NCBI GenBank assembly: GCA_017445475.1
Contig: JAFSUB010000018.1
Coordinates: 47,089-111,088, forward strand
Direction: 5' to 3'
From: Alphaproteobacteria bacterium
GTDB lineage: Bacteria; Pseudomonadota; Alphaproteobacteria; RF32; CAG-239
Length of the DNA stretch: 64,000 nt
Part shown: in pieces, positions 1 through 64,000 of the stretch
How the letters are laid out: each line of letters opens with the position of its first letter
Position numbering within the stretch: the first letter of the stretch is position 1
Position numbers and translations under genes: made by a program
Notes under the pieces: model-generated
Databases searched by the model: none
Told to the model about the DNA's origin: nothing
Seen by the model: the letters and a program-made list of their open reading frames with translations, nothing else

Positions 1-49
1 ACAAGTAAAAATTTAGACGGCTTAAAATTTTTCATGAATATTTCTCCTA

Positions 50-1570
50 TTATTCTTTGAGTTGCATTGTTCGTCTATAATTCAATGCTTCAGCTATGTG
101 CATCTTATGCACTTTTTTTTCGTTTTGCAAGTCCGCAATTGTTCTTGCTAACCGCAATGTGCGGTGATAACCGCGTGCCGAAAGTTTGAGCTTGTCGGCA
201 AAATCAATTAAGAGCTGACGTGCGTCAGGCTCCAACTCAACGGCGTCTTCAAGCAAATTACCCGAAAGTTGCGCGTTTGTCAAAAGATTTATTTGCCCAA
301 AACGCTCGAAGCGTTCTTTTTGAATTTTTCGTGCCGCGACAACGCGCGACAAAACAGTTTGGGACGACTCGCCCTTTCTTTTTTCAAAAATATCCCACGG
401 GGAAACGGGCGGAACATAAACATTTATGTCGATTCTATCCATCAACGGTCCCGAAATTTTGGATTGATACTCTGCGCCGCATTTAGGTGCTTTCGGACAT
501 TCCTGACCGGCTTGCCCCAAAAAACCGCATCTGCAAGGATTCATCGCGGCAATTAATTGAAATTTTGCCGGATAGGTGTGATGATATTCCGCGCGCGAAA
601 TGCTGATTTTTCCGTTTTCGAGCGGTTGGCGCAGAGCTTCCAGTGTTGCACGGTTAAATTCCGGCAACTCGTCTAAAAACAAAACACCGTTATGTGCAAG
701 CGAAATTTCTCCCGGTTGAGCCTTCTTGCCGCCGCCGACAAGGGCAGGGGTTGACGCACTGTGGTGCGGACTGCGATAGGGCCGCTCAAAATTGAGCTCA
801 CCATCTTTAAGCACACCGGCAACAGAGTGAATGATGCTTGTTTCAAGAGCTTCGATGGGCGTTAAGGGCGGCAAAATGGAAGTAAGCCTTGAAGCCAGCA
901 TTGATTTTCCGGCGCCCGGCGGGCCGATCATCAGCATATTATGTGAACCTGCCGCGGCAATTTCGAGTGCGCGTTTGGCACTTTCCTGCCCCTTAATATC
1001 CGCTAAATCAAGTTTGTTTGCTTCAAGGGTGCGCACTTTTTTGTTTGGAAAAGGCAGGGTTTGAATGCCCTTAAAATGGTTAATCAGTGAAAGCAAATCA
1101 GGTGCGGCGACAATGTTTTTAAGACCGCTCCAAGCCGCTTCGCTTCCCTGGGCAAACGGGCAAATCAAACCTTTGTCGTCCTCATTTGCTTTGATTGCAA
1201 CGGGCAAAACGCCGTTGATGGGCATAAGCGAGCCGTCAAGGCCGAGCTCGCCCAAAACGAGATATTGACACAATTCTTCCTGTGGCAAAATTTGCATGGC
1301 ACAAAGCAAGCCGCAAGCTATTGCTAAATCAAAATGCGAACCTTCTTTAAGCAAATCCGCCGGTGCCAAATTGATGGTGATTCGTTTGGCCGGAAAAGAA
1401 ATGCCGATGGCTTCGAAAGCAGCCCTGACGCGCTCTTTGCTTTCGGCAATGGTTTTATCGGGCAGACCGACAATAGCAAAAGCTGGGATTCCCGCGCTCA
1501 TCTGCACCTGCAAGTCAACATCTAAAACGTCAAGTCCGCTGAAAGCGATTGTGTTTATTCTCGCTTGCAT
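50..1570 (-). CDS. comM: YifB/ComM family Mg-chelatase-like AAA+ ATPase
   Basis: N-terminal ChlI/Lon-like domain (IVGLPD..ESKERV, RITINLAPADLLKEGSHFDLAIA), Walker A GPPGAGKS, PGEISLAHNGVLFLDE, LSARGYHR C-terminus. Confidence 0.92.
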   Translation of the reverse strand: MQARINTIAFSGLDVLDVDLQVQMSAGIPAFAIVGLPDKTIAESKERVRAAFEAIGISFPAKRITINLAPADLLKEGSHFDLAIACGLLCAMQILPQEELCQYLVLGELGLDGSLMPINGVLPVAIKANEDDKGLICPFAQGSEAAWSGLKNIVAAPDLLSLINHFKGIQTLPFPNKKVRTLEANKLDLADIKGQESAKRALEIAAAGSHNMLMIGPPGAGKSMLASRLTSILPPLTPIEALETSIIHSVAGVLKDGELNFERPYRSPHHSASTPALVGGGKKAQPGEISLAHNGVLFLDELPEFNRATLEALRQPLENGKISISRAEYHHTYPAKFQLIAAMNPCRCGFLGQAGQECPKAPKCGAEYQSKISGPLMDRIDINVYVPPVSPWDIFEKRKGESSQTVLSRVVAARKIQKERFERFGQINLLTNAQLSGNLLEDAVELEPDARQLLIDFADKLKLSARGYHRTLRLARTIADLQNEKKVHKMHIAEALNYRRTMQLKE

Positions 1571-1576
1571 TTTTTT

Positions 1577-1909
1577 CTACCACCTCGGAACCGTATCATC
1601 GTTTCGCCAACGTCTTGTGGGATATTGCCCTTCTTTTAAGAAATCTGCCGGCGCCGTAACTTTCGGAACATCTTTGAGCTGAACATAACCTTGTTTTTCA
1701 AGTGCTAAAGCACATTCTTCGGCCGTAAAATCGGCACTTGCGTAGCAATAAGCAATGTTTCGCGTGTATAAATTTTCAAGCGCAATCACCTTGTGGCGGT
1801 AAGCCGGAATGGTTTGCACCTGCGGCATTTCTTCTTGCTTTTGACGCCGCGCGCAAGCCGTTAATGCAACGCACAACAAAAAAAGCCATAACACTTTGAG
1901 ATGTTTCAT
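1577..1909 (-). CDS. Hypothetical lipoprotein
   Basis: Start at MKHLKVLWLFLLCVALTAC (lipobox LTA-C) after an AAGGAAAG SD; ends 6 nt before the comM start. Confidence 0.75.
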   Translation of the reverse strand: MKHLKVLWLFLLCVALTACARRQKQEEMPQVQTIPAYRHKVIALENLYTRNIAYCYASADFTAEECALALEKQGYVQLKDVPKVTAPADFLKEGQYPTRRWRNDDTVPRW

Positions 1910-2021
1910 ATCTTCTTTCCTTAAAAAACAAATCTTTGCTCTAAAGAATACGCCCAATTTATTAACATAATCTTTATAAGTGCGGGGGATTTTGAAGTTG
2001 TTTTTGCTTTCAAAAAAAATC

Positions 2022-2039
2022 TTATCCCCATAATTCACA
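2022..2039 (+). promoter_or_regulatory. Two possible degenerate DnaA boxes upstream of dnaB
   Basis: TTATCCCCA and TAATTCACA adjacent, each about 1 mismatch to TTWTNCACA. Confidence 0.3.
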
Positions 2040-2124
2040 AGCGGCGGATTTTTTTCAAGCGTTTTGAAAAAAAATATATCAAAAAGAAATTTGAAAAAAA
2101 ACTTTTAAACGGACGCAATAAAAA

Positions 2125-3597
2125 ATGGACAAGCCTGATTTTGAAAAACTACCCAAAAACATTGAAGCCGAACAAGCTTTAATCGGTGCAATTCTTGCAA
2201 ACAACAAAGCTTTCGAAAAAGTGGCGGATTTTTTGAAACCGAAGCATTTTGCCGATTCCACGCACGCCAAAATTTTTGAGGTTGTTTCAAACCTGATTAT
2301 GCGCGACAGGGCGGCCGATGTGATTACGCTTAAAAACTATTTTGAGCAGCAGGGCTCTTTGGAGGAAGTGGGCGGAATAAACTATTTAATCAAGCTTGCC
2401 GACAGCGCTTCGCCGATGACAAACGTTGAATATTACGGGCAGTTTATTTATGACAAATATCTTCGGCGCGAACTCATAGACACAGGCTACAACATCGTGA
2501 ACAGCGCTTTAACCGAAAGCGCCGAACTTGGTGCCATTGAGCAGATTGAACAGGCTGAACAGCAGCTGTTTTTAATTGCCGATCAGGGTGATGTTCAGGG
2601 CGATTTTATTGATTTTTCGAAGGCTTTAGGTTCAACGCTCGGATACATTGAACAAGCCTTCCAGCGCGACAGCAAACTTTCGGGTCTGCCGACGGGTTTG
2701 GAACAGCTTGACAGACGTTTGGGCGGGTTGACGAAATCAAACCTGATTATCATTGCGGGGCGTCCGTCTATGGGTAAAACGGCGCTTGTAACCAATATTG
2801 CCTATAATGTGGCGGAATTTATGAGCCGCGAAAAAAGTCTGGACAGCAGGGAAAAAGGTGTTGCGTTTTTTTCGCTTGAGATGAGCTCTGACGAACTTGC
2901 GTCACGCATTTTATCAACGGTTACGCAAACACCGGGGCAGAATATGCGCACCGGTGAGATAAACAATGCCGAGTTCACACGCATTGCCGCCGCCGTTCGT
3001 GAGCTTGAAAATATTCCGCTTTATATTGATGACACGCCGGGGCTCACGATTAACGCAATTCGCACACGCGCGCGGCGTTTGAAGCGCACCAAAGGTTTGG
3101 GGCTGATTGTGATTGATTATATTCAGCTGATTTCCGGCTCTTCAAAACGTGGTGAAGCGAATCGGGTGCAGGAACTTTCCGAAATTTCGCGCGGGCTTAA
3201 AATCTTGGCAAAAGAGCTTGACGTGCCCGTTATTGCGCTATCACAGCTCAACCGCGGGGTTGAATCGAGAGAAGACAAACGCCCCTTAATGTCTGATTTG
3301 CGCGATTCGGGTTCTATTGAGCAAGATGCCGATGTGGTGATGTTTGTTTTCAGAGAAAACTACTACATCAAAAACGAGCAGCCCAAGCAAAAACAAAACG
3401 AAACGCCGGAGCATTTCGAGCAAAGAATCCTTGAATGGCAAAAGCGCGACCGCGACACGGCAAATCTGGCCGAAGTGATTGTCGGTAAACAACGTCATGG
3501 GCCGATTGGCACTGTTAAGCTGTTTTGGAACGGGCAATATGCACAGTTTTCCAACTTGGCAAATGAAGACGCATTGCCCGAACAAATCGGCGGATAA
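2125..3597 (+). CDS. dnaB: Replicative DNA helicase DnaB
   Basis: P.NIEAEQALIG, GRPSMGKT, FFSLEMS, IVIDYIQL, SDLRDSGSIEQDAD, KQRHGP motifs. Confidence 0.98.
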   Translation: MDKPDFEKLPKNIEAEQALIGAILANNKAFEKVADFLKPKHFADSTHAKIFEVVSNLIMRDRAADVITLKNYFEQQGSLEEVGGINYLIKLADSASPMTNVEYYGQFIYDKYLRRELIDTGYNIVNSALTESAELGAIEQIEQAEQQLFLIADQGDVQGDFIDFSKALGSTLGYIEQAFQRDSKLSGLPTGLEQLDRRLGGLTKSNLIIIAGRPSMGKTALVTNIAYNVAEFMSREKSLDSREKGVAFFSLEMSSDELASRILSTVTQTPGQNMRTGEINNAEFTRIAAAVRELENIPLYIDDTPGLTINAIRTRARRLKRTKGLGLIVIDYIQLISGSSKRGEANRVQELSEISRGLKILAKELDVPVIALSQLNRGVESREDKRPLMSDLRDSGSIEQDADVVMFVFRENYYIKNEQPKQKQNETPEHFEQRILEWQKRDRDTANLAEVIVGKQRHGPIGTVKLFWNGQYAQFSNLANEDALPEQIGG

Positions 3598-3720
3598 GGG
3601 TGTTTTTGTTCAAAGCTGCGTTCACAGCTAAAAAAATACGCTTGACATTTATGAATATTTAAGGTAGGGCTTAAGTTAACTACTTATTTGCCAACGTATT
3701 AAAATGAAAGGAACAAAGCC

Positions 3721-6700
3721 ATGTTTAAGCATTTGTCGCGGGTGCTGTTTGTAAGTGCCGTTTTTTTTAGTTTGTGTCTTTTTGAAGCGCGTGCTCAAGA
3801 GGCCGAACATTCGTATATTTTTGAAGAGGGCGCCGACCCTGATTTTCCCATCACTTTGTATCAAACGCTTCAAGACGGAACCCTTACGTCTAAAGATTAT
3901 ACGCTTGTTTTCAAAAATGCGTTTGGTGATGCACAGGGAAGCAAGGCTCTTTTTTATCGTTGGAACACATCGCCGCAAAACGGATATTTGCAAAGCGTTG
4001 CAGATGAAAATTTGGCAAGGTTGATTTTCAGGTATAAAGATGCGGCTTCTTATGCCAAAGTTTATAACATGGGAGAAGTTGTTGTTGATGTGCCGACAAA
4101 TCCTTATATTATCGCCGCTGCAATAAATTTGGGCGCGGGGCAGACGGCATCGTTTGATAACTATCTTTTTGAAAACAACCATATTAAGGCAAAAAAGGAA
4201 AGCGGTTATTCAACAGTCTTGGCGGGTTTGATTTATAACAACGAAACTGCCACAATCACATCGTTGAGCGCAGATTTTGTTAAAAACAGCTTTTCTCACG
4301 CCTCGGGAAGTTCTGTAAATTTTATTGGCGGCGTTATGGTAAATGACGGCAAAATTGAAAAATTTAAGGGAAATTTTGTTGAAAATATAAGTGTAAGTGA
4401 TTCCGCAATCCTTTTTAACAGGGGCGAAATCGGTTTGATTGAAGCAAACTTTATTCATAATTACGCTGATGCTTCTTATGTGTTTGGCGGAGCCGTAAAC
4501 AACAGTGGTAAGATTGATTCAATTAAAGGGGCGTTTATCGGCAATTATGCTGCAGGGAATCAGTATTCTCCATCATGGGGCGCCGTAATGTATAACGGAG
4601 GAACCATCGGGGAGATTGCAGCCGATTTTATCGGTAACGGGACTTTTGATACGGGTAATATTTATTCCGTTTCGTATTTCAGAGGCGGCGCAATAGCTAA
4701 TATGAGGACAATCGGCTCGGTTAAGGGCGATTTTATTAAAAACCAAGCCCGTGAAGGGGGGGCAATATTTTTGGAGGGCAGTCATTCAAAAATAGATTCA
4801 ATTTACGGAAGATTTATTGAAAATCAGGCGGTTGATGGGGGAGCGATTAATGTGGCAGCAGATGCAGTGATTGAGTTGATAGAGGCGGACTTTATTTCCA
4901 ACACGGCAAACTATGGAGGTGCTATTCAAGTTACGGGTGACATTAAAAGCCTTTCGGGAAATTTTTTTGGCAACAAGGCGGTTGCGCCGGATGAATACGG
5001 GGAGTCGATAGGTGGCGCCATATATCTCGTCCGAGGAAACGTCAACATTGTTGGCAATGCGCGTTCATCAACTTTTCGCGGAAACTATCATGAAAAAAAC
5101 GGAGAGCGTATATATAATGCAATATGGGTTGAAGGCGGAAAATTATCTTTAACGGCAAAAAACGGCGGTTCAGTCAATATGTATGACGGCATTGTTTCTT
5201 TGCCATTAGCAGAGATTCTCTTAACGGGTGATTCATCGGGAACAATCAACCTTTATGCCGATATAAAAGACGGAAAAGTCACAACCGAAAACGATTTCAA
5301 ATTTAACACGGCAAATGATGAGTTGTTCACATACGGTTTTTCATCATTAACTTCCGATGAAAAGACAAAATATTTCATTGATGTTGATGCACAGGCTCAA
5401 GAATCGGATGTGTTCAAAACAACCGAGCAATCTTCAGGTAAAGTAACTTTGCACGGTTTGCAATTTAAAAATCTTGATGTTGAAAATTTGCCGAGCAGTG
5501 CTTTCTTGGTTCAGGTTCTTCAAACGCAAGATGATAATTTGCAGCTTGCTTTAGGCGTGGGGCAGGCAGGTCAAACCTCTTATAAAATCGGTGAGGCGTT
5601 TGCATCTGTGGAATTTGACACAATCAACGCTTCAACAAAATGGGCGGAAGATTATTATCAAAAAACGCTTTTTTATGACATTATCGGCTCGCTTTCACTT
5701 GCAACCAAAGACACGACAAACGACAGTTTGGGTGTTAAAATAGAGCGTGTGGAAGACGGCGCTGTTAAAAAAACAATGATGGGCGACACATTGGCGCTTG
5801 TGGCCGGTTCCGATTTAGCAAACAAAACGTTTTTTGCAGGCAGCGCTTCAGATGAATATGTTTTTGCAAAGCGCTTTGAAGATGAAAATCCGAGCGAATT
5901 TGTTGAAGGTGTGGGCGATGTTGTCGGTGAGTTGAATGTTTCGGGCGTGATTTCGGGCGATTTGCGCTCAAAGCTCAACCTTAATCAAAGAAAAGGTTTT
6001 TCATTAACCGCGCCGTCGGCCTTGACGCTTTCAAACATTGAAATTACGAATGCAACCGATTTTGTTGTTGACAACGTCACGGTTGACCGCTCGCTCATGC
6101 TTCTTAATGCCAATCTTAAAAACAACATTACAGATGACAAAGCAGTGATTAATGCGTTTGATGGTGGTAATGTTGTGATTAAGGCAGACGGTGCAGACAG
6201 TGTTTTTGACAATCCTGCGGCGCGTGCCGGTGTTGATATAGATGGCGGAATGCTTGATTTGCAAACGCAAAACGGCGGCAACATTGTTTTTAACGACAAA
6301 ATCACGGGAAATTTATATAATGTTTCGGTTGACAGCGACGAAAAAGGCAAGATTCGCTTTAATAAAAACGTGACGGGCGCTGATGTTTTTTCAATCACGG
6401 AAAACAGCAACATTGCGCTCGGCGTTGAAGCCGTTGTTAATGCCGAAAACATTTTTGCTTTGGGAGAGAGTGTGTTTTTAACAATTGATGCAGAGGTTGA
6501 CAGACAAAACAACACCATCAACACGGGCAAGCTCCAAGCTTCAACCGATTTGGAAGGAAAGTTTGCCATTATCGTTAATTCGCTCAATCCCTATAAGCTT
6601 GATGATGATAACGATGCAATCACACCGTTCTTGTTTGCGCCGAATGATGATTTGTCAACTCAAACGGAAGTTTTTGTTTCACGCGTTTTGGGAAGCCCCT

Positions 6701-7728
6701 ATATGTGGGAGGCTTTGCTCAACGCAAGAGGCGAAACAGCCGGCTCAACGTGGTATTTGGCAATGCGCGGGAACGAGAATGGCGGAAACGAAGTTGCCCC
6801 CGAGGTTTTGGGCGCAATCGGCTTGCACGAAAGTGCCATTGAGCAAACAAGAAGTGTGGCGCGCAACATTTCTTCAAAGCTTGCCGCACGAAAAGAATGT
6901 GTCGGGGGCTGCGGCGTTTATGACCATGCTTATAACGGCGAAAAACTTTCCAATGCGTGGGTTTTGATTGAAGGTCAAACGGCAGATGTTAAAAAGCCGG
7001 TTGATGTTGATGTGAAAACCAAAGGTATTGACGCCGGTTTTGATGTGCAAAGCGACGCGCACAACAACCTCGGTGTGTTCGGCTCATACATCAAAGGCCG
7101 CCACAATATGAGCGGAAAAGGCAAAAAAGTGTATTCAACCATTGGTGCAAAAGCAGATATTGAAAGCTTTTTGGCCGGTTTGTATTATCGCTTTGATAAA
7201 AACTATAATTTTTTGTTTGCAAGTGTTTACGGCGGTGTTTTACAAGCCAAAGTAAAAAGCAAAGACGGGCTTGCCAAGCTTAAAACAGACGGCGTTGAGC
7301 TCGGTGCGGCACTTGAGGCCGGCAGAACGCTGTTGCTTTCAAAACATGTGTCGCTCACACCGATGGTTGGCCTGTATTTTATGCAAATAGATTTTGATGC
7401 AACAAAAGACAATGTGGGCAAACATTATCGCTTTGACAACATCAAACATCTGGAAGCCGAGCTTGCTTTAAGGCTTGCCAGAGATTTTGCAAACGGCAAT
7501 GTTTATGTTCAGCCGGCTGTTGTTCAAAACATTACGCGAAACGATAAAATAAAGATAACAGACATTCAAAAACAGCCGACATATCATGACCAAACTTTAG
7601 GTCGTCTTGAAGTCGGCGGGCGTTATGATTTGGGTGAACAACTTTCGGGCTATATAAGCGGAAAATACACCTTCGGCTCAAATTATCGCTCACTGGCGGG
7701 AACGCTTGGTCTGTCATACGCATTTTAG
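3721..7728 (+). CDS. Autotransporter outer-membrane protein with Pmp-like GGAI/FxxN repeats
   Basis: Signal peptide; repeated FIxN...GGAI motifs; ~300-aa C-terminal beta-barrel ending LGLSYAF. Confidence 0.88.
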   Translation: MFKHLSRVLFVSAVFFSLCLFEARAQEAEHSYIFEEGADPDFPITLYQTLQDGTLTSKDYTLVFKNAFGDAQGSKALFYRWNTSPQNGYLQSVADENLARLIFRYKDAASYAKVYNMGEVVVDVPTNPYIIAAAINLGAGQTASFDNYLFENNHIKAKKESGYSTVLAGLIYNNETATITSLSADFVKNSFSHASGSSVNFIGGVMVNDGKIEKFKGNFVENISVSDSAILFNRGEIGLIEANFIHNYADASYVFGGAVNNSGKIDSIKGAFIGNYAAGNQYSPSWGAVMYNGGTIGEIAADFIGNGTFDTGNIYSVSYFRGGAIANMRTIGSVKGDFIKNQAREGGAIFLEGSHSKIDSIYGRFIENQAVDGGAINVAADAVIELIEADFISNTANYGGAIQVTGDIKSLSGNFFGNKAVAPDEYGESIGGAIYLVRGNVNIVGNARSSTFRGNYHEKNGERIYNAIWVEGGKLSLTAKNGGSVNMYDGIVSLPLAEILLTGDSSGTINLYADIKDGKVTTENDFKFNTANDELFTYGFSSLTSDEKTKYFIDVDAQAQESDVFKTTEQSSGKVTLHGLQFKNLDVENLPSSAFLVQVLQTQDDNLQLALGVGQAGQTSYKIGEAFASVEFDTINASTKWAEDYYQKTLFYDIIGSLSLATKDTTNDSLGVKIERVEDGAVKKTMMGDTLALVAGSDLANKTFFAGSASDEYVFAKRFEDENPSEFVEGVGDVVGELNVSGVISGDLRSKLNLNQRKGFSLTAPSALTLSNIEITNATDFVVDNVTVDRSLMLLNANLKNNITDDKAVINAFDGGNVVIKADGADSVFDNPAARAGVDIDGGMLDLQTQNGGNIVFNDKITGNLYNVSVDSDEKGKIRFNKNVTGADVFSITENSNIALGVEAVVNAENIFALGESVFLTIDAEVDRQNNTINTGKLQASTDLEGKFAIIVNSLNPYKLDDDNDAITPFLFAPNDDLSTQTEVFVSRVLGSPYMWEALLNARGETAGSTWYLAMRGNENGGNEVAPEVLGAIGLHESAIEQTRSVARNISSKLAARKECVGGCGVYDHAYNGEKLSNAWVLIEGQTADVKKPVDVDVKTKGIDAGFDVQSDAHNNLGVFGSYIKGRHNMSGKGKKVYSTIGAKADIESFLAGLYYRFDKNYNFLFASVYGGVLQAKVKSKDGLAKLKTDGVELGAALEAGRTLLLSKHVSLTPMVGLYFMQIDFDATKDNVGKHYRFDNIKHLEAELALRLARDFANGNVYVQPAVVQNITRNDKIKITDIQKQPTYHDQTLGRLEVGGRYDLGEQLSGYISGKYTFGSNYRSLAGTLGLSYAF

Positions 7729-7788
7729 AGCAAAATAAACGCTTTGAAATACTCCTAAATGTCAAGTCCTTTCAGTTCAAAGCGTTTA

Positions 7789-7821
7789 GAGGCACTCCTT
7801 AAAAAAGAGTGCCTCGGTTTT
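7789..7821 (+). terminator. Intrinsic terminator of the autotransporter gene
   Basis: GAGGCACTC-loop-GAGTGCCTC then GGTTTT. Confidence 0.65.
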
Positions 7822-7899
7822 AAAATAACACTTGCTTTTTTGAAAAAATGAGCATAGAAAATAGCTTTCAAAGATAATCATTTAAGAGGAGATGTTTTT

Positions 7900-8139
7900 A
7901 TGCCTTCAGTTGTTAACAGTAGCTGTATTAAATGCAGAGCATGCGCGAGCGTTTGCCCCGTTGATGCTTTCCATGAGTGCCAAGACCAATTGGTTGTTGA
8001 TCCTGACGTTTGCATCGATTGCGGCGTTTGCATTTCGGAATGTCCGCAGGAAGCCATTTCAAACGATGCGGATGCGGCACCGGAAGTGGTTAAATTTAAT
8101 GCAGAACAAGCCAAAATTTGCCCCAACGCAAATGATTAA
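7900..8139 (+). CDS. fdxA: 4Fe-4S dicluster ferredoxin
   Basis: CIKCRACASVCP and CIDCGVCISECP motifs; AGGAGA SD. Confidence 0.93.
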   Translation: MPSVVNSSCIKCRACASVCPVDAFHECQDQLVVDPDVCIDCGVCISECPQEAISNDADAAPEVVKFNAEQAKICPNAND

Positions 8140-8158
8140 GGCTCAAAAATTTTAAGCT

Positions 8159-8191
8159 AAAAAACCTTGAGGGTGTGCCTTGAGGTTTTTC
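8159..8191. terminator. Bidirectional terminator between convergent genes
   Basis: AAAAACCTTGAGG-loop-CCTTGAGGTTTTT with G-U pairs. Confidence 0.55.
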
Positions 8192-8192
8192 T

Positions 8193-8432
8193 TTAAAAGA
8201 ACATGGCCTGCGCGATGATGCCATTGATGGCGTTGAGCTGCTCGGTGAGCTTTTCAATGTCGCCAAACTCGGTGTCCATCACAACATGAATCAGGCGGAT
8301 GTTTCTCTTTTCATAAGGCATGCCCATGCGGCTGATAATACAATTTGAAAAGTGGTGTAAAAGGGCATTTACTTCGGGTATGCTTTCATACTTTTCGACC
8401 AAAATGCCCAATGTTGCGATTTGTTTAGTCAT
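8193..8432 (-). CDS. TM1266-family (iron-only hydrogenase system regulator, ACT-like) protein
   Basis: IATLGILVE..VNALLH....IISRMGMPY...I.LI pattern; GAGGAG SD; overlaps the antiporter stop. Confidence 0.8.
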   Translation of the reverse strand: MTKQIATLGILVEKYESIPEVNALLHHFSNCIISRMGMPYEKRNIRLIHVVMDTEFGDIEKLTEQLNAINGIIAQAMFF

Positions 8433-10347
8433 TTTTATTCTCCTCAAGGTTGTTTTCAAATAAAGATTCTCCGTTTAGGTTTTTTAAGAATTGGTTTTCG
8501 ATTTTTAAATATTGGTTTAACAGCCATTTTGATTGGCTGATGATAAAAAGCGAAATTAAAAGAAAGATTAGAGTAACTTTTGTGTTTTCCGTTAAAAACT
8601 GATGAATCGCCGTTGCTATAAAAAACATGACAAGCAAAATTCGAAAACTTGTTAAAAGCAAAAGCGGTAAGCGGTTCACGGTTTTGGTATACCATAAAAG
8701 CGTGTATATTTTTGAAATGCGATTGTTCGATGTGAGAAGGTTTTTAACCGTTTCTTTGTGCGTTTCCAAAAGGTTTTTCAAAAAAGATTTTTCTTTAAGA
8801 CACTGCGACGACAGGTTCGTTTCATCGCAGACAAGTGGTTCTTCCGGCTTTGTTTTGTCGGTGCGCTTTAAGATGTTTTTGACAATCCCGACAAATGAAA
8901 AATTCCATCCGAGCAAAGCTTTCAAAAAAGGCGACATGGCAAGCAAAGATAAAAATGTTAATGTCAATCTTAAAACCATATTGGGCAGATAAGGCATAAA
9001 AAACGGGCGGATAAGTTGGCTGAAAAGTGCGATGATGGTTGATAAAATCAGCGAAAAAATAATAATGCGCGTGAAATAGCTTTTAAACAAGGCGCGCCAC
9101 AGCTTTTTTTCCGTGACGGTCTCGGTGGCAGAAGTTGTGGCTTGATTGATGTAAAAATGCCACTTTTCGGGAATGATTTTATCAAGCAGTTTATAAACGG
9201 TGTTCGAAGATTTAATCATAATCGGCGTCAAAAAGGTTGTGATGACCGAAACGGCAACAATAATAGGATATACGAAAGTGTCTAAAACTTTCAAACTCAT
9301 TCCGAGAGCAGCAATAATAAACGCAAATTCACCAACTTGAGCAAGCGAAAAACCGCCCTGAACCGAAGTTTTTAAGTTTTGTCCCGAAACGGCAAATCCG
9401 AAAACAGATAAAACGGCTTTGCCGATTAAAACGACAAGCGTGATGATAAAAATCGGATAAGCATATATCACAAACATTTTTGGGTTGACCATCATGCCGA
9501 CACTCACAAAAAATACGGCGCCAAAAAAATCTTTGAGCGGCTTAATAACTGTTTCAATGCGTTCGATAACACCTGTTTCCGATAAAATCGAGCCCATGAT
9601 AAAAGCCCTTAAAGCGGATGAAAACCCCGAGTAAACAGCCAAGCAAACCATTGACAAGCTCAAAGCGACGGAAACCAGTAAAAGCATTTCATCGTTTAAA
9701 AAATCAGACAATCTTTTTAAAAGCGTCGGAATAATATAAATTCCCACGACAAAACATAAAATTAAAAACGCAAAAAGTTTGATGGCACTTAAACCAAGCT
9801 CTTCGCCGTCAATGCCTTTACCTATGGCAATCGTGGGCAGCAACACAAGAAGCAAAATGCCCATAATGTCTTCAATAATCAACACGCCGAAAACCAAATC
9901 GGTGAATTTTTGTTTTTTGATTTTTAAGTCGTCGAAAGCTTTGATGATGATGGTTGTCGATGACATCGAAATCATTGAGCCCAAAAAGAAACTGTCAACG
10001 GTGCTCCAGCCTAAAAACAAACCGACATAATAGCCGAAAAACAAAAGCAAAAAAATGTTAAGCAATGCCGTGAGAAGTGCGGATTTGCCAACGCTGACCA
10101 TTTTGTTGAAACTAAATTCAAGTCCAAGCGAAAAAAGCAAAAAAATCACACCGATATCCGCCCACAAATTGAGGTTTGTTGTCTCGGTAACGGTGGGCAG
10201 AAAATTAAGATGCGGCCCCGCAAAAATACCGGCAAGCAGATAGCCCAAAACAATCGGCTGCCTTAATTTTTTGAAAAGGAGAGTCGTGATGGCGGCATAA
10301 ACCGTGATGAGCGTTAAATCCGAAATAAGCGGGTGAAGACCGTGCAT
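8425..10347 (-). CDS. CPA2 family cation:proton antiporter (KefC/YbaL-like)
   Basis: QPIVLGYLLAG, IGVIFLLFSLGLEFS, MSSTTII, GVLIIED, FFVSVGM, LAQVGEFAFII. Confidence 0.92.
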   Translation of the reverse strand: MHGLHPLISDLTLITVYAAITTLLFKKLRQPIVLGYLLAGIFAGPHLNFLPTVTETTNLNLWADIGVIFLLFSLGLEFSFNKMVSVGKSALLTALLNIFLLLFFGYYVGLFLGWSTVDSFFLGSMISMSSTTIIIKAFDDLKIKKQKFTDLVFGVLIIEDIMGILLLVLLPTIAIGKGIDGEELGLSAIKLFAFLILCFVVGIYIIPTLLKRLSDFLNDEMLLLVSVALSLSMVCLAVYSGFSSALRAFIMGSILSETGVIERIETVIKPLKDFFGAVFFVSVGMMVNPKMFVIYAYPIFIITLVVLIGKAVLSVFGFAVSGQNLKTSVQGGFSLAQVGEFAFIIAALGMSLKVLDTFVYPIIVAVSVITTFLTPIMIKSSNTVYKLLDKIIPEKWHFYINQATTSATETVTEKKLWRALFKSYFTRIIIFSLILSTIIALFSQLIRPFFMPYLPNMVLRLTLTFLSLLAMSPFLKALLGWNFSFVGIVKNILKRTDKTKPEEPLVCDETNLSSQCLKEKSFLKNLLETHKETVKNLLTSNNRISKIYTLLWYTKTVNRLPLLLLTSFRILLVMFFIATAIHQFLTENTKVTLIFLLISLFIISQSKWLLNQYLKIENQFLKNLNGESLFENNLEENKND

Positions 10348-10447
10348 TTGAAACTTCCTTTTGTTTTGTTGTTCGGGATGTTGAAGCTTATAACAGGGAA
10401 ATATTAATATTTTTATAAATTACAAGAAAATTTCAAAAAAAAACACT

Positions 10448-10476
10448 CTTGCGAAGCGCTTTTGAAAATCCCATAT
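10448..10476 (+). promoter_or_regulatory. RpoH (sigma32)-type promoter of htpG
   Basis: CTTG-N18-CCCATAT, matching the alphaproteobacterial heat-shock consensus. Confidence 0.7.
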
Positions 10477-10510
10477 AAAGGGTATGTTTTAATTAAAGGA
10501 GATTGTTTTA

Positions 10511-12349
10511 ATGAGCGAGAAAATAGAATTTCAAACCGAAGTTGCAAAACTTTTGGACATTGTGGTTAATTCACTTTATTCGGAAAAATACATTTTTTTA
10601 AGAGAGTTGATTTCAAATGCAAGCGACGCATGCGACAAGCTTAAATATTGGTCGCTGATGAACAAAGAGGTGGCGCCAAAAAGCGGTGGCTTTAAAATTG
10701 TGATTACGCCCGATGAAAAAGAAAAAACCTTAACCATTTCGGACAACGGAATCGGTATGAACAAAGAAGACCTTATCAATCACATCGGCACAATTGCCAA
10801 ATCGGGCACGGCCGACTTTGTGAAAAATGTGAAGGATAACGGCTCAATCGTTGATTTAATCGGGCAGTTCGGTGTTGGTTTTTATTCGGCATTTATGGTG
10901 GCAAAAAAAGTTGAAATTACAACCAAAAAAGCCGGTGAGAAAAAGGCATATCTTTGGGTTTCGGATGGTTTGGACGGCTATGAAATTATTGATGCCAAAA
11001 AACAATCAAACGGAACGGACATTAAGCTTTTTTTGAAAGATGATGCCAAAGATTTTGCCGACAGCATTTATTTGAGGCACATCATACGCACATATTCCGA
11101 CCATGTGGAATATCCGATTGTGCTCAATTTGGGCAAAGCAGGCGAAGAAACAGTAAACACCGCTTCGGCGCTTTGGACCAGAAACAAAGGTGAAATTACA
11201 GATGAACAATATAAAGAATTTTACCGGCATCTTTCAAAAAACATGGATGATCCGTGGCTCACGCTTCATTTTAAGGCAGAAGGCAGCATTGAATATAATG
11301 CGCTTTTATATATTCCATCGACCGCGCCGTATGACCTGTTTCAGCCTGATCGGCAGCAAAACTTAAAGCTTTATGTCAACAAAGTTTTTATTTCCGATAA
11401 AATTGAGGGTTTGATGCCTGCTTATTTGAGGTTTGTCAAAGGCGTGATAGACAGTTCGGATTTGCCGCTTAACATTTCGCGCGAAATGCTCCAGCAAAAT
11501 GCGCTTCTTTCCAAAATCAGGCAAGGCGTTGTCAGCCGTATTTTAAAAGAGCTGAAAAAACGCACCAAAGATTATGACGATTATCTCAAGTTTTGGAATG
11601 CTTTCGGAATTGCCTTCAAAGAAGGGATTTATGAAGATTTTTCAAACAGGGAGGAGGTTGCTTCGCTTTCGCTTTTTGCTTCAACAAACGACAAATTGCG
11701 GCTCACGACTTTAGATGAATATATTTCACGCGCCAAAGAAGACCAAAAGGCAATTTATTACATCACGGGCGATGATGTTTCGACATTGCGCCATAATCCG
11801 CAGCTTGAGGCTTTCAAGGAAAAAGGAATTGAAGTTTTGCTGCTAACCCACCCGATTGACGAGTTCTGGACACAGGTTTTAACAAGCTATAAAACCTTTG
11901 CGGTTAAGCACATTTCAACGGCGGATATTAATCTTAAAATTGAGCGTAATGAGAAAAAAGCAGATGAGGGCGATTTGAAAAAGCTCACCGATTTTATGGC
12001 AGAACTTTTCAAAAGTGAGGTCGGCAAAGTTGAAATCAGCGAAAAGCTGACCAAAAGCCCTGCGGCACTTAATGTTGAAAACGGGCAGATGAGCATTCAT
12101 TTAGAGCGATTGATGCGCAATCACCAACAGCAAACGGCCTTTGCAAGCACACGCATTTTGGAATTGAACCCTTATCACCCGCTCATTATTAAGCTCTCCG
12201 AAATGGTGTCAAACGATGAAAAAAAGAACGAAGTGGCAGATGTTTCGCGCCTTATTTTGGATCAGGCAAAAATTGCCGAAGGTGAAACGGTTTCCGATGC
12301 GGCGTTCTTTTCTGAAAAGTTGAGCCAATATATTTTGCAAAGTTTGTAA
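10511..12349 (+). CDS. htpG: Chaperone HtpG (Hsp90)
   Basis: IFLRELISNASDA, DNGIGM, GTIAKSGT, LIGQFGVGFYSAF, DLPLNISRE. Confidence 0.98.
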   Translation: MSEKIEFQTEVAKLLDIVVNSLYSEKYIFLRELISNASDACDKLKYWSLMNKEVAPKSGGFKIVITPDEKEKTLTISDNGIGMNKEDLINHIGTIAKSGTADFVKNVKDNGSIVDLIGQFGVGFYSAFMVAKKVEITTKKAGEKKAYLWVSDGLDGYEIIDAKKQSNGTDIKLFLKDDAKDFADSIYLRHIIRTYSDHVEYPIVLNLGKAGEETVNTASALWTRNKGEITDEQYKEFYRHLSKNMDDPWLTLHFKAEGSIEYNALLYIPSTAPYDLFQPDRQQNLKLYVNKVFISDKIEGLMPAYLRFVKGVIDSSDLPLNISREMLQQNALLSKIRQGVVSRILKELKKRTKDYDDYLKFWNAFGIAFKEGIYEDFSNREEVASLSLFASTNDKLRLTTLDEYISRAKEDQKAIYYITGDDVSTLRHNPQLEAFKEKGIEVLLLTHPIDEFWTQVLTSYKTFAVKHISTADINLKIERNEKKADEGDLKKLTDFMAELFKSEVGKVEISEKLTKSPAALNVENGQMSIHLERLMRNHQQQTAFASTRILELNPYHPLIIKLSEMVSNDEKKNEVADVSRLILDQAKIAEGETVSDAAFFSEKLSQYILQSL

Positions 12350-12424
12350 AAAATTGTAAAAAAAAAGCTTGATTTTCGACAAAAGAGGAGTATCATTTGG
12401 TGTAGAATTTAAAAATTAAAATTT

Positions 12425-13279
12425 ATGAACAAATTATTTTTGACCATGCTTTTTTGCATGGTGCTTGCGGTGGGCGAGGCCTATGCGCAAGATGTCGATA
12501 CGACAAGAATCGAATTGACGACGGAAGAAGTGTCTACGGATTTTCAACCGATTCCAACGCTTCAAATGCCAGATGTGGACACAGTTTTTGAAACGGCTGG
12601 TCCCGAATGGGTTGTTCCCGTGAAAGGCAGGTCAAAATTTGCCAAAAGGCATTATATTTTCCAACGTCTGGAAATTTCGACTATGGCCGGTCAAGACAAA
12701 AATGAGGAAGATTCGGACGATTCGGACGCCCCGACGCCTGAAAGTTCGACGCCCGATCAACCAAATTTGATTGCCGGATTAAATTACGGCCTAAATTTCG
12801 GCTATTCGCTTGTATTTGTGCCGGGGCAAGTTCAAGATAATCAGTTGATTATGAACAGGTTCGGGTTTGGTTACAGTGTCGGCTTTCTTTCTGAATTTGA
12901 CAAGCAGAAAGATTATGGTGTTACGTGTGACTTTATGTTTAAAACCGGCGTTGAAACCGGAAGCGGCCATGCGCTGGGGCTGGGAATTGATTTCCTTGTC
13001 GGTGGCGGAAAGTCCGCGGGAGTGTCGTATCTTATTGAAAACGACACTTTATCTGATCCGGATCATTACACTGCATGGTGTTTTAAATATGGCATGCAGC
13101 TGTGGTTAAACACGTCGTTTTTAACAACAGGGCTCAAAAACTCGGACATTTTAGCGTTTGTGCGCTATATTCGCTCGGTTGATCCTGAAGATGAAAATCA
13201 AAACATTAAGGACGGGATATATAACGAGTGGATAGAAGAAAGTTGGCAGTTCGGTGTCACTTTCGTCTATCGATTCTGA
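12425..13279 (+). CDS. Hypothetical exported protein, probable outer-membrane beta-barrel
   Basis: Signal peptide ending AYA-Q; amphipathic beta strands; C-terminal GVTFVYRF. Confidence 0.7.
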   Translation: MNKLFLTMLFCMVLAVGEAYAQDVDTTRIELTTEEVSTDFQPIPTLQMPDVDTVFETAGPEWVVPVKGRSKFAKRHYIFQRLEISTMAGQDKNEEDSDDSDAPTPESSTPDQPNLIAGLNYGLNFGYSLVFVPGQVQDNQLIMNRFGFGYSVGFLSEFDKQKDYGVTCDFMFKTGVETGSGHALGLGIDFLVGGGKSAGVSYLIENDTLSDPDHYTAWCFKYGMQLWLNTSFLTTGLKNSDILAFVRYIRSVDPEDENQNIKDGIYNEWIEESWQFGVTFVYRF

Positions 13280-13288
13280 TATTCAAAG

Positions 13289-13324
13289 AAAAATCGACCT
13301 TTGTTTGAAAGGTCGATTTTTTTT
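13289..13324. terminator. Bidirectional intrinsic terminator
   Basis: AAAAATCGACCTTT-loop-AAAGGTCGATTTTTTT. Confidence 0.75.
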
Positions 13325-13329
13325 GAGTA

Positions 13330-13440
13330 TTATTTTTTGCCAGAAGAACTTTCTTTTTCTTCTGAAGTTTTGCTTTCCTCTGATTTTGAGGCGGTGCTTT
13401 TTGACACGGAAGATTTTCCGCTCGGGCATTTACAAGCCAT
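13330..13440 (-). CDS. Small 36-aa peptide MACKCPSGKSSVSKSTASKSEESKTSEEKESSSGKK (below the ORF-track cutoff)
   Basis: AAGGAG SD 6-7 nt before ATG; stop directly followed by the terminator. Confidence 0.6.
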   Translation of the reverse strand: MACKCPSGKSSVSKSTASKSEESKTSEEKESSSGKK

Positions 13441-13558
13441 TTTTTTCTCCTTATTTACAAAAGTTGATATCAATCGTTTACGTCAACGGATATATTGCGC
13501 CAAAGCTTTCAAAACAACATAATCATTGGTTCAAAAAATCAAAAAAATTTTTTCACCT

Positions 13559-13587
13559 CTTGCTCTTGTGAAAATTGCTTCCTATAT
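13559..13587 (+). promoter_or_regulatory. RpoH (sigma32)-type promoter of dnaK
   Basis: CTTG-N18-CCTATAT. Confidence 0.72.
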
Positions 13588-13630
13588 AAGCTGTTAGAAA
13601 ACGATTTTAACATATTAAGGATTAAACAAA

Positions 13631-15544
13631 ATGAGCAATAAAGTTATTGGTATTGATTTGGGCACAACAAACTCCTGCTTTGCCGTTATGGAAGGCAAAG
13701 ACGCTAAAGTTTTGGAAAATTCCGAAGGTGCCAGAACAACGCCTTCAATGGTTGCCTTCACCGACAACGAGCGTTTGGTCGGTGCGGCGGCAAAGCGTCA
13801 GGCCGTTACAAACCCCGAAAACACGCTTTTTGCCATCAAGCGCTTAATCGGACGCAGGTATGATTCGCCGGAAGTTCAAAAAGATAAAGCAACGGCGCCT
13901 TTTAAGATTATATCGGGCGACAACGGTGATGCGTGGGTTGAAGTGAAAGGCGAAAAATATGCCCCATCGCAAATTTCTGCGATTGTTTTGCAAAAAATTA
14001 AAGAATATGCTGAAGGCTATTTGGGCGAAAAAATCGAAAAAGCCGTGATTACCGTTCCGGCATATTTTAACGATTCGCAGCGTCAAGCAACAAAAGATGC
14101 GGGAAAAATTGCGGGGCTTGATGTTTTGCGCATCATTAACGAGCCGACGGCAGCTGCGCTTGCCTACGGCATGGATAAAAAAGCGTCTGGCACAATTGCG
14201 GTTTATGACCTTGGTGGCGGAACGTTTGATATTTCGATTTTGGAAATCGGCGACGGTGTGTTTGAAGTTAAGTCAACAAATGGTGATACGTTCTTGGGCG
14301 GTGAAGATTTTGACCTGCGAATCGTCAATTTCTTGGCCGAAGAATTTAAGAAAGATTCGGGCATTGATCTTAAAAATGACAGGCTTGCCCTGCAACGCTT
14401 AAAAGAGGCGGCCGAAAAAGCAAAAATCGAGCTTTCGTCTGCAACGCAAACCGATGTGAACCTGCCGTTTATTACGGCTGACGCAACCGGCCCGAAACAC
14501 TTGAACATCAAGCTCACGCGCGCGAAACTCGAGTCGCTAGTCGATGATTTGATTGATAAAACCGTTGAGCCGTGCAAAAAGGCATTAAAAGATGCGGGGC
14601 TGTCGGCAAGTGAAGTTAGCGAAGTGATTTTGGTTGGCGGTATGACGCGTATGCCTAAAGTTCAGGAAAAGGTGAAAGAAATTTTCGGTAAAGAACCGCA
14701 CAAGGGTGTGAACCCTGATGAAGTGGTTGCTGTGGGTGCGGCAATTCAAGGCGGTGTGTTGATGGGCGATGTGAAAGACGTTTTGCTCTTAGATGTTACA
14801 CCGCTTTCCTTGGGCATTGAAACACTCGGTGGTGTGTTTACGCGCCTTATTGACCGCAACACGACCATTCCGACACGTAAATCTCAAGTTTTCTCAACGG
14901 CGGAAGACGGGCAAACGGCCGTTACAATCCGCGTTTTTCAAGGTGAGCGCGAAATTGCAGCGCACAACAAGCTTTTGGGACAGTTTGATTTGGTCGGTAT
15001 TCCGCCGGCACCGCGCGGTATGCCTCAAATTGAAGTTACATTTGATATTGATGCCAACGGCATTGTCAACGTTTCGGCAAAAGATAAAGCCACAAACAAA
15101 GAGCAGGCGATTCGCATTCAGGCATCGGGCGGTTTGTCTGACGCCGACATTGAAAAAATGGTGAAAGATGCCGAAGCAAACGCTGAAGCCGATAAGAAGA
15201 AAAAAGAAGAAGTCGAAGCGAAAAATCAGGCAGAAGCTTTGGTTCACTCAACCGAAAAAACCTTGAAGGAGAACGGTGATAAAATCTCTGCGGCTGATAA
15301 AAGCGCGATTGAAGACGCCATAGCTGCCGTTAAAACGGCGCTTGAGGGCGGCGATACGGCGGCCATCAAGGAAAAGAGCGACGCGTTGATGCAGGCCTCA
15401 CTCAAGCTTGGTGAGGCGATGTATAAGGCACAAGGCGCGGATGCTTCGGCAGGGGCGCAGGGTGCAGAGCAGGGGGCTTCAGCAGGCTCTGAACAACCCA
15501 AAGATGAGAAGGTTGTTGATGCCGACTTTGAGGAAGTGAAATAA
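13631..15544 (+). CDS. dnaK: Chaperone DnaK (Hsp70)
   Basis: [26 protein letters not shown]-terminal [10 protein letters not shown]. Confidence 0.99.
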
Positions 15545-15650
15545 AAATCGCTTAGCCGGTAACTAATTGTAAGCTCTGACGCTTATGTACCTTTTTTGTA
15601 CACTTCGCGTCAGAGCTTACGGCTTATTTACGCAGGCTAATCGAGTTTTC
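15544..15650. repeat. Long palindromic element (RPE-like)
   Basis: GTAAGCTCTGACGC/GCGTCAGAGCTTAC stem, outer TTAGCC/GGCTAA, asymmetric core TTATGTAC-N-GTACACT. Confidence 0.7.
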
Positions 15651-15679
15651 ATAATAGGATTGCTTCTTTACGAATTGGC

Positions 15680-17254
15680 TTATTTTTCGACAATCATAAC
15701 TTTTTGGGCGGCGAAAATGTAGCCGTATACAACCTTATCGCCCTCATTTCTCAAGGGTTTGTAGAGCATATCAAGTTTGTTATAGCCGCGTTTTTTGAGC
15801 TGTTTTAAGATGTAGTTGGTTGAATGAACAAATCTGGCGGCGGGAGTGATGCAATAATCATCTTTATTCAAATTATTTTCGCAAATACTGAAAACGAAAA
15901 GGCCGCCGAGCGAAAGAACTTTTGCGACACCTTCAAAAAGCGGCTTTAAATCACCAAAGTAGGTGAGCACATCGCCGGCAACCACAAGTTGATATGTTTT
16001 GTCGGTTGTGTTTAAAAAATTGACGATTTCAGTTTGCTCAAGGTGGCTGTAAACACCCTTTTGCCTTGCTTTTTCAAGCATTTTCGAAGATAAATCAACA
16101 CCCGTTATGGCACTCCAGCCGATAATGTCTTTAATCATCTGTGCGCAAAGCCCCGTGCCGCAACCCAAATCAAGACAGTTCGTGCGTTTGAAAAATTCCT
16201 TTTTATGGTGTTTTTGAACCATCTCGGCAATATGTTGCGGAACCAGATATTCCAGCCCGTGCAACGTTTCATCAAAATCGGTTGCAAAAGCATCGAAAAT
16301 ACGCACAAGATATTCGGTTTCGGCTGTTTTGATTTTTTTATCTTCCAAAATGGAGTTGGCCATATAAGCGACCAACTTGTTTTTTTCGAAGGCTTCGAGC
16401 CATTTTCTTGCATATTCAAGCGCCAAATCCGATTTTTTTTCATCAATACATTCATAGAGCAAATAGCCGAAATTGATGTGTTGGTCGTCTGCCGCGTCGC
16501 CGGCAAACAGAACCGCTTTCCAGCCGAAATTTAAGGCGTTTTTCCAATCTTCCGCTTTTTGATAAAGCCGGCTCAAAGAGTTGTAAATCCACGGGTTGTC
16601 GCTTTTAAAATTTAAGGCTTTCAAAAGGTTTTTTTCAGCTTTTTCGGTTTTTGAGAGTTCCATATACGAGTTTCCGGCAATGATATAGGCATCAACGCTT
16701 GCCGGATATATTTCAAGCGCCTTAAAAGCAAAATCAATCGCCTTAACATATTTTCCCAAGTCAAACGACGTGTTTGCCATGTTAATCAAGCCGATATAGC
16801 TTGACGGATTGATGGCGCAAACTTTTTCATAAAACGAAAGGGCTGTTTCAAAATCTGCCTTGCAATAGGCGCAATTGCCCAAAATCAGCAGAGCCGACGT
16901 GTCGTTGTTGAATTTGTGCAAAACCATGCGTGCAAATTTTTCGGCGTTGGCATAATCTTCTTTTTGATAATATAGGTTTGCCAGTGCCAAAAGAGCATTC
17001 GGCGAAACGGGGTTCAGTTTTGAAGCTTTTTTATAATATCGCGCGGCTTCCCCCGTTTGGCCAATGGCGTCAAAACAGTTGCCGCAATACATGGAATATT
17101 TCTCGGCTTTCGGATATTTTTTTAAAAGCGAAAGATAAATATCCAAAGCCTCTGGGTATTTTTGCTGATCATACAACCGATTTGCCTGATTTTCCAACGT
17201 GTCCAATTTAATCAAAACCCTTTTAGTTCGCAACTTTTGCGCGCAGTATATCAC
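15680..17254 (-). CDS. TPR-repeat protein with C-terminal class I SAM methyltransferase (true start probably a TTG near 17206-17215)
   Basis: Multiple TPR repeats; FDAFA..FD, LDLGCGTG, GVDLSSKML, AGDVLTYFGDL. Confidence 0.9.
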   Translation of the reverse strand: MIYCAQKLRTKRVLIKLDTLENQANRLYDQQKYPEALDIYLSLLKKYPKAEKYSMYCGNCFDAIGQTGEAARYYKKASKLNPVSPNALLALANLYYQKEDYANAEKFARMVLHKFNNDTSALLILGNCAYCKADFETALSFYEKVCAINPSSYIGLINMANTSFDLGKYVKAIDFAFKALEIYPASVDAYIIAGNSYMELSKTEKAEKNLLKALNFKSDNPWIYNSLSRLYQKAEDWKNALNFGWKAVLFAGDAADDQHINFGYLLYECIDEKKSDLALEYARKWLEAFEKNKLVAYMANSILEDKKIKTAETEYLVRIFDAFATDFDETLHGLEYLVPQHIAEMVQKHHKKEFFKRTNCLDLGCGTGLCAQMIKDIIGWSAITGVDLSSKMLEKARQKGVYSHLEQTEIVNFLNTTDKTYQLVVAGDVLTYFGDLKPLFEGVAKVLSLGGLFVFSICENNLNKDDYCITPAARFVHSTNYILKQLKKRGYNKLDMLYKPLRNEGDKVVYGYIFAAQKVMIVEK

Positions 17255-17335
17255 AATGCAACAAAAAAATAAACCAAAATTATAAAAAAAGTGTTGACGA
17301 ACAAAATTAAATCATATAAATATTGCTCACACGAC

Positions 17336-17421
17336 GGGGGTGTGGCGGAACTGGTAGACGCGCTAGACTCAAAATCTTGTTCGCTTTGCGAGTAGGAGTT
17401 CAAGTCTCCTCACCCCTACCA
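17336..17421 (+). tRNA. tRNA-Leu(CAA)
   Basis: GGGGGTG/CACCCCT acceptor, CT-CAA-AA loop, long variable arm, TTCAAGT T-loop, CCA. Confidence 0.95.
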
Positions 17422-17424
17422 ATA

Positions 17425-17456
17425 AAAAGGCGGTTTGAAGAAGCCGTCTTTTTTTG
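17425..17456 (+). terminator. Terminator after tRNA-Leu
   Basis: AAGGCGGTTT-loop-AAGCCGTCTT plus T-run. Confidence 0.7.
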
Positions 17457-17544
17457 TGTTTAAACATCAGGCAAAAAAAGGTTGCATTGAAGGGTTCTTT
17501 GTGTTAGAATTTTTGAAGATAAAAGCTTTTATGGGGGACTTGAT

Positions 17545-20500
17545 ATGATGCGCAAACTCTCAATTGTCTTGTTTTTGGCGTGTTTTCTTGCGGCTGTTTC
17601 CGCAAGTGCAAAGGTTTGCTTTTTGCCAAATGTGTTTGGCGGCGACAATGATTGCCTGATTGGAATCGGTAACAACAGTAATGATACGAATGATAATGGC
17701 GGCGATGATGATGAACCCGATCCTGACAATCCCTGCGGCGCAAACGCCGTTTCTGAATTTTTAATAGGTGAACACGCTGGGTTGTTTGCTTATTATGAAA
17801 CAGCCTATGGCGCGGGATGTTATATTGTCGGGTGCAGCGGTCTATACGGCTCAACATCTTCTCCCCAAGCGCTCAATACAAGTGTTTTTACGGTTTCTTC
17901 GGCGTCGTATGGCGGCGTTACATGCCATTATGCAACAGGTTGCGCTTCGCCTTATAAAAGAGAATGTTCTGATGGCGCGCCCATTTCAACGTATAATCTT
18001 GACAGTTTAACGTGCCATCAATGCGATGAACAGACAGATTGTCCGACAGTCAACAGCTGTGCAGGATATACGGTTAAAAACGCGCCCGCAAACGGCAGCC
18101 TTGATGGTGCGCCGTGTCAGGTGGTTAACAGCGACTGCAGCAATGGCGATTTGCTTTATAAGTTTAAGTGTGATGACGGGTATGAACCTCAAGGCACTAC
18201 GTGCGTGGCAAAAGAGTGCCAAGGGGCATATGCCACCGAAGCCTCAAAATGTGCAAACACCGGCACATGCAACGGCACATGGTCAATCGGGCTTTCCACC
18301 AACGGCAGATCAGGCGATAAATATTGTTATAACTGCGTTTGCACAGGTGCACAAACCTGCGATGTTGTTTCTTGCGGCGCAGAGGTTTCTGTTCCTAACA
18401 ACGCAACCTGTTCAAAAACATGCACACCGATTGATGCTTCCTGCAATCCGACAGGCACAGAGCGCTGCACGGAGTGGACATGCAATACAGGTTATAAAAA
18501 ATCGGGTTCAGGTTGTGTCCAAAAAACGTGCGGTGATTACAGCCCTTATATATACGATTCGTGCACAAACAAAGAGTGCGATTCGCAAACATGTTCTTCC
18601 GACTCAAAAGCCATAGGTTCGGGCACAAAAACGTGTTATACGGCGCCTTCCGGAAGTTGCGGTCCAAGTTGCACGCCAAACCCGTGCACGGGTTATGATA
18701 CTTATTCAAAACCACCGCATTCACATTGGACAAGCGAGGCCTGCCATTATACTTACGGCGATTCCTGCACGGACGGCGGATATTGGTATAAGGATTGGGA
18801 TTGCGATAGCGGATATATCAAATCCGCTGATAAGAAAAGTTGCATTGAATCATCACCGTCTAATGAAACCTGCACGGCTCAAACCTGCTCGGATTATGGC
18901 TTATCATCGTGTCCGACGGGTGCAAACTGTGATGATTGCCAAATTCAAAATACGGATTGCACGTTGGGCGACACAAAATATAAAGTAACGTCTTGCAAAG
19001 ACGGCTATAAAGAAAGCTCTGGCAGTTGCACGGCAATGACATGTGCTGATTACGACTGGAAAGGCTCATCATGCGGTAGCGGCTATAATGAAACGAAGCA
19101 CCCGAACACAAAGCTCGGGTCAAGTTCTAAAACCTGTTATGAATGCACGGCCATTACTTCGTGTGGATCTTTTAGTGATTATCCGTATGACAGCTGTGAT
19201 AAAGAGTGTGATTCGCAAACCTGCTCATTCGGATATAAATATTTGCGTCGCAACGGGTCGACGTTAAGTTATGAAAAATGCTACGGCGCACCGAGCGGTA
19301 ATTGCAACACAGCAAAAACGTGTGCGAGCGAGCACCCGACAGATGGCACAAAAACCAAGCCGGACAGTTCTTACTACACGTACGACACGGACAACACGGT
19401 AAGCGACGGACCTTGTTATTATAACATTACGGCAAAAAGCTGTCCGGATGTTCACTCGGGCGGCACAACAACCAAACCGGGCGATGGTTGGTCATACAGC
19501 GAGGATACGGTGAATGGAAGTCCTTGTTATTATAATAAGTCTGCCAAGGACTGCTCGGGTGATTATCCGTATACAGAATGCACGGGCAAAGAGTGCGATT
19601 CGCAAACCTGCGCTTCAACAACAATAGCTTCGGGAGACGGCACAAAAACGTGTTATAAAGCCCCAACCGGAAGCTGCCAGACCTGCGCAGATATATCTCA
19701 ATATGATTCTGAAATCGCGTGCGAAAGCGCAAACACTTGCGCCGATTGTTCAAAAGACAACACAACAGGTTGCTTCAAACCAACAGGTTGCGCCTCGAGT
19801 TGTTTGTCAGGCATTACCTTACAAGACTTTTATTCCTACAATTCATACACCTATAACTCTAAAACGTGTTATACATTGAACGGTTGCGCATCGGGGTGGC
19901 AATCAAGCACTTGCAGCGGATATTCCACAACGGGGTGGAAATCTGCCCACAGCTCGTCAACCAAGTGCACACAGTGCGATACGTGTTCATATACCAGTGA
20001 ATCTGCTTGTGAAAATGTGTATTGGTCTTGTTCGTTCCGCACTGAGGGAATTAGCCCGATGACGGCGACTTGCTGGGATGGTGTTTGCGAAAAGAGTATA
20101 TATAAATATCAGCCGGATACTATTCCGGGTGCAAGTTATGACGATAGAGATTGTTGTATAACATCTAATACAACGTATTGCTCAGACTTCTTGTGCGATA
20201 ACAGCCAAGGCTATATTAAATCCGGAAACACTTGCGTGTGCAACACAGCCGGCGGTTGGAGCAACAATGCAGACGGAACATGTTATTGCTCGAAGGATAG
20301 AGAAGTGGATACTTCCGGAAACTGCGTTATCAAACAGGAAACGGGATGCCCCTCAACGGTCATAACCGCTCATGACAAGATTTTGGATTGGTCTTCATAT
20401 TACGATTCTTGCGAAGAGGCTATCACGGCGTTCTGTACGGTTTATAAAACAAATTACAGCAAGTGCAGTAGCAAATACGGCATCGCAAGTAGGAATTGCA

Positions 20501-20556
20501 CGGCCGCAAACCTTAAGAGCACAATGTGCGAAGAGGAGTGCGAACCGGAGCCGTAA
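17545..20556 (+). CDS. Secreted cysteine-rich repeat protein, VCFLP family paralog 1
   Basis: Signal peptide ASA-KVCFLPNVFGG; very dense Cys/Ser/Thr/Gly/Tyr; C.xGY...G..C repeats; homologous to 22931 and 43242. Confidence 0.85.
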   Translation: MMRKLSIVLFLACFLAAVSASAKVCFLPNVFGGDNDCLIGIGNNSNDTNDNGGDDDEPDPDNPCGANAVSEFLIGEHAGLFAYYETAYGAGCYIVGCSGLYGSTSSPQALNTSVFTVSSASYGGVTCHYATGCASPYKRECSDGAPISTYNLDSLTCHQCDEQTDCPTVNSCAGYTVKNAPANGSLDGAPCQVVNSDCSNGDLLYKFKCDDGYEPQGTTCVAKECQGAYATEASKCANTGTCNGTWSIGLSTNGRSGDKYCYNCVCTGAQTCDVVSCGAEVSVPNNATCSKTCTPIDASCNPTGTERCTEWTCNTGYKKSGSGCVQKTCGDYSPYIYDSCTNKECDSQTCSSDSKAIGSGTKTCYTAPSGSCGPSCTPNPCTGYDTYSKPPHSHWTSEACHYTYGDSCTDGGYWYKDWDCDSGYIKSADKKSCIESSPSNETCTAQTCSDYGLSSCPTGANCDDCQIQNTDCTLGDTKYKVTSCKDGYKESSGSCTAMTCADYDWKGSSCGSGYNETKHPNTKLGSSSKTCYECTAITSCGSFSDYPYDSCDKECDSQTCSFGYKYLRRNGSTLSYEKCYGAPSGNCNTAKTCASEHPTDGTKTKPDSSYYTYDTDNTVSDGPCYYNITAKSCPDVHSGGTTTKPGDGWSYSEDTVNGSPCYYNKSAKDCSGDYPYTECTGKECDSQTCASTTIASGDGTKTCYKAPTGSCQTCADISQYDSEIACESANTCADCSKDNTTGCFKPTGCASSCLSGITLQDFYSYNSYTYNSKTCYTLNGCASGWQSSTCSGYSTTGWKSAHSSSTKCTQCDTCSYTSESACENVYWSCSFRTEGISPMTATCWDGVCEKSIYKYQPDTIPGASYDDRDCCITSNTTYCSDFLCDNSQGYIKSGNTCVCNTAGGWSNNADGTCYCSKDREVDTSGNCVIKQETGCPSTVITAHDKILDWSSYYDSCEEAITAFCTVYKTNYSKCSSKYGIASRNCTAANLKSTMCEEECEPEP

Positions 20557-20647
20557 AATAGTGAACTGATGTTACGAGGGTGCTTGCGCTCTCGTGGCAT
20601 AATGTTTTTCCGTTATTCCTCAATCTGTGCGGCGCATCCCCTTTTAT

Positions 20648-20788
20648 TGTCATCCCTTGCACGGCGCGGTTCATCCGTGCATCAAGGAATCTCATCTTTA
20701 AAGCGTCGCACCTTTGGGGTATAAATGCTTCTGCTTTGTTCTAATTTGAAGATGGCTGGACGTTTTCTTGTGAAAACAAGCCATGACA
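20648..20788. repeat. Inverted pair of CGTC-type REP palindromes (REPIN-like)
   Basis: TGTCATCCCTT-hairpin-TC-AAGGAATCTC (20648-20693) and, on the minus strand, TGTCATGGCTT-hairpin-TC-CAGCCATCTTC (20748-20788). Confidence 0.7.
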
Positions 20789-20793
20789 TTTAT

Positions 20794-20858
20794 TATCAAT
20801 ACAAAAACAGCCACCTTTAAGGTGGCTGTTTTTGTATTGGTGCCGACAGAGAGACTTG
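20794..20858 (-). repeat. Duplicated tRNA-Thr 3' end (21 nt) plus terminator
   Basis: 65-bp direct repeat of 21039-21103 with one mismatch. Confidence 0.9.
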
Positions 20859-20860
20859 CT

Positions 20861-20999
20861 TCTTGCAAAAAAAATTAAGTTTTTTGCGTCGGTCAACGCT
20901 TATGTAATGCTTGCGGCGTTGCGCTGGCGCTTCTTGCAAGCAAAACATAAGCTACCGCTGCGAAAAAAAATTGCTCGTTTAAGAGCAATTTTTTTCCTC
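20861..20999 (-). mobile_element. ~140-nt structured element, copy inside a partial tRNA-Thr duplicate
   Basis: GAGG...GCAAGA ends and hairpin layout shared with 59441-59581 and 59680-59819. Confidence 0.75.
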
Positions 21000-21082
21000 G
21001 CCCCGACCCAAGTGGGTCGTGAGTTCTGCCTCCCTTGATATCAATACAAAAAAAGCCACCTTTAAGGTGGCTGTTTTTGTAT

Positions 21083-21158
21083 TGGTGCCGACAGAGAGAC
21101 TTGAACTCCCGACCCACTGATTACAAATCAGTTGCTCTACCAACTGAGCTATGTCGGC
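21083..21158 (-). tRNA. tRNA-Thr(TGT)
   Basis: GCCGACATAGCTCAGTTGGTAGAGCAACTGATTTGTAATCAGTGGGTCGGGAGTTCAAGTCTCTCTGTCGGCACCA. Confidence 0.97.
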
Positions 21159-21305
21159 GCGGTTTTCAAGCAGCATATATACATCACTTTTTTTCCTTGT
21201 CAATAAAAAAATATACTTGTTTGCAAAATAAATCCTTGACAAAAGTTTTGTTGATGGTAGAATCTGCCGCATAAAACTATCATTAACCTTAATTTTTTTT
21301 TAATT

Positions 21306-22085
21306 ATGTATGTTGAAAAAATTCATGCGCGCGAGGTGAAGGTTTACACCATCAGCGCAGGTTGTCCGAACGACCATCAAGAATTTTTGTGCAAAACCAT
21401 GCCGCTTACACCGATCAGCGAACGGTTTGCAAAAGAGCTGACCTCTCTGACCATCTGTCAAAAGGAACATCCGCTCATCAAAAGCCTGTTTGAAGCAACC
21501 TCGTTTGCTCTGGTCTTAAAGGAATTCACGGCTTTCCGCAACGACCATGTTGTCGAAATCCAAAAAGACGGAACGTGTCGGCTTTGGCAGCGCGAAGAAA
21601 ACGATTTTGATGAGGTGCCTTTTGACGAAGTGCTCAACTTCGGCACCGCCAAAACACCGGCGTTCCTCTATAAAGGCGGATTCTTCGTCTTATGCGGTCA
21701 GTGTCAGGAAATGGTGCATACCACACCGAAAGTGTTGGCTTTTTCCGATGACCGCGCTTTGCTCATTTTGGGCGACGATTTGCTCCTAAAGTTTGACCTT
21801 GAAAAAGGTTTCGAAACACTGGGCGATTTTGTGGCTTTTTATCAAACCAAAAAAAGCGTGTTGCTTGAGGTTCGCCGCAGAGACGGCCTGTTCGCCCTTT
21901 ATCACATCGGCAATAAGAGCATTGAAAAGCTCTTTGACGTGAACAAGAACAAAGGCGATTGGTTTACGGTTGAAACCGAAAGCGGCGATGTGGCTTTTCG
22001 TGATCCTCACGAGGCGTGCGGGATGACCGGCATTTCAAACCTCTTCAAAATCGGCGAAGATGGTGTGTATGTCGCCCTATTCTAA
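21306..22085 (+). CDS. Hypothetical protein (orphan, beta-rich)
   Basis: 259-aa ORF with its own TTGACA-N16-TAGAAT promoter and terminator at about 22086-22125. Confidence 0.75.
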   Translation: MYVEKIHAREVKVYTISAGCPNDHQEFLCKTMPLTPISERFAKELTSLTICQKEHPLIKSLFEATSFALVLKEFTAFRNDHVVEIQKDGTCRLWQREENDFDEVPFDEVLNFGTAKTPAFLYKGGFFVLCGQCQEMVHTTPKVLAFSDDRALLILGDDLLLKFDLEKGFETLGDFVAFYQTKKSVLLEVRRRDGLFALYHIGNKSIEKLFDVNKNKGDWFTVETESGDVAFRDPHEACGMTGISNLFKIGEDGVYVALF

Positions 22086-22268
22086 AAACAACCCCCGAAT
22101 GACACAGTTCATCGGGGGTTTTGTTGTGCAAAACATTAAAATAAGTTTGGAAAGGCGCCCAACACAGGGGAAATAGCAGAAAATGCAACTTATGAACATA
22201 GACTTTAGTTGAGGTCTGCTTTATTTTTGTGCGCCAAAGCATATATCGTTTTCGCCAAGGAGATAAAA

Positions 22269-22460
22269 ATGAAGGTTAATGTTGCAAATTATATATATCA
22301 AGACCTCATCAAGCGCTTTCCCTCGCGCGAAGAAGGGATTGTGGACAAAGAGCTGATTGATGTTTTGATAAAAAAATGGGCCAACAAAGAATATTTTCAT
22401 GTCGATTCGAACCTTAAACTGCACCACAAAGAAAGCATTTTTCCCCCGCATTTGATGTAA
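22269..22460 (+). CDS. Small hypothetical protein
   Basis: AAGGAG SD before ATG; 63 aa. Confidence 0.6.
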   Translation: MKVNVANYIYQDLIKRFPSREEGIVDKELIDVLIKKWANKEYFHVDSNLKLHHKESIFPPHLM

Positions 22461-22581
22461 AAACACACGGTGCACAAAAACGGCTTGTCAAGATAGCTTT
22501 GTTATCATCTTTATTTTTTTTGTTTTGAAAATATGTTGAAAAACATCACACATTATTTTTTTAAATAAAGAAGGCTTGACA

Positions 22582-22836
22582 ATGCTTAAAACAAAACAAA
22601 AAACCGAAAGCAACGCGCTTGAAGAAAACATTATGTTTGTGACAACCATTTATGACACGTTTGAAGCTTTAGAAGAAACGCTCGGAAAACTCAAACTGGA
22701 AACGCCTCTTTTTTTAACCTATATTGCAAAAAAGGCTTTTGCCGAAGAAGTTTTCAAATATGCGCGTTTAAGTGATGATATATATTTAGATCCGTCGCAC
22801 AAAAAAGAACATCTTGAAAATCGTGTGTTGCAATGA
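22582..22836 (+). CDS. Small hypothetical protein
   Basis: 84-aa ORF, GAAGG SD, host-like codon usage. Confidence 0.55.
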   Translation: MLKTKQKTESNALEENIMFVTTIYDTFEALEETLGKLKLETPLFLTYIAKKAFAEEVFKYARLSDDIYLDPSHKKEHLENRVLQ

Positions 22837-22930
22837 AAAAATGTGCCCCTTGAATAAAAATGTCTTGACGCTTTAGTGTTTTCATGCTACCATGAAAACA
22901 ATTATAATTTTTATGAAGGGAGCCATGTTT

Positions 22931-25519
22931 ATGCGTAGGATTGTCGTAATCTTATTTTTCGCGTGTATTTTTGCCGTTGCAACGGTTGCAAGCGCGAAGG
23001 TTTGTTTTTTACCCCACATTTTCGGCGGTGATGAAAGCTGTTTGAGCGGCCACGGTTCATCGGGCGGTGGAGATTTAATCCCGCCGGTTCCGCCGACACC
23101 GGCAAATCCGGGAGAGTGCGCTGAAAATGAAGTTTCACACATGATGTCCGGTTTTGAGGGCACGCTTTTTAATTATGATGAAACAGATTATAATTCCGGA
23201 TGTTACACAATTACATGTAGTAACGTGCATGGTTCAAGACCAAACAACACTTTTGATATGTCGGTTTTTGAAGTTTTTCAAATCAGCCACGGTAATTTAA
23301 CGTGTTATTACGCAGGTGCCTGCCATCCGCCTTATGAGAACGTTCATGACAAACCATCGTCGGAAATATGCGTTGGCGGATATATTGCTGAAGATTATCC
23401 TCTCGATGGTTTGCGGTGTGTGAAATGCGTTGAGCACACGGGATTGTGCCAAGAGGTTAATCCGTGCGTGGGTTATGATTTTGACTCGGCACCGACGTAT
23501 GGCACGCTTGCCGGTGATTCGTGCCAAAAAGTTTCGGAAGTGAACGGCGAATGCGTTTACGGCGATGTTTATTACAATGACTTTGAATGCGATGAAGGGT
23601 ATAAAAAGAACAATTCGTCGTGCGTTGCAAAAACCTGTTCGGATTACGGCTATCAGTCAAGCCATTGCGCCAATCCGGATGATGAAACGGAGCACCTTGT
23701 GAATTTAGGTCCGATGCCGAAAATATGTTATGAATGTTCATGCACACCGAACGAGTGCCCCGGTTCAACAACATTAAAGCCGCATATGCTGGTTACGGAG
23801 TGGTGCACGAGGGTTACGGAAAATTGCACTTATCACCCAAGGGTTATGGAATTTGACTGCGAAGTTGGTTATCAAAAATCAGGCAATACGTGCGTGGAGA
23901 TGACGGGATGTTATGACGATCCGTGCACGGGATATAATTTGTCTTCCATTCCTGAAAATTCAACAGCAACGGACAGTTGCCAAATTAAATATAAAAACTG
24001 TTCGACAGGTGCGACAAAATATTTGGATTTTATCTGCAATGCGGGTTATGTTCAGGTTGGAAATGATTGCGAGCCAAGCCAAACATGCGAGACTGATTTA
24101 TGCTATGGATATTCTGTTTATTCCATTCCGGAGAATGCCACATCAACGGGCAGCTGTCAGGTTGTTTATTCCGATTGCACAACGGGTGCCACAAGGCACT
24201 TAGGATTTGAATGTAATGAGGGATATGTCGAGGTTGGCAATAAGTGTCGATTGATACAATCACCATGCACACCGGAGTCCTGCACGGGATATAACTACGC
24301 GTCCTCAACTCTTCCGCCAAACTCACACGGTGTGAATGAGTGTCAGATTGTGAACACCGATTGTTCAAACGGCGCATTGAAATATGCAGATTTTGCTTGT
24401 AACAATGGTTATGAGCGATCGGGCAATGCGTGTGTGCCGACTTCATCATGCACGCCGGAGCCTTGCACGGGATACAGCTACACGGCGTCCACTCTTCCGG
24501 CAAATTCACATGGTGTGAACTCGTGTCAAGTAACCGTTGCGCCCGATTGTGCAAACGGAGATTTGAAATATGCAGACTTTGCATGTGATGGGGGGTGGAT
24601 AAAACAAGGAACGCAATGCGTTGAGCCAACGCCTATGACGTGTGCTGACGTTCCGGGTTCGCCACCTGCCACACAAGCAGAATGCGAAAACGATTGCGTT
24701 TCTTGCCGATCGCAGAATTTTCAAGGCGTATGGTGCTGGGTGCCTTCAGGCTGTAAATCAGGTTGTGTAACAGGCAGCGATAAAGTGTCGTTTTATGATT
24801 ACACTTCCTACGGCAATGATTGTTACAAACCGAGCGGTTGTGCTTCGGGTTGGCAATCAGGTTCGTGCAGCGGAACGGGTGCTTATTCATACACCGGAAC
24901 AAAAACCGCTCACGGCAGCTCGATTGAGTGCACGCAGTGTGAGCGCTGCACCGAATCATATCACAGGTATAACAGTGCTGCAGACTGCAATGCGGCGCAC
25001 TGGCCGGAATATTGCCAGTCGAATACTTACGGAACGGATCCTTCCGTAACGTGTTGGGATGGCAGCTGCTCAAAAGCCGAACATCCGTATGCGCTTGGGC
25101 TTATTACAGGATATCTTGTAGATGATCGAGATTGTTGTGCGCACGACTATTGTTCTAACTTTTTATGCGATGAATACAATGGTTATATCCGTTCCGGAAA
25201 CGGATGCGTTTGCAACACAGCCGGTGGATGGGAAGCGGGTGCTGACGGTACCTGTTCTTGCCCCGGTCATGTTGATATCGATAAGAGGTGCATCACACAG
25301 ACTTCTGACCCCAACTCCTGTCCTCAAACTGTTGTGAATGCTTATAATTCAATAAGCTGGACGGGTAGTGAGTGTCTCGATTCTCTTACGCATTTTTGCG
25401 AGCTGTATGTTCAAAATTATAGTTCTTGTAAACTTGTGTATAGTCATATTACCTTAAGTGATTGTAATTCGCCGGCAAATTTTGCAAACCATGCATGCGA
25501 ACAGACACTTGAACCGTAA
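22931..25519 (+). CDS. Secreted cysteine-rich repeat protein, VCFLP family paralog 2
   Basis: ASA-KVCFLPHIFGG; ~60-aa PCTGY...CQ...C..G..KY.DF.CN.GY repeats; C-terminal module shared with paralog 1. Confidence 0.85.
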   Translation: MRRIVVILFFACIFAVATVASAKVCFLPHIFGGDESCLSGHGSSGGGDLIPPVPPTPANPGECAENEVSHMMSGFEGTLFNYDETDYNSGCYTITCSNVHGSRPNNTFDMSVFEVFQISHGNLTCYYAGACHPPYENVHDKPSSEICVGGYIAEDYPLDGLRCVKCVEHTGLCQEVNPCVGYDFDSAPTYGTLAGDSCQKVSEVNGECVYGDVYYNDFECDEGYKKNNSSCVAKTCSDYGYQSSHCANPDDETEHLVNLGPMPKICYECSCTPNECPGSTTLKPHMLVTEWCTRVTENCTYHPRVMEFDCEVGYQKSGNTCVEMTGCYDDPCTGYNLSSIPENSTATDSCQIKYKNCSTGATKYLDFICNAGYVQVGNDCEPSQTCETDLCYGYSVYSIPENATSTGSCQVVYSDCTTGATRHLGFECNEGYVEVGNKCRLIQSPCTPESCTGYNYASSTLPPNSHGVNECQIVNTDCSNGALKYADFACNNGYERSGNACVPTSSCTPEPCTGYSYTASTLPANSHGVNSCQVTVAPDCANGDLKYADFACDGGWIKQGTQCVEPTPMTCADVPGSPPATQAECENDCVSCRSQNFQGVWCWVPSGCKSGCVTGSDKVSFYDYTSYGNDCYKPSGCASGWQSGSCSGTGAYSYTGTKTAHGSSIECTQCERCTESYHRYNSAADCNAAHWPEYCQSNTYGTDPSVTCWDGSCSKAEHPYALGLITGYLVDDRDCCAHDYCSNFLCDEYNGYIRSGNGCVCNTAGGWEAGADGTCSCPGHVDIDKRCITQTSDPNSCPQTVVNAYNSISWTGSECLDSLTHFCELYVQNYSSCKLVYSHITLSDCNSPANFANHACEQTLEP

Positions 25520-25543
25520 GGCATTGTGAGTATATGCCAAAGC

Positions 25544-25572
25544 AAACCGCCGACTTAAAGCCGGCGGTTTGT
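25544..25572. terminator. Bidirectional terminator
   Basis: AAACCGCCGAC-TTAAA-GCCGGCGGTTT. Confidence 0.7.
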
Positions 25573-25600
25573 CTTTATAAAGGACAAGTTTGTTGTTTTT

Positions 25601-26092
25601 TTACTCTTCGTTTTGAGGCGCTTCAGGCTGTGGTGCCGCGCCATCAAAACCTTCGGTGCGGTGTTTCATGAAATGTTTGGGATGTCCCTTTTTGCCGTGC
25701 ATCTTATCAAAGTGTGGCTTTGGGGCGTTTTTCTTCATTTCTTCAAATTTTGCCTTTTGCTCGGGCGTTAAAATTTTTTCAAATTCTTCCATGTTGGCAC
25801 GGCGTTTGGCGTCCATTTTTTTGCGAAGTTCCTTCATTTCGTTCATTAAAGGCTCAATTTCCTTTCTGCCCTCTTCGCGGATTTGCTTTGCCTGTTGTTG
25901 TTGCTCGTCGGTTAAATCCAAATCTTTAGCGATTTTACCCATCATTTTTTGACGCATTTGCTCGTGGTCAAATTGGCGCTCGGCTGCCGGCATTTGAGCG
26001 GGCATGTCCTGCGCGCCGGCGGTGTTTGCGCACATCAGGCCGCCGCAAAGAAAAGTGCTTGCAAGCATTAAAGATAAAAAGGTGTGTTTCAT
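25601..26092 (-). CDS. Spy/CpxP family periplasmic chaperone
   Basis: Signal peptide; LDLTDEQ and ILTPEQ (LTXXQ) motifs. Confidence 0.88.
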   Translation of the reverse strand: MKHTFLSLMLASTFLCGGLMCANTAGAQDMPAQMPAAERQFDHEQMRQKMMGKIAKDLDLTDEQQQQAKQIREEGRKEIEPLMNEMKELRKKMDAKRRANMEEFEKILTPEQKAKFEEMKKNAPKPHFDKMHGKKGHPKHFMKHRTEGFDGAAPQPEAPQNEE

Positions 26093-26589
26093 TGATTTTC
26101 TCCAAGTAAAAAAGTTAAGTTTGTTTTTAAGGTTTCGCGGGCGTGGTGCAATCTTGATTTAACTGTTCCTTCAGGAATTTTCAAGCGTTTTGAAATTTGT
26201 TCGATGGAATATTCTTCAAAAAAAGAAAGCACAACGACTTCGCGATAAATTTTCGGGAGTTCATCGACAGCTTTTAAGACGATTTTTTGACGTTTCTTAA
26301 GGTCAATTCTTTCTTCGGCCGTAGATTTAACCGAAACATTTGCCAGAACCTCGTCGCTTGAAATTTCGGCTTTGTTTTGGTGATATGTTTTAGAGCGAAA
26401 GTAATCGCGGCAAACATTGGCCGCAATGGTGCAAATCCATTGTTTGAATTTGCCTTGAGGCTTATAGCTTGCCATATTTTGCCACGTTTTAATGTAAACC
26501 TGTTGCTCTAAGTCGTCGTCATCACGCCCTAAAAACTTATAAATGACGGCTTTAACATATTTTTTGTTTTCTAAAATAATGTTTTTCAT
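26089..26589 (-). CDS. ECF RNA polymerase sigma factor
   Basis: Region 2 DLEQQVYIKTW..FKQWICTIAANVCRD; region 4 IPEGTVKSRLHHAR. Confidence 0.92.
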   Translation of the reverse strand: MKNIILENKKYVKAVIYKFLGRDDDDLEQQVYIKTWQNMASYKPQGKFKQWICTIAANVCRDYFRSKTYHQNKAEISSDEVLANVSVKSTAEERIDLKKRQKIVLKAVDELPKIYREVVVLSFFEEYSIEQISKRLKIPEGTVKSRLHHARETLKTNLTFLLGENQ

Positions 26590-26592
26590 TTC

Positions 26593-26847
26593 TTAAACCA
26601 AAAGCAAACCGAATTCATCTGTCGGCAACCCAAAATCTTCAATAATCGAGCCTGTCTCGGCCTGATAAATTTCATTTACGTAAACATCATATATCGGGCT
26701 TTGAATTTTTTTGGGTGCGTGAAATGTTAAAATGAAGGCAAACGAACAGGCTAAAACAGCCGACGCGCCTGCCGCCAAACGGCGGTTTCGCTTGCGTCTT
26801 AAATAAAGCGGTTTTGCCTGCCTTAATAAATCATCTATGTTTGTCAT
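26593..26847 (-). CDS. Small single-TM protein, putative anti-sigma factor
   Basis: Basic patch then one TM helix; first gene of the ECF operon. Confidence 0.65.
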   Translation of the reverse strand: MTNIDDLLRQAKPLYLRRKRNRRLAAGASAVLACSFAFILTFHAPKKIQSPIYDVYVNEIYQAETGSIIEDFGLPTDEFGLLLV

Positions 26848-26872
26848 GTCAAAATTCTCCCAACAACAATAT

Positions 26873-26900
26873 AAAACGTAGAAGCCTTAAATTAGGTTCA
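26873..26900 (-). promoter_or_regulatory. Putative ECF autoregulatory promoter
   Basis: TGAAC-N17-CGTT upstream of the ECF operon. Confidence 0.5.
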
Positions 26901-26970
26901 CTGTTTTTTTAAAAAAGAGCCGCGGGTTCGAAACGCACGCGACTCTTTTGTTTTTTTTGAAAAATAATTT

Positions 26971-27807
26971 CTATTTTGCCGCTGGTATCAAGTTGCCTTT
27001 TAAGTCAAACTTTTCAATTTGAGCGTTTTTATAAAGGTTATCAAGCGTTTCGGCAATAATCTTCTGGGCAAGCAGATTTCTGATTTGGGGTTCAAGCTCT
27101 GCAAGAGCAACAGGCTGTGAATCGCGCACATCGTTTAACCAAATGATGTGGTAACCGAATTGCGTTTTAACCGGAGTTTTTGTGTATTGACCTTTCTTTA
27201 AGGCCTGCACGGCTTGAATGAACTCCGGAATACCCAGATCATCGTTGACATAGCCTAAATCGACGGTTGTGTCTTTGGTATATTCTTTGGCAAGTGTGTC
27301 AAAATCAGCACCTTCGTTTAATTTTTCAAGAACTTCCATAGCGGTTTCTTCATTGTCAAGCATAATGTGCTTCACGCCAAATTCTCTTTTGCTTTCAAAT
27401 TTGCTTAAATATTCATCATTGTAGAGCTTTTGAATCTCCTCATCGGTGATTTTTGCTGCAACAACCTTCTCTAAGTAAACCTTGCGTGTTAAGTCTTCTT
27501 TCATTGTTTTGAACTGGTCTTGATATTCTTCAGTGTTTTCAACTTGCGCATTTTGAGCTGCCTGATAAAGCAATTTTCCGTTCACGAAAATGTCAAGCGC
27601 TCTGTCGTAAAAGTCATTAAAAGGAATTTGCGCCGCAATTTGAGGATTGTTCGTATATCCTTTGCGAATTTCTTCAACACTGATAATTTCACCGTTCACT
27701 TTTGCGGCAACACCGATGTTTTTCTGGGCATTAACCTTGAAAGCCCAAACCGCCGCGGCGCCCGCTAAAAGAACGACAACACCCGCAAAAATATATTTTT
27801 TCTTCAT
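26971..27807 (-). CDS. Parvulin/PpiC-type peptidylprolyl isomerase (PrsA-like)
   Basis: AAKVNGE, KHIM, GADFDTLAKEY, PVKTQFGYHII. Confidence 0.92.
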   Translation of the reverse strand: MKKKYIFAGVVVLLAGAAAVWAFKVNAQKNIGVAAKVNGEIISVEEIRKGYTNNPQIAAQIPFNDFYDRALDIFVNGKLLYQAAQNAQVENTEEYQDQFKTMKEDLTRKVYLEKVVAAKITDEEIQKLYNDEYLSKFESKREFGVKHIMLDNEETAMEVLEKLNEGADFDTLAKEYTKDTTVDLGYVNDDLGIPEFIQAVQALKKGQYTKTPVKTQFGYHIIWLNDVRDSQPVALAELEPQIRNLLAQKIIAETLDNLYKNAQIEKFDLKGNLIPAAK

Positions 27808-27976
27808 TTGATATCTCCTAAAAAAATGGTTCCGTTTCTGTCTGCAAATATAAACAATTTTTCTTCTTTTGCAAAGTATTTTTTCAAGTTTGGTTTATAA
27901 GTTTGCTCGAGAGTATTGACTTTAGTTTTATTCCACACTAAATGTTAGATATTATAACGAATGTAAGGTTAAAAAT

Positions 27977-30706
27977 ATGTTAAATAAAATTGCCCGCGCT
28001 CTTTTTGGAAGCGCTAATGACAGATTTGTGAAAAAACAATTTAAGACGGTTGAAAAAATAAACGCTTTAGAGCCTGAATTTTCAAAACTTTCCGATGATG
28101 AACTTAAGGCCAAAACGGCATTTTTCAAAGAGCGGTTTCAAAACGGTGAAACGCTTGACGAGCTGTTGCCGGAGGCGTTTGCCGCGGTCAGAGAAGCGGC
28201 CAAGCGCACGCTTTTTCAACGTCATTATGATGTGCAGCTTGTCGGCGGCATTGTGCTCCACAAAGGTATGATTGCCGAAATGAAAACCGGTGAAGGTAAA
28301 ACGCTTGTCGCAACGCTCGCTGCATATTTGAACGCGCTTTCGGGCAAGGGCGTGCACATTGTAACCGTCAATGACTATTTGGCAAAACGCGATGCCGAGT
28401 GGATGGGGCAGGTTTATCGTTTTTTGGGCTTAAGTGTCGGCTACATCGTTCATGAAAAAAATGATGATGAACGGCGGCAAGCTTATAACTGCGATATTTT
28501 ATACGCAACAAACAATGAGCTCGGGTTTGACTATTTGCGCGACAATATGAAATTTTCTTTATCTGACCGCGTTCAGCGTGAGTTTAATTTTGCGATTGTC
28601 GATGAAGTTGATTCAATTTTGATTGACGAGGCCAGAACACCGCTGATTATTTCGGGCGCGGCCGAAGATTCGTCGGAGCGCTACATCACGGTTAACGGCA
28701 TTATCCCCAAGCTTTTTGAGACAGATTATGAAAAAGACGAAAAGCAAAAAACCGTTACGTTAACCGAGGCGGGAATGAGCCATGTCGAGCAGCTTTTAAA
28801 AGATGTCGGGCTGATTAAAGAAGGCAGTTTGTATGACATTTCAAACGTAAATTTGGTTCATCATGTGAACCAAGCCTTGCGTGCGCACAAAATGTTTTCG
28901 CGCGATGTGGACTATATCGTTAAAGACGGCAAGGTCGTTATTGTTGACGAATTTACGGGGCGCGTGATGGAAGGAAGACGCTATTCCGATGGTTTGCATC
29001 AGGCCTTGGAAGCAAAAGAAGGAGTGGCAATTGCTTCCGAAAATCAGACGCTTGCTTCAATCACGTTTCAAAATTATTTCAGAATATATCCCAAACTGTC
29101 GGGTATGACGGGCACAGCCATGACCGAAGAAGCGGAATTTATGGACATTTATAATCTGCCTTGTGTGGAAATTCCGACCAACAAGCCCATCATCAGAAAA
29201 GATGAGCACGACGAAATTTATCGCACGGAAAAAGAAAAATATCAGGCAATTATTGCAACGATTTTAGATTGCCACAAACGCGGACAGCCTGTTTTGGTTG
29301 GCACAACATCGGTTGAAAAATCGGAAATTGTGGCCGATTTGCTTTCAAAAGCGGCGCCGAATGTGGCTTTTGAAGTTTTGAACGCGCGTCATCACGAGCG
29401 CGAAGCGGCCATTGTTGCACAAGCGGGTGTGTTGGGCGCGGTTACAATTTCAACAAATATGGCCGGACGCGGCACGGATATTCAGCTTGGCGGCAATCCG
29501 GATATGAAGCTTAAATCTGTTCTCAAAGGTGATGAAACGCCCGAGCAGATTGACTCTTTGAGAGAAAAAATTAAGCTTGAAGTTGAAGAAAACAAGCAAA
29601 AAGTGCTTGAAGCAGGCGGCCTTTACATTTTGGGCACAGAGCGCCACGAAAGTCGCCGCATTGACAATCAGTTGCGCGGCCGTTCGGGGCGTCAGGGCGA
29701 TCCGGGCACATCAAAGTTTTTCTTATCACTTGAAGATGATTTGATGCGTATTTTCGGCTCGGAGCGTATGTCGGCCGTTTTGCATCGCTTGGGGCTTCCG
29801 GAGGGCGAAGCACTTATTCATCCGTGGATTTCGAAAGCTTTGGAAAAAGCGCAGCAAAAGGTTGAAGAGCGCAACTTTGACATCAGAAAGAACCTTTTAA
29901 AATATGACGATGTGATGAACGAACAGCGCAAAGTGATTTATGCCGAGCGCAAAAAGCTGATGGAAACAGATGATGTTTCAGAAAGCGTTGAGCAAATGCG
30001 TAGCGAGTGCCTATCTGGTGTGATAGAAAACTATGTGCCCGCCGGTTCGGATAAATCGCAGTGGCGTTTAGATGCTTTAGAGCAAGAGCTTTTGAAAATG
30101 ACAGGTTTCCTTATTCCTGTTCAAAACTTTGGAAACAAGGAGGATATCACCGTTGAGGAGCTGACGGAAAAAATTCTTGCGGAAGTTGAGAAAAATCTGA
30201 AGCTTAAAAATCAAGATTTGCCTCAAGACTTGGTTAAAATGGTTGATAAAAGCATTTTGCTTCAAACGCTCGATTTTTTGTGGAAAGAACATATCGCAAC
30301 CTTGGATCAGATGCGCCACACGATTGTTTTGCGTGCATACGGACAAAAAGATCCGTTAAACGAATATAAAAAAGAAGCGTTTAATATGTTTTCGGATTTG
30401 CTTGAAGTTTTAAAAGAGCAGGTTACGGTTGTTACATGCCGCACGGTCATTAAAACAGGTTCAAACGATCAGGCGCAACAATCAGCCGAACGCCGGCAAA
30501 ACATGAAGATGAATGCGGTGCACGAAACGCCGGAAAATGTTTTAGCGCGGGAAAAAACACCTTCCGAGCCGCAAAAAACTTTTCAATATGGCAAAGGCGA
30601 CGTTTCCCCGACCGATCCGTCCACATGGGGCAAAGTCGCCCGAAACGATCTTTGTCCGTGCGGTAGCGGGAAGAAGTATAAGCATTGCCACGGCCGAATC
30701 TCTTAA
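27977..30706 (+). CDS. secA: Preprotein translocase subunit SecA
   Basis: [36 protein letters not shown]-terminal [13 protein letters not shown]. Confidence 0.99.
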
Positions 30707-30830
30707 AAACGCGTATAGCAGCTCATCTAGAGCCGAAATTTCGAAAAAGGGAAAATTCATGTAGATCTATCTACACTAAAATTTTCCCTTTTCTTATTTC
30801 AACTCTATCTGAACTACTCTCCGCATTTTT
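30705..30830. repeat. Long palindromic element (RPE-like)
   Basis: AAAAGGGAAAAT/ATTTTCCCTTTT stem, outer TAGAG/CTCTA, core TCATGTAGAT-CT-ATCTACACT. Confidence 0.7.
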
Positions 30831-30980
30831 ATTTTACTGCGCACTTGCCTGCGCGAGAGCGCATACTTCGTATTTACCTCGTTCTCCGAACTTTTATACA
30901 AACGTGTGTTCGTTTATGACAATTCATTTATTGACATTTACGCCGCTTCTTTTTATAGTCTTGTCATTGAAAGATAAGAG

Positions 30981-31565
30981 ATGAAATTTATTCGCACAAT
31001 TTATGACAAGACAATGAAGCTTTCTCAAGGGCAGGGCGCGATGTTTGCGCTTTTTGCGGTGGCTTTTGCCGAAAGTTCGTTTTTCCCTATTCCGCCTGAT
31101 ATTATGCTCATTCCGATGATTTTAGCAGCGCCTTCAAAAGCTTGGCGCATCGCAGGGCTTGCAACAATTGCGAGCGTTTTGGGCGGCTATTTCGGCTATG
31201 CCATCGGTGTGTTTTTCTTTGATTTAATTGCCGAGCCGCTTCTTTCATTTTACGGCTATTTGCAAAAATTTCACCAATTTGAAGAATATTATCATGAATA
31301 TGGCGCGTGGATTGTTTTCGGCGCAGGTTTAACACCCTTCCCGTATAAAATCATCACAATTGCAAGCGGTGTGGTTCACCTTAATCTGGGTGTTTTTTCG
31401 GTTGCTTCCGTTTTGGCGCGCGGCGGAAGATTTTTTATTGTGGCTTGGCTTTTAAAAAAATACGGCGCGCCGATGAAAATATTTATCGAAAAAAATTTGG
31501 GCTGGCTTTCCGTGGTGTTTTTTGCCTTGCTTATCGGTGGATTTGCACTCATAAAATTGTTATAG
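30981..31565 (+). CDS. DedA family membrane protein (YqaA-like)
   Basis: FAESSFFPIPPD, SVLGGYFGY, GLTPFPYKIITIASG. Confidence 0.92.
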   Translation: MKFIRTIYDKTMKLSQGQGAMFALFAVAFAESSFFPIPPDIMLIPMILAAPSKAWRIAGLATIASVLGGYFGYAIGVFFFDLIAEPLLSFYGYLQKFHQFEEYYHEYGAWIVFGAGLTPFPYKIITIASGVVHLNLGVFSVASVLARGGRFFIVAWLLKKYGAPMKIFIEKNLGWLSVVFFALLIGGFALIKLL

Positions 31566-31585
31566 CGCCCTTGAGGGCAAAGTCG

Positions 31586-32800
31586 TTAAAAATTTTCAAA
31601 CAAATTTTTAATGTTTGGGTTTGAAATGTCCTCGAAAACAGTTTTAAGAAAAGCATTTGTCAGCATTTCACGCGCCTTGTTTTCGCAAATGCCGCGCGAT
31701 CTTAAATAAAACAGCTCGTCCTTGCTTAAATCGCCGCACGTTGCGCCGTGTGAACATTTGACGTCATCGGCAAAAATTTCAAGCTCGGGCTTAACATCAA
31801 CACTTGCTCCATCTGAAAGCAAAAGCGCCTTGTGAAGCTGATAACCTTTTGTGTGAACGGCATTTTTGGCCACGCAGATTTTGCCCTGAAAGACACCGCG
31901 CGCGTTTTCGTCAATCACGCCTTTAATGGTTTGCTCAGATGTTGTGAATGGTTTTAAGTGAGCGATGTTTGTTGTTGTGTCAACCAGTGTGTCGCCCTTA
32001 ATTTTGTATGCGGCGTTCAAAAAGGCCGAAGCACTTTCTTGAAGCAGGCAAATTTCAAGCTCGTGGCGCGAAAGTTTGCCTCCTTTTTGAAAAACATAGC
32101 TTTCATAACAACCGTTTGATTTAACTTCCGCCCGATTAAAGGCGATATGCGCTGCGCTTAAACCTTCGTTTTGAAGCTTATAGTGTTTTAAGCTTGCATC
32201 TTTTGCAACAAAAATTTCGTTGACGACATTTGTGAAATATGCCTCGTTTTGACCTTCAAAAATTTCCACTATTTCGGCAGACACGCCTTTTTCAAGCAAA
32301 ATAACATTATAAATGTTTTTCAGCCCCTGTTGCTTTGCCTGATAAAAAAACATAATCGGCTTTGACGGGGTTTTTTCAATGCGCAAAAACAGTCCTTGTT
32401 CTAAACAGGCAAGATTTAAGGCCGCAAAGGGATGTTTTGTTGCGTCAAATTTGTTGATATGGCCGGCCGCTTCGTGATTTTTCAAAGCCTCTGACAAAGG
32501 CAAAGCCTCCATTCCTTCGGTGAGATGAAAATGCTCGTGCAAAGTGCCGTCGCAAAAGAAAAAACAGTGCGCTTCAAAGTCAAGTTTGTTTTTTTCGCAG
32601 GCACATTCTTTAAAATGATTGCAGCAAGAACTTGGCTGAAACATCTCATCTGTTAAAACGTTTTGAACGGGGGTATATTTAAAAGCCTCGTCTTTTAAGG
32701 AGGGCAGGCTTAAAAAAGCGGCCTTTCCTTTTTGCCGCAAGGCTCCAAGAGAGGGGATGTCGGTTTCTTTGACGATGATGTCGTTTGGTAATTTCAACAT
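31586..32800 (-). CDS. sufD: Fe-S cluster assembly protein SufD
   Basis: GVFQGKI, KPELEIFADDVKCSHGAT, LFYLRSRGI. Confidence 0.92.
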   Translation of the reverse strand: MLKLPNDIIVKETDIPSLGALRQKGKAAFLSLPSLKDEAFKYTPVQNVLTDEMFQPSSCCNHFKECACEKNKLDFEAHCFFFCDGTLHEHFHLTEGMEALPLSEALKNHEAAGHINKFDATKHPFAALNLACLEQGLFLRIEKTPSKPIMFFYQAKQQGLKNIYNVILLEKGVSAEIVEIFEGQNEAYFTNVVNEIFVAKDASLKHYKLQNEGLSAAHIAFNRAEVKSNGCYESYVFQKGGKLSRHELEICLLQESASAFLNAAYKIKGDTLVDTTTNIAHLKPFTTSEQTIKGVIDENARGVFQGKICVAKNAVHTKGYQLHKALLLSDGASVDVKPELEIFADDVKCSHGATCGDLSKDELFYLRSRGICENKAREMLTNAFLKTVFEDISNPNIKNLFENF

Positions 32801-33561
32801 TTTTCACCCTTAATAAAATCGGCATACCCTTCGGCTTCAAGCTGCAAAGCCAAATTTTTATCGCCGGATTTGACGATGCGCCCGCCGGCAAAAACGTGCA
32901 CAAAATCAGGCTCAATTTGCTCAAGCAAATCTTGATGGTGGGTGATAATCAAAAAGGCGCGTTTTCCGTCGCGCAAGTTGTTGATGCCGCCGGAAACAAT
33001 TTTTAAGGCGTCAATGTCAAGGCCGGAATCGGCTTCGTCCAAAATGGCAAGCGTGGGTTGTAAAATTGCCATTTGAAGTGTTTCCATCTTCTTTTTTTCG
33101 CCGCCCGAAAAACCTGCATTAATGGCGCGTTTGAGCATATCCGAATTGATAAAAAGGCGGTTTGCTTCGTCGCGAACAAGGCGCATAAACGATGGCATAT
33201 CAATTTCTTTTTGGCCTTCATATGTGCGTTTGGCGTTTAAGGCATGTTTTAAGAACGTTATAAAGGCAACACCTTCAATTTCAATCGGATATTGCATCAA
33301 AAGGAAAAGACCTTCGTTGGCGCGTTCTTCCACATCAAGTGAAAACAAATCTTTGCCCTTAAAGGTAACACTGCCCGATGTGGGCGTGTAGCCCGGTTTT
33401 CCGCTTAAAACATTGGCCAAAGTCGACTTTCCGCCGCCGTTGGGCCCCATAATGGCGTGGACTTCGCCTTCGTTGATGGTTAAATTCAAACCTTTGATGA
33501 TTTCCTTATCACCGGCGTTTGCGTATAAATTTTTAATGTCGAGTATCGTTTTATTTGTCAT
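32794..33561 (-). CDS. sufC: Fe-S cluster assembly ATPase SufC
   Basis: GEVHAIMGPNGGGKST, GFSGGEKK, LDEADSGLDIDAL. Confidence 0.96.
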   Translation of the reverse strand: MTNKTILDIKNLYANAGDKEIIKGLNLTINEGEVHAIMGPNGGGKSTLANVLSGKPGYTPTSGSVTFKGKDLFSLDVEERANEGLFLLMQYPIEIEGVAFITFLKHALNAKRTYEGQKEIDMPSFMRLVRDEANRLFINSDMLKRAINAGFSGGEKKKMETLQMAILQPTLAILDEADSGLDIDALKIVSGGINNLRDGKRAFLIITHHQDLLEQIEPDFVHVFAGGRIVKSGDKNLALQLEAEGYADFIKGEKC

Positions 33562-33847
33562 GCGTTTTTTCCCATAGATTAAGCCTTTCTTCGATTGCTT
33601 TAAGCTTGTCTGTTTTATATGCCTCAACCTTGTCTTTGATATTATAGCAACATTTGAGTTGTTCAAGCATAATTTCAACATCGGCCGTTTCTTCAACAAT
33701 TTCGGCGACGTTGTCTTTTTTGCGATTGACGTTTTTCAAAATTTCTTTGATAAGCTCGCTCATTTCTTCAATCACTTGAAGCATTTGAGGCTCTTTGCCC
33801 CAAACCCGTAAAGCACGCTGATATAATGTTTCTTGTGTTTTGTTCAT
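33551..33847 (-). CDS. MazG-like all-alpha NTP pyrophosphohydrolase
   Basis: EEMSEL...EETADV acidic motifs. Confidence 0.8.
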   Translation of the reverse strand: MNKTQETLYQRALRVWGKEPQMLQVIEEMSELIKEILKNVNRKKDNVAEIVEETADVEIMLEQLKCCYNIKDKVEAYKTDKLKAIEERLNLWEKTHDK

Positions 33848-33866
33848 TGTTAAATACTTCCTTTTG

Positions 33867-34255
33867 CGTCATTCTGAGCGTCAGCGAAGAATCCAGCTAA
33901 ATCATCACAACAACTTTTCATATAAATCTTCCCATTCTTGGTTTGTTTGTTCAATTAAAGCGATTTTTTTGTTTCTTTTCCAACCTTTTAAAACTTTTTC
34001 CCGATGAATAGCTTCTTTTATATCACTAAAAATTTCGTAGTAAACCAATAATTTGACGTTATACTTTTTTGTAAATCCGGAATAAAAACCTGTTTTATGT
34101 TGCCAAATACGTTTGATTAAATCAGATGTTGCGCCGATATATAATGTTCCGTTTTTTTGACTGGCTAATATGTAAACATAAGAATTTAACATGATACATT
34201 AAAGATGGTTTGTTTTTCTGGATCCTTCGCGGTGTAAACCCCGCTCAGGATGACG
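33867..34255. mobile_element. REP-flanked GIY-YIG cassette inserted in the suf operon
   Basis: Inverted CGTC-type palindromes CGTCATTCTGAGCG..CGAAGAATCCAG (33867-33896) and CTGGATCCTTCG..CGCTCAGGATGACG (34218-34255) bracket the gene. Confidence 0.8.
33905..34192 (-). CDS. Stand-alone GIY-YIG nuclease family protein
   Basis: YVYILAS..NGTLYIG.TSDLIKRI.QH, FTKKY, LVYYE, AI.REK.LK.W.R..K. Confidence 0.93.
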   Translation of the reverse strand: MLNSYVYILASQKNGTLYIGATSDLIKRIWQHKTGFYSGFTKKYNVKLLVYYEIFSDIKEAIHREKVLKGWKRNKKIALIEQTNQEWEDLYEKLL

Positions 34256-34263
34256 GGGGAAAA

Positions 34264-35709
34264 TCATCCAACGCTTCCTTCTAAGCTGATGTTAATGAGT
34301 TTTGCGGCTTCAACAGCAAATTCCATCGGCAGTTTTTGCATCACCTCTTTGCAAAAACCGCTGACAATAAGCTGGGTGGCCTGTTCTTCGTTTAATCCCC
34401 TCTGCCTGCAATAAAAAAGCTGTTCTTCGCTGATTTTCGAAGTTGTTGCTTCGTGTTCTAAAACAGCCGTTTTGTTTTCGTTTTCGATGTATGGCACGGT
34501 GTGTGAGCCGCAGGTTCGGCCGATGAGCAGACTGTCGCATTGCGAGTGATTGCGGGCACCCGTTGCGCCTTTGGCAATTTTAACAAGCCCGCGGTAGGTT
34601 TGGTTTGAAAAGCCTGCCGAAATGCCTTTTGAAATAATACGCGACGTTGTGTTTTGCCCCAAATGAATCATTTTTGTGCCGGTGTCGGCCTGCTGAAAAT
34701 TGTTTGTGATGGCAACCGAATAAAATTCGCCCGATGAATTATTGCCCGCTAAAATGCACGAGGGATATTTCCACGTAACGGCCGAGCCGGTTTCGACCTG
34801 CGTCCACGAAACTTTCGCGTTTTCGCCTTTGCAAAGTGCGCGCTTTGTTACAAAGTTGTAAACGCCGCCTTTGCCTTTGCTGTCGCCCGGATACCAGTTT
34901 TGAACGGTGGAATATTTAACTTCCGCATCTTTTAAGACAACAATTTCAACAATGGCTGCGTGAAGCTGATTTTCATCGCGCATGGGTGCCGTGCAACCCT
35001 CTAAATAAGACACATAACTCCCTTCTTCTGCAACAATTAAAGTTCGCTCAAACTGGCCGGTGTTCTGCGCATTTATGCGAAAATATGTTGAAAGCTCCAT
35101 CGGGCACTTAACGCCTTTTGGGATATAAACAAAAGAACCGTCCGTAAACACGGCACTGTTCAAACACGCAAAAAAATTGTCGCTATAAGGCACAACCAAA
35201 CCCAAATATTTTTTTACCAACTCGGGGTGTTCTTTAACGGCTTCGGAAATGGAACAAAAAATAATGCCCATCTCTTTAAGTTTTGAACGATAGGTCGTGG
35301 CAACCGAAACACTGTCGAGAACGGCGTCAACGGCCACAACGCCTGCCAAAATCTCTTGTTCTTTTAGGGGAATGCCGAGCTTGTCGTAGGTTTTTAAGAT
35401 TTCTGGATTGACCTCATCAAGACTTTTGGGTTTAGCCTTTTGTTTTGGAGCGGCATAATAAAACAAATCTTGATAGTTTAGCTTTTCATAGGTCAGCTTT
35501 GCCCATTTCGGCTCAACCATCGTCAGCCAATGCCGATAAGCCCTCAGACGGCGTTCAAGCAGCCAGTCGGGCTCGTCTTTTTTGCTTGAGATGAGCCTGA
35601 TAATATCTTCATTTAAGCCTTTAGGTGCGGTTTCAACCTCAATATCGCTGACAAAGCCGTATTTGTATTTATCACCGCTTAAATCTTCAATGTTTGGTTT
35701 TTGAACCAT
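34264..35709 (-). CDS. sufB: Fe-S cluster assembly protein SufB
   Basis: [44 protein letters not shown]. Confidence 0.98.
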
Positions 35710-35842
35710 TTTTTTCCTCGTTTTTTAAGGCTCACATTAAGCGCTTTTTGTTCAAAAATCAAGGGGGATTTCATCGAATTTGTTGACTTCTTTGAATATT
35801 TTTCGTAGAATATAAGAAGATTGAAGCCAAAGGGTTTGTGTC

Positions 35843-37795
35843 ATGGTTAAAATTAGAGAGGTTAACAGAGATATATATTCAATCGGTGCCAAAGCAGGCG
35901 TTGCCGTTTTTTGCTATGACGACATACACAACGCTGTTGTTAACAATCAATTTCATTATGATTATCAAAAAGTGATAGATGAGGTTGCCAAACTTCAAAA
36001 CATCAGCGCAGATGAGGCGGAAAAGGGGCTACTTAAAAAAGGTGTGCTTTTACCGCTTCCGAACGGTGAATACAAAGTTGATGTTAAGGACGCATTTTTT
36101 GACGGTGTGAACTATGGCTCCGTTTTCTTTGTTAACCGTAGCAAAGATTGTGAAACCAAATATCACGAACTTGCTCATTCTCTTCAAGAAAAATACGGCC
36201 TGTTTGCCAAAGAGGCAATAGACAGGGTTTATGAAAAAGTTACAAAAGATATGGCGGCGGCGCAGAAGCACTCAAAAGGAGAGGGTTTTACAGGCGTTGC
36301 AAAAGATGAATATATCAACTATCTCAAAGAAATGCATGCTGAAAGTTTTGCCTATGCGGCGATGATGCTCAGAGCCGAAAATAAGGCTGATTTTATTTGG
36401 CAACAGGCTCGTGCATACGGCAACGCCGTTCTCAATCAGATGCGTGCTTTTCTGCCTTTAGGAACAGCAAAATATGATGAAAATCATGCCAAGTTTTATG
36501 CAAGCCTTCCTGTGATAAAGCACACCGTCAAAAGAATGCGTAAAACGCATAAAATCGGCAAAACGGGGCAGTTTTTTGAAAAAGACGGTGTTCTACAAGA
36601 TGAAGCATTGGCGCGTTTTTGCGAAGATATTGTTTTAAGGGAAGCATATTCGCCCAAAACCTTAAAATCTTTCTTTGAATATCGTATGCTTAAAAATCCG
36701 CGCAGCAAAGAGCGCGGTTGGCGAAGAGATGCTTTTGAAGCGGCGTTACTGGCCGTTCCGGCGCTCATAACGACGTTGCCGGAGGACGGAATTGTTGAGG
36801 CCGTCAAAAACCGGCGCAAGCACAATGCACTTTATCGGCTTGAAAAACAAAACATCGAAAAATATGTGCACGCCGATATTCAAACCATATCGTCTGAAAT
36901 GCGCGCTTTGAAAGCATACGAAAAGCTTTTGGTCGCTTTGAGCCAAAGCGGCAACACACAGTTTGAAAATTATGTTCGCTCGAATTGCAGTGATATTTTG
37001 CAAAACGGGCAAATGCCTAAATCGGTTATTCGCTACAAAACAAATATCGACTTTCTTTCGAAAAAAGAACGGGCAGAGCTTTCGACTTTGTTCGAATATG
37101 CGGGAAAAATTGTTTCTCAACATGCGGAAAATCCTTATTTTAAAACGCTGATTGAATCAAGTTGCGACTTTATGACAACAAAAAATCTGATTGAGCAAAA
37201 AAAGCAAAATCCGCTTGTTGAGGTTATTGATGCGGCCAATCTTGAGAAAAAGAGCAAACCGAAGCAATCGGCTAAAAGTGCGTTTAATGCGCAAATTTCA
37301 GAGATAAACACTTTTTTACAAGACCATCCAAATGAGCAATTGCAGCTTCAGACCGTTTTAACGGACGTGCTTGTTCGTTATGGACCAAAGATATATGATG
37401 ACGGGCTTTTAGAAAAACTTTCGCAAAACATCAAGCCGAAAAGAGATTTTTTGGGCTTGAAAAAAAAGAAGCTTGATAAAGACTTGAGCAAACTCATCGA
37501 CAGCCTTTCATACGTTTATTTTAGACATTCATCGGATGAAGCATATCTGGCCTTGTTAGAGCAAACAAAAAGCGTTTCGGGTTCAAGCATCAATTTTGAA
37601 AAAATTAAGCAAAAACAAAACAAGCCGGATGCCTTAACCGTTAAGTCGCGTCAGGTTGTTGAAAAGCTTCGGGGAATTACAAGAACCCCAAAAAGCGGTG
37701 TGTCGGCTGAAGTTTTGCCCGAAACTTCACAAAGCGATGTAAATACGGATGTCGTCGCTTCTCAATCCGCTTCAAAACAGGAAGAAGGTCGCTAA
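35843..37795 (+). CDS. Hypothetical protein with zincin-like HExxH...E motif
   Basis: YHELAHSLQ and downstream KEMHAESFA; low-complexity tail ending QEEGR. Confidence 0.7.
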   Translation: MVKIREVNRDIYSIGAKAGVAVFCYDDIHNAVVNNQFHYDYQKVIDEVAKLQNISADEAEKGLLKKGVLLPLPNGEYKVDVKDAFFDGVNYGSVFFVNRSKDCETKYHELAHSLQEKYGLFAKEAIDRVYEKVTKDMAAAQKHSKGEGFTGVAKDEYINYLKEMHAESFAYAAMMLRAENKADFIWQQARAYGNAVLNQMRAFLPLGTAKYDENHAKFYASLPVIKHTVKRMRKTHKIGKTGQFFEKDGVLQDEALARFCEDIVLREAYSPKTLKSFFEYRMLKNPRSKERGWRRDAFEAALLAVPALITTLPEDGIVEAVKNRRKHNALYRLEKQNIEKYVHADIQTISSEMRALKAYEKLLVALSQSGNTQFENYVRSNCSDILQNGQMPKSVIRYKTNIDFLSKKERAELSTLFEYAGKIVSQHAENPYFKTLIESSCDFMTTKNLIEQKKQNPLVEVIDAANLEKKSKPKQSAKSAFNAQISEINTFLQDHPNEQLQLQTVLTDVLVRYGPKIYDDGLLEKLSQNIKPKRDFLGLKKKKLDKDLSKLIDSLSYVYFRHSSDEAYLALLEQTKSVSGSSINFEKIKQKQNKPDALTVKSRQVVEKLRGITRTPKSGVSAEVLPETSQSDVNTDVVASQSASKQEEGR

Positions 37796-37859
37796 AAAAA
37801 TACAATTTAAGAAAAAGTTAGTGATTTTGGCGCTATACTCCTTCATCAAAGGTTGAAAA

Positions 37860-38738
37860 ATGCTCAAAAAAAGTGTTTTGATATGGCTTGTTTGCGCTGT
37901 TTTAAGCGGCTGTTCTTATTTGCAGAACTTGCCGCTTTTCGGCCGTGCGCCCGATGTGGTTGAGGTGAAAAAAGGCGACACGCTCTACAGCATTGCCAAG
38001 CGTTATGACATGTCGATTGATGAACTTATCGAGCTCAACGGTATCGACAGCCCCGATCAGCTTTATGTCGGGCAAGTGCTGAAAATGAGCGCAAACACGG
38101 TTTACACGGTTAAAAAGGGCGACACACTGGCCTCAATCGCAAGGCGATATCACACAAACTATAAGGCTTTGGCACAAAAAAACAACATTAAAGAACCGTA
38201 TAACTTAAATGTCGGGCAAAAAATTATCGTTTCGGCAAGTTCGGCACCGGTGCAAAAAAGCACGGCCCAAAATACCACGCCTGTAAAGAAACAATCCGGC
38301 GTGCAAAATCAGACGGGAAGAAAAAACCAAACAGCAAGCGCAGTTCCCGTTTCGACCAAACGCAGTGCGAAATTTATGTGGCCCGTTTCAGGCAAGGTTA
38401 TTTCTTCTTTCGGGGCGACGGGAAAAGGACGCAAAAATGACGGAATCAACATTTCGGCGCCGCTCGGCACAACGGTCAAGGCCGGCGACAAGGGAACGGT
38501 TGCTTATGCCGGCAACGGCCTTAAGGGTTTTGGCAACCTTATTTTGATTAAACATTCGGACGGCTATATCACGGCTTATGCGCATAATGAAAAGATTTTG
38601 GTTCAGAAAGGACAAATCGTGCAACGGGGTGAAAAAATTGCAACCGTGGGACAAACGGGCGGCGTGAACAAACCGCAGCTTCACTTTGAGGTTCGTGCGG
38701 GCAAAAAGGCCGTTAATCCGAGAAATTATCTGCCTTGA
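37860..38738 (+). CDS. nlpD: LysM x2 plus M23 peptidase lipoprotein (NlpD-like)
   Basis: Lipobox LSGC; two VKKGDTL LysM repeats; NDGINI, TAYAHN, PQLHFEVR. Confidence 0.9.
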   Translation: MLKKSVLIWLVCAVLSGCSYLQNLPLFGRAPDVVEVKKGDTLYSIAKRYDMSIDELIELNGIDSPDQLYVGQVLKMSANTVYTVKKGDTLASIARRYHTNYKALAQKNNIKEPYNLNVGQKIIVSASSAPVQKSTAQNTTPVKKQSGVQNQTGRKNQTASAVPVSTKRSAKFMWPVSGKVISSFGATGKGRKNDGINISAPLGTTVKAGDKGTVAYAGNGLKGFGNLILIKHSDGYITAYAHNEKILVQKGQIVQRGEKIATVGQTGGVNKPQLHFEVRAGKKAVNPRNYLP

Positions 38739-38831
38739 AAATAAAAAAAATGTTCAATACTTTGATTTTATGTCTTGAGATATCAAATTTTTGCGTTATA
38801 GTGCAAGCAGTTTAATTTTTGGGAGAAACAG

Positions 38832-39185
38832 ATGTTTATTTCAAATGCTTTTGCGCAAAGTGCTTCCGAGGTTGCGGGTGCATCGCCGATTTTGGGCACC
38901 GTGCTTCAAATTGCGTTGATTTTTGTGGTGTTTTATTTGCTGCTTATTCGTCCGCAGCAAAAGAAGATGAAACAGCACGAAGCCGCGCTTTTGGCAATTA
39001 AAGCGGGCGACAATGTTATCACGGGCGGCGGCATATACGCCACTGTTATTGCGGTAGATGGCGATGATTTAACGCTTGAAATTTCAAAAGGTGTTGAGGT
39101 GAAGGCACATCGCTATACCATTCGTGAGGTTTTGCAAAAAACCGAGGCGCCCGAGCGCAAAACAAAAAAGAACAAAAAAAGTTAG
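38832..39185 (+). CDS. yajC: Preprotein translocase subunit YajC
   Basis: FYLLLIRPQQKK, GDNVITGGGI. Confidence 0.95.
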   Translation: MFISNAFAQSASEVAGASPILGTVLQIALIFVVFYLLLIRPQQKKMKQHEAALLAIKAGDNVITGGGIYATVIAVDGDDLTLEISKGVEVKAHRYTIREVLQKTEAPERKTKKNKKS

Positions 39186-39194
39186 GACAAAAAG

Positions 39195-40742
39195 ATGTAT
39201 AAGTTATCAAAACAAAGAGTTTTAATGATTTTAGCGGTTTGTTTGGTCGGCTTTATTTTGGCTGTGCCGAATTTTATGCCAAAGTCGCTTAAATTGCCCA
39301 CATGGTGGCAACCTGTGAGTCTTGGGCTTGATTTGCAGGGTGGTTCGAATCTGCTCTTGGAAGTGAATATGAAAGAGGTTGTGCGTGAACGTATGGGGCT
39401 TTTGGAAGACGCTGTGCGCCAAAGCCTGCGTGAACATCGTATACGCTATCAAAACTTATCTGCCGGTGCGGACAGTGTTAAAGTGAAAATCGACAACTAT
39501 AATGCACGCACACAAGCGATGGGTTATTTCAAAAAGCTGGAAGACGGGCTTGAAGTAACCACCGATGAAAACGGCACAATCGAAATTAAATACTCCGAGC
39601 AGGCCTTAAATATGCTTGCTAAAAGGGTTATTGATCAATCAATAGAAATCGTGCGTCGCCGCATTGATGAGCTCGGGACTAAAGAGCCGGTTATTCAAAG
39701 TCAGGGTTCAAGCCGGATTGTGGTTCAGCTTCCCGGTGTTCAAAATCCCGAAGAAGTTAAAGCGCTGTTAGGCAAAACGGCAAAAATGTCGTTTCACTTG
39801 GTTGACAGCCGAACAACGGCCGGCGATGCCAAAAGAGGAAAATTAAGCAACACATCGCGCGTGATTAACAGCGCCGAAGGCGGCCAGCTTGTGATTCAGC
39901 GAAAAGCTGCTGTCGGCGGTGAAAATTTGACGGATGCGCAGGTTGCTTTTCAAGACGGTGGGGCTGTTGTATCGTTTAAGTTTAACACAATCGGAGGCAG
40001 AAAGTTTGGCGAGGTTACCAAGAACAATGTCGGCGAAAGGTTGGCCATTGTTTTGGATAATGAAGTGATTTCAGCGCCGACAATTCAAGGTCCGATTTTG
40101 GGCGGCAGCGGTGTGATTACCGGAAATTTCAGCGCTGAAGAAGCCAACAATTTGGCAATGCTTTTGCGTTCGGGTGCTTTGCCTGCGCCACTCGAAATTT
40201 TGGAAGAACGCACGGTTGGTGCAGGTCTTGGTGCCGATTCAATCAAAGATGGTGTGTTTGCCTCGATTGTCGGGCTTATTGCCGTTGTTGTGTTTATGAT
40301 TTTAGCGTATGGCCTGTTCGGTTTGTTTACGACCATCACGGTTTTGATTAACCTTGTTTTGATGCTTGGGGCAATGAGTTTTATCGGCACAACGCTGACA
40401 CTTCCGGGTATTGCGGGCATTATTTTGACAATCGGTATGGCGGTTGATGCCAATGTGCTGATTTTTGAACGTATGCGCGAAGAGGTCAAAAACGGAAGAA
40501 CCCCGCGTGATGCAGCAGACACAGGTTTTACGGAAGCGTGGTCAACAATTGTCGATTCAAATTTAACAACGCTTGTTGCGGCTGCCGTTCTGTTTTGGTT
40601 TGGCACGGGGCCGGTCAGAGGTTTTGCCGTTACGCTTTCCATCGGTATTTTAACGTCGATGTTTACTTCCGTTACGGTTACGCGTTTGATTATTACCTAT
40701 TGGCTTAATCGCTTTAAGCCGACAAAACTGCCGATTCAATAA
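39195..40742 (+). CDS. secD: Protein translocase subunit SecD
   Basis: LGLDLQGG, RRRIDELG..EP, LRSGALP, GMAVDANVLIFER. Confidence 0.97.
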   Translation: MYKLSKQRVLMILAVCLVGFILAVPNFMPKSLKLPTWWQPVSLGLDLQGGSNLLLEVNMKEVVRERMGLLEDAVRQSLREHRIRYQNLSAGADSVKVKIDNYNARTQAMGYFKKLEDGLEVTTDENGTIEIKYSEQALNMLAKRVIDQSIEIVRRRIDELGTKEPVIQSQGSSRIVVQLPGVQNPEEVKALLGKTAKMSFHLVDSRTTAGDAKRGKLSNTSRVINSAEGGQLVIQRKAAVGGENLTDAQVAFQDGGAVVSFKFNTIGGRKFGEVTKNNVGERLAIVLDNEVISAPTIQGPILGGSGVITGNFSAEEANNLAMLLRSGALPAPLEILEERTVGAGLGADSIKDGVFASIVGLIAVVVFMILAYGLFGLFTTITVLINLVLMLGAMSFIGTTLTLPGIAGIILTIGMAVDANVLIFERMREEVKNGRTPRDAADTGFTEAWSTIVDSNLTTLVAAAVLFWFGTGPVRGFAVTLSIGILTSMFTSVTVTRLIITYWLNRFKPTKLPIQ

Positions 40743-40760
40743 GAGAGAAGGACAAAGAAG

Positions 40761-41699
40761 ATGAGAATATTCAGTTGGATTACAAAAGACACAAACATTG
40801 ATTTTTTAAAACCGCGTAAGCTGACATATACAGCCTCGATTTTGCTGGTGCTTGCCTCGGTTTGGCTGATGTTTTTCCACGGTTTTAACTATGGTATTGA
40901 TTTTTCCGGCGGTGTTTTGATGGAGATTAAAAGCGAAAACAAAATCAATGTTGAGCAAATCAGGCAAAAACTTTCCGTGCTCGGTTTAGACGAGCTGACG
41001 CTTCAAAGTTTGGGCGAAGAAGGCAACGAGCTGATGATTCGCGCGCAGGCTGATAATGCCAATGAGGAAAGCCAACGTATTGCGATTGTCAAAATCAAAG
41101 AGATTTTGGGAAACTCTTACGAGTATCGCCGTGTTGAATCTGTCGGTCCGCAAGTCGGAGACGAATTAAAGCGTGCGGGTGTGATTGCGTCTTTAATTGC
41201 AATTTTGGCGATTTGCGCTTATGTGTGGTTTCGCTTTGAATGGCAATTTGCATTGGGTGCGCTTTTAGGGTTGTTTCACGACATCATCATCACGGTCGGC
41301 TTCTTGTCGCTCTTTGATTTTGATATCAGCTTAACAACGGTTGCCGCCATTCTGACGCTTGCGGGTTATTCAATTAACGATACGGTTGTCAACTATGACC
41401 GAATTAGGGAGAACTTACGTAAATTCAAGAAGATGAGCCAATATGATTTAATCAACAAAAGTATCAACGACATTTTTTCACGCACGATTTTAACGGGCTT
41501 GACAACACTATGCGCGGCTGTCGCTTTGTTTGCGTTCGGCGGCGATGCGTTGAGAAGCTTTTCTTTTGTTATATGGTTTGGCGTGATTATCGGCACATAT
41601 TCTTCGATTTACATTTCGTGCGTGTTTTTGAATGTGTTTGACTTAAGAAAGACGCAGGAAAAGCGTGCACAAGACGTTAATCCGTTCGGCAACGTTTAA
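40761..41699 (+). CDS. secF: Protein translocase subunit SecF
   Basis: GIDFSGG, VGPQVG, GYSINDTVVNYDRIRE. Confidence 0.97.
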   Translation: MRIFSWITKDTNIDFLKPRKLTYTASILLVLASVWLMFFHGFNYGIDFSGGVLMEIKSENKINVEQIRQKLSVLGLDELTLQSLGEEGNELMIRAQADNANEESQRIAIVKIKEILGNSYEYRRVESVGPQVGDELKRAGVIASLIAILAICAYVWFRFEWQFALGALLGLFHDIIITVGFLSLFDFDISLTTVAAILTLAGYSINDTVVNYDRIRENLRKFKKMSQYDLINKSINDIFSRTILTGLTTLCAAVALFAFGGDALRSFSFVIWFGVIIGTYSSIYISCVFLNVFDLRKTQEKRAQDVNPFGNV

Positions 41700-41785
41700 A
41701 AATCAAAATTTTAGATGTTGAAAATAAAAAAATCGGTTTGTTTTTCAGGCCGATTTTTTTTATGCTACTTAAAGAGGAGGGCAAA

Positions 41786-42367
41786 ATGACAATTGTTGCG
41801 ATTTGGTGTCGGCATACAGGCGATAATGTGATTGGAATCGGTCAAAATATTCCATGGCATATTTCAAGCGATTTTAAGCGTTTTCGGCGCATCACCGAGG
41901 GCGGCATTGTTTTGGCGGGCGAAAGAACTTATGAAAGTTTTCCGAACAAAACACTCCCAAACCGCAAAATTTATGTTTTGACGTTTAATCCCGCTTATGA
42001 AGTTTCAGACAAAGAAAATCACTTTGTAATAACAGATGCCGATGCGCTTAAAAATGAAAGCAAAACCATTTATCTTTCGGGCGGTGCAAGCGTTTATAAG
42101 CTTTTTATGACAGGCGCGGTTGAGTTTATGCCCGATGTGGTGGTTGACTGCGTTTATCAAGGCGATTTAAATGCCGATTTGAAAGGGCAAAAGGTTGATA
42201 TTACGCCTTGCGTTGATGTGCTTAAAGAAAAATACGAGCAAATTTCCAAAGATTACATGGAAGACAACATCACAACGCGCGTTTTGGTCAAAAAAGGCGA
42301 TTTTGTGGATCAATCGGTCATCAAACACATTTTATCTGCCATTGAAAACAAAGGAGAAAACAAATGA
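41786..42367 (+). CDS. folA: Dihydrofolate reductase (divergent C-terminal half)
   Basis: VIG....[31 protein letters not shown]; GAGGAGG SD; coupled to thyA. Confidence 0.88.
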
Positions 42368-43149
42368 AGCAATATTTGGAGTTGCTGAGAGATATTTTAG
42401 AAAACGGTGTTGACAAGACAGACAGGACAGGCGTTGGCACGCGTTCCGTTTTCGGCCGTCAAATGCGTTTTGATTTAAACGAGGGTTTTCCGCTTGTAAC
42501 CACAAAAAAAGTTCACTTAAAAAGCATTATCTACGAGCTCTTGTGGTTTATTAAAGGCGACACAAACGTGAAATATCTGCAAGACAACGGTGTGCGCATT
42601 TGGAACGAATGGGCAGATGAAAACGGCAATTTAGGACCGGTTTACGGCGCGCAGTGGCGAAATTTTAACGGGCAGGGCATTGATCAGCTTGCCGATGTGA
42701 TTGAACGCATCAAAACAAATCCCAACGACAGGCGGCTGATTGTGAGCGCGTGGAACCCTTGCCAAATTAAAGATATGAAATTGCCGCCATGCCATATGAT
42801 GTTTCAGTTTTACGTGGCTTCCGGCAAACTTTCGTGTATGCTTTATCAACGTTCGTGCGATATGTTTTTGGGTGTGCCGTTTAACATAGCCTCTTATGCG
42901 CTACTAACCATGATGGTGGCAAAAGTTTGCAATTTGGGCGTTGGCGATTTTGTACACACGCTGGGCGATGTGCATATTTATCACAATCATTTTGAGCAGG
43001 TTTATGAGCAGCTTTCGCGCACACCCTTAAAGCTTCCGACGATGAAAATTGTGCGCGATGTGAAAAATATCAACGACTTTAAGTTTGAAGATTTTGAGCT
43101 TGTCGATTATCAATGCCATGATGCGATAAAAGCAAAAGTTGCCGTTTAA
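42364..43149 (+). CDS. thyA: Thymidylate synthase
   Basis: [32 protein letters not shown]. Confidence 0.98.
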
Positions 43150-43241
43150 GACGCCATTTGTTTTTTTGATAAAATTCTTGACAAGCACCTGATTTAAGCG
43201 TAACATAAAATCAGCTATAGCTTTATGGGGGACTTGACAAG

Positions 43242-46200
43242 ATGCGTAAAATCTCATTTGTTTGTTTTTTGGCGTGTTTGTTTGCGGTTGCGGCAAATGC
43301 ACGCGTTTGTTTTCTGCCAAACATTTTCGGCGGTGGTGAGAGTTGCCTTCTTGGAATAAGCGACAACACTGCAACCCCTGATGATCCTAATCCTCAACCA
43401 CGGCCAAATCCCGGGGTTGGAACGTGTGCGGAAGGGACGGTTTCTTCCAAACTTTCCGGCGAAAATAAAGATATGTTCATTTATTATGAAACCAGTTCTA
43501 TCGCAACGTGTTATCTTGTTTATTGCAGCGGTTGGCGCGGTTCGAGCACGTCCAACAATATCAACACATCTGTTTGGACAACATCTTCGGCCACATACGG
43601 CGGAAAGCTGTGTTATTTTGCAACCGGATGTCGCGAGCCATATCGAAGCAACCCATGCGTCGGAACGGAAACGACGGAAGAAGAATATCATATTGACGAT
43701 TTAGTGTGTTACAGATGTCAACAACATTGTCCGGTTGTAACGTGCGAGGGATATACCGTTAAAGAGGCGCCTGAAAACGGAAGGCTTGTCGGCAGCCCGT
43801 GCAAAATTGTGAATGAAGACTGTTCTGAAGGCGATGTCCTTTATAAGTTTGAATGTAATGAGGGATATACCGCCAACGGTAACACATGCGAAATTGCGCA
43901 GTGTGCCGAAAATTTTGCAACCGAAGAAGACAACTGTGTGGGCAGCTGTGCCGGAACGTGGAAACTCGGTATGGTAACAAGCGGTAAATCCGGCCCAACA
44001 GATTGCAAGAACTGTGTTTGCTGCATACCGGAAGCAGATGAAACATATTCGGATCATTTGGCGTGTTATGCGCAGGGAACGGCTTCAGATGGTTGCGGCC
44101 GCACGAAAAAGACCTATACTTATTTATGCACGGAAAATCAAACCTGCACATCAAGCGGTTGTTGCACACCTTTGGCTAATGACACATATAACAATCACCT
44201 TGCGTGCTATACGGAAACTACGGCTTCAGATGGTTGCGGCGGAACGCGGAAGATATATTCCTATAATTGCACGGGAAGCCAAACCTGCACCTCAAGCGGC
44301 TGTTGCACACCGACAGTAAGTGATTCGGCGCCGCAATATCCGAACTGTTACACCAAAAACACGGCGGCAAGTGATGGTTGCGGCGGCACAAGAACGACAT
44401 ATACATATAATTGCACGGGAAGTCAAACCTGCATATCAAGCGGTTGTTGCACGCCGACAGCAAGTGATTCGACACCGCAATATCCGAACTGTTACACCAA
44501 AAACACGGCGGCAAGTGATGGGTGCGGCAGCACAAGAACCACATACACGTATAATTGCACGGGAAATCAAACCTGCACGTCAAGCGGTTGTTGCACGCCA
44601 GAAGCTGATGAGGCAACACCGACTTTTCCGGCGTGTTACACGCAAAACAATGTTTCAAACGGTTGCGGCGGCACAAGAAAAACATACACCTATAAGTGTA
44701 TCGGCAATGAACAATGCACATCAAGCGGCTGTTCTTGCACGCCAATACCTGACGATACGTATTCAGGCTATCGTGCCTGCTGGACGCGAGGCACGGCTGA
44801 TAACGGTTGCGGCAACACAAGGATTACATACACCTATAGGTGCACGGAAAATCAAACCTGCACCTCAAGCGGTTGTGAAGATCCTGTTGTTTGCACGCCG
44901 CTGGAAAGTGATCCGATACCGGCATATCCGAAGTGTTACACCAAAAACACGGCGGCAAGTGATGGTTGCGGTAGCACAAGAACCACATACACGTATAATT
45001 GCACGGGAAATCAAACCTGCACGTCAAGCGGTTGTGAAGATCCTGTTGTTTGCACGCCGCTTGAAAGTGATCCTGCACCGGCATATCCAAAGTGTTACAC
45101 CAAAAACACATCGGCAAGCGATGGTTGCGGTAGCACAAGAACCACATACACTTATAAATGCAGTGGTGATGAAGAATGCACATCAAGCGGTTGCGTTGGT
45201 TGCACGCCTGAACCTGACGATACATATACAGGCTATCGTGCTTGCTGGACACAGGGTTCGGCTCCTAACGGTTGCGGCAACACAAGGATTACATATACTT
45301 ATAGGTGTAATGGTGATCAAACCTGCACGTCAAGCGGTTGTTGCACACCGTCCGGTAATGGGCAAGGTTACAGTTATGCGAATTGCATGACGGTTTCAAA
45401 CAGCGATGGCTGTGGCGGCACCTATTACACATCTAAATGCACGGGTGATAAGGTTTGTAACGGTTCTGGTTCGTGTGTGAGCACCTGCACGCCTTTAGCT
45501 GATGACACATACAGCGGATATTTAAAATGCTATACACAAGGGAGTGAAGATAATGGCTGTGGCGAAACAAGGAAGACATATACTTATAATTGCACGGGAA
45601 ATCAGGTTTGCAGATCAACCGGCTGTTGCACACCATCCGGTGATGGACAATCCCGTGATTCTAATAATTGCCTGACAAAAATAAACAGCGATGGCTGCGG
45701 CGGCTACTATTACACGTCTAAATGCACGGGTGGTAAGGTCTGCAACGGTTCGGGTTCGTGTGTAGACCCGTGCACGCCAACAGGGAATGGGCAAGCCTAC
45801 GATTATAACAACTGTTTGACGGTTTCAAATAGCGACGGTTGCGGCGGCACCTATTACACATCTAAATGCACCGGAAGTCAGATCTGCAACGGTTCGGGTT
45901 CATGTGTAACTCCATGCACGCCGACGGGCAATGGGCAATCCTACGATTATAATAATTGTCTGACGGTTTCAAATAGCGACGGTTGCGGTGGCACCTATTA
46001 CACGTCTAAATGTACCGGAAATCAAACCTGCAACGGTTCTGGTTCATGTGTAACCCCATGCACACCGACAGGTAATGGTCAAGCCCGCGATTATAATAAT
46101 TGCTTGACGGTTTCAAACAGCGACGGTTGCGGTGGCACCTATTACACGTCTAAATGTACCGGAAATCAAACCTGCAACGGTTCTGGTTCGTGTGTAACCC

Positions 46201-46628
46201 CGTGCACGCCAACAGGTAACGGGCAAGCTCGCGATTATAATAATTGCCTGACGGTTTCAAATAGCGATGGCTGCGGCGGCTATTACTATACCTCTAAATG
46301 TAGTGGTGATCAAACATGCAATGGTTCAGGTTCATGTGTAAGCGCCTGCACGCCGAGTGGCGATGGGCAAGGTTATAGTTATACCAATTGTTATACGGTT
46401 AAAAACAGCGATGGTTGCGGTGGCTATTACTATACATCTAAATGCACCGGTAGCCAAATTTGTAACAAAGGTACATGTGCGACATGTGATCTTGATAATT
46501 ATTCTATATGGTATGATAAGATTGGAGAGTGTAATACTGAATGTGGATATACAGCCACGACTAAAAAATGTAAAAAAGTCGGTCTTGGTTTGAGCATGTG
46601 TCCCTATGGTTATGTTTGCAACGACTAG
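43242..46628 (+). CDS. Secreted cysteine-rich repeat protein, VCFLP family paralog 3
   Basis: ANA-RVCFLPNIFGG; 17 tandem ~48-aa CTP...DGCG...CTG..C repeats. Confidence 0.85.
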   Translation: MRKISFVCFLACLFAVAANARVCFLPNIFGGGESCLLGISDNTATPDDPNPQPRPNPGVGTCAEGTVSSKLSGENKDMFIYYETSSIATCYLVYCSGWRGSSTSNNINTSVWTTSSATYGGKLCYFATGCREPYRSNPCVGTETTEEEYHIDDLVCYRCQQHCPVVTCEGYTVKEAPENGRLVGSPCKIVNEDCSEGDVLYKFECNEGYTANGNTCEIAQCAENFATEEDNCVGSCAGTWKLGMVTSGKSGPTDCKNCVCCIPEADETYSDHLACYAQGTASDGCGRTKKTYTYLCTENQTCTSSGCCTPLANDTYNNHLACYTETTASDGCGGTRKIYSYNCTGSQTCTSSGCCTPTVSDSAPQYPNCYTKNTAASDGCGGTRTTYTYNCTGSQTCISSGCCTPTASDSTPQYPNCYTKNTAASDGCGSTRTTYTYNCTGNQTCTSSGCCTPEADEATPTFPACYTQNNVSNGCGGTRKTYTYKCIGNEQCTSSGCSCTPIPDDTYSGYRACWTRGTADNGCGNTRITYTYRCTENQTCTSSGCEDPVVCTPLESDPIPAYPKCYTKNTAASDGCGSTRTTYTYNCTGNQTCTSSGCEDPVVCTPLESDPAPAYPKCYTKNTSASDGCGSTRTTYTYKCSGDEECTSSGCVGCTPEPDDTYTGYRACWTQGSAPNGCGNTRITYTYRCNGDQTCTSSGCCTPSGNGQGYSYANCMTVSNSDGCGGTYYTSKCTGDKVCNGSGSCVSTCTPLADDTYSGYLKCYTQGSEDNGCGETRKTYTYNCTGNQVCRSTGCCTPSGDGQSRDSNNCLTKINSDGCGGYYYTSKCTGGKVCNGSGSCVDPCTPTGNGQAYDYNNCLTVSNSDGCGGTYYTSKCTGSQICNGSGSCVTPCTPTGNGQSYDYNNCLTVSNSDGCGGTYYTSKCTGNQTCNGSGSCVTPCTPTGNGQARDYNNCLTVSNSDGCGGTYYTSKCTGNQTCNGSGSCVTPCTPTGNGQARDYNNCLTVSNSDGCGGYYYTSKCSGDQTCNGSGSCVSACTPSGDGQGYSYTNCYTVKNSDGCGGYYYTSKCTGSQICNKGTCATCDLDNYSIWYDKIGECNTECGYTATTKKCKKVGLGLSMCPYGYVCND
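44020..46480 (+). repeat. Intragenic tandem repeats (~144 nt, two subtypes, 10 A plus 7 B)
   Basis: Units such as 45771 and 45915 are 144 nt apart; all in frame. Confidence 0.85.
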
Positions 46629-46698
46629 AGTTGAACACTCTGGAAATGGTGTGATTATAGCTTTTGGCTGATGTATCTGCGGATATGTAGCATCAAGC

Positions 46699-46738
46699 AA
46701 AAAAAACCACCGGCTTTGACCGGTGGTTTCCCTTTTTG
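46699..46738. terminator. Bidirectional terminator
   Basis: AAACCACCGG-CTTTGA-CCGGTGGTTT. Confidence 0.75.
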
Positions 46739-46756
46739 AGTTTTTTTATCGAGCGC

Positions 46757-47722
46757 TTAAAACTCCATCTTTAAATCGCGTTCAAACATGGCGCGAATCG
46801 TCGGTTTGATAGGCGCGTCTTCAAAAACAACCTTATAAAGCGCTTGGCAAATCGGCATATCAATTCCTTCTTTGTCGGCAATAATTTTCACAGCTTTTAA
46901 GGTTGCGGGGCCCTCGGCGGATTTTGAAGATTTTTCGCCTTTAGCCAAAAGCTCGCCATACATTCTGTTGTGGCTGTTTTTGGAAAACAGCGTGGCTTCA
47001 TAGTCGCCCAAATGCGCCAAACCATAGGCGGTCATCGGGTTTCCGCCGAAATGCTTGATAAAACGCCCGACTTCGACCGGCGCGCGCGCCATCAGCCCGC
47101 CTTTGAGGCCATACCACTCAAGCCCGTCTAAAATACCGGCAGCAATGCCAATCACATTTTTCAAGGCTGCCCCAATTTGGTTGCCCACCACGTCGCTTCC
47201 GTAATAAAAACGGATAAGCTCACTTTGCATCAGCTCAATCCAGTGCTTTTTTTCCGCTTCTTCACGGCTGTCAATCACCGCACACGAAGGCACTTTTTTG
47301 AGGTAATCCTGCACATGTCCCGGGCCTCCGAGACAGGCAAAATGAACATCGTCTTGCGTGATTTCTTCGCCCATCACGTCAATTAAGATTTTTGCGCTCG
47401 GTTCTTCCAAACCCTTCATTGCAAGCAAAAAATGCTTTCCGGAGAGATTATATTGGTTGATTTGCTTTGCCAAACCCCGCAGATGTTGCGCTCCGATTGA
47501 AATGATGATGTTGTCATTTTTGAAAATTTCGTTCAAATCGGGCGTTAAAAACATATTGTCGCTTAAAGACAGATATGAATTTTTGCGCGTTTCTTTGAGT
47601 TCCAAAAAATTGGGAGAAGTCGGAATGTCGTAAAGCGTAACCTTATCAAAGCAATAATTTGCGCCATACCAGCCCAAAAATGTGCCCCAGCGACCGCAGC
47701 CGATGACAGAAAGTTGTTTCAT
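46757..47722 (-). CDS. gpsA: NAD(P)H-dependent glycerol-3-phosphate dehydrogenase
   Basis: VIGCGRWG, AMKGLE, GAALKNVIGIAAG, GLAHLGD, SHNR. Confidence 0.92.
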   Translation of the reverse strand: MKQLSVIGCGRWGTFLGWYGANYCFDKVTLYDIPTSPNFLELKETRKNSYLSLSDNMFLTPDLNEIFKNDNIIISIGAQHLRGLAKQINQYNLSGKHFLLAMKGLEEPSAKILIDVMGEEITQDDVHFACLGGPGHVQDYLKKVPSCAVIDSREEAEKKHWIELMQSELIRFYYGSDVVGNQIGAALKNVIGIAAGILDGLEWYGLKGGLMARAPVEVGRFIKHFGGNPMTAYGLAHLGDYEATLFSKNSHNRMYGELLAKGEKSSKSAEGPATLKAVKIIADKEGIDMPICQALYKVVFEDAPIKPTIRAMFERDLKMEF

Positions 47723-47823
47723 GAGTGTGCCCTCGCTTGTTGTTAAAGATATCAGCTTAAAGTTTAACGTGCCGAAAAGTTTTTGCAAGCCTCAAAAACA
47801 ATCCGTCAACAGCAAAAAGAACA

Positions 47824-48177
47824 TCAGCTTTTTTTCAAACGTTTCCAAGCTAAAATGGCCTGAATGTGGTCAAAATCACGAAAAGCCTGATATGCGGCGT
47901 CAAAACTTTTCGAATCAAAAATATAAAAAACTTTGTGCGCCATATCCTTAATGGAAGCATCAATTTTTGAAAAAGCCTCGTTGTAGTCTTTGTTAAAATT
48001 ATTTTTAATCTTTTTCTGCACAAGGTCGTGGTAGGCCGAAACAACCTTTGCCGCCTCGTCGGTGGGGTTGAGGTAGCCTTTTTTCTTAAAGTCGCAAACA
48101 ATTTGTGCCATTGTCTGATAAAAGCACTTGTTTGTCAGGATTTTTCTCTGCCGCTTGTCGCTTGAATCGATAATCAT
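47824..48177 (-). CDS. Hypothetical protein
   Basis: 117-aa ORF oriented as gpsA; no recognised motif. Confidence 0.6.
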   Translation of the reverse strand: MIIDSSDKRQRKILTNKCFYQTMAQIVCDFKKKGYLNPTDEAAKVVSAYHDLVQKKIKNNFNKDYNEAFSKIDASIKDMAHKVFYIFDSKSFDAAYQAFRDFDHIQAILAWKRLKKS

Positions 48178-48347
48178 CCCTTTTCACAACCTTTCAAAAC
48201 AAAATATAGCCGATTTTTTTGCGTAAGGCAAATGAAAATGAAAAAAATGTAAAAGAAGGTAAAATTTTTCTTGACATTTTGACAAAATATGATAAGTTGC
48301 GAGTCAAGTTATCTTATTTGCGAATTATTCATCAAAAAAAATATGCT

Positions 48348-48665
48348 ATGTTAGCCACAATCGTATTGGCGATTATCGTCATCGCCTTGGTGCTCAGAGA
48401 AGTGTTTGACGCCAAAAAAAAGAAAAGAGAGAAAATTGAGGCAGAGCTGAAGTCCCGCATCATGCCTTCGGGGCTCATTCTTCCCAAAGATCCCGAAGAA
48501 ATGCTCGTCTACAAAAAGGCGGATCTCATCAAGTGGGATAAGGAAGACATTAAATTTCTCATCAATTATGTGGGCCACCGCACTGACGACAGCATGTCGC
48601 AAGATGAGTACAAGCGGTGGACCGAGTTATTTAACGAGGCCTCGCGCGCCCTCTATGACTACTAA
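48348..48665 (+). CDS. Hypothetical single-pass membrane protein (orphan)
   Basis: N-terminal TM helix plus KKKK; own promoter (48271-48298) and terminator (about 48668-48702). Confidence 0.7.
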   Translation: MLATIVLAIIVIALVLREVFDAKKKKREKIEAELKSRIMPSGLILPKDPEEMLVYKKADLIKWDKEDIKFLINYVGHRTDDSMSQDEYKRWTELFNEASRALYDY

Positions 48666-48756
48666 AATTTCCCTGCACTTTGAACGGTGCGGGGATTTTT
48701 TTATCCCTTTAATTTCGAAAAATGCTGATTATTTGTTGTGGGACAAGGAGGAAAAG

Positions 48757-48825
48757 ATGAAACTTACACATTGGATTATTTTAACCGTTTTTGTTTTTGC
48801 GATTGCCATCAGTTTGTTTTTTTAA
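48757..48825 (+). CDS. 22-aa hydrophobic peptide MKLTHWIILTVFVFAIAISLFF
   Basis: AAGGAGG SD; single TM helix. Confidence 0.55.
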   Translation: MKLTHWIILTVFVFAIAISLFF

Positions 48826-48835
48826 AAGTGTAGAT

Positions 48836-48916
48836 ATGAATTTTGAAAAGAAACATTTTGTTTTGTTTGCCTTTATTGCGTGTCTTGTTAGCTTGGCATT
48901 GATGCTTTTAAACTAA
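48836..48916 (+). CDS. 26-aa hydrophobic peptide MNFEKKHFVLFAFIACLVSLALMLLN
   Basis: Tandem with the previous peptide; single TM helix; weak SD. Confidence 0.45.
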   Translation: MNFEKKHFVLFAFIACLVSLALMLLN

Positions 48917-48974
48917 AAAAAATTCTTGACAAGCGGTTTTAAAAAGCATATATAAGCCTTACTTTCCGATTTAT

Positions 48975-49051
<77 letters not shown>

Positions 49052-49085
49052 ATAAAAAACCACCCTTTCAGGGGTGGTTTTTTAT

Positions 49086-49262
49086 TGATTATGGGGTGGG
49101 GTTTGAACCAACGGAGAGTTGGTTCACTACCAGCGAAAGCCAGACGGAAGTATGGCGGTCGGCTTAAAGCCGATGAGCGCCTGTGCGGCAAGCGAAAGCG
49201 AAGCCAAATCCTTCTCCCGCAACCATTACAAAAAGCCACCCAAAGGGTGGTTTTTTTATTGA
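49086..49262 (+). repeat. tRNA-fMet-linked unit: antisense T-arm copy, 80-nt insert, duplicated 3' end and terminator
   Basis: TTTGAACCAACG (49102-49113) antisense; GTTGGTTC[49126-49205]AAATCCTTCTCCCGCAACCA; second terminator. Confidence 0.85.
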
Positions 49263-49288
49263 TTATGGGGGTGGCAAAAGAAGTTGGG

Positions 49289-51922
49289 CTATATCATCTT
49301 CCTTACTTCACCAATAGCCGTTTCAAGCTTTGATGTGTCAGTGCCGCCGGCTTGCGCCATATCCGGCCTGCCGCCGCCGCCGGTGCCGCCGACAACAAGA
49401 GCTGCCGCTTTAACCATGTCAACAGCTGAATATTTACCCGTCAAATCTTTGGTAACGCCCACCACAATTGAGGCTTTGCCGTCTTTATCCGAGCCCAGAA
49501 CAACAATGCCCGATTTAATGGTTTGGTTGATTTCATCAATAAAAGCTTTGAGCTCTTTGGGGTGAACGTTTGGCACAACTTTGCCGACAAACTTAATGCC
49601 GTTGACAACCTCGATTTTGTCTTCATTGTCCGCTGTTTTGTTGTTTACAAACGATTTTTTCAAATCAAAAATATCCTGCTCAAGCTTTTTCTTTTCTTCC
49701 AAAAGATTTGCAACGCGTTGTTCCAAATCATTGATGTTGGTCTTAAGCCGATTTGAGATGCGGTGCATTTTGTCTTCTAAATTTTGCACAAATTTTTCGG
49801 CACTGTCTCCCGTTACGCACTCAATTCGCCTGATTCCGGCAGCAACGGAAGATTCGGATATAATATTAAAATAGCCGATATCGCCCGTTTCGCAAACATG
49901 CGTTCCACCGCAAAGCTCTGACGAATAGGTCTTTCCGTCTTTTTGCATTTGCACCACACGCACTTCATCGCCGTATTTTTCGCCAAACAGCGCCATTGCG
50001 CCCGTTTGAAGAGCGTCTTCCTTGTTCATCAAAAGCGTGTTCACACGATAATTTTCTCTGATTGAGCGATTGACAATGTCTTCAACCTTTCTGATTTCAT
50101 CTTCACTGATTTGCTTTGGGTGCGAAATGTCAAAACGCATATGGTCCGGCCCGACAAGCGAGCCTTTTTGAGCGATATGATCACCCAAAACCGTTTTTAA
50201 GGCCTTGTGCACAAGGTGGGTAACCGAGTGATTGGCGCAGATTTTTTTGCGCCGCTTATCATCAACTTCAAACGAGGCCGTATCAAAAACGTTAACAATG
50301 CCCGAAACAAGCCGGCAAACGTGAACAGTCAAAGCATCAAGCTTATGCTTTGTATCAAGAACTTTAATTTCAAAATTTTTGCCTTTAATGAGCCCCTCAT
50401 CACCGACTTGCCCGCCGCGTTCGCCATAAAAGGGCGTTTGGTTGGCAACAAGATAAAACGTGCCGCTTTCAACCTTTGAAACCATTTCCTGATTTTGAAT
50501 AAGCGCCAAAATTTGCCCGTCGGCTTTTAATGTTTGATAGCCTAAAAATTCGGTTGAACCTAATTTTTCGGCCACATCAAACCAAACTTTTTCGGTGCCT
50601 TCGTCGCCTGAACCTGCCCAGTTTTGACGTGCTTTTTGGCGCTGTTTTTCCATTGCGGCATTAAAATGTTCAACATCAACGCTAATTTTCTTAAGTTTTA
50701 AGGCATCTTCGGTTAAATCAATCGGGAAGCCGTATGTATCATAAAGTTTAAACGCAGTTTGACCGCTTAAAACATCGCCTTCATGCATATTTGCCGTTTC
50801 CGATTCCAAAAGCTTCATACCCGTTGAAAGCGTTTTGCCGAAACGCATTTCTTCAGCCTTTATGGTTTCGCAAATAAGGCCTTCATAACGGTTTAATTCG
50901 GGATATGCTTCGCCCATTTCACGTTGCAACGAGGGTAAAAGCTTATATAAAAGCGGTTCATGAACACCAAGCATATATATATGGCGCATCGCACGGCGCA
51001 TAATTCGGCGCAAGACATAACCTCTGCCTTCGTTTGAAGGCAAAACGCCGTCTGCAATTAAAAATGCCGTTGCGCGCAAATGGTCGGTGATGACATTATA
51101 CGACGACGTCAAATTTTTGTTTGCTTTATCCGTGCCGGTCAGTTTACACAAGTCGGTAATTAAATTTTGGAACAAATCGATTTCATAGTTTGAATGAACG
51201 CCTTGCAAAATCGCCGTCATACGTTCAAGGCCCATACCCGTGTCAATGCAGCGTTTTTTTAAGTTTATGCGCTCACCTGTCGGCAAATCTTCAAACTCGT
51301 CAAAAACCAAATTCCAAATTTCAATCCACCTGTCGCCGTCTTCATCTTTTGTGCCGGGCAGGTCTCCGAAAACGTCTTCTCCGTGGTCATAAAAAATTTC
51401 CGAGCAATAACCGCAAGGACCGGTGTCGCCCATCTGCCAAAAATTGTCTTTTGTTGCAATATCAATCACCCTGTCTGCGGGCAGGCCTGAGATTTTTTTC
51501 CACAAATCGCGTGCGACATCATCGGTGTGAAAAACCGTTACGGCCAATTTGTCTTTTGAAATGCCGAATTCTTTGGTTATAAGCTCCCACGCATAATATA
51601 TCGCTTCTTCTTTGAAATAATCGCCAAACGAAAAATTGCCGAGCATTTCAAAAAAAGTGTGATGGCGCACATCGTAACCGACGCTGTCCAAATCGTTGTG
51701 TTTGCCGCCGGCACGAACGGATTTTTGCGCGGTGGCGGCCCTTGTGTATGCGCGCGTTTCGTTGCCGGTGAACAGATTTTTAAATTGCACCATACCCGAA
51801 TTTGTAAACATCAAAGTCGGATCATTGTCCGGAACAAGTGATGATGACGGCACAATCGTGTGGCCGTTTTTTTCAAAATAGTTCAAAAAAGTTTTGCGAA
51901 TTTGCTTTAAGGTCGCTGTCAT
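49289..51922 (-). CDS. alaS: Alanine--tRNA ligase
   Basis: DPTLMFTNSGM, RHHTFFEMLGNFSFGDYFK, IDTGMGLER, ELCGGTHV, GGGGRPDMAQAGG. Confidence 0.99.
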   Translation of the reverse strand: MTATLKQIRKTFLNYFEKNGHTIVPSSSLVPDNDPTLMFTNSGMVQFKNLFTGNETRAYTRAATAQKSVRAGGKHNDLDSVGYDVRHHTFFEMLGNFSFGDYFKEEAIYYAWELITKEFGISKDKLAVTVFHTDDVARDLWKKISGLPADRVIDIATKDNFWQMGDTGPCGYCSEIFYDHGEDVFGDLPGTKDEDGDRWIEIWNLVFDEFEDLPTGERINLKKRCIDTGMGLERMTAILQGVHSNYEIDLFQNLITDLCKLTGTDKANKNLTSSYNVITDHLRATAFLIADGVLPSNEGRGYVLRRIMRRAMRHIYMLGVHEPLLYKLLPSLQREMGEAYPELNRYEGLICETIKAEEMRFGKTLSTGMKLLESETANMHEGDVLSGQTAFKLYDTYGFPIDLTEDALKLKKISVDVEHFNAAMEKQRQKARQNWAGSGDEGTEKVWFDVAEKLGSTEFLGYQTLKADGQILALIQNQEMVSKVESGTFYLVANQTPFYGERGGQVGDEGLIKGKNFEIKVLDTKHKLDALTVHVCRLVSGIVNVFDTASFEVDDKRRKKICANHSVTHLVHKALKTVLGDHIAQKGSLVGPDHMRFDISHPKQISEDEIRKVEDIVNRSIRENYRVNTLLMNKEDALQTGAMALFGEKYGDEVRVVQMQKDGKTYSSELCGGTHVCETGDIGYFNIISESSVAAGIRRIECVTGDSAEKFVQNLEDKMHRISNRLKTNINDLEQRVANLLEEKKKLEQDIFDLKKSFVNNKTADNEDKIEVVNGIKFVGKVVPNVHPKELKAFIDEINQTIKSGIVVLGSDKDGKASIVVGVTKDLTGKYSAVDMVKAAALVVGGTGGGGRPDMAQAGGTDTSKLETAIGEVRKMI

Positions 51923-52101
51923 TTTTTCATTCCCGAAGATAAAATTGCGTTTCTGCTTAAAATAAAACATTGTTAAAGGCAAGTAAAGCACAATCTTAAT
52001 ATGTTTGAAAAAAAATGATTATGAGCGTTAACAAATTTATTTGACAACTATTTTTTTTTGATGTTATCTTAAAACCGATTCAAAACTCAAGGAGAACATC
52101 T

Positions 52102-52626
52102 ATGCTCGGACGCTATACCTACACATTGAGCACCCTAACCCCCGGCGAAGAAATTACGCTTGTGGGCAGGCTTCATTATTTTGCCTTAATCATTCCGTTT
52201 TGCTTGACGGCCTTAACATTTACGGTGCTTTTTTTCGCAATTGCGTTGACGCTTCAGCTTAAAGGCGGGCAGATGCTCGCGCTCATACAAATTGCAACGA
52301 TATGGCTCGGCTTTCTCGCCCTGTTTTTGTTTACAATGGTGTCTTGGCTTAAACGCAATATGATTGAGATGGTTTGCACCAATAAACGCGTGGTCAGACG
52401 AACGGGCATTGTGAATGTTACAACCGAAGAATTAAACCGCGAACGAATCGAGTCGGTTGAAATTCGGCAAAGCATTTTGGGACGAATTTTCGGTTATGGT
52501 GACATTTTGTTTTCGGGAACGGGAACGTCAAAACTTGTTTTTCATTTCATCAATCAACCGCGGCTGATGAAGCGCTTTATCGATTCGGTGATTAACGCGC
52601 CGGCAGAGCTTCCGCCCTCACACTAG
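52102..52626 (+). CDS. Membrane protein with bacterial PH (bPH_2) domain
   Basis: Two TM helices; TNKRVV..TG, IESV...QSILGRIFGYG. Confidence 0.85.
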   Translation: MLGRYTYTLSTLTPGEEITLVGRLHYFALIIPFCLTALTFTVLFFAIALTLQLKGGQMLALIQIATIWLGFLALFLFTMVSWLKRNMIEMVCTNKRVVRRTGIVNVTTEELNRERIESVEIRQSILGRIFGYGDILFSGTGTSKLVFHFINQPRLMKRFIDSVINAPAELPPSH

Positions 52627-52654
52627 AGGCAAATATTACAAATAAAAAACCAAC

Positions 52655-52701
52655 CGTCATGGCTCGCCGAGGCTACAAGCCAAGCGCGTCCAGCCATCTT
52701 C
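52655..52701 (+). repeat. CGTC-type REP palindrome
   Basis: CGTCATGGCT-hairpin-TC-CAGCCATCTTC. Confidence 0.72.
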
Positions 52702-52800
52702 GGATTAATCATAAAGAATCAGCGTATGTGCGGGCAAAGCCGCGACGCATCAGGTCATCAGGGCAAACTATAACACTCTCTCCTAAGCCTCCCCCTTGAG

Positions 52801-52860
52801 GGCGCGAGCATATAAAATGCCTTGAACGGCATTTTATAGCGCAAGCGGCGAATTTTCCGA
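52801..52860 (+). repeat. 5' part of the ~140-nt element outside a tRNA
   Basis: GGCGCGAGCATATAAAATGCC-TTGAAC-GGCATTTTATAGCGCAAGCGGCG aligns to 59436-59486 with compensatory changes. Confidence 0.7.
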
Positions 52861-52944
52861 CGCGACGATTCCATGTTAAAAATTCTAAAGAATGTAAAGT
52901 GTTTGGATATAAGTTGGATTTACTTTCATAACTTGAGAACAAAT

Positions 52945-54009
52945 TTAAGAGCGGTTTTTCGTTTTGTTTTGCCAAAAATCAACAGAAACCGATCCTGAAT
53001 CCAAAATTCCTTTTTCTAAATTTTTTACCATTTTTTTAGAATCCTCACGTTCTTGACGGCCAAGTTTTATTATTTCTCGAAGCTCATTTTTCAGCGCTTT
53101 TAAATCTTCTTTAAAACCGCCTCGTTTTACGACGTGTTTTCGTCCGCCCTGTGTTTTTATTTCAAATTCTTCTTTTATATTAAGATTTTGTTCTACTTTT
53201 TTACGAAACCAAGCCTTCAAAGCCTGACGACCGGAAAGACCTTCATATGATACGTTAATGCCTTCTAATTTTCCGGATAAAGAAAATCTTGCCCACATTT
53301 CCATGCCATCAGGACGATCGATACGGAGAACATAATTATAATTGCCTTTAGTAGGCTTAGGCTCACGGGGTGCCTCCCGCCGTCGCAGTGCAACATTATC
53401 GGCGTCACGCGAAGAACGAAAATCGCCTGAATAACCTCCATAACGACCATAACACCAGTATTCACCTATCAAGCGTATTCCCCCCGGAAGCCATCCGTCT
53501 GTTAATTTACCGGCAGTATTGTATATCAGTGTTGTTCCGTCAGGACAACTTTCAAATATTTTAACACGTTTTCCTTTAGAACCAAAACACCACTCTGTTT
53601 CAGCACCATCGGGCATCTTTTCATACATCAACTCTCCGTCTTCCCAACGACGTTCATGCATATTTGGAATGTATTCATATTCGATGTCACGGACTATTTC
53701 ACCATTAATGAACGCATCGCCGTATTCTCGTATCTCACCATTTTTTAGTTTTTCTTTTACAATCACTTTTTCTTTTTTACTCAAATCTCTCGCAAAAAGA
53801 TTGGTATACTCATACCAAAATTGATCACCATCTTTTGTTTTTTCATATATCACATTGTTGTTTTTATCCCACGCCAAAACGGAGCTATCAGAATATTCTT
53901 CATAATGCTCTGCACGCGTATGGGCAAAAAAGGAAAAATACTCGATTTTACGAAGATATTCCTCTGTCCCATCATTTTTATCGGAATTCACCACTTTAAT
54001 ATCAGGCAT
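52945..54009 (-). CDS. Hypothetical protein with short beta-hairpin (YEK.PDG-like) repeats
   Basis: YEKTKDG, YEKMPDG, FESCPDG repeats; basic C-terminus; AT-rich. Confidence 0.72.
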   Translation of the reverse strand: MPDIKVVNSDKNDGTEEYLRKIEYFSFFAHTRAEHYEEYSDSSVLAWDKNNNVIYEKTKDGDQFWYEYTNLFARDLSKKEKVIVKEKLKNGEIREYGDAFINGEIVRDIEYEYIPNMHERRWEDGELMYEKMPDGAETEWCFGSKGKRVKIFESCPDGTTLIYNTAGKLTDGWLPGGIRLIGEYWCYGRYGGYSGDFRSSRDADNVALRRREAPREPKPTKGNYNYVLRIDRPDGMEMWARFSLSGKLEGINVSYEGLSGRQALKAWFRKKVEQNLNIKEEFEIKTQGGRKHVVKRGGFKEDLKALKNELREIIKLGRQEREDSKKMVKNLEKGILDSGSVSVDFWQNKTKNRS

Positions 54010-54294
54010 CTTTATAATCCTTGTAATTTACTTTTGAACTTAATTAAAGCAAGAAAATAGGAAGAACTTAGAAACTCCCTACCATTAAAATTTTTCCAAT
54101 CAGGCTTTCCGGTCGTTTTGCCGGTTGTCATATCTGAAAATGTCAAGCCTCGATTTCGCATTTTCTCTTCCCTTCACATTTTGACTATAACAAATTAAAT
54201 TTGTTTTGTCTAGATGCTTTTTGCATTTTTTACAAATCCCCTCCCCACACCCCATGGCTAATTTGATGCTGAAAGCCGAGCACGCAACCCCAAC

Positions 54295-54341
54295 CGTCAT
54301 GCCTATTTTTTGAGCGTGCTCAAAAAATTCAAGGCATCTTC
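54295..54341 (+). repeat. CGTC-type REP palindrome
   Basis: CGTCATGCCT-TTTTTGAGC/GCTCAAAAA-TC-AAGGCATCTTC. Confidence 0.7.
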
Positions 54342-54401
54342 GAATTTTTGCTTTACATTCAAGAAAAATCTTCCATAATAACGTTGCAATCGATTGGTTG
54401 C

Positions 54402-54510
54402 GGTGCTTAATAGGCATCTTACAGTGAACTCCTCTTTTGGGGAGCGGACGATATAAGGCTTTGCGCGAATCAGTCCATCTGTGCTGTAACAGTTGATTAG
54501 CTCCCCGTTT
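54402..54510 (+). ncRNA. Putative C4-like structured antisense RNA leader
   Basis: GGGGAGC/GCTCCCC closing stem, GGAC/GTCC and CTGT/ACAG arms; CTGTAA complementary to upstream TTACAG. Confidence 0.5.
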
Positions 54511-54563
54511 TGAGATTTATTTCAGAACGGTTTTTTATTAAAACATTAAAACAGGAGTTACTC

Positions 54564-54809
54564 ATGACGATTCAACAACAAATCAAAAAACAGATCGGCC
54601 GCCTTATTTTTGAAGAGCGCCAAAGAAATTATACAAGCGTAGCCGCCTGCTGCAGGGCGCTTAAAATAACCCCCGCCATGTATGAAAGACTTGAGCTCGG
54701 CTTAGATCGAGTCGGCTGGATAAACTATGAAGAGGCTTTGAAGTATTTCCACAAATCCATTGAAATATCACTTGTTGACGAGCCTAGAAACAATAAAAAC
54801 TCAGGCTGA
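54564..54809 (+). CDS. XRE-family helix-turn-helix protein
   Basis: IGRLIFEER....SVAACCRALKITPAMYERLELG; CAGGAG SD. Confidence 0.7.
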   Translation: MTIQQQIKKQIGRLIFEERQRNYTSVAACCRALKITPAMYERLELGLDRVGWINYEEALKYFHKSIEISLVDEPRNNKNSG

Positions 54810-54836
54810 GCCGATGGGTTTCTGAAGCCGACTGCT

Positions 54837-55433
54837 TTATTTTGCGCTTTTCTTTTTCAAATCGGCAATCAGGTCATCAATGCCGTTCGGCGATTTTTTG
54901 ATGAAGGCCGTATATTCATTTCGCGCCGTGATGGCAAGCGAAATGTTTTCGATTATGATATCGATGATTTTCATCTGACCGTTATCTTCTTTAACACGCC
55001 AAACAACCTTAACCGGTTCGGCGTTTTCCATATCAACCGTCGTGTTGACAAATACCTGACCTTGTGAATTTGACGGTGTTGTTCCGGCAAAATCAAAACT
55101 TTTTCCCTTAAACTCATCAAACCGTTGCGACCACGTCTTAACGTTAAAGGCGCGATATACATCAATAAATTCTTTTCGTTGAGCGGGTGTTGCCGTCTTC
55201 CAATAACGTCCCAAAACAAAGCGGCCGATATAATCCAAATCAAGATATGTGTTGAAAAGTTTTTCAAACCGAGCATCTTTTTGTTCAATTGAAACATTGG
55301 AGTTGATAATTTCCTCTATGCCTTCTTTAGTTACGTTTTGAACAAATTTTTCGGCCTTTGAAGCATCTATGGCTTCTGCCTTAACACAAAGAGCCAAAAG
55401 TGTTGCAAATGTGTATAATATAAGTTTTTTCAA
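54837..55433 (-). CDS. mlaC: MlaC/Ttg2D phospholipid-binding protein
   Basis: IGRFVLGRYWKTAT..Q, KIIDIIIENISL...R.EY; TTG start with GGAG SD. Confidence 0.9.
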   Translation of the reverse strand: MKKLILYTFATLLALCVKAEAIDASKAEKFVQNVTKEGIEEIINSNVSIEQKDARFEKLFNTYLDLDYIGRFVLGRYWKTATPAQRKEFIDVYRAFNVKTWSQRFDEFKGKSFDFAGTTPSNSQGQVFVNTTVDMENAEPVKVVWRVKEDNGQMKIIDIIIENISLAITARNEYTAFIKKSPNGIDDLIADLKKKSAK

Positions 55434-55468
55434 TGTTTTTCTCCCGTTATAGCAAAGTTATTATTCAA

Positions 55469-56254
55469 TTATTCTTCTTCGTCCATATCTTCAAAATCAA
55501 AGTCATAGCTTGCGGCTTCAGGCGCACCATCAGCCTTGCAATTGCAAAAACTCTTAAATTTTTGGCGATTTTGCAAAAATGCCGATTTAACCGTGGCATA
55601 AAAATCAACGGAACCTTCTTCCAAACTGTCGAGCAGGGCCATATTTTCGGCGCGTTTATTGATATATTTCAAAGCCGTTGAGCCGTAAATCGTGGTTATA
55701 GCCCAAGTTTCGTCTTTCTTATCCAAAAGCGCCCAATACATCGGATTTGCAAACGAATCTACGCCCCAGCCGACAAGATAACGCGGCGTTGACGGGCCGA
55801 TGACAGGCATCACGAAAAACGGACCGTCGGGAATGCAATATTTTGCCATGGTCGCATCAAACGAATTTGATTTTTGCGTCATCCCCCATGTCGTTGCAAC
55901 ATCATACAAACCGAGAACGCCAAATGTTGCGTTAACGGCAAAACGCGCAACGGAAACGCCGGAATTTTGAAATTCACCCTGAAGAAGGTTGTTGATGGCA
56001 CTTGCCGGTTCTTCCAAGTTGTTAAAAAAGCTTGTTACCCTGTCTCGCACACCTTGCGTTGTTACGGCTTTATAGCCTTTGGCAATGGGTTTAAAAACCA
56101 TTTTATCAAGCTGATAGTTAAAATTAAACATCGCCCTGTTGTAAACTTCCAGTTTTGTTTCTTCATCGCTTATTTTCATTTTTGTGCCGTTCGGATTTGT
56201 GGCGCAGGCACTAACTAAAAGTACGGCCAAAAATGCATACAAAACTTTTTTCAT
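55469..56254 (-). CDS. mlaA: VacJ/MlaA lipoprotein
   Basis: Lipobox VSAC; E.YNRAMFNFN, RFAVNATFG..GL.D.A, GPFFVMPVIGPSTPR. Confidence 0.92.
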   Translation of the reverse strand: MKKVLYAFLAVLLVSACATNPNGTKMKISDEETKLEVYNRAMFNFNYQLDKMVFKPIAKGYKAVTTQGVRDRVTSFFNNLEEPASAINNLLQGEFQNSGVSVARFAVNATFGVLGLYDVATTWGMTQKSNSFDATMAKYCIPDGPFFVMPVIGPSTPRYLVGWGVDSFANPMYWALLDKKDETWAITTIYGSTALKYINKRAENMALLDSLEEGSVDFYATVKSAFLQNRQKFKSFCNCKADGAPEAASYDFDFEDMDEEE

Positions 56255-56442
56255 TGCCTTTTCTCTTTTCGTGAAACAAATATTTTGGCTTAATATATCA
56301 ACGAAATCTTTTCCAATCAAGAAAAAATATCGCATTTGGGAAATCAAAAATGTTACAATTCGGAAATGTTTTGTGTTTTGAAAGTGGCATGGAAATAACA
56401 TAATATTCTTTCGATTTTAAACTTTAAAAAGAGGAATAAAAA

Positions 56443-57603
56443 ATGACAAATAAACCTTCAAAGCCCGTCGGCCTTTTTGATTGCGCAACGTCGCAAAAAG
56501 TTATCGGGCAGGAAAAATTTTTAGATGCATTTAAAACAATTTTAGACCACGGTGCATATTGCCAAGGCCCTGAAACAAAAGAGTTAGATCAAAAGTTGGC
56601 TGCTTATTCGGGCACAAAGTTTTGCGCAACCTGCGGTTCGGGCACAGATGCCTTAACGCTTGCGTTAATGGCATGGGGTGTTCAGGCAGGCGATGCGGTT
56701 TTTGTTTCGTCGTTTACGTTTGTCGCATCGGCAGAAGCGCCTGTTTTGCTTGGTGCAACGCCTGTTTTTGTTGACTCAAAGCCTGATACTTACAATATGG
56801 ATCCCGAAGATTTGAAGCGTGCGATTGCAGAAGTAAAGAAAGAGGGCAAACTCAAATTAAAAGCCGTCATTCCGGTTGATATTTTCGGGTATCCTTGCGA
56901 ATATGACGAAATCATCAAAATCGCACACGAAAACGGTATGAAGGTTTTGTCCGATTCTTGCCAATCCTACGGTTCCGTTTATCACGGAAGAAATGCCGGC
57001 TCTATCGCCGATATGACGGCAACGTCGTTTTATCCGACAAAGCCTTTGGCGGCCTATGGCGACGGCGGTGCTGTTTTTACAAACGATGAAAATGAAAACG
57101 CGCTTGTTCAATCGTGCCGTGTGCATGGTATGAGCCCCGATGATCACTATGACAACGTGCGTTTGGGTATGACAGGGCGTATGAACTCGTTTCAAGCGGC
57201 GGTTTTGCTTCAAAAACTGACAGTTTTTAAAAAAGAACTTCAAGACAGGCTGGCCATCGGTTTGCGCTATGATAAAGAGCTCAATCCGTATTTTAAAAAG
57301 CAGCGTATTGTTGAAAACACGCAGTCGGCTTATGCGTTATATACCATCAACTGCGAACACCGCGATGAATTGATGGCCTATTTAAGAGAAAACGGAATTG
57401 GTTGCGGCGCATATTATCCGAGACCGGTGAACACGCAAACAGCTTATGCAAAGTGGAACACGCGCGCACTTCCCGTTTGCGAAAAGCTTTCAAAAACGGT
57501 TTTGAGCATTCCGATGCACCCGTATTTGACAGCAGATGAGCAGACGTATGTGATTGAAAAGATGAATGAATTTGCATTAAATCATCTTTCAAAAGCAGCT
57601 TAA
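56443..57603 (+). CDS. DegT/DnrJ/EryC1/StrS PLP aminotransferase
   Basis: SGTDAL, GATPVFVD, DSCQSYG, TSFYPTKPL..YGDGG. Confidence 0.95.
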   Translation: MTNKPSKPVGLFDCATSQKVIGQEKFLDAFKTILDHGAYCQGPETKELDQKLAAYSGTKFCATCGSGTDALTLALMAWGVQAGDAVFVSSFTFVASAEAPVLLGATPVFVDSKPDTYNMDPEDLKRAIAEVKKEGKLKLKAVIPVDIFGYPCEYDEIIKIAHENGMKVLSDSCQSYGSVYHGRNAGSIADMTATSFYPTKPLAAYGDGGAVFTNDENENALVQSCRVHGMSPDDHYDNVRLGMTGRMNSFQAAVLLQKLTVFKKELQDRLAIGLRYDKELNPYFKKQRIVENTQSAYALYTINCEHRDELMAYLRENGIGCGAYYPRPVNTQTAYAKWNTRALPVCEKLSKTVLSIPMHPYLTADEQTYVIEKMNEFALNHLSKAA

Positions 57604-57623
57604 AAATATTGCAGGCTTATGCA

Positions 57624-57655
57624 AAAACCGCGTGTTTGAAAGACACGCGGTTTTG
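57624..57655. terminator. Bidirectional terminator
   Basis: AAAACCGCGTGT-TTGAAAG-ACACGCGGTTTT. Confidence 0.78.
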
Positions 57656-57657
57656 TG

Positions 57658-58176
57658 TTAGATGTAAAAACCGATTCCGGCAAAAAACAAAAGCTCTGAT
57701 GGGGCTGTGAACTCAGCAGACCGGTTCGGAAAAACATAAGTTCCGCCCAAATTGATAAAAAACAGGTCGTTTAAGCGAATGTCAAATCCGGCATCAAGTT
57801 TGGCATGCCAAATGCCTTTTCTTAAGGTTACAACGTCGCCCTCTGATATGAGAATCGGCCAATTTGTTGCGCCCGCAAGCAGATAAAACAGGTGTTTTGA
57901 GCCGCACACCACACCAAGCGAAGGGGCAAAATATTGCGTAACATAACGTCTTCTCGGACCGATTCTGCCAAGCGCAAACGTTCCCGTTTCAAGTTGCAGG
58001 CGTAAGAACCCCGTTTCGAAAGAGGCCGTTATATCGCCGACAACTTCTTTTTGGTAAAGGCTGTAACCAACTCTTGTGGCAATTCTGCCGCCAGGGTAAT
58101 ACCAATCGGTGTCAAACTGGGCAAATGCACTCACCGAGAGCAAAAGTGCCGCACAAAATAATAGAAATTTTTTCAT
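57658..58176 (-). CDS. Hypothetical outer-membrane beta-barrel protein
   Basis: Signal peptide SAFA-Q; amphipathic strands; C-terminal AGIGFYI. Confidence 0.72.
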   Translation of the reverse strand: MKKFLLFCAALLLSVSAFAQFDTDWYYPGGRIATRVGYSLYQKEVVGDITASFETGFLRLQLETGTFALGRIGPRRRYVTQYFAPSLGVVCGSKHLFYLLAGATNWPILISEGDVVTLRKGIWHAKLDAGFDIRLNDLFFINLGGTYVFPNRSAEFTAPSELLFFAGIGFYI

Positions 58177-58270
58177 AAATATTGAGTTTTAGTAAGACAT
58201 ATCTATAAGATTTGTCCTCATTTTATAAACAAAATTCAGCTTGTCAAGAAAAAAAATCAGCTAAAAGTTG

Positions 58271-59146
58271 TTATTTTCTGTTTTGAACAAATGTTGCAAA
58301 TGCTAAAATGCTGTCGTATAAATCTGTTTTGACGGTTTCAAAATTTTGATTTTTTTCAAGCTTCTGCTCGTTTGCATAAAGTGCACGATTGAGTTCAATT
58401 TGAATTGTGAAAATCTTTTTTCTCGGCTGGCAATATTGAAAAACGGTATAACCGCCGGAATAAGGAATGTTTTGTCTGGTTGCATATCCTTTTTCTTCAA
58501 ATTGTTTAACCAAAAAAGAGCTGTCCGGCTGCGGACAACTTTGCTCAAACAGGTTGCCGATACAAACGTCTATTTTTGCATCGTCCCATAAAATTTCGCA
58601 AATTTTCGAGGGCATGGAGTGGCAATCAAGCACATAACAAATTCCGAATTTTTGAACACATTTTTCAATGAGGGTGTTTAATTTTTTGTGATATACATCA
58701 TAAACGTTTTTAATGCGTTTTTGAACTTCGCCGTATGAGAGCAAATCTTTGTAAATGGGCTTTCCTTGTGCATTCACGCGGTGTATCAGCCCATAGCCCG
58801 AACGGCAATGTCCGCTTTCAAACAAATTTTTGTCGGCGGGGTAGTCTTTAAACATTTTTTCATCAAGCTCAATTTTGTCTCTGTTTACATCAATAAATGC
58901 GCGCAACAGATTCATCTCTAAAACCGGAATTCCCTTTAAGGCCAAATCTGAAACCATTTCACCGATGAAAATGTCTTCCGTTGAGCGAAGCTCACAAAGC
59001 GAAAGGGCAGCGCTTTCGAGAAAGGCCTGCGGTGCAATGCTGCCGGAATGGGGGCTTGCAACAACAAGCGGAAATTTTGCCTCACCGATAAGTTTTTCGG
59101 TGCAAATAACGAGTTTTGAATAGTCTATCTCTTGCATTTGTGCCAC
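58271..59146 (-). CDS. N-formylglutamate amidohydrolase family protein
   Basis: SPHSG, R.FIDVNR, YHKKL, DCHSMPS, NIPYSGG, IQIELNR.LY. Confidence 0.92.
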   Translation of the reverse strand: MAQMQEIDYSKLVICTEKLIGEAKFPLVVASPHSGSIAPQAFLESAALSLCELRSTEDIFIGEMVSDLALKGIPVLEMNLLRAFIDVNRDKIELDEKMFKDYPADKNLFESGHCRSGYGLIHRVNAQGKPIYKDLLSYGEVQKRIKNVYDVYHKKLNTLIEKCVQKFGICYVLDCHSMPSKICEILWDDAKIDVCIGNLFEQSCPQPDSSFLVKQFEEKGYATRQNIPYSGGYTVFQYCQPRKKIFTIQIELNRALYANEQKLEKNQNFETVKTDLYDSILAFATFVQNRK

Positions 59147-59281
59147 GTCTGTTATGTTGAAAAATATTGTTCAAATGCTAGCAAATAAGTCTTAACGTTT
59201 TATAAAGATGAAAAAAATTGCAAAATATAAAAAAAGGTCTTGCAAAACGAGTTTGTCTGTGATATGCGTTTTTTTGCTTTC

Positions 59282-59358
<77 letters not shown>

Positions 59359-59440
59359 ATAAAAAACACCTCCTTTACGGAGGTTTTTTGTTGATGAAAA
59401 TAATAAAAACTGCTCGAACTTGTGACCTCGATAGAGGCGT

Positions 59441-59581
59441 GAGGATAAAAAATGCCTTAAACGGCATTTTTTACCGCAAATGGCGCAGTTTTGTTCATTT
59501 GCAAGGAAAGCGACAGCAACCGCAGCAAATGTTACAAAACAAGTGACCGAAGCGAAGTTGCTTTTTAAGCAACGAGCAAGA
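59441..59581 (+). mobile_element. ~140-nt structured element, copy behind tRNA-Val
   Basis: Highly similar to 59680-59819; preceded by a 17-nt antisense of tRNA-Val (59413-59429). Confidence 0.8.
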
Positions 59582-59638
59582 AAGATGTCGGAGACATCTT
59601 GCGATCAGAAATATTATTATTGATGAACATAAAAAAAA

Positions 59639-59855
59639 CGGGACATAGCTCAGCCTGGTAGAGCGCTTGCTTTGGGCGCGAGGATAAAAACAACCTCAAA
59701 ATGTTGTTTTTACCGCAAACGGCGAAGTTTTGTTAACGAGCAAGGGAAGCGACAGCAACCGCGGCAAGTTTACAAAACGAGTGACCGAAGCGAAGTTGCT
59801 TTTTAAGCAACGAGCAAGAAAGATGTCGGAGGTTCAAGTCCTCTTGTCCCGACCA
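59639..59855 (+). tRNA. tRNA-Pro(TGG) interrupted by a 140-nt insert (intron-like or pseudogene)
   Basis: 5' half CGGGACATAGCTCAGCCTGGTAGAGCGCTTGCTTTGGGCGC and 3' half AAGATGTCGGAGGTTCAAGTCCTCTTGTCCCGACCA join to a 77-nt cloverleaf. Confidence 0.85.
59680..59819 (+). mobile_element. ~140-nt structured element inside the tRNA-Pro anticodon arm
   Basis: GAGG...GCAAGA; three-hairpin layout conserved among copies. Confidence 0.82.
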
Positions 59856-59908
59856 TTTTATGATATGGTGTGTGGATTGTATATGATTGAAAAAAAACGG
59901 AGGTTTTC

Positions 59909-60193
59909 GTGAAAAAAGTGGTTTTTGCCTGTTTGATGATTTTTGCTCTTTGTTCTTGCACGACAACTTCCGTTCCACCGATGAGAACGAAAGCCAAAAA
60001 TCCGATTGAAATGGGTGATAAGTTTGGCACAAAGTGCGCTTTATACATTTTGGGAATTTTCGGGCCGTTTGGGAATATGTCTATTCCGGAAGCGGCAGCT
60101 GCCGGCGGTGTGACAAAAGTTACGTATTACGACATTACTTCTAAAACTTATATTTTGTATACCAAACGTTGTCTTAATGTGTACGGATATTAA
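59909..60193 (+). CDS. TRL-like family small lipoprotein
   Basis: Lipobox LCSC; G.KCA..ILG.F...GNMSI.EAA..GGVTKV...D; GTG start with GGAGG SD. Confidence 0.8.
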   Translation: MKKVVFACLMIFALCSCTTTSVPPMRTKAKNPIEMGDKFGTKCALYILGIFGPFGNMSIPEAAAAGGVTKVTYYDITSKTYILYTKRCLNVYGY

Positions 60194-60262
60194 GATTTGA
60201 GCACGTAAGCAACTTCTGAAATTTAATTTTTGTGCGGTTTTTTTTGTTTTTAATCTAATTCG

Positions 60263-60304
60263 TAGGCCTCTTGATTTTTGCCTGTCGGCAAAAAAAGGGT
60301 GACG
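60263..60304 (-). repeat. CGTC-type REP palindrome (degenerate)
   Basis: Minus strand CCAAC-CGTCACCCTT-TTTTGCC/GGCAAAA-TC-AAGAGG. Confidence 0.55.
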
Positions 60305-60328
60305 GTTGGTTTTTTTTAAAGTTTCCTG

Positions 60329-60886
60329 TTACAAATCTCTGCTTGATTTTGTTTTCGGTGGGTTGACATTCAAACCCGAATCTAAAGGGTTAGGCTCAGG
60401 GTTTTTATGAGAAACATTTTCTTTCAAACGATTAAATCTTTCTTTATTTTCTTCAATTTTATGTCGCAACGCACATGCGGCAGCAAATATCATATTGTAT
60501 GCAGATGATTCGCCTGTCAAACTCGGTAAATCAGCTTCCGCATCCGAAGGATAACACGTCAAATAACCACATAAATCATGTAAATTTTCATATAAATCAA
60601 CTTTTCCTTTATGCGTGTATCCCTCTTTATTGTATTTTTTTTCAACTTGCCAGGACATTTCTTTGATAATTTCATCATTGTTTGAAAGCTTGATATTTTG
60701 AAACGTATCTATTCTATTTAAACCTCTGATACCAAAGTTATGTTCTGTTTTGGAAGAATAAACAAACGATACCTTAACATTGTTGCCGGCAATTTTATAC
60801 ATCACTTCAGCATCGTTATCACCTTTGAAGAGTATTTTTGAAGGTTTTAGACCTAAAGGATCAACTCCTAAAAATTTTATTGCCAT
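60329..60886 (-). CDS. Hypothetical protein (AT-rich orphan)
   Basis: 185-aa ORF, GGAGA SD; Pro/Asn-rich basic tail. Confidence 0.7.
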   Translation of the reverse strand: MAIKFLGVDPLGLKPSKILFKGDNDAEVMYKIAGNNVKVSFVYSSKTEHNFGIRGLNRIDTFQNIKLSNNDEIIKEMSWQVEKKYNKEGYTHKGKVDLYENLHDLCGYLTCYPSDAEADLPSLTGESSAYNMIFAAACALRHKIEENKERFNRLKENVSHKNPEPNPLDSGLNVNPPKTKSSRDL

Positions 60887-61043
60887 AAAAAAATCTCCAT
60901 CATATTAGAAAAACTGATATCAGTATATCAATATTAACAGAAAAATCAAGATTTATTTAGCGCCAAAACGGTTTTTTAACGAAAATTTATTTTTTTAATG
61001 CTCATGATACAAGAAAAATTAACAATGAACGGAGTGCAAAAAA

Positions 61044-61823
61044 ATGGTTTCAGTTATTGGTATGGTCAGATATTCGGTTGCAGCGTCATTTGCTTTTCCC
61101 GATAGGCCTGATGTCAAGCATAAAGTGTTTGAAGACCCGTATTTCTCTCAGCGTTTAGCAATGTTTAAGGGCATCACGCTCAAAAGCTTTGCCGGACAGA
61201 CTTGTAAGGATTTCGTGCTTTTGGTGTACCATTCCGCGGCAATGCCGGAAGATAAAAAAGCTATTTTTGCCGCCCTTGAAAGGGAGTATCCGTTTATGAA
61301 GAACATTTATATTGATGGCGCAAAACAGGAATTACCGCAAGAATATCAAAGAAAGCGCATCATGACCTTTCGTATTGACAATGATGATGCGATGCCCGCA
61401 GATTTTGTCGGTAAGCTCAAGGAAATTTATGAGAGCAACAATCCCATGTATGACAACGTGGCGTTTTCTGTTGCACAAATGCGTCGAATCGCGCATATTG
61501 CAAAAGATAAATACCTCACAAACACTTGTTTTTATATTTCAAATTCTATGGGGTTGGCATATTTGTCAACCAATGGGCAAAATGTAATGGATTGCGGTAA
61601 TCACGCGCGAGTGATTTATTGCTGCCCGATGATGTGTCTTGAAGGCCAAGGCGGCCTGCGAGTCATTAGCGGCACCAATGTTGCCAATAATTTTTGCAAT
61701 CCGCATCACAAGCAAACCGAGCCTGCTGTTTTTGATGAGCAAGGTATGCGCGAAGTGCTTCAATATGAGGGTTACACAAATATGGATATTCAGGATATTC
61801 CTATTCTGCCTGAGCCGTGCTGA
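61044..61823 (+). CDS. Putative rhamnosyl transferase / GT-A-like protein
   Basis: GMVRYS, R...F..ITL.SF.GQT..DF, FRIDNDDA motif. Confidence 0.75.
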   Translation: MVSVIGMVRYSVAASFAFPDRPDVKHKVFEDPYFSQRLAMFKGITLKSFAGQTCKDFVLLVYHSAAMPEDKKAIFAALEREYPFMKNIYIDGAKQELPQEYQRKRIMTFRIDNDDAMPADFVGKLKEIYESNNPMYDNVAFSVAQMRRIAHIAKDKYLTNTCFYISNSMGLAYLSTNGQNVMDCGNHARVIYCCPMMCLEGQGGLRVISGTNVANNFCNPHHKQTEPAVFDEQGMREVLQYEGYTNMDIQDIPILPEPC

Positions 61824-62256
61824 TAACAGAATAGCGCACATCAGACTTTAAAGTCTCAATTTTCACAAGAGAATCTTTATAAGGTATGGAGTCAGCTCCG
61901 TACCTTTTTTTAATGTCTTCTACACGTTCTTCCAACGTGCATTCAATGCCTTTTGTGTCAACCATCATATCGGCACAATAAAGCAAATACAATTCGTCCG
62001 GCAATTCACCGTCCGTTAAATAACTGTGCTTGGTAACGGCATCGGCATATCGATACGCATTACGGCGCAAAATTTCACCGCCGATTTTAGAATGAAACTT
62101 GCCGCCATCGCTGAACTCATAACCGACATCATGGACGAAGCCGAGCAAAAACATATCTTCATGGAATTCTTTATCATTCGGACGTAAACGCTCGGCCAAG
62201 CGTTGTGCAGTGCGTGCAACTTTAATAATGTGAGTTAATCTTTCATCGGTTATCAT
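61801..62256 (-). CDS. HD-domain phosphohydrolase
   Basis: RLTH...V, GFVHDVGY, HS..G, KH, LYCAD. Confidence 0.88.
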   Translation of the reverse strand: MITDERLTHIIKVARTAQRLAERLRPNDKEFHEDMFLLGFVHDVGYEFSDGGKFHSKIGGEILRRNAYRYADAVTKHSYLTDGELPDELYLLYCADMMVDTKGIECTLEERVEDIKKRYGADSIPYKDSLVKIETLKSDVRYSVISTAQAE

Positions 62257-63257
62257 AGAAACACCTCGTAGTCATAATGGTTCAATATTGCATTTTTGAA
62301 AAACAGTACATCATCTTCACTGATCGGGCGGAAATGGTTGGCATCAACGCCGACATTTAAGCCGTTTATGCTGACTTTTTTCAATCCATGAATATGTCCG
62401 AACAAGTTAAACATATCTTTTTTGCATTCGCTCGGCTTGTGGGTTAAATAAACCTGTTCGCCGTTTTTCAAAGTCAACGTATCGTGCGGTAAAACGCTTA
62501 CAAAGCGGTTTTCTAACTGTTGTTGCAGTGCGTTATTTTCTTTCAAAGCATCGATTTCATAATTACCCAAAATCAAGTGAATTTTGCCGTGCAAATACGG
62601 ACGGATATTTAAATCGCCGAAATCGCCCAAATGATACACCACGTCATCGGAAGCCACCTCATTATTCCAGTTTAAGATAAGTGAAGCGTCCATTTCTTTA
62701 ACCGAAACAAACGGACGGCGTGAGAGCGTCATGGCACGCTCACTGCCAAAATGCGTGTCGGAAGTAAAGAAAATGCGGCCGTCGTTTTTTAACAGCGAGC
62801 GAACTTTATGAAGTGTTTCGGTGTAAGTGGAATAAACCGGCACATTTTCCGCCTGTAGGCGCTTAACAATATAACTTTTGCCGAAAAAGGCATCATCAAT
62901 CCCGACCACCACTTGCTTGCGCGTGTGGTTATAATGGGTTTTTGCCATCCACTCTGCCAATTCAAAACGTGAAGTTTGGGCATAATCGCGACCGGCGACA
63001 TCTGTCTCTTTCGGCGGAATCCAAAACATAATTACATCGGCAGCCGCCAAAAATCGGCTTTCCCAATTAATCTGCAAATCAAGATTAAAATTCATCACAT
63101 TTTCGCGGCGCGGATTTGCAACATACACATCTAAATCAGCCAAATCTTTAATGGCGTCTGCCTGCCAATTGGGCGCACCTTTAATCGGTCCGGCTAAAAA
63201 CACGATTTTTTTGTTTGAATAATCCATCTCGGGCGATACTGGTGTTATCAATTCCAT
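62253..63257 (-). CDS. Nucleoside 2-deoxyribosyltransferase-like domain fused to a calcineurin-like metallophosphoesterase
   Basis: VFLAGPI....WQ, NPRR, QINWE..L..AD, SRFEL; then FTSDTHFG, YHLGDF, GNYE, HKP, FGHIH, NVGVD. Confidence 0.85.
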   Translation of the reverse strand: MELITPVSPEMDYSNKKIVFLAGPIKGAPNWQADAIKDLADLDVYVANPRRENVMNFNLDLQINWESRFLAAADVIMFWIPPKETDVAGRDYAQTSRFELAEWMAKTHYNHTRKQVVVGIDDAFFGKSYIVKRLQAENVPVYSTYTETLHKVRSLLKNDGRIFFTSDTHFGSERAMTLSRRPFVSVKEMDASLILNWNNEVASDDVVYHLGDFGDLNIRPYLHGKIHLILGNYEIDALKENNALQQQLENRFVSVLPHDTLTLKNGEQVYLTHKPSECKKDMFNLFGHIHGLKKVSINGLNVGVDANHFRPISEDDVLFFKNAILNHYDYEVFL

Positions 63258-63354
63258 TTTAAAATCCTTCGATAAAAATATGTATTTACATACTTAAAAA
63301 TGAAAATATATAAAGTCAACATTAAAGTTGTAGTTCAACCTTGTGTTGTCAATT

Positions 63355-63390
63355 AAAAAAAAGACCACTTCAAAAAGTGGCCTTTTTTCG
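63355..63390 (-). terminator. Terminator after rplA
   Basis: Minus strand AAGGCCACTT-TTTG-AAGTGGTCTT followed by a T-run. Confidence 0.7.
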
Positions 63391-63406
63391 TTTTTTTTTG
63401 ATAAGA

Positions 63407-64000
63407 TTACAAAGCCGTTAAGTCAACCTTAACGCCCACACCCATTGTTGAGCTGATTGAAATTTTCTTCAAATATGTGCCCTTTAATGTTTGCGGTTTT
63501 GCCTTGATAATCGTGTCAATAAACATTTTGGCGTTATCATAGATTTTGTCTTCATCAAAAGAAACCTTTGCAACACCTGCGTGAACAATGCCGTTTTTCT
63601 CAACACGGAATTGAACTTCGCCTGCTTTGGCCTTTGCAACGGCTGTTGCAACATCTGTTGTTACGGTGCCGAGTTTGGGGTTAGGCATTAAGCCTTTCGG
63701 GCCCAAAACGCGAGCAACACGACCTGCCAAGCCCATCATATCGGGCGTTGCAATGCAGCGGTCAAAATCAATCTTGCCGGCCAAAATCGATTCGATTAAG
63801 GTTTCGGCGCCCACCAAATCTGCACCGGCGGCCTTGGCTTCATCAGCCTTTTCGCCTTGTGCAAACACGGCAACGCGCACTTTTTTGCCGTTTCCGTGCG
63901 GAAGCGGGCAAACACCTCTGATCATCTGATCGGCATACTTCGGGTCAACCCCCAAATTGATTGCCAAATCAACCGTTTCATCAAACTTTGCGTTGGCATT
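63407..64000 (-). CDS. rplA: 50S ribosomal protein L1 (5' end beyond the window)
   Basis: [40 protein letters not shown]. Confidence 0.97.

Follow-up and report, generated by a model that had tools for sequence, protein, structure and literature searches.

In the tRNA-linked repeats (rtT) of the E. coli tyrT locus, units lying downstream of a tRNA gene carry the 3' end of that tRNA. Islands that occupy tRNA genes supply the tRNA with a new 3' end and leave an attL/attR duplication, and bacterial genomes also harbor small structured repeats such as the Rickettsia palindromic elements, the MITEs and the REP-like sequences. As presented in the abstracts and listings of the literature, the attP(+) site of the CTX phage and the attC sites of integrons recombine as folded single strands (PMC3442271, PMC4792948, PMC5027507), and ODIRA produces in yeast, at the kilobase scale, inverted triplications by template switching at short inverted repeats (PMC11790251). 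The modules described here resemble each of these systems in part and have the defining features of none of them.

We analysed a stretch of 64,000 nt (the window) of an alphaproteobacterial genome of 1.33 Mb (27 contigs, 99.6% complete). Downstream of its tRNA-Thr(UGU) gene lies a module composed of the following features, given in the 5' to 3' order of the minus strand:

21083-21158, minus strand: intact tRNA-Thr(UGU) gene (ARAGORN; Rfam tRNA, 74.7 bits)
21040-21082, minus strand: terminator T1, a perfect 21+21-nt palindrome that begins at the CCA, within copy 1 of a 65-nt direct repeat
21027-21039, minus strand: putative decayed outer inverted copy of the tRNA-Thr 3' half (tRNA positions about 57-76), assigned from the orthologous locus of genome G015
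21011-21026, minus strand: antisense piece, the reverse complement of tRNA-Thr positions 41-56 (15/16)
21002-21010, minus strand: sense stub of 9 nt, tRNA-Thr positions 43-51, forming a hairpin with the antisense piece
20859-21001, minus strand: type A structured element, Thr subfamily, about 140-143 nt (nhmmer, alignment and covariation)
20838-20858, minus strand: duplicated tRNA-Thr 3' piece, positions 56-76, with a CCA end (direct-repeat match)
20795-20837, minus strand: terminator T2, in copy 2 of the 65-nt repeat

This layout (tRNA, terminator, antisense copy, split sense copy, CCA end and second terminator) had been described in the initial annotation, and every item was found in its place. 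The 65-bp repeat reported there, with copies 245 bp apart, was recovered as a direct repeat of 65 nt, 98% identical and with a spacing of 245 nt; its first copy spans T1 and the 3' end of tRNA-Thr, of which 21 nt lie inside the repeat. The observation that the sense copy, once the element is removed, lacks four tRNA letters at the break was correct to the base. T1 is a bidirectional terminator, and the 13-nt stretch following it showed no clear match to tRNA-Thr. The antisense piece of 16 nt is 94% complementary to the tRNA at 21103-21118; its local alignment score of 27 exceeded that of all 200 shuffles of the downstream 330 nt (95th percentile 18, maximum 21), so the antisense match, which covers the interrupted position, is beyond chance. 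The minimum-energy fold of the Thr module lies far below that of shuffled sequences (z = -6.15).

Two more tRNA genes of the window head modules of this kind, both on the plus strand:

48975-49051, plus strand: tRNA-Met(CAU), read as tRNA-fMet, heading a type B module (ARAGORN)
49102-49126, plus strand: T-arm hairpin of the fMet module, with antisense piece (49102-49113), GAGA loop (49114-49117) and sense stub (49118-49126)
49127-49205, plus strand: type B element, a three-way junction
49206-49225, plus strand: duplicated tRNA-fMet 3' piece with CCA end, followed by a second terminator
59282-59358, plus strand: tRNA-Val(GAC) (ARAGORN)
59413-59437, plus strand: tRNA-Val antisense piece (59413-59429, 17/17) and sense stub (59432-59437)
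59438-59584, plus strand: type A copy 1 of the Val module (nhmmer, alignment)
59585-59602, plus strand: sense piece derived from tRNA-Pro with its antisense after it, forming a hairpin; relatives show the same in their upstream-type modules
59639-59856, plus strand: copy of tRNA-Pro(UGG), broken after position 37 by type A copy 2 (59677-59822)

The proposal that the Thr layout recurs at tRNA-fMet and tRNA-Val held for the layout, which we found at both loci. It did not extend to the contents, given that the fMet module is occupied by type B, an element unrelated to type A, and that the Val module is a chimera in which a Val-type left side is joined to a Pro-type right side and then continues into a full copy of tRNA-Pro(UGG) holding a second type A. 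This interrupted copy was missed by ARAGORN and yielded a weak Rfam tRNA match to its 5' part. An intact tRNA-Pro(UGG) gene is present elsewhere in the genome (C12:26683-26759), at a locus that bears an upstream module in genome G007. A group I intron in the interrupted copy was considered and rejected: no match was obtained at E<=10, the element measures about 145 nt, and the intact tRNA-Pro(UGG) exists at the other locus.

With the rtT units, the modules share repeats located downstream of a tRNA, carrying its 3' end, lying between terminators and possibly in tandem. They differ in having no match to the RtT model (RF00391), whose only hit, in the fMet module, reached 14.9 bits (E = 2.8) against a gathering score of 45, and in adding an inverted tRNA half, a split forward copy and a structured element common to many tRNAs. 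In the window no Rfam family except tRNA reached its gathering score; RtT and C4 were absent at E<=10 around tRNA-Thr (20700-21250), and the C4 antisense RNA was absent at E<=10 in 59200-59950 and at E<=5 in 48950-49300. Membership in an already described family, which the initial annotation had named as a possible refutation, was thus not borne out. As in tRNA-gene islands, the intact gene is rebuilt, the old 3' end is displaced downstream and accretion may be serial; unlike the islands, the modules carry neither integrase nor cargo, they include an inverted copy and exist in upstream mirror forms, and the element breaks the would-be att core, separating the stub from the 3' piece.

The likeness to attP(+) and attC, as these sites are described in the abstracts and listings consulted, is one of structure and not of sequence: an inverted copy and the direct copy next to it fold into a hairpin similar to a duplex target, and arrays are formed. 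In our modules the antisense piece, the stub and the 3' piece are predicted to form a hairpin of tRNA positions about 42-76. The differences, on the same sources, are that the target is a tRNA gene and not dif or attI, that no dedicated recombinase was found and that the break is variable. The features common to Rickettsia palindromic elements, MITEs and REP-like sequences are a length of 100-150 nt, a non-coding and multi-copy nature, a strong fold, the lack of an enzyme of their own and insertion into stable-RNA or protein genes. Type A is small, non-coding and multi-copy (22 matches in the genome), and filled and empty tRNA-Thr sites exist; it differs in being tied to tRNAs, with tRNA-derived direct and inverted pieces, and it has neither terminal inverted repeats nor a target-site duplication. 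ODIRA, according to its abstract-level description, has in common with the modules the sense-antisense-sense order and the turns at hairpins, whereas the modules measure tens of bases, recur at many tRNAs and always include a structured element. The architecture of the modules matches no described family; from the literature it is set apart at the level of abstracts and listings, none of which, among those found, describes it.

The origin of the antisense piece was clarified by two loci at which the inverted copy is of full length, the orthologous tRNA-Thr locus of G015, which belongs to another genus, and the elongator tRNA-Met on contig C27. At these loci it extends from the CCA complement to about tRNA position 41 and lies directly 3' of the terminator, whose palindrome includes the CCA and its complement, and thus CCA, terminator and inverted copy form one continuous palindrome. 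This arrangement implies that the tRNA 3' half, the terminator and the inverted half once made up one long palindrome. On sequence grounds, the whole 3' half of the tRNA was copied in inverted form, and the antisense piece corresponds to the inner, conserved portion of that copy; the antisense match noted initially at tRNA-Thr is therefore present, and it is not the short isolated segment for which it was taken. In most modules the outer inverted part has decayed, and the inner part survives, forming with the forward stub a hairpin whose loop has 1-6 bases.

As a further possible refutation, the initial annotation had named a failure of the antisense segments to coincide with insertion points more often than chance. 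In 27 of the 28 distinct modules the antisense piece reaches across the break; located at random within the 46-nt 3' half, it would be expected to do so at 0.41 per module (related modules are not independent). Since the piece derives from a copy of the intact 3' half, it spans the break as a consequence of the anatomy, and the coverage by itself does not show a guide. In a sample of loci enriched for elements, the inverted copy was found at 40 of the 115 tRNA loci examined, and at none of the 40 tRNAs with antisense was an uninterrupted forward copy present beside it. Across species, the Thr locus has kept the antisense/stub hairpin, the element core and the 3' piece, whereas terminator and spacer have diverged; its variable hairpins change with compensation, and at tRNA-Val the antisense segment tracks the species-specific T stem. 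A census of pair changes in the antisense/stub hairpins counted 16 G-U and 1 compensated change against 52 mismatches, a noisy figure, as the alignments overran into the element.

Type A was aligned from 50 copies, 3 from the window and 47 from other genomes. RNAalifold predicted 21 pairs, in which 94.7% of the cells are paired (40-53% in controls with the partners slid by 1-3 columns) and 137 cells show a double change (8-30 in the same controls); compensatory change occurs at 13 pairs. The fold of type A is supported by covariation. It includes a three-pair helix between the first three bases and a triplet 45 nt downstream, which covaries freely; a block of seven bases, TGACCGA, is invariant. 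In 44 of the 50 copies, which are related and not independent, the given strand is more stable than its complement (mean fold energy -48.8 vs. -44.4 kcal/mol). For type B, 11 copies yielded a three-way junction of 15 predicted pairs, 6 of them with compensatory change. The topology of type B is similar to that of a hammerhead ribozyme, but this identity was discarded: there was no hammerhead match at E<=5, and by eye two conserved residues before the GAUGA block are missing and the stem next to the GUC fails to close as required.

Every one of the 50 type A copies has G or GG as the last bases of its 5' flank. The 3' tail of the element is identical to tRNA-Pro positions 38-44, and its two ends differ from each other and are not inverted repeats. 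No short duplication was seen at its junctions, where 2-6 nt of the tRNA are missing. These junction bases fit a joining by microhomology and an origin in tRNA-Pro, and the identity of the 3' tail suggests that the family may have begun inside a tRNA-Pro gene, carrying along a few flanking bases. The break made by type A falls, depending on the tRNA, after position 19, 37, 46, 53 or 65. In type B the break is regular; in 16 copies at many tRNAs the stub ends in the T loop at 57/58 and the apex lies at 48/49, with a purine-rich loop.

In the genome as a whole, ARAGORN identified 40 tRNA genes, 33 of which were assessable (>=200 nt of downstream sequence). A duplicate of the gene's own 3' end, running to position 76, is present at 12 of these 33, and at 9 the antisense score surpassed all 200 shuffles; decayed antisense pieces were seen by eye at several more. 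Of the 22 nhmmer matches to type A (about 140-150 nt), three fall in the window, one at tRNA-Thr and two near tRNA-Val; type B (about 80-90 nt) has 6 copies in the genome and 16 in the whole set searched. At least two more kinds of element exist in this genome, at tRNA-Leu(UAA) and tRNA-Thr(GGU). BLAST matches to type A, some of them weak, were obtained in all 11 of the other genus members and in 20 of 24 genomes of the family, whereas the 16 genomes representing other families of the class yielded none; the records containing the type A core bear titles of uncultured gut or rumen Alphaproteobacteria. Within the genome, paralogues share about 80-87% identity, roughly the level seen between orthologues of different species, and hence there is no sign of recent activity in this genome. 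No RNA run containing the stretch was found (shares of at most 0.08), and in four runs only the tRNA was covered, by reads from other organisms.

Gain and loss of the modules could be followed at the tRNA-Thr locus of 15 relatives. Seven contain the Thr-type A module (one without its 3' part and one cut by a contig end), three have other occupants (another A variant, a truncated reversed A and a type B), four are empty and one is cut by the end of a contig. The terminator of the empty site of G006 is the downstream terminator of the filled sites of G009 and G002, and this implies that the inserted block fills the whole interval from one CCA to the other. The inner terminator of the old Thr module bears no relation to the ancestral one. 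Modules also accumulate, as illustrated by a type C element nested inside a type A module in G009, by tandem modules (2.x copies) in G006, and by the tRNA-Val locus of G011, where a B module, an A module and a third antisense piece follow in series.

Type A was found in both orientations between the same tRNA pieces, and when reversed its 5' end again abuts GG, on the other strand. Among 52 copies with a tRNA in the locus, those located downstream of it comprise 25 in the same sense and 12 in the opposite sense, those located upstream are all in the same sense (13 vs. 0), and 2 lie more than 500 nt away; a further 28 copies, many of which sit at the end of a contig, have no tRNA with them in the locus. 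In many genomes mirror modules precede tRNA-Pro (UGG and GGG) and tRNA-Ala(CGC). Their order is promoter region, decayed tRNA 5' part (to position 37 in Pro and 19 in Ala), type A, a short forward piece, its antisense, a spacer of about 35 nt and the intact tRNA. The mirror is inexact: the inverted piece is short, and there is no palindrome where it meets the spacer.

We searched for an enzyme that could mobilise these elements and found no transposase, reverse transcriptase or integrase co-occurring with them. A reverse transcriptase domain (RVT_1) was detected in 0 of 11 other genomes of the genus. The genome itself has a single match, which may be of the DGR type, judging by a bAvd-like neighbour that reaches 22.7 bits against a Pfam cut-off of 40; retro-mobility by an endogenous reverse transcriptase was consequently left without support. 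Neither the Y1 transposase (Y1_Tnp, PF01797) nor the TnpB domain (PF07282) had a match in this 99.6%-complete genome, and a miniature element of the IS200/IS605 type was rejected for that reason. One IS110 copy, on a 2.8-kb contig, lies beside a second tRNA-Leu and has no link to the modules. Eight genes of the Phage_integrase family are present, none inside a module. A type A copy on contig C3, not at a tRNA, lies about 180 nt upstream of a gene for a 497-aa integrase, the only integrase beside a type A copy; as this protein has a close homologue in just 1 of 24 relatives, we treat the adjacency as coincidence. A phage origin was likewise dismissed, both of the 2 pattern matches in viral contigs being chance matches inside ORFs, and so was a link to tmRNA, whose two-piece gene is present and has no type A element.

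Taken together, the multi-copy, polymorphic, orientation-free and nested behaviour, the lack of modules without an element and the sense-palindrome-antisense-sense anatomy point to insertion at the DNA level with turns at hairpins. The explanation that we tentatively prefer, and to which we give somewhat less than an even chance, is that the modules are non-autonomous, non-coding fold-back insertion cassettes that settle at tRNA genes, keep the tRNA intact and form a lineage-wide family. A cassette located downstream starts with its own copy of the tRNA 3' end and a palindromic terminator, which keep the tRNA whole and terminated; an inverted copy of the tRNA 3' half, continuous with the palindrome, comes next, and then a short forward stub folding back on the inverted copy. 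The structured element of 80-150 nt (type A in either orientation, type B or others) follows, and the displaced original tRNA 3' end with its terminator closes the cassette. As a single strand, the whole could adopt the shape of a dumbbell that copies the tRNA-gene duplex from the variable loop to beyond the CCA, with the element branching off at the break.

Such a structure might originate when an element inserts into a tRNA gene or next to it and the strand switches at hairpins, making a U-turn first at the terminator and then again close to where the anticodon stem begins, and the only products to survive would be those that rebuild an intact, terminated tRNA. Thereafter the cassettes might persist, be lost and perhaps spread or be imported by recombination on the duplicated, conserved tRNA sequence; flanking tRNA sequence, such as the 65-nt repeat of the Thr module, might also serve their homogenisation. 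The antisense piece would then be the inner arm of a fold-back, retained as a hairpin bordering the element, and not a designed guide. Several observations fit this explanation poorly. No intermediate (circle or single strand) and no enzyme was seen, and the genome gives no sign of recent activity. The regularity of the breaks, especially those of type B, looks more deterministic than rare replication accidents; the modules upstream of Pro and Ala are not an exact mirror of the downstream ones; the unrelated inner terminator of the old Thr module is not predicted by a simple local duplication; and the conservation across genera of hairpin, element core and 3' piece at one locus, together with the strand-specific structure, would also fit an RNA function at the level of the host.

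Because type B breaks are regular, because hairpin and 3' piece are conserved across genera and because the fold is strand-specific, other explanations have to be kept in view. The modules could be functional non-coding RNAs, each serving the neighbouring tRNA, in which a constant scaffold would present a variable antisense to the T arm and variable region of the tRNA within a stub-held hairpin, followed by a CCA-ended, tRNA-like 3' piece. We consider this unlikely, though several observations speak for it: covariation reveals selection on the fold, the given strand of type A is the better folder in 44 of 50 copies, the fold of the Thr module stands out from the shuffles, and at the Thr locus hairpin, core and 3' piece outlast terminator and spacer while the variable hairpins change with compensation. 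Moreover, the element follows the orientation of its tRNA in 38 of 50 copies within 500 nt, including 13 of 13 upstream copies, and the antisense keeps pace with the T stem of tRNA-Val. Nevertheless, among 52 cases type A is reversed 12 times, with the surrounding frame of tRNA pieces unchanged, and unrelated elements fill that same frame, which speaks against the guide or splint RNA adapted to each tRNA that the initial annotation had put forward. Selfish repeats typically show what is seen here, namely copies that are nested, truncated or in tandem and vacant orthologous sites, of which there are four; the outer antisense part, the would-be acceptor-like helix, has decayed, and the noisy census of hairpin changes revealed no excess of those preserving pairing. 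The other origin offered in that annotation, a scar of nick-and-template-switch insertion, agrees better with the succession of sense strand, palindromic terminator, antisense and sense, but "scar" is too weak a term for a structure whose hairpin and 3' end are conserved.

Two further explanations invoke recombinases. In the first, which appears to us quite improbable, the modules would be integrative cassettes recombining as folded single-stranded DNA in the manner of the CTX attP(+) or attC: the antisense, stub and 3' piece would be a hairpin copy of the target duplex, a tyrosine recombinase of the host or of a phage would exchange one strand at the edge of the element, and replication would resolve the joint. 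The folded cassette does mimic the tRNA-gene duplex between about position 42 and the CCA, with the terminator as its cap and the element at the discontinuity, different cassettes accrete serially at one tRNA, and the eight integrase-family genes could provide the activity. However, no recombinase tracks the elements, the integrase beside one copy being nearly confined to this genome among the 24 relatives; type A breaks different tRNAs at different positions, whereas a core site would be fixed; the gain of three matching pieces of a new tRNA is left without explanation; and no element was found on viral contigs, the two pattern matches there being due to chance. Those same eight genes, the tandem arrays and the duplication from T loop to CCA, the usual footprint of integration at tRNAs, would also suit ordinary integrase remnants (attL/attR around an island that has largely been deleted, as happens with cis-mobilisable elements) or a tyrT-like unequal crossing-over, with the inverted piece as an incidental feature. 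We hold this to be the least probable of the explanations, and very improbable: the element splits the stub from the 3' piece where an att core would be continuous, an inverted copy is found at 40 of 115 loci (in the enriched sample) and covers the break in nearly every distinct module, mirror modules stand upstream of tRNA-Pro and tRNA-Ala, and the RtT model found no match. Fold-back insertion cassettes thus remain the explanation that we prefer.

tRNA genes are classic landing sites of mobile DNA, whose known occupants bring an integrase, whereas those described here bring none that we could find. Tiny structured elements occupy many tRNA genes of this reduced genome in a regular architecture that includes a backwards copy of the target. 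In practical terms, the modules mislead tRNA finders, as with the interrupted tRNA-Pro, and sit at the contig ends of many metagenome assemblies, and at least two new RNA-like motifs supported by covariation (types A and B) can be added to annotation. A more far-reaching statement, which we regard as doubtful, is that the modules are either new enzyme-less cassettes that home to tRNA genes by means of a folded copy of the target (inverted and direct) and rebuild the tRNA, in about 40% of the tRNA genes of a family, or guide RNAs each directed at its neighbouring tRNA, in which the scaffold is constant and the antisense segment varies; the latter would be a bacterial counterpart of scaffold-plus-guide RNAs aimed at tRNAs. 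If the fold-back copy serves insertion, it would offer DNA a novel route into an essential gene that does not destroy the gene; if the modules are active as RNA, they would constitute a new class of tRNA-directed RNAs.

The type A element, the structured unit of about 140-150 nt found in the tRNA-linked modules, also interrupts a tRNA gene itself. In the source genome tRNA-Pro(UGG) occurs both as a split and as an intact copy:

59639-59856 of the window, plus strand: split tRNA-Pro(UGG), with a 146-nt type A element inserted after position 37
contig C12, 26683-26759: intact tRNA-Pro(UGG)

The split copy was not reported by ARAGORN because the element interrupts the gene.

Type A was also found in a variant form and at sites away from tRNA genes:

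C8:16689-16985, C10:46075-46371 and contig C20; also locus L108: type A variant
C26:38312-38606, C3:9545-9839 and C5:99811-100106; also loci L010, L025 and L123: type A away from tRNA genes

In the variant, the first hairpin is replaced by the tRNA's own terminator, and the tRNA 3' end with which it finishes is reduced to 5-6 bases; both the antisense piece and the stub are lacking. Copies distant from tRNA genes, of which that on C5 is truncated, are enclosed by a long imperfect hairpin with C-rich and G-rich arms, an arrangement that was found repeatedly and in several species.

Directly past the second terminator of the tRNA-Thr module, at about 20601-20794 of the window, lies a member of a separate dispersed repeat family. 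Its ends are palindromic, and at least nine further sites were detected in the source genome and many in its relatives. On C3, as well as at C5:99650-99800, copies of this repeat adjoin type A elements. The tRNA-Thr region is bracketed by two very cysteine-rich long proteins, whose ends resemble each other and which both have a signal-like N terminus:

17545-20556 of the window, plus strand: 1003 aa
22892-25519 of the window, plus strand: 875 aa

In a Halorubrum record from the pattern scan (L089), the 135 nt downstream of tRNA-Val(UAC) likewise contain an antisense piece, together with 23 nt of the tRNA 3' end repeated in forward orientation; this archaeal arrangement is probably unrelated, and the hit of the pattern scan in that record was a chance match.

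Three other loci of the source genome were noted:

C1:66445-67007: two-piece tmRNA gene, alpha-type
C17, a small contig of 2777 nt: IS110-family gene, 320 aa
C19:76017-79622 (L159): reverse transcriptase, 398 aa

The tmRNA gene extends over 563 nt, compared with 355 positions in the model, and the long segment separating its two pieces contains an internal 65-nt repeat. Adjoining the IS110-family gene is a second, slightly different copy of tRNA-Leu(CAG). Next to the reverse transcriptase is a protein of 147 aa whose bAvd-like match is weak, scoring 22.7 bits where the cut-off is 40; this pair suggests a diversity-generating retroelement.

What the first reader, a model, noticed from the sequence alone, without database searches (positions are those of the whole stretch)
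59639..59855. tRNA-Pro(UGG) split in the anticodon arm by a 140-nt structured insert that can be removed cleanly
Seen: deleting 59680-59819 joins ...CTTGC TT TGG GC GC to AAG ATGTC GGAGG TTCAAGT CCTCT TGTCCCG ACCA. This gives a 77-nt cloverleaf with every stem intact and no decay in either half. The insert's own 3' end (GAGCAAG) could also pair with CTTGC, so the unprocessed RNA could keep a tRNA shape with the insert looped out at 37/38. Nearby, 59593-59603 (GACATCTTGCG) is the reverse complement of the element-free junction CGC|AAGATGTC; only 3 nt cross the junction, so this support is modest. Established: tRNA-Pro(UGG) is normally needed for CCA codons, and known bacterial tRNA introns are group I (about 200 nt or more, 5' exon ending in U), which this insert does not fit. 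Inference: it is a new removable tRNA intervening sequence (RNA splicing or DNA excision), a tRNA inactivated by a targeted MITE, or a collapse of an intact tRNA with its linked repeat.
Basis: partly seen in the sequence, partly recalled or inferred. Interest (0 to 1): 0.88.

Follow-up and report, generated by a model that had tools for sequence, protein, structure and literature searches.

The report
tRNA-linked repeat splitting a spare tRNA-Pro
The 140-base insert in this proline tRNA gene is one copy of a structured repeat that clusters around tRNA genes in a family of gut bacteria; it has broken a spare gene copy and does not look like a new kind of intron.

Summary
Two halves of tRNA-Pro(UGG), 59639-59679 and 59820-59855, flank a 140-145 nt insert.

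The intron reading does not hold:
- An intact tRNA-Pro(UGG) lies on another contig. It matches the joined halves at 76 of 77 positions.
- The insert is one of about 20 copies of a structured element (here "S") in this 1.33 Mb genome. S occurs in 24 of 24 sampled genomes of the bacterial family.
- S shows strong covariation and has no Rfam match.

S normally sits in a module beside an intact tRNA. The module holds a partial copy of that tRNA, interrupted by S in its T, anticodon or D loop, plus an antisense tRNA piece.

The tyrT repeats of E. coli, which belong to the tRNA-linked repeats (TLRs) known since 1978, have the same layout.

Five same-genus relatives carry [tRNA-Pro 5' half]-S-[short sense and antisense pieces]-spacer-[intact tRNA-Pro]. 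Here the last stretch is missing, most simply through a deletion between two 12-nt repeats.

Another sample holds an intact tRNA at this very locus. A third sample confirms the S-to-3'-half junction.

Verdict: a DNA-level rearrangement of a redundant gene within a new TLR family. RNA data were not available.

The parts
59282..59358 (+). Intact tRNA-Val(GAC), the tRNA to which the upstream repeat copy is linked
   Evidence: ARAGORN; Rfam tRNA 70.1 bits
59359..59392 (+). Terminator-like hairpin with a T run, directly after tRNA-Val
   Evidence: Read from the sequence. The same layout follows other tRNAs of the genome
59413..59429 (+). Antisense copy of tRNA-Val bases 44-60 (variable loop, T-stem 5' strand, T loop), the 'fold-back' piece of the module
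   Evidence: 17-nt perfect inverted repeat with 59325-59341 (I1); blastn-short ANTI 60..44
59436..59581 (+). S copy A (146 nt). Its left flank is of the tRNA-Val type and its right flank of the tRNA-Pro type
   Evidence: Covariance model R1, 147 bits, E 3.2e-38; alignment A1
59582..59593 (+). C1: 12-nt sense piece of tRNA-Pro (end of anticodon stem, variable loop, start of T stem). It is repeated at 59820-59831
   Evidence: Direct repeat D2 runs through it. The same piece follows S in relatives
59594..59603 (+). C1': antisense of the tRNA-Pro anticodon-stem 3' strand and variable loop. It forms a hairpin with C1
   Evidence: Sequence. The matching antisense pieces in G002, G049, G050, G007, G005, G009 and G011 follow their own tRNA-Pro
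59604..59638 (+). AT-rich spacer. In relatives it precedes the intact tRNA-Pro
   Evidence: An X1 contig covers 59564-59668 with no differences
59639..59679 (+). 5' half of tRNA-Pro(UGG): acceptor strand, D arm, anticodon-stem 5' strand and loop. Its last bases overlap the GGCGC start of S
   Evidence: 38 of 38 identical to the C12 tRNA-Pro
59675..59819 (+). This is the insert in question
   Evidence: Model R1, 148.4 bits, E 1.2e-38; 86% identical to copy A
59820..59855 (+). 3' half of tRNA-Pro(UGG), through to the encoded CCA
   Evidence: 36 of 36 identical to the C12 tRNA-Pro. An X4 contig spans 59770-59883

Best explanation
The insert is a copy of S, a roughly 135-145 nt structured element. 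S is the core of a family of tRNA-linked repeats (TLRs) in a family of uncultured gut and rumen Alphaproteobacteria.

In its usual setting S interrupts a partial, non-functional copy of a neighbouring tRNA at a loop, next to an intact tRNA:
- at the T loop for most tRNAs;
- at the anticodon loop for tRNA-Pro;
- at the D loop for tRNA-Ala.

For tRNA-Pro the normal unit is [5' half]-S-[12-nt sense piece C1]-[antisense piece C1']-spacer-[intact tRNA-Pro]. It is sometimes present in two tandem units.

At this locus the stretch C1'-spacer-5' half-AGC is missing after copy B. The 5' half of the last repeat unit and the 3' part of the once-intact tRNA therefore now flank S directly. The simplest route (inferred) is a deletion between the two 12-nt C1 repeats.

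The result is a broken, redundant gene. CCA codons are served by the intact tRNA-Pro(UGG) on contig C12. Removal of the insert at the RNA level is neither needed nor indicated.

Shown: family membership, the module architecture, the intact paralog, the arrangement in relatives, and the polymorphism between samples.
Inferred: the deletion route, and that the split gene gives no working tRNA.
For: **Intact paralog**
- The genome (99.6% complete) holds tRNA-Pro(tgg) at C12 26683-26759.
- It matches the joined halves at 76 of 77 positions and has a paralogous downstream gene (83% over 376 nt).

**Repeat family**
- The insert has 13 BLAST matches at E <= 1e-7 in its own genome.
- Model R1 finds 20 full-length matches at E <= 1.2e-7.
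- R1 matches in 27 of 41 genomes, including 24 of 24 of the same family.

**Structure**
- 19 of 31 pairs are compensated among 11 own copies.
- On 94 distinct copies from relatives, 94% of cells pair and 30 of 31 pairs are compensated. None of 500 shuffles reaches these values.

**tRNA linkage**
- 16 of 20 own copies lie next to a tRNA or carry tRNA-derived flanks.
- In relatives, 52 of 94 copies have a tRNA within 300 nt.

**Normal tRNA-Pro unit with an intact tRNA**
- Seen in G002, G050 and G049, in G009, G007, G005 and G011, in a G011 Pro-GGG locus and in G014.
- G002 and G009, of the same genus, have the two-unit form that a single deletion would turn into the arrangement here.

**Polymorphism between samples**
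- In run X2, one 3107-nt contig reads 18 nt of the 5' half, then AGC, then the 3' half, then this locus's own flank at 431 of 431. That is an intact tRNA at this locus.
- The S-to-3'-half junction pattern occurs in only 2 of 282 family genomes. The other case, G052, has a truncated 5' half and so cannot be a gene.
- ARAGORN in intron mode finds no other S-split tRNA in 242 loci (1.07 Mb) from relatives and other records.

**Known precedent**
- The E. coli tyrT/tyrV repeats show the same layout when read directly.
- TLRs are described in PMC8144298 (passages read).
Against: - Both halves are perfect copies of the working tRNA. In same-genus relatives the 5' half inside the repeat unit carries D-loop changes. 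Perfect halves fit a fresh insertion into an intact gene at least as well as a deletion. G049, of another genus, does have a perfect 5' half in its unit.
- The deletion precursor was not seen directly for this strain. The X2 contig shows only 18 nt upstream of the junction.
- No RNA data exist for this organism, so processing of the split transcript is untested.
- G-U and A-C mismatches in S helices are equal in number (49 against 45). This says nothing on whether S acts as RNA or as DNA.
- The enzyme or process that builds these modules is unknown.
Confidence: 0.5

Rival explanations
1. Fresh insertion. S is an active mobile element that aims at tRNA loops. Copy B inserted directly into the anticodon loop of an intact second tRNA-Pro gene and replaced 3 nt (AGC). 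The event was tolerated because the C12 copy remains. The split gene would then be the primary insertion product, and the usual modules would be later, repaired forms.
For: - Both halves are perfect: 38 of 38 and 36 of 36.
- Run X2 holds an intact tRNA at this locus with an identical flank.
- S always lies in a loop (T, anticodon or D) of a tRNA copy and replaces 2-4 nt.
- S occurs in both orientations relative to the tRNA: 38 same strand, 14 opposite.
- Every module in this genome carries a cargo between its two sense pieces; none is empty.
Against: - No near-identical donor copy exists in the genome. The best full-length match to copy B is copy A at 86%.
- Copy B has the 3' hairpin typical of tRNA-Pro units and sits between exactly the same junctions as the resident tRNA-Pro units of relatives.
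- No transposase family is shared by all S-rich genomes. Y1 transposase was found in 2 of 5, IS110 in 1 of 5, reverse transcriptase in 2 of 5 and TnpB in 0 of 5. Only tyrosine recombinases were in all 5.
- No target duplication or terminal inverted repeat of S itself was seen.
Confidence: 0.22
2. RNA-level intervening sequence. The split gene is transcribed and S is removed, either by self-cleavage and ligation or by host enzymes. This would give a working tRNA-Pro(UGG).
For: - Removal of 59680-59819 gives a regular 77-nt cloverleaf.
- In the predicted fold the acceptor and T arms form and S folds on its own.
- S is strongly structured.
- In E. coli, some TLR RNAs are transcribed and processed (PMC8144298, passages read).
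Against: - An intact paralog removes the need for splicing.
- No group I intron match appears at E <= 10. Known bacterial tRNA introns are group I (Williams preprint, first of two parts of the text read).
- Other S copies interrupt only partial tRNA copies, which could not yield a tRNA even if S were removed.
- S lies in the opposite orientation in 14 of the 52 tRNA-linked copies.
- Complete halves flanking S were found in this genome only.
Confidence: 0.07
3. Assembly artefact. The true genome has the normal unit followed by an intact tRNA, and the assembler collapsed the repeats.
For: - The region is full of repeats, and public contigs break there.
- The joined, intact form is present in runs X1 and X2.
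- Many contigs of this assembly end in S copies.
Against: - The repeat shared between the two paths is only 12 nt, too short for a false join at usual k-mer sizes (inference).
- A contig from a different study (X4, 122 nt, 2 differences) runs from 59770 to 59883. It covers S copy B, the 3' half and this locus's own flank.
- An X1 contig covers 59564-59668 without a difference.
- The intact form seen in X1 can come from the C12 paralog.
Confidence: 0.05

Closest known systems
tRNA-linked repeats (TLRs) of Escherichia coli, e.g. the RtT repeats of the tyrT-tyrV operon (Rfam RF00391)
   Same: - They lie in tRNA operons, after the tRNA and a first terminator.
- They end with a copy of the 3' end of the upstream tRNA and are followed by a second terminator.
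- They can be tandem.
- Read directly, the E. coli units also hold an antisense copy of the T-arm region, then a short sense T-loop piece, then a 70-nt core, then the 19-nt tRNA 3' end.
- PMC8144298 (passages read) reports 22 TLRs at ten loci, each with 18-19 bp identical to the 3' end of the upstream tRNA or rRNA gene and with no known function.
   Different: - The Rfam RtT model hits the 4 E. coli units (133-137 bits). It hits none of 7 module loci of this genome at E <= 1 and not the S copies. S is a different and longer core.
- S units also occur upstream of tRNA-Pro and tRNA-Ala, carrying the tRNA's 5' part. The passages read do not describe this for E. coli.
- S occurs in both orientations inside modules.
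- Here one unit splits a complete tRNA.
[quoted passage not shown]
   Same: They interrupt a bacterial tRNA gene in or near the anticodon loop, and clean removal restores a cloverleaf.
   Different: - No match to the Rfam group I model at E <= 10.
- The cut lies in the 3' strand of the anticodon stem or after G37. It is not after a U inside the loop, as mapped by Williams.
- S is multi-copy and mostly lies outside complete tRNAs.
Displaced tRNA 3' fragments left by integrase-borne islands at tRNA genes
   Same: A direct repeat of the tRNA 3' end bounds DNA inserted after an intact tRNA. Tandem accretion occurs, as in the tRNA-Ala array across contigs C23 and C8.
   Different: - The inserted DNA is only about 250 nt with no genes.
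- An integrase is nearby for only one own copy (C3).
- At least 25 different tRNA species are involved.
- The repeated 3' fragment is separated from its short 5' partner by S, and an antisense tRNA piece is always present.
MITEs and palindromic repeats that insert into RNA genes
   Same: Small, structured, multi-copy and without an ORF. They can interrupt genes.
   Different: - No terminal inverted repeats of S itself and no target duplication; 2-4 nt of the target are replaced instead.
- No partner transposase was identified.

Membership tests
Group I intron in tRNA | Catalytic core recognised by the Rfam Intron_gpI covariance model | tested here: not met
   cmscan of 59200-60000, both strands, E <= 10: no group I hit among 20 rows. 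Gathering scan of the whole window: 4 tRNAs only.
Group I intron in tRNA | Insertion within the 7-nt anticodon loop, 5' exon ending in U (rarely C), intron ending in G | tested here: not met
Group I intron in tRNA | Self-splicing of the transcript | not testable with these tools
   No RNA run holds the stretch. In-vitro transcription is needed.
tRNA-linked repeats (TLR) | Located in a tRNA (or rRNA) operon, next to the gene | tested here: met
   16 of 20 own S copies adjoin a tRNA or carry tRNA-derived flanks. 52 of 94 copies in relatives have a tRNA within 300 nt.
tRNA-linked repeats (TLR) | The unit's 3' end repeats about 18-19 bp of the 3' end of the upstream tRNA | tested here: met
   Sense repeats of 15-24 nt, most of them reaching the CCA, follow S after tRNA-Val(cac), Met, Ser, Thr, Lys and Ala. 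Downstream sense repeats of at least 10 nt were found for 17 of 40 tRNAs, 11 of them of 15 nt or more. In the copy in question the repeat is the whole 36-nt 3' half.
tRNA-linked repeats (TLR) | Sequence and structure match to the one curated TLR model (Rfam RtT, RF00391) | tested here: not met
   No RtT hit on S. A hit of 14.9 bits, E 3.1, fell on the second cargo family. 0 of 7 own module loci matched at E <= 1, while 4 E. coli units scored 133-137 bits.
tRNA-linked repeats (TLR) | Transcribed by read-through and processed to a discrete RNA | not testable with these tools
   No RNA runs.
MITE / IS200-IS605-derived palindromic element | Terminal inverted repeats or subterminal hairpins with a cognate transposase in the genome, and a fixed target motif | tested here: inconclusive
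   S has hairpins near both ends, and its left flanks end in GG. No Y1 transposase or TnpB was found in this genome. No target duplication was seen.
Integrase-mediated island at a tRNA gene | Tyrosine integrase gene beside the attachment site | tested here: not met
   This genome has 8 tyrosine recombinase matches. Only the C3 copy of S lies beside one, 270 nt away. None lies beside the tRNA-Pro locus.

The most novel reading that the evidence does not exclude
S, and the second cargo family seen in the same modules, could be elements that home to the single-stranded loops of tRNA genes (T, anticodon, D) in either orientation.

The odd TLR layout would then be the scar of how cells survive such hits: tRNA, terminator, antisense tRNA piece, short sense piece, cargo, tRNA 3' end.

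On this reading the split tRNA-Pro is a rare unrepaired primary insertion, visible only because the gene is duplicated. It would explain the origin of tRNA-linked repeats, which have been unexplained in E. coli since 1978.
Probability: 0.2. Interest if true: 0.8.

Novelty: new variant of a known kind. Interest (0 to 1): 0.45.

Why it matters
- The finding removes a tempting false positive. It is not a new class of bacterial tRNA intron.
- It shows that tRNA-linked repeats, known from E. coli for decades without a function, exist as a large and strongly structured family in small-genome gut Alphaproteobacteria. Copies run from 1 to about 70 per genome.
- The family includes forms not described for E. 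coli in the passages I read: units upstream of the tRNA that carry its 5' half, the core in either orientation, and one unit that splits a whole gene.
- The many diverged copies give covariation data and natural presence/absence variants. With these, the origin and function of such repeats can be tested.
- For annotation: split tRNA calls in these genomes should be checked against the repeat family before they are read as introns.

Tried and rejected
- **Known RNA family.** Rfam gave no match at gathering level for the window or at E <= 10 for 59200-60000. Hammerhead-like motifs in the second cargo family gave no Rfam hit either.
- **Guide-RNA ideas** (bridge RNA, omega RNA). I dropped them for three reasons. 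The flanks are sense tRNA pieces that reach the gene's natural ends. S occurs in both orientations. TnpB was found in 0 of 5 genomes and IS110 in 1 of 5.
- **Strand test by wobble pairs.** G-U 49 against A-C 45: uninformative.
- **Retro-element idea** (the antisense piece as a primer-binding site). Reverse transcriptase was found in only 2 of 5 S-rich genomes.
- **Phage or plasmid origin.** No blastn match in the phage or plasmid collections. A motif scan of viral contigs gave 8 hits, and none is an S copy by the model. The second scan (119 or more hits) is at the level I estimate for chance and was not followed.
- **Synteny of the tRNA-Met module across the genus**. The assemblies are too broken at the repeats to give filled and empty pairs.
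- **Neighbouring ORFs 52945-54009 and 54100-54417.** No Pfam family.
- **Expression.** No RNA holder was listed for the stretch.
- **Part without cover.** No listed X1 piece spans the two S junctions of the split gene (204 pieces were not shown).
- Supplements of the papers were not opened. They may hold the list and sequences of the E. coli TLRs.

Full report
**What is in the sequence**

- ARAGORN in default mode and Rfam at gathering level do not report it.
- ARAGORN in intron mode reports tRNA-Pro(tgg) with a 136-nt intron after base 37.
- The joined halves differ from a regular tRNA-Pro(UGG) of the same genome at 1 of 77 positions.
- The 217-nt stretch folds better than all 200 shuffles (z = -3.28). 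The acceptor and T arms form and the insert folds on its own.

The window lies on contig C5 of a 1.33 Mb assembly (27 contigs, 99.6% complete). ARAGORN finds 40 tRNAs in it. Among them are an intact tRNA-Pro(tgg) on C12 (26683-26759, minus strand) and tRNA-Pro(cgg) and tRNA-Pro(ggg). The C12 gene is followed by a paralog of the small gene that follows the split copy (83% over 376 nt). CCA codons therefore do not depend on the split gene.

**The insert is a member of a repeat family**

- A second copy (copy A, 59436-59581) lies 239 nt upstream. It is 81% identical over the first 93 nt and 98% over the last 62 nt.
- BLAST finds 13 matches at E <= 1e-7 in the genome.
- I aligned 11 copies (A1). 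RNAalifold predicts 31 pairs, 19 of them with compensatory changes.
- A covariance model (R1) finds 20 full-length matches at E <= 1.2e-7 in the genome.
- R1 matches in 27 of 41 genomes, including all 24 of the same family, with 1 to about 70 matches each.
- On 94 distinct copies from relatives, 94% of cells pair and 30 of 31 pairs show changes on both sides. No shuffle out of 500 reaches the observed values, and slid controls pair at 41-50%.
- G-U and A-C mismatches are equally frequent (49 against 45), so the helices give no hint of a transcribed strand.
- Rfam has no family for it.
- A motif scan of public genomes returns mostly uncultured gut and rumen Alphaproteobacteria MAGs (record titles). 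The GTDB name of the family is not given by the tools.

I call the element S.

**S is tied to tRNA genes in a fixed module**

In this genome 16 of 20 copies adjoin a tRNA or carry flanks derived from one.

The usual layout is:
tRNA, then a terminator hairpin, then an antisense copy of the tRNA's 3' third (often decayed), then a short turn, then a short sense piece ending in the T-stem 5' strand, then S, then a sense copy of the tRNA from the T loop to the CCA (15-24 nt), then a second terminator.
- S replaces 2-4 nt of the loop.
- The antisense piece scores 10-20 in 16 modules against 5-8 for 8 control tRNAs without a module.
- 17 of 40 tRNAs have a downstream sense repeat of at least 10 nt of their own sequence within 450 nt. 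In 11 of them it is 15 nt or longer and lies in the 3' part.
- Some of these modules carry a different, shorter core in place of S.

In relatives, of 94 distinct S copies:
- 26 lie downstream of a tRNA on the same strand;
- 14 lie beside a tRNA on the opposite strand, at the 3' side of S;
- 12 lie upstream of a tRNA on the same strand (tRNA-Pro 10, tRNA-Ala 2);
- 23 sit near a locus edge;
- 19 have no tRNA within 300 nt.

In one opposite-strand case read in full (tRNA-Met of G006), S lies after the tRNA's 3' end and only S is flipped; the tRNA-derived pieces keep the tRNA's sense.

**The normal tRNA-Pro unit**

G002 (tRNA-Pro UGG) and G050 and G049 (tRNA-Pro GGG) show this unit:
[5' half up to the anticodon loop]-S-[12-13 nt sense piece of anticodon-stem end, variable loop and T-stem start]-[10-12 nt antisense piece]-AT-rich spacer-[intact tRNA-Pro].
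- The same unit is present in the same-genus genomes G009, G007, G005 and G011, in G014 and at a G011 Pro-GGG locus.
- The antisense piece follows the intact tRNA across the S junction. In G049 it covers 5 nt that are absent beside S. It therefore derives from an uninterrupted tRNA.
- G002 and G009 have two units in tandem before the intact tRNA, the first truncated.
- The tRNA-Pro loci of G007 and G005 lie after the same upstream gene as the C12 tRNA of this genome. C12 thus looks like the same locus without a unit.

**What differs here**

The local order is:
tRNA-Val, terminator, antisense Val piece, S copy A, C1, C1', spacer, 5' half, S copy B, C1 continuing as the rest of the tRNA.

Compared with the two-unit arrays of G002 and G009, the only missing part is C1'-spacer-5' half-AGC between the second C1 and the C1 inside the intact tRNA. 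That stretch is about 95-100 nt. A deletion between the two 12-nt C1 repeats gives exactly this (inference).

Copy A is a chimera, with a Val-type left flank and a Pro-type right end. This points to recombination between units.

**Evidence from public runs** (all DNA, kept as contigs)

- In X2, a 3107-nt contig reads 18 nt of the 5' half, then AGC, then the 3' half and this locus's own downstream flank with 0 differences in 431 nt. That is an intact tRNA at this locus in another sample.
- In X4, from another study, a 122-nt contig runs from 59770 to 59883 with 2 differences. It bridges S copy B, the 3' half and the flank, so the split form is real outside the assembly.
- An X1 contig covers 59564-59668 without a difference.
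- The joined form seen in X1 can come from the C12 paralog.
- The repeat shared by the two paths is only 12 nt, which makes a false assembly join unlikely (inference).

**How often a complete split occurs**

- A pattern for S end plus C1 plus continuing T arm matches 2 of 282 genomes of the family. The other case, G052, has only the last 16 nt of the 5' half and no tRNA call in 3 kb.
- ARAGORN in intron mode finds no other S-split tRNA in 242 fetched loci, 1.07 Mb.

If S were a spliced intron, complete hosts should be common and some genomes should depend on them. Neither was seen in those searched.

**Comparison with what is known**

- Known bacterial tRNA introns are group I and lie inside the anticodon loop (Williams preprint, first of two parts of the text read). 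S gives no group I signal.
- The close match is the tRNA-linked repeats of E. coli. PMC8144298 (passages read) describes 22 TLRs at ten loci. Each has 18-19 bp at its 3' end identical to the 3' end of the upstream tRNA or rRNA gene, with no known function. Three rrn-linked members are transcribed by terminator read-through, processed, and bound by Hfq and CsrA in vitro.
- I read the tyrT-tyrV region of E. coli K-12. Each unit holds a decayed antisense copy of the T-arm region (10 nt exact), a 4-nt turn, a sense T-loop piece, a core of about 70 nt, and the 19-nt tRNA 3' end. This is the same layout as here.
- The Rfam RtT model scores 133-137 bits on the four E. coli units but does not match S or 7 module loci of this genome at E <= 1.

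S therefore works like a TLR in its architecture, but it is not a member of the one curated TLR family. A preprint passage calls rtT RNA stress-responsive with an unknown mode of action.

**What builds the modules**

This is open. Among five S-rich genomes:
- only tyrosine recombinases are present in all five;
- Y1 transposase is in 2;
- IS110 is in 1;
- reverse transcriptase is in 2;
- TnpB is in 0.

S was not found in phage, plasmid or viral-contig collections.

The direct-inverted-direct layout, with joints at hairpins, resembles tandem inversion duplications described for Salmonella. That is my recall and was not checked in a paper.

Because every module seen here holds a cargo between its two sense pieces, a link between cargo insertion and module formation cannot be excluded. 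That is the novel case.

**Verdict**

- The insert is a tRNA-linked repeat core. The split tRNA-Pro is a DNA-level rearrangement of a redundant gene. I put about 0.8 on this general reading.
- Within it, deletion in a two-unit array gets about 0.5 and fresh insertion about 0.2.
- RNA-level removal gets about 0.07 and assembly error about 0.05.

The family is a new variant of a known but unexplained kind.

Noticed in passing
window 49052-49230 (after tRNA-Met 48975-49051); also G000 C8, C10, C11, C12 and C15: A second structured core ('cargo-2', about 75-100 nt, with conserved AGCGAAAG and GATGAGCGC and covarying hairpins) sits in the same kind of module after tRNA-Met, Ser(GGA), Ser(TGA), Gly(CCC), Pro(GGG) and Arg(ACG). 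It shares a short motif with the E. coli RtT core but is not hit by the Rfam RtT model.
   Followed up: partly
window 20861-21004 (-), after tRNA-Thr 21083-21158: Another, more diverged S copy (54.7 bits) in a normal downstream module. The 21-nt tRNA-Thr 3' end is repeated after it.
   Followed up: partly
window 52801-52852 (+): Only the first 52 nt or so of an S copy, then unrelated sequence and a 354-aa ORF (52945-54009, minus strand) with no Pfam family. Its left flank is the same C-rich sequence that flanks the S copies on C26 and C3. Those flanks are inverted repeats of one another.
   Followed up: partly
L429 (E. coli K-12 NC_000913.3 1286000-1288000): The classic tyrT/tyrV RtT repeats contain an antisense copy of the tRNA-Tyr T-arm region just before a sense T-loop piece. 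The core therefore sits in the T loop of a partial tRNA copy, as in the modules here. The passages I read do not mention this.
   Followed up: partly
whole genome G000: ARAGORN finds no tmRNA gene in a 99.6% complete genome. Alphaproteobacteria have two-piece tmRNA (my recall), which may simply be missed.
   Followed up: no
G000 C17 (2777-nt contig): A single IS110-family transposase ORF (320 aa) lies about 300 nt from tRNA-Leu(cag), on a short contig. tRNA-Leu(cag) is present twice in the assembly.
   Followed up: no
G000 C23 start and C8 start: Two contigs end in the same S module downstream of tRNA-Ala(cgc). Joined, they give two tandem units whose last tRNA 3' copy is decayed. Many contig ends of this and related assemblies fall in S copies.
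   Followed up: partly
L427 (G009 C54) and L066 (G004 C7): S copies directly abutting: the second copy starts at GAGGAT, without the first 5 nt. There are also tandem units, each with the first 19 nt of tRNA-Ala joined to S in the D loop, upstream of an intact tRNA-Ala.
   Followed up: no
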